In this document: positions 1 to 32,000 of the stretch, piece after piece
Layout of the letters: the number at the start of each line of letters is the position of its first letter
Position numbering within the stretch: position 1 is the stretch's first letter
NCBI GenBank assembly: GCA_964291655.2
Contig: OZ219801.1
Coordinates: 755,377-787,376, forward strand
DNA from: Chloroflexota bacterium
Lineage (GTDB): Bacteria > Chloroflexota > UBA11872 > VXOZ01
Length of the DNA: 32,000 nucleotides
Direction of reading: 5' to 3'
The notes under the pieces: model-generated
Told to the model about the DNA's origin: nothing
Seen by the model: only the letters and a program-made list of their open reading frames with translations
The model's database searches: none
Program-made: the position numbers and the translations under genes

Positions 1-22
1 TATGTAGACTGTGATCCGGCGG

Positions 23-922
23 TCATGCATCGCGCACGATTGCATCTGTCATGCGGCACACGCGCACCATGGGACCAACGTCATGGACGCGTACCAGATC
101 TGCGCCCTGTGCTATTGCCAGCGCCACCGTAGCGGCGGTGCCTTCCAGCCGCTCTTCGACGGGGAGATCAAGCGTCAGCCCAATAAAGGACTTTCGTGAA
201 GTGCCAACCAACACCGGCTGCCCCAGACGCTGGAATGCGCTAAGGTCGCGCATGAGTTCGATATTCTGTTGCGGTGTCTTGCCGAAGCCGATCCCAGGAT
301 CGATGATGATGTTCTCGGCCGCGATACCGTAGGAAGTGGCACGGGCAACCGCTTCCCCAAGTTCTCTCGCTACGTCTTGCGCGACGTCTCCATATGAGAC
401 CTTCTCGTAGAACCCTCCGAGGGCTGATCGCTGCGACTCCGATCGTCGATTATGCATGAGCACTACCGGCACGTTCAATGCCGCAACGGTTGCCCCCATC
501 GCAGGATCACCGCCAAGTCCCCAAACATCGTTGACCATTGACGCTCCCGCGCGCACGGCTTCCCGGGCTACGGCGGCCTTGTATGTGTCAATCGAGAGGG
601 GTGTCTCTAGCTCCCGCCGTATCGCCTCGATCGCTGGCAGAACGCGGTCGAGTTCTTCCTGGAGCGATACGGTGCCTGCACCCGGCCTTGTCGATTCGCC
701 GCCAATATCGAGGATGTCCGCACCTTCCGCAACGAATTGAACCGCCTGGGAAACGGCGCGCCGCACGTCGCCACTAATTCCATCACCGGAGAAGGAATCC
801 GGTGTCACATTTAGTATGCCGACCACATAGGTTTGGGAGCCCCACTGCAGCATGCGATTACCGCAGCGTGTTTCTCGAGGCTTGGAAACATGAGCCGGCG
901 GTGAAGAACTCATGCTTCTCAC
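23..922 (-). CDS. folP: dihydropteroate synthase
   Basis: 299-aa ORF with the GILNVTPDSFSGDG motif, DIGGESTRPG and downstream DHPS-like blocks. The GTG at 922 overlaps the upstream stop (GTGA); an alternative ATG lies at 913. Confidence 0.93.
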   Translation of the reverse strand: MRSMSSSPPAHVSKPRETRCGNRMLQWGSQTYVVGILNVTPDSFSGDGISGDVRRAVSQAVQFVAEGADILDIGGESTRPGAGTVSLQEELDRVLPAIEAIRRELETPLSIDTYKAAVAREAVRAGASMVNDVWGLGGDPAMGATVAALNVPVVLMHNRRSESQRSALGGFYEKVSYGDVAQDVARELGEAVARATSYGIAAENIIIDPGIGFGKTPQQNIELMRDLSAFQRLGQPVLVGTSRKSFIGLTLDLPVEERLEGTAATVALAIAQGADLVRVHDVGPMVRVCRMTDAIVRDA

Positions 923-2493
923 TCCGGTGCGGGGCGCACGGAAGCATACTGGTACCCATGAATGAGCACGTCCCCCGGCTTGACGTTCACCACGTAGAGA
1001 CTCACCTCGGGCCCCAAGCCAATTTCGACAATATGATCAGTCCGGTCACTGGCGTTTCGCACCAAGTCCGGCAAGATAACCTGCGAAATTCCTTCCGGAA
1101 TCGTGAACTCCTGGCGTGTTTCCCAATACTGGGGATCAGCCGGGTTGAACAGTAGGCGGAAAGAATAGTCCTGTAGATAAAAGTTGAGCTGGCGGGAACG
1201 GTCAAACGCTACGATCAATGTCTCATTGGGAGAGTGATTCAAGGTAATGTACCGAACCTGCTTGGTAAGAATCTCATCGATACTTCTGATTTCCTGATAT
1301 CGTCCCTGACCGGCAGCGAAGAGAAATAAACTGGCGTTAGAGATGGCGATGACAGCGACTAGCGCCGCTGCGATTCCGAGGGAAACGCGGTGCGGCGTGA
1401 GCGCGGTTGTGACCATGCCGCGATGTGTCATGAAAAAACGGTATGCCTGCTCACAATCGCGGGAGAAACCACGCACGGCTAACGCGGCATAGATGAGCAA
1501 GCCGGGGAGAAGCGAAAGAATATAGCCGGGATTACCCATGAATACCAGCATGTAAAACACCAGTGGTACGGCTACCCACAGCAGAATGAGGCGCGTGCGC
1601 GCATCTCTCACGATCTGCTGCGGAGAGAAGTAACGGCCCAAGTAGTAGAGAATCGGTAGCAGAGCGATGCCAATGCCGTTATAGAGAACACCCGCAAGGG
1701 TGCGCGTATTCTCCAGAACGGCTCTGAAGTACCCAATGAGGCCGGAAGACTGCCCGGCCCAAAAGCCATATTGCTCGGTCGATGCCTTTACGTACGCATC
1801 CCAGCCGCCGGTAAGTTGCACCATAGGGATTCCCCAAGACAAGACCACCAGCAGCATCACGACAATCCCGCCCACCAAGCTTCGAAAGCTTCTCCCCCAC
1901 CACGCGTAGACCCATACAGGTAAGAGAAAGAGCAGTAAGTCCGGACGGAAACCGGCGCCCAAACCCAGCACGAAAGCAGCCGGAATAATCAGATTGCGCG
2001 ACCCAACCTTTGTTTCGGTCAAGAGCAGCAGCACGAGCGTGCTGAATAAGGCGAGGAAGGCATAGGGGTAGGCTACCTCGCCGTGTGACCAAAAGTTGCT
2101 GCTCGTGGCGAGCAACAAGGCGCTGACAATCGCGGCCTGCATTCCGTAGAGCCGCCAGCCGAGTAAGAATATGCACAAGACTGCCAGACTGCTTGCCACA
2201 AGCGAAAGAATCACATAGCTCATGTTGGCGTCAATGCCAAGATTGTAGATGAGCCTCGCGCTGGCTACATAGAGCGGGTAGCCTGGTGGATGCGGCTGAT
2301 GAAAGGCAACGTTGAATTTCTCCAGAGCAAACGCATAGTTCGCCGAATCCCACGCAAAGAGGGTCTCGCTGCGAAAGGGGACCCGGCTAAGCAGTGTAAC
2401 CAGAAAAAAGCCAGCGCCAATTAGCCATGCCAGTCGAGTCCACGCCGTAAGTCCTTGGCGCGATCCCCCGGCTATGCGTGCTGTCTGTTCCAT
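919..2493 (-). CDS. GT-C fold integral-membrane glycosyltransferase (PMT/ArnT/DUF2723-like)
   Basis: 524 aa with many hydrophobic helices. The N-terminal loop WDSANYAFALEKFNVAFHQPHPPGYPLY resembles the first extracytoplasmic loop of GT-C enzymes. The soluble C-terminal ~130 aa is non-hydrophobic. The stop overlaps the folP start. Confidence 0.7.
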   Translation of the reverse strand: MEQTARIAGGSRQGLTAWTRLAWLIGAGFFLVTLLSRVPFRSETLFAWDSANYAFALEKFNVAFHQPHPPGYPLYVASARLIYNLGIDANMSYVILSLVASSLAVLCIFLLGWRLYGMQAAIVSALLLATSSNFWSHGEVAYPYAFLALFSTLVLLLLTETKVGSRNLIIPAAFVLGLGAGFRPDLLLFLLPVWVYAWWGRSFRSLVGGIVVMLLVVLSWGIPMVQLTGGWDAYVKASTEQYGFWAGQSSGLIGYFRAVLENTRTLAGVLYNGIGIALLPILYYLGRYFSPQQIVRDARTRLILLWVAVPLVFYMLVFMGNPGYILSLLPGLLIYAALAVRGFSRDCEQAYRFFMTHRGMVTTALTPHRVSLGIAAALVAVIAISNASLFLFAAGQGRYQEIRSIDEILTKQVRYITLNHSPNETLIVAFDRSRQLNFYLQDYSFRLLFNPADPQYWETRQEFTIPEGISQVILPDLVRNASDRTDHIVEIGLGPEVSLYVVNVKPGDVLIHGYQYASVRPAPE

Positions 2494-2731
2494 AGGTGTT
2501 GCCAGATGAAGGTACTGTCAGTTACGGGGGAATTGCGTTTATGCGGTCTCATAGGCACCGACTTCCCATTCTAGCGGTGCCATATTCCGCCGTGCAAACA
2601 AATGCTCTCAAAAGCCCTGGACTGCAATTGCTGCCATGCCTTCCTTTAATGCACCCAGGCTTGCATGTCCTCTACGGACTATGCTTTGCTATAGGCAAAG
2701 TTGAACGTCAAAGCACCCAAGGTAATGCGGA

Positions 2732-4180
2732 ATGAATGTCGTTGTCATCTGCCTTGATACTATGCGCACCGACATGGTGCACACACTTGGCGCTGATTTC
2801 ATACGTACGCCGGTTCTCGACAACTTGGCGGCAGAGAGCGTGGTATTCACTGAAGCGTACGGCTGTGCCTATCCTACCATTCCCGCGCGCCGGGCACTCT
2901 TTACCGGCATGAACAGTTTTCCTTGGCAATTCGGCTTTGACACGCTAGGCTCTAGCCCTTCGCCGCGGGGCTGGCACAAGATTCCACCGGAACACACACC
3001 GGTCGCTGAGCGCCTCGTTGAGGCAGGCGTCAACACCGGCTTCATCGCCGATACATATCACATGTTCAAGGCAACCATGAACTTTACGCGGGGCTTTTGC
3101 TCCTGGGACTTCGTGCGGGGCCAAGAGTTCGACCACTGGAAGACCTTGCCGCCTGGCGCGGTCGACCCAACCAAGTATACTGACGCAGAGCCGGATTCGC
3201 CCCGCATGACCGGCATGCTGCAATACTTGTGGAACCAAGGCGAGCGCCCGTGCGATGATGACTTTCAGGCAGCGCGCGTCTTCTTGAGCGCCATGGATTG
3301 GGTAGAAAACAACGCACCATACGGACCGTTCTATCTCTACATCGACTCCTTCGATCCTCACGAACCGTGGGACCCGCCGCTCCATTATGCGGATGCGTAT
3401 TACAAAGACGACTCGGTAAAAGACTACATCTGGCCGGTGGGCACCGAGGTGGATGGCGAGGCGGCCATCGAACGCACAAAAGCCCTCTACTACGGTGAAG
3501 TGACGTTCGTTGATACGTGGATCGGACACTTCTTGAACAAGCTGGAGGCGCTCCATCTTCTGGAAGATACCGTAATCATCTTCACTTCCGACCACGGCAC
3601 CGAGCTCCTCGACCGCAACCGCTTTGGCAAGTCCGAAGACCACCTCCAGTGGTTCAATACGCGCATCAACATGTTCATCCGCCATCCCGACAAGCAACAC
3701 GCGGGCAAACGCCTCGATGCGTTCGTGCAGCACCAGGACGTGCCGCCCACCGTGCTCGATCTCTTAGGCGTCACACACCAAGGTCTCGACGGTATTTCCA
3801 TGTGGGCTCTCGTTACCGGTGAACGCGCAAAGAACCGCGACTTCATTGTTGCCGGCTGGGGACAGCACGCCACAGTGCGGGATCACGATCACAACTATGT
3901 GATCGACTTTGAACAAGGGCCGCGCAAGACCGACAGCGGCGGCTTCACGGTCACGCAGGAGACCGCTGCCCAGCACGTCCAAGAAGAGCTCTACAGCTTG
4001 AAAGACGATCCGCTTGAAACGACGAACGTGCTCGAAAGTGAGCCCGACGCGGCAGAAAAGCAACGGGCTCGCCTAGAAGGCTTTCTGGGGCAGGAATTGC
4101 CGGCGCATCTGGATGATCGGGTTGATACCTATGAATACCCGCGCCGTGTACACGCCAAGACTAACCCGTATGTTAAGTAG
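2732..4180 (+). CDS. sulfatase-family (alkaline-phosphatase superfamily) hydrolase/transferase
   Basis: 482 aa. It has an N-terminal VVICLDTMRTD metal-site block, GCAYPTIPARRALFTG (a C/T-x-P-x-R-like nucleophile region) and IIFTSDHG. Confidence 0.8.
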   Translation: MNVVVICLDTMRTDMVHTLGADFIRTPVLDNLAAESVVFTEAYGCAYPTIPARRALFTGMNSFPWQFGFDTLGSSPSPRGWHKIPPEHTPVAERLVEAGVNTGFIADTYHMFKATMNFTRGFCSWDFVRGQEFDHWKTLPPGAVDPTKYTDAEPDSPRMTGMLQYLWNQGERPCDDDFQAARVFLSAMDWVENNAPYGPFYLYIDSFDPHEPWDPPLHYADAYYKDDSVKDYIWPVGTEVDGEAAIERTKALYYGEVTFVDTWIGHFLNKLEALHLLEDTVIIFTSDHGTELLDRNRFGKSEDHLQWFNTRINMFIRHPDKQHAGKRLDAFVQHQDVPPTVLDLLGVTHQGLDGISMWALVTGERAKNRDFIVAGWGQHATVRDHDHNYVIDFEQGPRKTDSGGFTVTQETAAQHVQEELYSLKDDPLETTNVLESEPDAAEKQRARLEGFLGQELPAHLDDRVDTYEYPRRVHAKTNPYVK

Positions 4181-4463
4181 ATTGTCTCCGCTTGGGTCCA
4201 CCGGCGCAATTTCATCGTACATTCTGCCAATTACCCTCCCCAGTTTCGCTCCATTCCTGCCCCGAACAACTACGAGACGCAAAGTCGAATACAGCTTCTT
4301 GTCGGCAGGAAGTTTTCAAGGAGACCTCTTGAGGTGCCTGCGGACGCCTCAGCCAAATGAGCACGCGGGCACGTTCTGATTTGACATCCAGACAAGTCAA
4401 CTGTCCTCGCGGCAAGCTGACTCAGTGGTCGGCAATGCAATAGGCCTCAGAGAGGCAAAGCCA

Positions 4464-5282
4464 ATGGCGGACAGCCTCGAATCAGATTAGAAATCGGCGC
4501 CGCTAACCTTTGTCATCCCAGTCTTCAACGAAGAGCCCGGGCTCTCCGAATCACTCGAGCAGGCGCTGGCAAGCTTAGACGCCAGCGGGCTCACCGGCGA
4601 AGTCTTCATCGTTGCCGCCAATCACGTTAGGGTAGACCTTCCTGCCGTGGAGGGCTTCCCCTCGGTGCAGCTCATCTCGGCTGAGGACGATTCCGGTTGG
4701 TGTGAAGCCGCCTTGGCTGCCAGCGCACAGGCTCGGCACGATCTCATTTGCACAATTGACGTGCCTACTCTCTACGCCACAGCCGAAATCCCAAGGCTCG
4801 TCCGTGCGATGAACGAGTACGACGCCACGATGGTGATCGGGGCACGCATCGGCATAGAGAAGCCTATTTCCGCGCGGCGTCGGATCCTGCCGTGGTTCAT
4901 CGATATGCTCGCTTCCGATGCCTTGGGGAGGCCGCTGCTCGACGTAAACTCCGGATTGCGCGTTGTGCGCCGCTCAGCCTTGGGCGAATTCGCCGACCTC
5001 CTCTCGACAAAATCCGCGCCACCCGCCAAGCTGACACTCTGGATGCTGGCCAATGGCGCTTCCGTCTTATTCGTGCCTCTTGACGGCGAGCCAGCGGCAC
5101 ACAAGAAACTCCATGGCAGTGCAGGAGAGGCCATCCAACTCGTTCGTCTCATCATCGCCGTCGGACTGGCCTATTCACCGCGACGGACCGTGATTCTCAT
5201 TGCACGCATGGCACTCATGGTGCTGATGATGGCCGCCATGATGCTCATGATGATGTGGATGCTGGGCGTGATGCCGGGGTAA
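4464..5282 (+). pseudogene. GT2-family glycosyltransferase with a disrupted 5' end (in-frame TAG at 4488-4490)
   Basis: Frame translation reads M-A-D-S-L-E-S-D-stop, then KSAPLTFVIPVFNEEPGL..., the canonical GT2 N-terminal strand. No ATG, GTG or TTG lies between the TAG and the GTG at 4647 (the track ORF start), which would cut off that strand. The usual VDDGS and DAD positions read VAANH and IDVP. The C-terminal TM segment is Met-rich. Confidence 0.5.
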
Positions 5283-5430
5283 TGAGGAGGAATGCTTTCA
5301 ACAACAGGCAATCGAGGCAAATGTGCCGAAAGTTCGCAATGGGTTCTTCATGAGTGATCACGATTTTGGCGCCGCAGCTCGGGGGCTAGTTCTCAATGCT
5401 GTCGCTTAGAACTGATGAGCACGGTACTAT

Positions 5431-5546
5431 CCGTTCGTACTGAGCGTGCCTGCCCTGAGCATGTCGAGGGGTCGAAGTATGAACGGAAAGTATAGTGCGC
5501 CACAACCAACCCGCCGTTCACCTTTCGACAGGCTCAAGGCGAACGG
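5431..5546. repeat. inverted pair of TTCGAC-N-GCTCA-N-GCGAACGG dispersed repeat units (family A)
   Basis: ccgttcgtactgagc...gtcgaag (5431-5486) faces ttcacctttcgacaggctcaaggcgaacgg (5516-5546). The same core recurs at 9531-9565, 9893-9925 and 17688-17718, and in the 23-bp array at 17513-17668. Confidence 0.8.
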
Positions 5547-5617
5547 CTGTGCGCTCACTCATCCATCTCTCAAGACTTGGAGGGACAGCGGCATGCATTA
5601 CAGTTTAGTGCGACAAC

Positions 5618-5766
5618 ATTGGGGCTTGTCCCCCGACTCATTGGCCAAGTCAACAAGCAGAACTCGCACCGGTCCTCCCCTAGAAGTGAATACTGTAGCG
5701 CGGGGGCTTGTCCCCCGCCTCTTTGGCTCAGTCAACAAGCGGAACTCGCAGCGGTCCTCCCCCAGA
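5618..5766. repeat. two tandem ~80-bp units, each starting with a GC-hairpin REP-like core (family B)
   Basis: ttggggcttgtcccccgactcattggccaagtcaacaagcagaactcgcaccggtcctcccc (from 5618) aligns with gcgggggcttgtcccccgcctctttggctcagtcaacaagcggaactcgcagcggtcctcccc (from 5700). Confidence 0.85.
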
Positions 5767-7425
5767 TTGGCAGCGTTTTCGAACCAGCCTGCCAGAGTGC
5801 GTTTCACGTCTTACCGGAGACCTTTGTATAACCCCCACATTCAAGCAGGGGCACTCCCTCTCCTGGGGAGGCTGTCTCAATATTTTGGTGCGGGGCACGG
5901 TGAATGGGGTGAGAAGGACAGACAGATGGCGGGTGGTATGAACAAGACGGTGCCAGTGAGAGACTCGTCCCCGGGGCGACGCTGGACTACACCCAGACCG
6001 CCACAGGGCGTGGAGGCTCTTGAGATTGAACGCGGTGGCCAGCAGGTGCCATTCGGACGTCACGTGGCTGCGGCCTCTGAGCAGGAAGCGCCTGGCACTG
6101 TGCCACTCCTTGAGCAGGCCAAAGACCGGCTCGACGATGGTACTCCGGCGGCGGTACACCTGCTTGGCAGGCGCGGTGGCCATCAACTGCCTGTGCCGTT
6201 GCAGTATTGGCTCGTAGGCGCTGATCTTTATGGAGCGGCCCCTCTGGGAGGAGGTGCAGACGCCGAAGGCCGGACAGGTTCTGCAGTCCCGGCCGTTGGC
6301 TTGGTACCGCTTGACCCGGTAGCCGTTGCTGTGGGTCAAGCGGTGCGTGTAGGTGAGCACCTTTTGCTGGGGACACAGGTAGGTGTCGGTCTCTGGACGG
6401 TAGGTGAAGTGGTCTTTATGGTAGGGGTTGCGGCGTCTGCGCTCGTGGGTCGTGGGCATCAATACCGTGTGGCCGCCGGCGTGGCACGTGGCGAGGTTGG
6501 CCCCCGAATGGTAGCCGGCGTCCGCAACGGTCACCACGTCCCGCGCGGCGTCGATGTTCTCCTGCGCCGCCTCGATCAGCGGCGCCAGGTGGGGATGGTC
6601 GTCGGCACTGGCGCTCACGTCCACGGCTGTGATCAACCTCCCCCCTGCGCCCTCGTCCGGGGACGCAAGAGGGGAGACCAGCGCCTGGGCGTTGTAGCCG
6701 GTGATGAAGCCACCCATGCCAGTCTTGAGCAGGGCCGCGTCCGCATCAGTCAGGTTCGTGTAGCGCGGCCCGTCCTCAGCCGCGACGCGGGCGAGCGCGT
6801 CGTCCACCCGCCGCCGCAGGGCCTGGGCATCGGCAAGTTCCTGCGGCAAAGTCGCTGGCGGCGCGTCGCCCCCCGTGGCGTTCTGCGCCTCCAGGTCCGC
6901 GATCGCTTGCTCGGTGCGGGACAACAGCCGCTGCAGCCCCTGCGCGTCGTGGGTATGCCGCGTCCCGGCGTTGGCCGCGATCCTGGTGCCGTCCACCGCC
7001 TGGATTGCCAACTCCACCAGGCCGGCTCGCACCGCCGTGCGCACCGTGCGCTTGAGCAGCGTCCGCATCCGGTCGCGGTGCGCCTTGTAGAAGCGCCACA
7101 GCGTGTTGTGGTCCGGCTGCTGCATCCCCACCAGCCACAGGTACGGTACCTGATCCCGGCAGGCTGCCTCCAGCTTGCGGCTCGAGCGCACGCCGGTCAT
7201 GAAGCCGTAGACCCATACGCCCAGCAGCGCGCGCGGATGGTAGGCCCCGGCGCCACGCGGATCGCCTTGCAGGTCAATCTCCATCGCCTCCCAGGCCGCA
7301 GCATCGAGGCTGTCCACGAACGCTGCCGCAAACCTGACAGGATGGTCGTCCGGGATCAGTTCGTCCAGCGTCGGCGGCAACAGCCAGGCCTGTTCACGAC
7401 TAAACGGTCTCAACGGCATCGTCAC
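5728..7425 (-). CDS. IS1182-family DDE transposase
   Basis: 565 aa. The N-terminus PLRPFSREQAWLLPPTLDELIPDDHPVRFAAAFVDSLD is an InsH/DUF772-type N-terminal domain. It also has VDGTRIAANAG and VADAGYHSG Asp blocks, a CRTCPAFGVC zinc-finger-like motif, and the C-terminal EPVFGLLKEWHSARRFLLRGRSHVTSEWHLLATAFNLKSL. The ~100-aa tail after NLKSL has no family resemblance and extends past the putative left IR. Confidence 0.88.
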   Translation of the reverse strand: MTMPLRPFSREQAWLLPPTLDELIPDDHPVRFAAAFVDSLDAAAWEAMEIDLQGDPRGAGAYHPRALLGVWVYGFMTGVRSSRKLEAACRDQVPYLWLVGMQQPDHNTLWRFYKAHRDRMRTLLKRTVRTAVRAGLVELAIQAVDGTRIAANAGTRHTHDAQGLQRLLSRTEQAIADLEAQNATGGDAPPATLPQELADAQALRRRVDDALARVAAEDGPRYTNLTDADAALLKTGMGGFITGYNAQALVSPLASPDEGAGGRLITAVDVSASADDHPHLAPLIEAAQENIDAARDVVTVADAGYHSGANLATCHAGGHTVLMPTTHERRRRNPYHKDHFTYRPETDTYLCPQQKVLTYTHRLTHSNGYRVKRYQANGRDCRTCPAFGVCTSSQRGRSIKISAYEPILQRHRQLMATAPAKQVYRRRSTIVEPVFGLLKEWHSARRFLLRGRSHVTSEWHLLATAFNLKSLHALWRSGCSPASPRGRVSHWHRLVHTTRHLSVLLTPFTVPRTKILRQPPQERECPCLNVGVIQRSPVRRETHSGRLVRKRCQSGGGPLRVPLVD

Positions 7426-7523
7426 TACCTCTCTACAAACTATCCCACCACCTCACCTTGCTTCTCTTCACACCAGTATATATCCAGTAGATCTATTTTT
7501 GAGACACCCTCTGGGGGAGAGGG
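5856..7523 (-). mobile_element. IS1182-family insertion sequence (boundaries tentative)
   Basis: Transposase ORF flanked by candidate imperfect inverted repeats. CCCTCTCCTGGGGAGGCTGTCTCAA (5856-5880) matches the reverse complement of 7499-7523 (CCCTCTCCCCCAGAGGGTGTCTCAA) at 20 of 25 positions, and the inner 8 nt TGTCTCAA is perfect. Confidence 0.6.
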
Positions 7524-7665
7524 TTGGGGTGAGGGCGTCTTCTTGCTACGATGGCCCTTTACGCTGGGCAGTGTCAATACGTATCAGGGCAGAATCGGTG
7601 TGCATATGGAGAGATTTCAGAAGATCCACACTCACCCTAGCCCTCTCCCGTCGAGGGAGAGGGAA
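7506..7665. repeat. inverted pair of CCCTCTCC-N-GGAGAGGG hairpin units (family C)
   Basis: ccctctgggggagagggttggggtgaggg (7508-7536) faces ctcaccctagccctctcccgtcgagggagaggg (7633-7665). Each arm is itself a short hairpin. Related copies lie at 5856-5872 and 18406-18425. Confidence 0.75.
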
Positions 7666-7700
7666 CTATTTCGCTACCGCTTGAGTTGAGCAAAGGTCTC

Positions 7701-17351: not shown

Positions 17352-17434
17352 GCTACGGCTTGCCAGCAGGAATGAACCTAACACGCGGCAAGAAGAACAG
17401 TAGCCGAGCACAGGCCTGAGCCACGCGCACCGCT

Positions 17435-17462
17435 TCAGAATAGCAAAAGAGGCCGGTTCCCG
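17435..17462. repeat. 28-bp direct repeat, copy 1
   Basis: tcagaatagcaaaagaggccggttcccg is identical to 17925-17952. Confidence 0.95.
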
Positions 17463-17512
17463 TTCTCAGGATCCGACCTCAAGTCTCAAGGGTTGATTGC
17501 AGAGTCCGTAAA

Positions 17513-17668
17513 GAACCGTTCGTGGTGAGCCTGTCGAACCGTTCGTGGTGAGCTTGTCGAACCGCTCGTGGTGAGCTTGTCGAACCGCTCGTGGTGAGCT
17601 TGTCGAACCATGAATGGTGAGCTTGTCGAACCGCTCGTGGTGAGCTTGTCGAACCATGAATGGTTTGC
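17513..17668. repeat. tandem array of a 23-bp unit, about 6.8 copies (gaaccgctcgtggtgagcttgtc)
   Basis: Units at 17513, 17536, 17559, 17582, 17605, 17628 and a partial one at 17651. The unit contains the reverse complement of the family-A core TTCGACAAGCTCA. Confidence 0.95.
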
Positions 17669-17709
17669 AAGACAGATCCGCAATACCTTTTACCCTTCGA
17701 CAAGCTCAG

Positions 17710-17898
17710 GGCGAACGGAAGGAACCTAATGGCGAACGGATTGAACCTCACGGCGAACTGATGAGACCTCACAGCGTATGGATGGAATCTCGCGGCGAAC
17801 GGATGGGACCTAATGGCGAACGGATTGAACCCCAGGGTGAACGGATGGAATACCAGAATGGACGAATGGGAACTCACGGCGAGCGGATGATACGGATT
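17710..17898. repeat. tandem array of a 21-bp unit, 9 degenerate copies (ggcgaacggattgaacctcac)
   Basis: Units every 21 nt from 17710. The array is open in frames on both strands (GERIEPH-type heptads on plus, PFAVRF-type on minus), which I read as a repeat artefact. Confidence 0.9.
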
Positions 17899-17924
17899 AC
17901 AGCCCTCCGCCTGCAAACTCCCTC

Positions 17925-17952
17925 TCAGAATAGCAAAAGAGGCCGGTTCCCG
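17925..17952. repeat. 28-bp direct repeat, copy 2 (overlaps the terminator stem)
   Basis: Identical to 17435-17462, 490 bp away. Confidence 0.95.
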
Positions 17953-17974
17953 AGCCCAGGAACCGGCCTCTTTA
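17936..17974 (-). terminator. intrinsic terminator of the TusA-like/YeeE operon
   Basis: On the minus strand, AAAGAGGCCGGTTCC-tgggctcg-GGAACCGGCCTCTTT forms a 15-bp stem followed by TTTTGCTATTCTG. It begins about 19 nt after the stop at 17993. Confidence 0.8.
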
Positions 17975-17992
17975 CGAACACCAATTGCGTGC

Positions 17993-18280
17993 CTACTCCG
18001 TTACGTTCAGCGCCGCGAGCTGCTCCTGCAGGTTGGCAAGAAGCTCCTGTGGCTTGGCTTCCTTTTCGGACTTCTTCAAGGTCAGCCGCCATTCCGAATC
18101 GGCGGCTCCCTCGATGCTCGTCTCATAGCCGTTCTTCGCCGCTTCCCAGGGGATAGTGCCGAGCGCAGGCGCGTGGTCGGTGAGCACCTCCAGGGTCTCG
18201 TCACCGTCCAGCTTCTTCAACGCCTCAGCGGTCTTCATCATCGGATACGGGCAAATCTCGCCGCGCACGTCAATCTTCAT
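17993..18280 (-). CDS. TusA/SirA-family sulfur carrier (YeeD/TsuB-like)
   Basis: 95 aa. DVRGEICPYPMMKTAEALKKL contains the CPxP active-site motif. It lies downstream of a YeeE/YedE gene. Confidence 0.88.
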   Translation of the reverse strand: MKIDVRGEICPYPMMKTAEALKKLDGDETLEVLTDHAPALGTIPWEAAKNGYETSIEGAADSEWRLTLKKSEKEAKPQELLANLQEQLAALNVTE

Positions 18281-18405
18281 GGTTAACCGCTCCTGTCAAA
18301 TGCGTTCATCTTCCTTAAGCCTTGTTCAAGCATTATCGTATCACACCGGCGAAACAGCACCCGGGAACCAGCGGGTGAATTGGGCTGCAATTTCCCTTTA
18401 CCCCG

Positions 18406-18425
18406 CCCTCTCCCCATGGAGAGGG
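18406..18425. repeat. family-C hairpin
   Basis: ccctctc-cccatg-gagaggg. A direct duplication atcaagccgctgtgNatc follows at about 18439-18478. Confidence 0.75.
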
Positions 18426-18500
18426 AGTTTACTATTCGATCAAGCCGCTGTGAATCTCAATCAAGCCGCTGTGCATCCCACGCTTCTTACCTGGGCCGCA

Positions 18501-19757
18501 CTACGGAATGCGCTTGATCACCTGCACGCCGAGGTACGCGCCCGGCAGCAACGAGAGACCGAATACCCAGCCGTTGAGCCCGAGAGACGGGATTGCCGAA
18601 AAGAACGCGCCGATGGTGCACCCAATCGCGATACCGGCGCCATACCCCATGAAGGTGCCGCCGATAACTGACTGCACGTAGCGCCGCTTCACCGGCGGCA
18701 CCCGCACCTTGAATTCATTGGCGAGGAGGGCTGCGACCAGCGCCCCGATAATGAGGCCGCCGTCCAGGAACAAGCCTTCACTCGTCCACCAAGAGCCCGT
18801 ACCCAGAGTCAAGTTGCAGCCCGCGAGACCGTCCACACCGAGCAGCGCCGGCGCTTGAATGCGTAAGAGGCCGCTGGCTATGCGGTCCGACCAGGCGGAG
18901 AGCTCACCGGTCACGCCCAAGGGACGGGAGTAGATGTAAATGAAGACGTTTACGACGGCCAGGGCGATAGCGCCAACCGCAATCGGCCAACCCTTGACGA
19001 ACACCACGTCGTATACTTGCCGCAGCTTTGCTCCGAGACTCATTGGGGGCATTTCACTCTTGCCGCCGAGCGCGAAGTTCGGCATGGGGCCGGAACGGTA
19101 CTCCCACCAGTAGCTCAGCAGCACGATGCCGGCAAGCGCCAAGAGAGTCAGCGCCACCGCGCCGCCGTAGCCCAGCCACTTGGGCAAGAAGACCACCGGC
19201 ATGTCGCTAATATGGTTCGTCCACCACCAGTTCCAGGTGAGCGTAGAGAGATATAAGCCAGCCAGAATTCCCGCCAGCGATGCCCATGACGCCACGTAGC
19301 CCTCGCCGATGCGGTACATCGTGCCCGACACGCAGCCGCCGGCAATCACCATGCCGAAGCCAAAAGCCACGCCACCCACCACGAGGTGCAGTCCAATGGG
19401 AATAACGTGCGCGGCGGCGGGTAAGGCGCCAAATGACGGCTCCGGCACCATCATCTGCATGACCAGCCAGAACCCAATCGTGGCGACGCCAATCGCCACT
19501 GCCAGAGCTCGCATGGTGCTGGCGTCGCGCATGAGAAAGATGTCGCGGAAGCCGGAAGCAAAGCAAAGGCGACTGCGCTGGAGAATCGCCCCAAACGCCA
19601 GTCCAAACAGCCACATAACAGCTAAGGTGGAGTTCACTACGGCAAGGTACGCCAGGAAAATCACAACTGCCGCCACCACGGCGACGCGCGTAACGACACG
19701 ACCTGAAAGGAGTTGCCCCTGTGCGCTCGTCTCTTGGGCTTCAACATTTGTGCTCAT
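18501..19757 (-). CDS. YeeE/YedE-family sulfur-compound (thiosulfate) transporter
   Basis: 418 aa and polytopic. It has the duplicated sulphur-transport domain with conserved Cys sites (LQRSRLCFASGFRD, IAGGCVSGTMYR, AIGCTIGAF). Confidence 0.88.
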   Translation of the reverse strand: MSTNVEAQETSAQGQLLSGRVVTRVAVVAAVVIFLAYLAVVNSTLAVMWLFGLAFGAILQRSRLCFASGFRDIFLMRDASTMRALAVAIGVATIGFWLVMQMMVPEPSFGALPAAAHVIPIGLHLVVGGVAFGFGMVIAGGCVSGTMYRIGEGYVASWASLAGILAGLYLSTLTWNWWWTNHISDMPVVFLPKWLGYGGAVALTLLALAGIVLLSYWWEYRSGPMPNFALGGKSEMPPMSLGAKLRQVYDVVFVKGWPIAVGAIALAVVNVFIYIYSRPLGVTGELSAWSDRIASGLLRIQAPALLGVDGLAGCNLTLGTGSWWTSEGLFLDGGLIIGALVAALLANEFKVRVPPVKRRYVQSVIGGTFMGYGAGIAIGCTIGAFFSAIPSLGLNGWVFGLSLLPGAYLGVQVIKRIP

Positions 19758-20145
19758 GGGTGTCTCTCACAGCCTAAAGGATTGCTGAAATTCCGTTTTC
19801 ATCAATGCGCCTGCTGCACATGGTAGCACACGCACGCGGTTGTACATGTATGCGAAACTACATTACAAGACTATGATGACTTAGTTGGTTCGATTTATCA
19901 AGTATATAGTGTTCACTGTACTCCCATTGCTTGCCCTGCATGCATTTACGACCTTGTTATGTGAGGCAAGCTTGGACCCATGAAGCGAGACGGTGGTTGC
20001 TCCGCTGAAGCAGCTTAGGTGCACCATTGCATCCGCTCCGGTTGACATAGTCTGACTGTTCCCGCTAGCGTGAATACGTCCCTCACAGCCAAAGCGGCGC
20101 GACCCGCAAGGCGCACGTAATGCCACAAACCATGCTGAACACTGA

Positions 20146-20844
20146 ATGGCTAATTCGGCAAGTGCCAGTTTTCATCTCGACATGAACCGTTGGTCTAGAA
20201 TCCCACAGGCACTCTGTCTCGTGCTCTTCCCGCTCAGCTTCTTGCTGCTGAGCAACACGACCCTGCATCCGGGGTTTGCCGGGACGCCGGCGGAGCAGAT
20301 TCGGGGCTTGGCTGCAGATGCCGCGAGATGGCAATTGGTGCACGCCGGTCTGGCCGGAGGAAGCCTGCTGGGCTTAGGGGCCATCCTCACCCTCCGATCC
20401 CTGCTGCCTCGCCCGCGCATTGCCGCAAACGTCATCACGGCAATCGGCATAGTAGCGACCACATTGCTGACTGGAGTATTCATGCAAGAGGCAATGGTCG
20501 TGCCGGAGCTTGCGAAGGCGTGCGTGGATTCCGGCGAGGCCTGCCTCTCTCTTGCCAACCAAGCGTTTGTAGACCGTTTCACCGATCTTGCCCTGAACCG
20601 TGTGCCGCTCCTGTTCCAAGGCGGGGCAACTTTAATGGCGTCGATTTTCGCACTTGGCCTGGTGGGGCAGCGCGCGCGGGCGTTGGTCTTGAGGGAGTCG
20701 CTGCCGCTCATGGTGGGAGCGACGATCGTTTTTCTCTATGGCCCAGGATTGCACGGCGTACCGCTGGGACTGCCCTTCATCGGGTTCCTCATCCTGCTGG
20801 CCGGATTTGGTTTGCTGTCGATCCGGCTCTTGCGAACACCATAG
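20146..20844 (+). CDS. hypothetical integral membrane protein
   Basis: 232 aa with about 5-6 hydrophobic helices. No motif recognised. Confidence 0.6.
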   Translation: MANSASASFHLDMNRWSRIPQALCLVLFPLSFLLLSNTTLHPGFAGTPAEQIRGLAADAARWQLVHAGLAGGSLLGLGAILTLRSLLPRPRIAANVITAIGIVATTLLTGVFMQEAMVVPELAKACVDSGEACLSLANQAFVDRFTDLALNRVPLLFQGGATLMASIFALGLVGQRARALVLRESLPLMVGATIVFLYGPGLHGVPLGLPFIGFLILLAGFGLLSIRLLRTP

Positions 20845-21031
20845 AGAGAAATCTGTCTTGGAGTTCTCGTAGATTGAGTCTTTGAGCGAGGCACACTCCG
20901 CTGGTACAATAGGGAGACAGCAGAGTCCTCCAAGAGTTGCCCGTTCCGTGTGGCGGGTAAGTCCTATGGAAAAATGCCGCCCTTGCCTAACGATTGCTCG
21001 TTGGGATAGGGGCAATAGTTTGGGTCGATAG

Positions 21032-21108
21032 CGGGGTGTGGCGCAGCCTGGTAGCGCGCTTGAATGGGGTTCAAGAGGCCCCCGGTTCAAATCCGGGCAC
21101 CCCGACCA
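21032..21108 (+). tRNA. tRNA-Pro (anticodon GGG)
   Basis: Hand-folded cloverleaf: acceptor CGGGGTG/CACCCCG, D arm GCGC-AGCCTGGTA-GCGC, anticodon arm CTTGA-ATGGGGT-TCAAG, T arm CCCGG-TTCAAAT-CCGGG, discriminator A and an encoded CCA. Confidence 0.93.
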
Positions 21109-21146
21109 CATATAATTACTCTTCCCCTCTACGCATAGCCCTAGGC

Positions 21147-21539
21147 CTATGCCAGTGGCGCGACGGAAGCCCCTTCGCCTAGGCGCGCCAGAACCAGAGC
21201 CTGCAGGGCCGGCACATCCGGCGTCTCATTCAACTCGTCGGCAGAGACGAGAAGAGTGATTTCTTCTCCTGCTTCCACGTAGACGGCAGGCAGCTTCTCA
21301 GCCAAGAGAGGTGCGTGTCTTCCCGTTAGTTCATTGCGGTGAAGAAAGACTGCCGTCAGCGGCAGTTCCTGCACGAATCGCCGCCAAGCAGGCTTCATGC
21401 CAAGATTGCCGAACGTGATCTGGCACAGACTACAGGGGTAGGTCTGGGGCGACACTATTTTGTGCACGTAGTCCTTGAGCTGCGCAATCACTCCGGAATC
21501 GGCGTTGTAAACGAAGAGTATCCGGCCGTCTCTTGCCAT
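21147..21539 (-). CDS. hypothetical small protein with a CxxC motif
   Basis: 130 aa counted from the ATG at 21539, which is preceded by GAGAGGAAGG. The block ILFVYNADSGVIAQLKDYVHKIVSPQTYPCSLCQITFGNLGMKPAWRRF looks like a conserved uncharacterised family. No function is assigned. Confidence 0.6.
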   Translation of the reverse strand: MARDGRILFVYNADSGVIAQLKDYVHKIVSPQTYPCSLCQITFGNLGMKPAWRRFVQELPLTAVFLHRNELTGRHAPLLAEKLPAVYVEAGEEITLLVSADELNETPDVPALQALVLARLGEGASVAPLA

Positions 21540-21693
21540 CGGGCAACGCCTTCCTCTCAGCACGCACCTTACTCAGTGGCCGCCATTTCCACTTGTTTCC
21601 GCCGGGGCGCACTGTGCCTCAACGGGTGCACTGAAGCACCAAGCGGTCTCTTCTCAAAATCAAGCACATACCTGACAACCGTAATCCAGCTTG

Positions 21694-22539
21694 TCAGACA
21701 GTTTGCAGCGGCACAATGGAGTGGGAAGCGAGCGTCTCGTTGAGGGAACCCGAGCGGTAGCCCTGCATGTCAAGAGCCACGTACTTGAATCCGACCTCCT
21801 TGAGGGCCGCGACGATCTGTGTATGAACGTCATTCTCAAAGAGCCGCAGCAGGTCTTCCGCCGGCGCCTCAATCCGCGCTATGTCGCCATGGTGGCGCAC
21901 GCGCACCAGACGAAAGCCGAGCTTGTGTAAGTAGAGTTCTGCTTGGTCAACTTCGTGCAGCCTTTCCAGCGTGACGCGCATGCCGTAGGGAATGCGCGAG
22001 GCCAGACATGCACCGGCAGGCTTATCCCACGTCGGTAGCCCAAGCTCCTTTGAGAGCTGCCGGACTTCATGTTTCTGGAGTTCGGCTTCCACCAACGGCG
22101 CGCGGGCATTGAGCAGCTTAGCCGCCTCCATGCCCGGGCGATGATCGCCAAGATCGTCCATGATGCCGCCGTAAATGATCGTGTCAAAGCCCTCTTCTTG
22201 GGCGATAACTTGCATTTCCGTGAAGAGTTCCTTCTTGCAGTGGAAACAGCGGTCGGGATTGTTGACGGCGTACTCTTCTCTTTCAAGCTCGTGGGTCTCG
22301 ATGAGGCGATGCTCAATGCCGATCTCGGCCGCATAGACTTTCGCCTCTTCCAATTCAGTCGCCGGGTAGGTCGGCGAAAGCGCCGTAACGGCAACAGCGT
22401 CACGATCCAGCACGGCATAGGCAACTTTCGCTAGAAAGGTGCTATCAACCCCTCCTGAGAAAGCGATGAGCGTCCGCCCCATACCTCTTATGAGTTGCGC
22501 GAGATTCTCATACTTTTCGTTGAGTGCTACCGTAGCCAT
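21694..22539 (-). CDS. larE: LarE-type PP-loop ATP-dependent sulfurtransferase (TIGR00268-like)
   Basis: 281 aa. It has the PP-loop AFSGGVDSTFL, a CFHCKKELF pair of cysteines, and GACLASRIPYG at the position of the LarE catalytic Cys. Confidence 0.85.
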   Translation of the reverse strand: MATVALNEKYENLAQLIRGMGRTLIAFSGGVDSTFLAKVAYAVLDRDAVAVTALSPTYPATELEEAKVYAAEIGIEHRLIETHELEREEYAVNNPDRCFHCKKELFTEMQVIAQEEGFDTIIYGGIMDDLGDHRPGMEAAKLLNARAPLVEAELQKHEVRQLSKELGLPTWDKPAGACLASRIPYGMRVTLERLHEVDQAELYLHKLGFRLVRVRHHGDIARIEAPAEDLLRLFENDVHTQIVAALKEVGFKYVALDMQGYRSGSLNETLASHSIVPLQTV

Positions 22540-22740
22540 CCATCAACCTCCCAGGGTCTTTCGTTTTGAATCCATCACCTTGCCGGAGCGACGGCCGGCG
22601 ATTACGTAGGCTGCGCCTGCAAATCGGTTCTGCACTATCATTCTACGTGAAACGAACCATTACCGCGCAGCGCACTAAAGGGGAGAGGCCTGGCAACGCA
22701 CAGGATAACACACGTTAGAAGGTGCACTGTGGGATGCGCG

Positions 22741-23292
22741 CTAGAATATCTCATCCGGGTCGAGGGTAAAACCGTGCAGCGTGGGCGAAGTCAGATTTTG
22801 CCCGGGGCCGTAGATGCCCGTGAGGGCAAAGCCGCGTTCTGATAGCAGCAGCACCGTTACGGTCTTGGCATCGGGGTCCACCAGCCAGTACTCTTTTACG
22901 CCGTGTGCAGCGTAGAGATCTCGTTTGAACGTCCCGTCGCGCGCGGCGGTGGCGGGAGAGAGGATTTCGACCACTACGTCTGGCGCGCCGCGGACGTTGT
23001 CACCGTTGCGGAGCATGTGCTCTCGTTCCCTGGCAACAAAGAGCAAGTCAGGCTGGACGACGTCTGTGTTCGACAGCACTACGTCGCACGGCGCGGCAAA
23101 GACCTGTCCCAGACCTCTCTCCTGCACGAATACGTGGAAGAGCGCTCCGAGTTGCATAGCAACCCTTTGGTGGGATAGGCGTGGCGCCGGCGCCATCACT
23201 AACTCTCCGTCCAACAGTTCGTAACGCTCATCGTCTGGGGTATTTCGGTAGTCGTCGTATGTCAATTTGATGGCGGGCGTAGAACTAGCCAT
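22741..23292 (-). CDS. Uma2-family (DUF820) PD-(D/E)xK endonuclease
   Basis: 183 aa. It shows YELLDGELVMAPAPRLSHQRV, QPDLLFV, VVEILSP and GVKEYWLVDP, which are the typical Uma2 blocks. Confidence 0.85.
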   Translation of the reverse strand: MASSTPAIKLTYDDYRNTPDDERYELLDGELVMAPAPRLSHQRVAMQLGALFHVFVQERGLGQVFAAPCDVVLSNTDVVQPDLLFVAREREHMLRNGDNVRGAPDVVVEILSPATAARDGTFKRDLYAAHGVKEYWLVDPDAKTVTVLLLSERGFALTGIYGPGQNLTSPTLHGFTLDPDEIF

Positions 23293-23484
23293 GTCTGCCC
23301 TCCTATCTGCGAAATCAACCGCGTACGAATAGCGCTTTTAGCGACCGTGGACACAACCTTACTGCCATTCTATGCGAAACGAAGCCTTGCGGTCATGCGC
23401 GGCAAAGCGAGAATCTGCGCATACCAAGGGCGGCACGGCAACGCCAGAGGACTCCGGCATATACGCTTGCCTTGCGCGGCTTCT

Positions 23485-23931
23485 TCACACCGTATCCGGC
23501 ACAACCTGCAATGGTACGGCACCAATCTCGCGTTGCCGTATCGTGTAGCCGCGCACGTCCGGTTCTGCCGGGTTCGCCAGCGAAATGACAACGTGCACTG
23601 CCCCCGGATACCGTTCGGCCAATTCGCCGTCGCCCATGTCGAACTCCGCTTCGGCTACGTCTGTCGCCGATGGATACGCCGGAGAGGCAATATGGGAATG
23701 GAATATTCCCACGATTTGCCAGTCTCGCTCGTATTCCACCGTACGTATGATGTGCAGCAGGTCCTCCGGATGTATAGTGAAGCGAATTGGGCTCGCCGCG
23801 GCATTCCGCGCCGGAAAAACCGCCAACACACTGCCGTCCGTACCGCCCAGCATACCGCAGCCTTCATTGGGCGCCTCGGCGCGCACGTGGGCGATCATCT
23901 CATCGATTTGCGTGGCCGTAATTCGTAGCAC
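23485..23931 (-). CDS. JAMM/MPN+ metallopeptidase (Mec/CysO-hydrolase-like)
   Basis: 148 aa. It has EGCGMLGG (catalytic Glu) and the JAMM motif HSHIASPAYPSATD. GTG start. Confidence 0.88.
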   Translation of the reverse strand: MLRITATQIDEMIAHVRAEAPNEGCGMLGGTDGSVLAVFPARNAAASPIRFTIHPEDLLHIIRTVEYERDWQIVGIFHSHIASPAYPSATDVAEAEFDMGDGELAERYPGAVHVVISLANPAEPDVRGYTIRQREIGAVPLQVVPDTV

Positions 23932-24009
23932 GGTCTACCAGCGTCTTACTTTTCTCATGTTTGTCGATGAGTTGCAGGATCTTCACCCGGACTTCTTGTG
24001 CCCCGCTGA

Positions 24010-24873
24010 CTACGAAACCGTACCGGAAGTCACGTCTAACGTTTGCTCCACGGCCGGCATGCCGCAAAATGCCTCGTAGTCGATCAACTCGGTAACTGTC
24101 GGGTTGTCGCCGCAAACTGGGCACGCGGGATCGCGCCGCAGCTTGACCTCATGGAAAGAGAGCGCCAGCGCATCGAAGAGCAAGAGCCGGTTAGTCAACG
24201 TATCGCCAATCCCCAGCAGCAGCTTTGCGGTCTCTACGGCCTGGATGGAACCCACAATGCCGGGCAAGACTCCCAACACGCCAGCCTCAGAGCAAGAAGG
24301 CGCCATTTCCGGGGGCGGCGGTTCGGGATAGAGGCACCGATAGCAGCCTTTGCCGGGCTCGAACACCGTCGCCTGGCCCTCAAACCGGAAAATGCTGCCG
24401 TGCACGACCGGCTTACTCAAGAAGAGAGCCGCGTCGTTGACGAGGTACCGCGTGGGAAAGTTATCCGTGCCGTCTACAATCACGTCGTAGTCGGCAAAGA
24501 CGTCCATCACGTTATCGGAATTAAGGTGATCGGTATGCGCGACCACGTTCACGTCGGGGTTAACTTCACGCAAGCGGTCCTGGGCGGAGGCTACTTTCAG
24601 CCTGCCCACATCGGAGTGTCCGTGGAGGATCTGTCGTTGTAAGTTGCTCAGGTCAACTTCGTCGAAGTCAACAATTCCCAGCGTGCCGACACCGGCCGCC
24701 GCCAAATAGAGCGCCGCAGGCGAGCCCAGGCCGCCTGCGCCAAGCAGCAGGACCTTGGCATTCATTAGCTTGCGCTGGCCGATCGGGCCAACCTCTGTCA
24801 ATATAATGTGCCTGCTGTAGCGCTGTACCTGTTCCGGCGTAAAGAGACTACGCCGATTAGCAACCTTACTCAT
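24010..24873 (-). CDS. MoeB/ThiF/MoeZ-type E1-like adenylyltransferase (no rhodanese domain)
   Basis: Shows RYSRHIIL, LLLGAGGLGSPAALYLAAAGVG, SNLQRQ, and CYRC plus CPVCG zinc cysteines. The ATG at 24873, preceded by GAAGGAGGAG, is preferred over the track start at 24966, which would overlap the Rrf2 gene. Confidence 0.9.
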   Translation of the reverse strand: MSKVANRRSLFTPEQVQRYSRHIILTEVGPIGQRKLMNAKVLLLGAGGLGSPAALYLAAAGVGTLGIVDFDEVDLSNLQRQILHGHSDVGRLKVASAQDRLREVNPDVNVVAHTDHLNSDNVMDVFADYDVIVDGTDNFPTRYLVNDAALFLSKPVVHGSIFRFEGQATVFEPGKGCYRCLYPEPPPPEMAPSCSEAGVLGVLPGIVGSIQAVETAKLLLGIGDTLTNRLLLFDALALSFHEVKLRRDPACPVCGDNPTVTELIDYEAFCGMPAVEQTLDVTSGTVS

Positions 24874-24907
24874 GTGCTCCTCCTTCGTTCTCCTGCGTTG
24901 ACTGGCA

Positions 24908-25345
24908 TTAGATATAGTATACGATGCGCTCGCGCCGTTCTTTCTCACGAGCGACCAGATCGGCAATAGTGTGACGGCTCAAGATCGACTCCACCGCTGA
25001 CTGCACTTCCTGCCACACTTCGCGTTGCCCGCATCCTGGCACCAACGAGCAGAAGGGTATGTTCTCCAGGCATTCAACCGGCGTAAACGGACCTTCCAGG
25101 GTAGAGACCACGAGTTCCATAGTGATCTGATCCGGCGACCGCGCCAGTTCGTGCCCGCCCTGTGGGCCGCGAATGCTGCGCACAATGCCGGCCTTGCGCA
25201 GCGCGGTCAGCAGTTGGTCCAGATACGCTTCGGGTATGAACTGCCGCTGCGCGATCGCCGCGCTCTGCACAAGCCCTTGCCCGTAACGATGTCCCAAATC
25301 TACCACTGCGCGGACTGCATAGTCCGCTTTCATAGAAATTCGCAT
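24908..25345 (-). CDS. Rrf2-family transcriptional regulator (IscR/CymR-like)
   Basis: MRISMKADYAVRAVVDLG is a winged-helix N-terminus. Three clustered Cys (CLENIPFCSLVPGC) are spaced as in Fe-S-binding Rrf2 proteins. The ATG at 25345 is preferred to the TTG at 25360. Confidence 0.88.
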   Translation of the reverse strand: MRISMKADYAVRAVVDLGHRYGQGLVQSAAIAQRQFIPEAYLDQLLTALRKAGIVRSIRGPQGGHELARSPDQITMELVVSTLEGPFTPVECLENIPFCSLVPGCGQREVWQEVQSAVESILSRHTIADLVAREKERRERIVYYI

Positions 25346-25377
25346 GACGGTCTTGCCCAATTAAATGCGTAACTATT

Positions 25378-25400
25378 GTTAACTAATTCACTTAGTTAAC
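25378..25400. promoter_or_regulatory. perfect palindrome GTTAACTAA-N5-TTAGTTAAC, candidate Rrf2 operator
   Basis: A 9-bp perfect inverted repeat in an AT-rich patch, 33-55 nt upstream of the Rrf2 start. It overlaps plausible -35/-10 hexamers on the minus strand. Confidence 0.55.
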
Positions 25401-25603
25401 ATGATACTCGCGGTGGTGCCAGCTTCGCAAGAGACAGGTGTTGAACTTCGCGCTGCGGCAGCCTAAGCCCGGCGGTTCGGAGGGAAACGAATGGCGCGCA
25501 AGACCTCGAGCCGTGGATAGGCCGGGTCCAAAATTCACGTATCTCATTTCGACATGAGACCGCAATGCGCGCCAGACTTAAGCGCCTGATGTGCGGCGTT
25601 GAC

Positions 25604-27511
25604 TTATTCCGAACTGGTTCCCGCCGCAGCGGCAGCGGCTTGCTCAGCGGGAGAGGCGTCCGCAGTCGCCGGACTCACCGCAACGCCATCTGAATCCTCC
25701 GCTGGATCTCCATCGACCGAGGGCGTAGGTGATTCTGCGGGCTTCTGTGGCCCTCTGACCCGATCGACCAGACGGCGCAGTTGTTGGTCGTCCGGAGCCA
25801 CTGCAACACCCGCTTCCCCTACCGCCAAGGCTTCAGCCTCATTGTCAGTCTCTAAGTGCGTCCATACGAGCATTCGGTAGAGAAACGCCTGCGCATGCGA
25901 ATCGTCTGCCCGCTTTGCAATTTCCAGCCCCTGCGAAAACTGTTCAAGAGCGTCCACGAACTTGCCCCGCTCGTAGCAAATGCGGCCGAGCACGGCGACA
26001 GGCGCGTAGTTATCGGGGTTATCCAGCACAAGCTGTTCCGCCATCATGGCTGCGCGCGTGTGCTCGCCTGCCACGGCGAGTTGCTGAGCAAAGGCGAGCG
26101 CAGCGTCCAGGTTGTCCGGCTCTTGTTGGGTCGCCTGCTCCAAAGCGGCCAAGGACTCTTGGTGCTCGCCCTTAAGCATGTGTTGCAGCGCAGTTGCCAT
26201 TCCCGTGGTTGCCGATGAAGTTGCCACCGCAGGTTTTGCAGGTTCCTTTTCCTTTTCCTGAGCCTCCACATTTGCGGGCGGCTCAGGCTGGGGTCGTTTC
26301 CGCCCACCGCTTTCACGAACTGGTGTGTCTGACGCACCCCGCGAAGTTGCTTTTGCCGTGCCCGTGTCAGAGCGTGGCTGGCGGGCCGGCGGCGACGCCT
26401 GTCGCGGTCGCGTCCCCCGTCCCCGCTGGCGTGCGGCGTCGTCGCCGCGAGTAGATTGGCCGTTGCTGCTCTTGGCGGCGCGCTCCAGCTCTTGCTTCCG
26501 AGATTGAACATCCTTATAGCGGCTGTCCAAATTGCCGCAGCGGGTATAGGCTTCGAGTGCCTTATCCGGTGCGCCCAGTTTTTCGTACACTTGGCCGAGG
26601 TCGTAGTAGATCTCCGCATCGTCATCCTGCTGACGCACCACGTCTTCGAGTTCATTCGCAGCATCAGAATTCCGCCCCAAGGCGGAAAGGGTAAGCGCCA
26701 GCCGATGCCGGTAGCGCGCCTGACGCGGCATCAATCGCACTGCCTGCGAGAAGTGGTTCAGCGCTCGCGACAATTCGCTGCGATCGAAGGAATTGCGACC
26801 GAGGCTATACAGCCGGGCAGCCAGCATATTGCGATCAACGTGCGTATCCAGGGTTTCACCGAGCGGCAATTCCGGCTGATCGAATTGCGCCTGTTCCGTG
26901 CGGCGCTTCTCATTCTCGATCACCAGCGAGAGCAGCAGCCCCAGGTCGATGTATCCGTCTGCGACAAGCTTCAAGCCGGGATCGCTACCCACGCCAAAGT
27001 TGCCTACCATTACTTGGACGCCGCGGTCACGGAGCCGGGAAAACACCGGAATGAAGTCCCCGTCTCCGGTCAGCGCGAACGCCTTGTCATAGAAACCTAC
27101 AAAGTCGAGCATGTCCAGCGACATCTCGATGTCCAGATTGCCTTTGTAGCCCCCTCCCGGCAGCTCTTTAGACCGCTTATGGACCACACGAAAGCCGTGG
27201 GTTACCAGATAGTCAAGCTGCTGGCGAAAGCCCTCTACCCGCAAGTCCGTGCCCGTATAGTAATAAGCTCCCAGGAGCGTATCGTCTCCTCGGAGCTGGT
27301 CTCGAATTAGGTGCCACGGCACGCGCATGATGCCGATGTCTCGGGCTTGGCGTTCGATGTTGGCCGCATCGATGAAAATCATCAGGCGATGCGGCTTTGT
27401 AGACTGAAGGGGTGTACCGATTGCGGATTTTAGCGATTCTAGCGGGTGCCCGCAGGCAATACAGATGAGGCTACTGCCTCTGTTCAAACTCCCACACGTA
27501 GGACAATTCAT
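25604..27511 (-). CDS. zinc-ribbon / NYN (LabA-like) nuclease-domain / TPR-repeat protein
   Basis: 635 aa. N-terminal CPTCG...CIACG zinc ribbon, then NYN blocks MIFIDAANIERQ and FALTGDGDFIPVFSRLRDRGVQV. Two TPR regions are separated by a low-complexity basic linker, and the tail is acidic. Confidence 0.85.
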   Translation of the reverse strand: MNCPTCGSLNRGSSLICIACGHPLESLKSAIGTPLQSTKPHRLMIFIDAANIERQARDIGIMRVPWHLIRDQLRGDDTLLGAYYYTGTDLRVEGFRQQLDYLVTHGFRVVHKRSKELPGGGYKGNLDIEMSLDMLDFVGFYDKAFALTGDGDFIPVFSRLRDRGVQVMVGNFGVGSDPGLKLVADGYIDLGLLLSLVIENEKRRTEQAQFDQPELPLGETLDTHVDRNMLAARLYSLGRNSFDRSELSRALNHFSQAVRLMPRQARYRHRLALTLSALGRNSDAANELEDVVRQQDDDAEIYYDLGQVYEKLGAPDKALEAYTRCGNLDSRYKDVQSRKQELERAAKSSNGQSTRGDDAARQRGRGTRPRQASPPARQPRSDTGTAKATSRGASDTPVRESGGRKRPQPEPPANVEAQEKEKEPAKPAVATSSATTGMATALQHMLKGEHQESLAALEQATQQEPDNLDAALAFAQQLAVAGEHTRAAMMAEQLVLDNPDNYAPVAVLGRICYERGKFVDALEQFSQGLEIAKRADDSHAQAFLYRMLVWTHLETDNEAEALAVGEAGVAVAPDDQQLRRLVDRVRGPQKPAESPTPSVDGDPAEDSDGVAVSPATADASPAEQAAAAAAGTSSE

Positions 27512-28141
27512 TACAATACGTCGTGCCTCACTCTTCCAAATTCCCTTGAATAATAGGGGTCACGTGTCCGGCGTGCCCTTAGCAGGTATGATACCACAGT
27601 TCAATCCATGTAGTGCCGCGGCGGGCGCAGCGGCTATGCCCTTCGATCAATGCAACGGTAAACACGTCGTACTATTCGGTGGAACGATTGACTTGCCTAA
27701 AACCCCGATTGCTTTCCGTTGACCGACAGGACTCGAGGCGGTAGCATTGAGGCGCGCTTTACCATCTGGCGATCGGTAGGGACGCTAAGGCCTATGAAAA
27801 CGCGTCAATTGGCTTGCTAGCCACATTGAATTCTCGAGTGAGATTAGGCTAGTCCCGATTCAAGGCGCCTGGCCGACTGTACGAGCGAGTTCAAGTCTCT
27901 CTTAATTCCGCTTACTTGAAGTTGGTGGTTGCCATGTCGAATAGTCCGTCTAAGGCGTTCTCTTCTCATTTGGAAACACATCTATTACACATCAAGTCAG
28001 GAATCTCCAGACGATGCTTGCGCAATAACTGTTGACTTCAAGGCCTTCAAAGAGGATCCGGAGGAACTCCGGCTTGGGCCAACGCTTCTAACTTGAGGAA
28101 ACACAAATCTGAGAATCATAAACTGAAGACCAGAGGAAATC

Positions 28142-29311
28142 TTGGACACTAGAAACCAGAGCTGGACTAGTCTGCTGAAACAAGAAGGGCCCGACTTCCT
28201 AGCATGGTTAAGGACCCAGCGAACCCTATCAAGAAAGTTCGACGTATTGTCGAAAGCTCTATCGACACTCTTGCAGAACTGTATTCGCACACCAGAGCAA
28301 GCCGCGGATGTTTGGAAGGCCGTGCCAGCGGTGATTGAACGCTGTAACGAAAGGGAAACCTATGAAATGCCCGGAGCCGCGTGCGCTTACGCGTGGCTTC
28401 ACTTGCTTGACCGATACGTCCGAACGTGGTTTGCCTTGGAACTGCTCGTAGAGAAACATTGTCTTCCGATGGGGAAGAAAGGAGTACGTGCATTGGATGT
28501 AGGCACCGGGCCTGGTCCATCCGCATTCGCTATTCACGACTTCTATGCCTCAATGGTCGAGTTTTCTCAGACGCTTTCTCAGACGCGGGATGATTCCAAG
28601 TGGCGACAACCATCGCATGTAACCTGTGTCGAATTTGATGGGAGTACCAACCACTTTAGACATCTCCTCGCTGAGGTGATTTTCGAGCAGGCCCAACGCG
28701 AATCCGAAGGGGTCCTTGCGATGTGTGGCAACTTGGCGGACTTCGGAGAGGTAGAGCCTACGCGAGAGCGTATGGAGCATTTTCAGGCTCTAAGTAACGC
28801 CGAGGAAACGTATTTTGATGAAGTAAGAGGCGAATGGACTTCGGACCTGTTGTACTTGCCGTACGAAGCCAACTACATCGCTCAATCTCAGCACCGATAC
28901 CGCCTAATCACGTTCAGCAACTTCCTTACTACTGTGAAGACCGCGAAGTGCTTTAAACCAAACTTAGTTGATATATTTTGCGATGCAGCGCCAGGAACCG
29001 TGTTGCTAGTACTCGGAGGGACAGGAGGCCCCTATCCCGAGGTATACCAATACACAGACCAGTTAGCCGAGCCAGCGGGTTTTGAACTGGGAATTCATGA
29101 CGAAACTGTATCTTGTGCAGGTAGCGAGTTTGCATGCCGAGTTTATGAAGAGGGACGTCAGTTCTACGAGTTCCTCCAAGGACTTTCGCCAAACAAGGAT
29201 GCCGCGACAAAGTGTGTTCGTGACGAATTCGAAGGGCGAAAGGCAGTTCATTTCTCTTGCAGTGGGGTACGAGTATATCGGAAACATTGGTACGCAAAGG
29301 GTAAGAATTGA
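28142..29311 (+). CDS. Rsm22-like class I SAM-dependent methyltransferase-fold protein
   Basis: 389 aa with a TTG start preceded by GAGGAAA. Motif I is RALDVGTGPGPSAFAI, preceded by AYAWLHLLDRY. Later RLITFSNFLTT and GTVLLVLGGTGGPYPE follow the order of blocks in the Rsm22 family. The gene lies in a low-GC segment. Confidence 0.6.
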   Translation: MDTRNQSWTSLLKQEGPDFLAWLRTQRTLSRKFDVLSKALSTLLQNCIRTPEQAADVWKAVPAVIERCNERETYEMPGAACAYAWLHLLDRYVRTWFALELLVEKHCLPMGKKGVRALDVGTGPGPSAFAIHDFYASMVEFSQTLSQTRDDSKWRQPSHVTCVEFDGSTNHFRHLLAEVIFEQAQRESEGVLAMCGNLADFGEVEPTRERMEHFQALSNAEETYFDEVRGEWTSDLLYLPYEANYIAQSQHRYRLITFSNFLTTVKTAKCFKPNLVDIFCDAAPGTVLLVLGGTGGPYPEVYQYTDQLAEPAGFELGIHDETVSCAGSEFACRVYEEGRQFYEFLQGLSPNKDAATKCVRDEFEGRKAVHFSCSGVRVYRKHWYAKGKN

Positions 29312-29523
29312 GCAAATCGCGTCAACAGGACTTGAGGGCGACCATTCTTTCGCGACCTCTCAAGGCTTCCTGCACAACAGCCCAGCACACTTGGTGACTT
29401 TAGTCCAAACTTACATGCTAGTCATTTAGTGTAGCAATACCATCCACTAGAGAGTTCGAATTCCCGTCCCACTAGGCCCCTGGAGTCTCGCAACCTACGA
29501 GATTTCCAACTAAAGGAGTTTCG

Positions 29524-30393
29524 ATGATGTCCGCGCAGAAACTCTACAAAGTTGGCGTCACCGGCTATCCCCTTTCACATACGCTCTCCCCTGCCTTTCA
29601 ACAGCCGGCGTTCGACCACTACGGTATACCGGCTACGTACCGCACGTACCCTGTGACAGCGGCAGAATTGCCGTCATTGACCGCCGCGATGCGCAGCGCG
29701 GAGTGGCTGGGGCTCAACGTGACCATTCCGCATAAAGAAGCCGTGGCTGCCCTGGTTGACCGTTGCACTCCTACTGCTGAAAACATAGGCGCCGTCAATA
29801 CGCTCTTCAAAGACAGCGGGAGCCTCATCGGCGACAACACCGATGCTTACGGCTTCTTGACTGCGTTGCGGACGGACGGTGCTACCGACCCCGCAGGCGC
29901 AAAGGTGGTCGTGTTGGGCGCAGGCGGAGCGGGACGCGCCGTGCTCGTGGCGCTTGCGCAGGGCGGCGCTGCGCAAATCACACTTGCCAACCGGCACCGC
30001 GAGCGTGCCGAAGGTCTCTTGAGCGCCCTTGAAGAATCGCTGAGCGCCCAGGACTGCAATGTGGTGGACTGGGCCAGCACGGCGCTGCACCAAGCTGCGG
30101 CAGCGGCAGACATCATCGTAAACTCCACCGCCGTGGGCATGTCCAAGGGGCCCGCGCCGGAGCTGTCACCTCTGCCCTCGCACGTGTTCCAAGGAAACCA
30201 GTTCGTATTCGACCTCGTCTACACTCCCAGCCACACGCCCCTGCTACGCCATGCCCAAGAGGGAGGGGCACGCACCCTGGACGGCCTCCCAATGCTCGTC
30301 TATCAAGGCGCCGCGGCCTTCGAACGCTGGACAGCAAAGCCCGCGCCCCTTAAACTGATGAAGGCCAAGGCACTGGCCGCGCTTAGTGCGTGA
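29524..30393 (+). CDS. aroE: shikimate 5-dehydrogenase
   Basis: 289 aa. It has GYPLSHTLSPAFQQPAF, LNVTIPHK, NTDAYGF and GAGGAGRAV. The RBS AAAGGAG lies upstream of the ATG. Confidence 0.92.
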   Translation: MMSAQKLYKVGVTGYPLSHTLSPAFQQPAFDHYGIPATYRTYPVTAAELPSLTAAMRSAEWLGLNVTIPHKEAVAALVDRCTPTAENIGAVNTLFKDSGSLIGDNTDAYGFLTALRTDGATDPAGAKVVVLGAGGAGRAVLVALAQGGAAQITLANRHRERAEGLLSALEESLSAQDCNVVDWASTALHQAAAAADIIVNSTAVGMSKGPAPELSPLPSHVFQGNQFVFDLVYTPSHTPLLRHAQEGGARTLDGLPMLVYQGAAAFERWTAKPAPLKLMKAKALAALSA

Positions 30394-30478
30394 TGCTCGG
30401 TATTTGACTGCCCATGAGCACTGGAAGAAAGAACTGAGTTTGCCTGCTTTGGGTAACTAAAACAGATAAGTCAATCTC

Positions 30479-31111
30479 ATGCCAATTGACCATGGATCAG
30501 TGGACCCGGTTGCAAAGCTCGTCGACTCAATTGACGGTTCATTTGGTACGATACTTGCTGACCCTCCCTGGAGATTCAATAACCGCACAGGCAGAGTAGC
30601 TCCAGAATATCGCCGCCTCCCTCGCTATTCGTCAATGTCCATCCATGAGATTTTGACTCTTCCCGTACGTGAGTTTGCACTTGAAAACTGCCATCTATAT
30701 CTGTGGGTTCCAAATGCTCTAATACAACAGGGCTTGTCTGTCATGGAACAATGGGGTTTCCAATACAAAACAAACATCGTCTGGTATAAGACTCGTAAAG
30801 ATGGCGGGCCAGACGGACGCGGAGTTGGCTTCTATTTTAGAAATGTCACTGAATTGGTTCTCTTTGGAGTTCGTGGGAACATACGTACACTGGAGCCAGG
30901 CAGGAGACAGGTCAACATCGTAATGAGTCAAAAACGTGAACACTCCCGAAAGCCAGACGAACTATACGACATAATTGAGCAGTGCAGTCCCGGCCCTTAC
31001 CTAGAATTGTTCGCACGACACGCTCGGCCAGGATGGGTTCAATGGGGAAACGAGGTTAGCCACAGGTTAGCGACACTAGACAAGAGTGCCAACTCATCGA
31101 ATAGCACCTAA
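30479..31111 (+). CDS. MT-A70-family N6-adenine methyltransferase
   Basis: 210 aa. It has the ILADPPWRF catalytic DPPW motif, HLYLWV, SRKPDELYDIIE and ELFARHARPGWVQWGNE. The gene is low in GC. Confidence 0.9.
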   Translation: MPIDHGSVDPVAKLVDSIDGSFGTILADPPWRFNNRTGRVAPEYRRLPRYSSMSIHEILTLPVREFALENCHLYLWVPNALIQQGLSVMEQWGFQYKTNIVWYKTRKDGGPDGRGVGFYFRNVTELVLFGVRGNIRTLEPGRRQVNIVMSQKREHSRKPDELYDIIEQCSPGPYLELFARHARPGWVQWGNEVSHRLATLDKSANSSNST

Positions 31112-31153
31112 GCTGTCAATTATGCTGATGCGAATACCTTAGACTTTCGTCGT

Positions 31154-32000
31154 ATGCGCTCCCGGCAGGTCATCATGGAAAGAGTTAACAAGCGAGGAGA
31201 GGTCACTGGTTTCGTCTCCGGAACCGACCTTGAACGAGAGCGGAGGCAACGCCGCAAGGCTGCCCACGAGAAGACCGTACCATTGGGTCAAGTTTCGAAT
31301 TATGCTGATGATGGTTGGGAGATTGTCCGGCGCAACAAGAGAACCGCTCGAGTCCAAAAGGCAAAGCCCGAAGACCAAAGACTTGAAGACGATGTTTGGA
31401 CTTTGCTTGCAGACATGGGATTTTGCGAGATCAGCCAAGGACGTCATTTCAAAATTCCTGTTAGCGGTTCGACTTTAGGAGTTCCTCCCAAGCAAATCGA
31501 TGTGCTTGCAGTTGATAGTGACACTGCAATGGTGGTGGAGTGTAAGGCCTCGGATACAATTAGGTCGCGCTCTCTCCAAAAGGACCTAAATGAAACTCGA
31601 GGGTTGCAGGATGGGATTCGTTCTACCATTCACCGCCATTTCGAAGCACATCTAAGAGTGTGTTTTGTTTACGTTACAAGGAACATTCGTTGGAGTAGCC
31701 AAGATTTAGGACGAGCCAAAGACCATCAAATTGCCGTGATTCGAGATAGGCAAATCGACTACTACCGAAGGCTGACAGACATTATTCAGACAGCTGCAAG
31801 GCACCAGTTTCAGGCAGACCTTCTTGAGGGATCTTCCGTTCGAGGTTTGAGCGCTACAGTACCAGCCCTTCGTGGCAAGTTTGGAAAGAATGTCTTCTAT
31901 CAGTTTGCGATTGAGCCCGATAAATTGCTGAAACTTGCTTATGTTAGCCACCGATCTAAGGTTGACAGCAAGGTTATAGGTACGTACCAACGGCTTCTAA
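31154..32000 (+). CDS. partial ORF (runs off the window): N-terminal PD-(D/E)xK nuclease-like domain fused to the beginning of a DndB/DGQHR-like (ParB-fold) domain
   Basis: This ORF is not in the supplied track. I read 282 consecutive sense codons from the ATG at 31154 (second ATG at 31175) to the window end with no stop. It contains EDDVW...IDVLAVDSDTAMVVECK (E...D...ExK). Later, VPALRGKFGKNVFYQFAIEPDKLLKLAYVSHR...GTYQRLL resembles the N-terminal part of DndB/DGQHR proteins. It starts 42 nt after the MT-A70 stop, in the same frame. Confidence 0.7.
   Translation, partial: MRSRQVIMERVNKRGEVTGFVSGTDLERERRQRRKAAHEKTVPLGQVSNYADDGWEIVRRNKRTARVQKAKPEDQRLEDDVWTLLADMGFCEISQGRHFKIPVSGSTLGVPPKQIDVLAVDSDTAMVVECKASDTIRSRSLQKDLNETRGLQDGIRSTIHRHFEAHLRVCFVYVTRNIRWSSQDLGRAKDHQIAVIRDRQIDYYRRLTDIIQTAARHQFQADLLEGSSVRGLSATVPALRGKFGKNVFYQFAIEPDKLLKLAYVSHRSKVDSKVIGTYQRLL

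Follow-up and report, generated by a model that had tools for sequence, protein, structure and literature searches.

The 32,000-nucleotide stretch of contig OZ219801.1 (Chloroflexota bacterium) analysed here, referred to below as the window, ends in a pair of genes that we interpret as a horizontally acquired, two-gene defence module resembling a restriction-modification (R-M) system. One gene encodes an MT-A70 family methyltransferase; the other, which runs off the end of the window at position 32000, encodes a large protein that would be the restriction subunit, a fusion of a DNase, an NTP switch and an RNase in one chain. We consider this explanation probable, and it is weighed below against three others.

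Base composition separates the pair from the DNA that precedes it. The segment 30394-32000 has a GC content of 0.482, compared with 0.591±0.027 (minimum 0.541) for 1.6-kb windows over positions 1-27500, a deficit of about 4 standard deviations. The aroE gene immediately upstream (29524-30393) has a GC content of 0.63 and a third-position GC content (GC3) of 0.71, and GC3 is 0.46 in the MT-A70 gene and 0.45 in the large gene. The two-gene module is foreign in composition. The drop directly after aroE that had been predicted from the sequence is real (0.48 vs 0.59±0.03 elsewhere); the accompanying estimate of 38-47% GC per 60-nucleotide line caught the fall, with values somewhat below the 300-nucleotide averages of 0.45-0.52. 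A scan of the spacer between aroE and the methylase gene for promoters and terminators gave no significant signal beyond shuffled-sequence controls, and no tRNA or integration-site signals were found near the island.

Features of the module within the window (residue numbers of the large protein are those of P0025)
Feature	Position	Strand	Basis
Spacer between aroE stop codon and methylase start	30394..30478	.	GC profile; composition falls here
MT-A70 family N6-adenine methyltransferase gene, 210 aa, single domain	30479..31111	+	PF05063 profile
DPPW catalytic motif, methylase residues 28-31	30560..30571	+	Sequence and translation
5' part (residues 1-275 of 762) of PD-(D/E)xK / DGQHR / HEPN effector gene	31175..32000	+	282 open codons; P0025 identity
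PD-(D/E)xK nuclease domain, residues ~66-215	31370..31819	+	Residue conservation, Foldseek
Candidate catalytic E71/D72	31385-31390	+	Conservation
Candidate catalytic D109	31499-31501	+	Conservation
Candidate catalytic E122-C-K124	31538-31546	+	Conservation
First ~48 residues of DGQHR domain	31856..32000	+	TIGR03187, PF14072 on P0025
Conserved YQR 'QR pair'	31985-31993	+	Y271, Q272, R273 invariant

The first gene is the compact DPPW methyltransferase that the original prediction described. Its reading frame is intact, the catalytic motif is present, and the product matches PF05063 over the whole profile (positions 1-172 of 172), with 113.8 bits (cut-off 23.9) and E=1.1e-32. PADLOC assigns it to MTase_II (PDLC03221, 1.3e-90), and its relatives in the PDB are MT-A70/METTL3 catalytic domains, with E-values down to 1.6e-23. 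Together with 11 other MT-A70 genes that precede a copy of the large gene, it forms a single clade. We rejected an exclusive link between MT-A70 and the large protein: most close MT-A70 relatives adjoin BglII-family enzymes or other genes, and among about 67 evaluable close relatives in JGI metagenomes only one has the large gene nearby. In 35 of 80 metagenome loci whose MT-A70 is 62-75% identical to that of the window, the neighbour is a BglII-family restriction endonuclease and there is no DGQHR protein. By this comparison of gene neighbourhoods, close relatives of the window enzyme usually appear to serve BglII-type Type II restriction enzymes, and the window methylase has an R-M ancestry.

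The reading frame of the second gene had been predicted to stay open from 31154 past the end of the window, and it does so for 282 codons. A database protein, P0025, starts at an in-frame ATG at 31175 (the ATG at 31154 is an alternative in-frame start), and its residues 1-275 are 100% identical to the window ORF. We took P0025 (762 residues) as the full-length sequence of the window's large gene; P0025 and P0278, the product of a 389-aa ORF, are recorded on one contig of 830,011 bp. More than 100 intact proteins of about 760 residues exist. In two loci, L001 and L002, an apparent third gene behind the DGQHR gene was rejected as the C-terminus of the same protein; the split reflects frameshifts in 2-5x long-read contigs, and the protein P0012 reads through the junction. 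From N- to C-terminus, P0025 has a PD-(D/E)xK nuclease domain, then a DGQHR (ParB-like) domain, a helical stretch and finally a putative Swt1-like HEPN RNase domain. An AF2 model of the protein has a pLDDT of 86. Residue conservation was read from 106 homologues, 35-78% identical to P0025. Neither the family profile nor a C-terminal profile found a meaningful sequence match in the PDB, and the protein matches no HNH or DUF1524 model (Pfam, PADLOC) and contains no recognisable methyl-sensing domain.

The N-terminal signature of a restriction-endonuclease fold was borne out by profile and fold searches together with residue conservation, which place this region among the PD-(D/E)xK nucleases. 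At the candidate catalytic positions E71/D72, D109 and E122-C-K124, conservation across the 106 homologues is 90% or higher, up to full invariance; these residues map to a helix (residues 66-80) and two strands (106-113 and 117-131) of the model. The best Foldseek match of the domain is Cdn1 (4.6e-4), followed by VC1899 (1.5e-3), AF1548 (1.2e-2) and Card1 (4.5e-2); Can2, McrC and Hjc are also among the matches listed. Pfam matches to Card1_endonuc, Hjc and NERD all fall below cut-off, and the REBASE-derived REase_II models in PADLOC give no match to the large protein.

A DGQHR/ParB-fold domain had been proposed to start at about residue 215, with its namesake motif expected downstream, and P0025 carries the full domain. 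TIGR03187 spans residues 231-527 (159.1 bits against a cut-off of 58.85) and PF14072 scores 57.7 bits against a cut-off of 29.1 on the full-length protein; the window fragment alone reaches only E=0.0097 with TIGR03187, over profile positions 1-43. The DGQHR pentapeptide itself (D339-G-Q-H-R343, within the sequence IDGQHRLYG) lies past the window end. It is invariant in the 106 sequences, as are Y271-Q272-R273 and F375...N379 (FxxxN), so that all three elements of the motif set defined earlier, QR pair, DGQHR and FxxxN (PMC4619093), are present. Structural matches to the ParB-fold proteins PadC and SspE are weak (Foldseek, E>1). The predicted likeness to DndB holds at the level of the generic DGQHR domain and fails for DndB proper: the protein scores 27.4 bits with the DndB equivalog TIGR03233 (cut-off 328) and 90.5 bits with the DpdB equivalog NF041060 (cut-off 300), the best PADLOC match being DpdB (3.7e-27). 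A Pfam scan of the immediate flanking genes in the genome loci (55 upstream and 67 downstream) yielded, among dnd families, only DndB-domain matches. Both scores fall short of the curated thresholds, and dnd and dpd genes are absent from the neighbourhood, so identity with either DndB or DpdB was rejected.

The C-terminal third of the protein, beyond the part visible in the window, is the putative HEPN domain. P0025 contains an Rx4H motif (R727-N-R-L-F-H732) of which R727, N728 and H732 are at least 90% conserved in the 106 sequences. PF18731 matches 8 of 20 family members at E<=0.01 (best 1e-6), P0025 not being among them; the C-terminus of L001 scores 16.8 bits against a cut-off of 27.5, and the PADLOC model PDC-M34B matches P0025 at 4.9e-9. 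A Foldseek search with a model of pLDDT 93 did not confirm the HEPN fold: it returned only non-significant matches (E>0.6), with a few HEPN proteins among them. HEPN domains are fused to R-M endonucleases (REase, ParB) and not to methylases, and have been proposed to act as second-line RNases (PMC3710099, section 10). The domain content of the large protein and the conservation of its catalytic residues are matters of observation.

The family is large. It comprises about 1000 clusters at 50% identity and is present in at least 507 genomes of bacteria and archaea; the best match in the genome scan was 68%. An initial impression of rarity was rejected: a search with the 282-residue fragment found only 13 proteins because of a limit of the word index, and a full-length query and an exhaustive profile search found the large family. 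The family as a whole passes only the generic DGQHR model and not the DndB or DpdB thresholds, and its members are currently labelled 'DGQHR domain-containing protein' or mislabelled 'DndB'. No full-length copy occurs among 50,697 phage records, and we therefore rejected a phage origin. PADLOC has no model for the gene pair, only domain-level matches (DpdB, DndB and the candidate PDC-M34B), and our literature search found no experimental (biochemical or genetic) study of any member. To this extent the pair is uncharacterised, as predicted; against this, the family is large and ParB+HEPN fusions tied to R-M systems were already noted computationally in 2013 (PMC3710099, PMC3632139).

The two genes stay together in other genomes, as the original prediction would have it. 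MT-A70 lies directly upstream of the large gene, in the same direction, in all 11 same-clade loci with an upstream flank (L001, L002, L005 and L006-L013); the two are the only genes conserved across all eight genome loci L006-L013, and their adjacency is kept while the flanks differ. Further partners such as ATPases or helicases had been suggested; none is conserved in the clade, which makes this a two-gene module. Across the wider family a candidate DNA-modification partner adjoins the large gene in 70 of 78 genome loci and is absent from 8. The partner is an MT-A70 enzyme in 8 of the 78, all in the Chloroflexota clade closest to the window, and a Dam/D12 methylase in about 26-28, the D12 gene often overlapping the large-gene stop codon. 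About 36 loci have a set consisting of a radical-SAM protein and a GHKL ATPase, and a short DGQHR protein was detected in roughly one in four of these; an N6_N4 methylase is the partner at a single locus. At L003 the place upstream of a 56%-identical relative is taken by a D12 fragment instead of MT-A70. MT-A70 pairs are represented in Dehalococcoidia MAGs, Dam-type pairs in cultured strains such as Mesorhizobium quangtriensis VNQ89 (L058) and Bradyrhizobium sp. Ai1a-2 (L066), and the radical-SAM variant on pNL1 of N. aromaticivorans and on plasmids of Agrobacterium sp. S7/73 and Rhizobium sp. AB2/73. The modification partner is therefore interchangeable while the two-gene adjacency is conserved, and such partner swapping is typical of R-M systems. 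Relatives adjoin CBASS, Type I R-M and Tn7-like genes, transposases and integrases, and some reside on plasmids. Several are disrupted by IS elements or frameshifts; most of the frameshifts, found in 2-6x long-read contigs, look like sequencing errors.

Several described systems share part of this arrangement. BglII-family endonucleases with MT-A70 methylases form Type II R-M systems in which, as here, a small stand-alone DPPW methylase adjoins a co-directional gene for a nuclease of the PD-(D/E)xK fold, and the window methylase is 62-75% identical to the methylases of such loci. The partner here has 762 residues, whereas the BglII-family neighbours have roughly 200-270; it has DGQHR and HEPN domains in addition, shows no sequence relationship to BglII and gives no REase_II match. 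The closest precedent for the C-terminal part is the group of ParB+HEPN Swt1-like fusions (e.g. Saro_3948; PMC3710099, Table 1), which combine a ParB-superfamily domain with a Swt1/Abi2-type HEPN domain whose Rx4-6H motif is mostly intact, and which were proposed to work with R-M systems. Plasmid pNL1 of Novosphingobium aromaticivorans DSM 12444, the Saro strain, encodes a full-length family member (34% identity, 98% coverage); the 2013 table is silent on an N-terminal PD-(D/E)xK domain, on pairing with MT-A70 or Dam, and on the radical-SAM variant.

DndB and DpdB share with the large protein a DGQHR domain with QR, DGQHR and FxxxN motifs and a helical extension, as well as an association with DNA-modification genes, but they have about 350 residues and no REase domain, and dndCDE and dpdA are not found near the large gene. 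GmrSD, SspE and BrxU likewise pair, in one chain, an endonuclease with a ParB/Srx-like domain of NTPase type, whose DGQQR motif is related to DGQHR, and are used in defence (PMC4619093, PMC12839542). Their nuclease is an HNH domain (DUF1524), in contrast to the N-terminal PD-(D/E)xK domain of the large protein; they have no HEPN domain and are not encoded with a protecting methylase, and the structural match to SspE is not significant. PrrC-EcoprrI and other HEPN-linked R-M systems also combine a HEPN RNase with restriction, presumably to provide a second line of defence (PMC3710099, section 10). PrrC, however, is a protein of its own, an ABC-ATPase-HEPN encoded next to a Type I system; in the module, the putative HEPN domain and the putative restriction nuclease are directly fused.

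These parallels suggest how the module might work. The MT-A70 enzyme probably marks adenine N6 at a short motif in host DNA, and its 762-residue partner would act as the restriction subunit, the PD-(D/E)xK domain cutting unmarked DNA. The DGQHR domain would bind DNA and, working as a nucleotide-dependent clamp or switch, license the nuclease (compare DUF262/GmrS of GmrSD, SspE and BrxU, and the ATPase DpdB). The Swt1-like HEPN domain would be a second, RNA-cutting effector, released once DNA restriction is overwhelmed or inhibited, as an abortive-infection backstop like PrrC with EcoprrI. We infer cleavage of unmethylated DNA by the large protein, NTP binding or hydrolysis by the DGQHR domain, RNase activity of the HEPN domain and protection against phage by the pair. 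A further idea, which we put forward tentatively and regard as rather unlikely, is that the family is a separate class of restriction system in which one polypeptide joins a DNase and an RNase through a nucleotide-gated DGQHR switch and reads interchangeable 'self' marks (m6A made by MT-A70 or Dam, or a novel DNA mark made by the radical-SAM, GHKL-ATPase and short-DGQHR set); in that case the radical-SAM variant would also indicate a new enzymatic DNA modification.

The DGQHR protein could instead assist or regulate modification in the manner of DndB and DpdB, loading the methylase on DNA, limiting it there or repressing the operon, with nuclease-like domains that give access to DNA or are vestigial. 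The nearest relative of its DGQHR domain is DpdB (PADLOC 3.7e-27; NCBIfam 90.5 bits), with DndB also related. Base insertion requires the ATPase DpdB, and DndB is reported to act as a regulator (PMC10853773, PMC12839542); the radical-SAM variant has its second, short DGQHR protein inside the modification gene set. We nevertheless judge this improbable. The PD-(D/E)xK and HEPN residues are invariant or nearly so across sequences 35-78% identical to P0025, which argues for active nucleases, and the same large protein stands alongside three unrelated modification chemistries, so that a reader or effector fits better than a dedicated helper of one enzyme. The close MT-A70 relatives that pair with a BglII-family endonuclease (35 of 80 metagenome loci) do so without a DGQHR protein, and the large protein falls below the DndB and DpdB equivalog cut-offs.

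Another account would make the large protein a modification-dependent (Type IV-like) or methylation-independent nuclease and the methylase functionally separate, either orphaned or left over from a BglII-type system. Among known defence nucleases, those whose ParB-like domain is related (DUF262, DGQQR) are indeed Type IV or modification-sensing (PMC4619093, PMC12839542), 8 of the 78 loci have no adjacent modification gene, and the MT-A70 clade is found mostly with other partners. We give it little probability. Type IV enzymes do not usually accompany a methylase that makes the mark they would attack. A modification candidate is adjacent in 70 of the 78 loci, often with overlapping stop and start codons that suggest one operon; the MT-A70 genes linked to the large gene are a single clade, and the pair stays adjacent despite differing flanks. 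The window, moreover, has no BglII-type gene, the upstream gene being aroE. Least probable to us is a module devoted mainly to selfish addiction or abortive infection, with the HEPN RNase as toxin and methylation as the antidote signal, so that cells losing the module die, cleavage of phage DNA being secondary or absent. HEPN domains are typical toxins of toxin-antitoxin and Abi systems (PMC3710099), and a foreign composition, occurrence on plasmids and beside transposases, and relatives broken by IS elements or frameshifts would all fit. This account leaves the strictly conserved PD-(D/E)xK site unexplained, and most of the frameshifts look like sequencing errors. It overlaps the R-M-like explanation rather than excluding it, because classical R-M systems also act as addiction modules.

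If the R-M-like explanation is true, the family of about 1000 clusters would be the restriction arm of a modular defence system missed by current defence finders. It would add a mechanistic type, with DNase, NTP switch and RNase in one chain, so that one protein connects classical restriction with abortive infection. The family would also offer a handle on the role of the ParB-like DGQHR domain outside phosphorothioation and deazaguanine systems, and the radical-SAM sister variant would be a lead to a possibly new DNA modification. Members occur in cultured strains (Sphingomonas, Mesorhizobium, Rhizobium and Marivibrio, and on Novosphingobium plasmid pNL1), so the idea is directly testable.

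Across 30394-32000 the GC content is 0.482, compared with 0.591 ± 0.027 (minimum 0.541) in 1.6-kb windows spanning positions 1-27500. GC3 is 0.46 in the MT-A70 methyltransferase gene, 0.45 in the large gene 3' of it and 0.71 in aroE. A composition drop past aroE, a compact DPPW methyltransferase of the MT-A70 family (see table) and a second reading frame without a stop inside the window had all been read from the sequence in the original prediction, and all three are borne out, the last with 282 codons open from 31154 to the window end.

A second low-GC stretch (27700-29500, GC 0.505) lies 5' of aroE, and the DNA is therefore atypical on both sides of this gene. Within that stretch, a 389-aa ORF (P0278; 28142-29311, +) carries a SAM-methylase-like 'VRALDVGTGPGPSAF' motif recognized by eye. 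None of its 327 homologues (48-76% identity among the matches listed) has a Pfam, NCBIfam or PDB match, and P0278 is a conserved protein without assigned function. A few kb upstream of the pair are a Uma2-family putative restriction endonuclease (22741-23292, −; PF05685, 4e-36) and a 635-aa NYN-domain and TPR protein (25604-27511, −), which may be further nucleic-acid-targeting or defence-type neighbours. For two long ORFs (12868-16059, −, 1063 aa; 7701-9497, −, 598 aa), Pfam gave no match at E≤1e-5.

Features at the window end and partner genes found beside the large gene
Feature	Position or loci	Placement	Basis or remark
aroE, shikimate dehydrogenase domains	29524-30393		Pfam match
MT-A70 methyltransferase ORF, 210 aa	30479-31111		PF05063, E=1.1e-32
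DPPW motif of the MT-A70 methyltransferase	nt 30560-30571
MT-A70 partner	8/78 loci (L006-L013)	directly upstream, co-directional	eight loci most similar to the window
Dam/D12 methylase partner	about 26-28/78 loci	mostly downstream	stop and start codons overlap
N6_N4 methylase partner	1 locus	upstream neighbour	Pfam match; outside the main 78-locus tally
Radical-SAM protein (~540 aa) and GHKL/HSP90-like ATPase (~520 aa)	about 36/78 loci (within L018-L083)	in place of methylase
Partner not found	8/78 loci		some of these contigs short

Profile searches with the 282-aa fragment encoded in the window gave only weak matches, to Card1_endonuc, Hjc and NERD (E=0.015-0.13) and to the first 43 positions of the DGQHR model (E=0.0097); as a query it retrieved 13 relatives with PF14072. 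An apparent third gene on three relatives' metagenome contigs (L001, L002 and L005) was rejected as the C-terminus of the same large protein, split by frameshifts in 2-5x long-read assemblies. Gene callers rendered these homologues as two or three 'genes', with frameshifts at 11361-11470 (L001), 5603-5710 (L002), and 1697-1713 and 2857 (L005). L001 and L002 break at the same spot, after ...DRDxQTT, which may reflect either a homopolymer error common to both or a genuine lesion that they share. A 760-aa composite with the frameshifts repaired retrieved more than 100 intact proteins of ~760 aa. Because the 762-aa database protein P0025 matches residues 8-282 of the window fragment with 100% identity, the large gene probably starts at the ATG at 31175. 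P0025 and P0278, the latter the exact product of its window ORF, are both recorded on an 830,011-bp contig, and P0025 is taken to be the window's own protein.

Three sets of catalytic-type residues are kept in an alignment of 106 full-length members (35-78% identity to P0025). In the PD-(D/E)xK set, E71, D72, Q107, D109, D114, E122 and C123 are invariant and K124 is ≥90% conserved. The DGQHR-domain set (Y271-Q-R273, F294-P295, I338-D-G-Q-H-R-L344 and F375...N379) is invariant and includes the QR pair, DGQHR and FxxxN, the three motifs that define this domain (PMC4619093). The HEPN set, with an Rx4H motif, comprises R727, N728 and H732, each ≥90% conserved.

The AlphaFold2 model of P0025 has a pLDDT of 86.1 and a pTM of 0.70. 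Foldseek comparison of its N-terminal domain with the PDB returned the PD-(D/E)xK nuclease domains of Cdn1, VC1899, AF1548, Card1 and Can2, and also McrC and Hjc (best E 4.6e-4), which with the conserved E71/D72, D109 and E122-C-K124 corroborates the restriction-endonuclease-fold signature proposed for this region. The middle domain scores 159 bits on the curated DGQHR model, above its cut-off of 58.85, and misses the equivalog cut-offs for DpdB (90.5 vs 300 bits), DGQHR_dnd_1 (80.9 vs 450) and DndB (27.4 vs 328); of the 'DGQHR/DndB-like' label, the DGQHR part stands, but DndB likeness does not extend beyond the domain level. The proposed nuclease-DGQHR fusion contains both domains but is incomplete, since a putative C-terminal HEPN domain has to be added. 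This domain is assigned from sequence profiles and the motif, not from fold comparison: PF18731 (Swt1-like HEPN) matches 8 of 20 family members (best 1e-6) and the PADLOC candidate model PDC-M34B matches P0025 (4.9e-9), while residues 596-762 modelled separately (pLDDT 93) gave no significant Foldseek match, HEPN proteins appearing only at E=1.6-4.6. A PDB search found no solved structure for any sequence relative.

Genes beside the large gene at 78 genome loci were called as ORFs and classified by Pfam and seeded BLAST (see table); MT-A70 is directly upstream in L001, L002 and L005 as well. The methylase and the large gene are the only genes common to all of L006-L013, and the unit of this clade is therefore a two-gene module; helicase or ATPase partners, which the original prediction suggested looking for further on, do not belong to it. 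Within these loci the methylases are 67-89% identical and the large proteins only 45-71%. A conserved methylase beside a faster-evolving effector is the usual pattern of R-M pairs. Partner swap and decay inside the close clade are shown by a 56%-identical relative (L003, 9547-13894), which has a Dam/D12 fragment (137 aa) upstream where others have MT-A70 and is cut short at residue 319, where IS elements have inserted. Surroundings of the relatives include CBASS (L002), a Type I R-M system (L004), transposases, Tn7-like genes and integrases. Upstream of the pair in L002, a 204-aa ORF (2809-3423) overlaps the MT-A70 start; it has no Pfam match and no similarity to the BglII-family neighbours described below.

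About a quarter of the radical-SAM loci have a detectable short DGQHR protein (~335 aa), and some a PIN-like protein. The gene set is annotated alike on pNL1 (L086, NC_009426, 8332-12472) and an Agrobacterium plasmid; L087 (8479-12702) has it as well. PADLOC matches neither the radical-SAM protein nor the ATPase, NCBIfam matches are sub-threshold only, and the set seems to be an undescribed module for DNA modification.

MT-A70 genes 62-75% identical to that of the window were found at 80 JGI metagenome loci, with the large gene nearby in only one. In 35 of the 80, the methylase has a BglII-family restriction endonuclease next to it (PF09195, best 2.4e-49), which usually lies upstream and overlaps the start of the methylase gene. 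This is consistent with published work that counts BglII-type R-M methylases among the prokaryotic MT-A70 enzymes (PMC4738411) and confirms an MT-A70/BglII-type Type II R-M family. In a neighbour-joining tree, indicative only as it carries no bootstrap support, the 12 large-gene-linked MT-A70 sequences form one clade beside the BglII-linked radiation. The simplest history is a single recruitment of a Type II R-M methylase in Chloroflexota as partner of the DGQHR effector, the genes travelling together since.

The large-protein family is common, not exotic. Searched exhaustively with a profile, 1.84 billion cluster representatives yielded 1006 proteins at E≤1e-30, rising to 3261 at E≤1e-10 and to 5591 at E≤0.001; among the top 150, most have lengths of ~745-795 aa. 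At least 507 genomes have a relative (one genome scanned per species). Among the best 80 of these loci, the closest relatives are Chloroflexota/Dehalococcoidia (48-68% identity); members with 31-37% identity occur in Proteobacteria, Acidobacteriota, Desulfobacterota, Bacteroidota and other bacterial phyla, and in the archaeal Methanobacteriota, Thermoplasmata and Woesearchaeota. Full-length members are borne on pNL1 (Novosphingobium aromaticivorans) and on plasmids of Agrobacterium sp. S7/73 and Rhizobium sp. AB2/73, and on none of 50,697 phage records.

The general architecture of the large protein has already been noted computationally. Swt1-like HEPN fused to ParB is listed with Saro_3948 as an example (Anantharaman et al., 2013, Table 1; PMC3710099), the full-length member on pNL1 of the same Saro strain being only a candidate counterpart, and HNH, PD-(D/E)xK and HEPN nucleases are frequent fusion partners of ParB-like DGQHR/DUF262 cores, which are linked to modification systems (Makarova et al., 2013; PMC3632139). 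PADLOC gave domain-level matches without recognizing the pair as a system, and none of its REase_II models matches the large protein. Our literature search found neither experiments on the family nor an account of the partner series with MT-A70, Dam or radical SAM. The original interpretation is supported with four corrections: DndB likeness at the domain level only, a putative HEPN domain, no helicase or ATPase partner in this clade, and a common family.

We class the pair as R-M-like, with an effector unusual in having several nuclease domains, and consider it reasonably probable that the methylase marks, the large protein restricts, the DGQHR domain acts as a switch and HEPN as a back-up. 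This reading is drawn from several findings. The two genes are inherited together, and the methylase has its ancestry in R-M systems. Its partner protein keeps two nuclease-type active sites and an intact ParB-like signature for nucleotide binding. Sister clades have other modification modules in place of the methylase. The composition is foreign, and the surroundings are mobile or rich in defence genes. The methylase would put a mark on host DNA, and the PD-(D/E)xK domain would attack DNA without it. By analogy with the related DUF262 domain of GmrSD, SspE and BrxU, and with the ParB-like ATPase DpdB, which powers the insertion of dPreQ0 into DNA (PMC4619093, PMC12839542), the DGQHR domain may be a DNA-binding, NTP-gated switch. 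The HEPN domain could serve as an RNase in reserve, as has been suggested where HEPN domains are joined to R-M endonucleases (PMC3710099, section 10).

The conserved nuclease sites and the partner swapping are accommodated less well if the large protein is an accessory or regulator of modification, or a methylation-independent or Type IV-like nuclease, and likewise if the pair is mainly an addictive or abortive module. For the R-M-like reading, cultured members make the large-protein family usable as a test case, and a new DNA modification may lie behind the sister variant with radical SAM.
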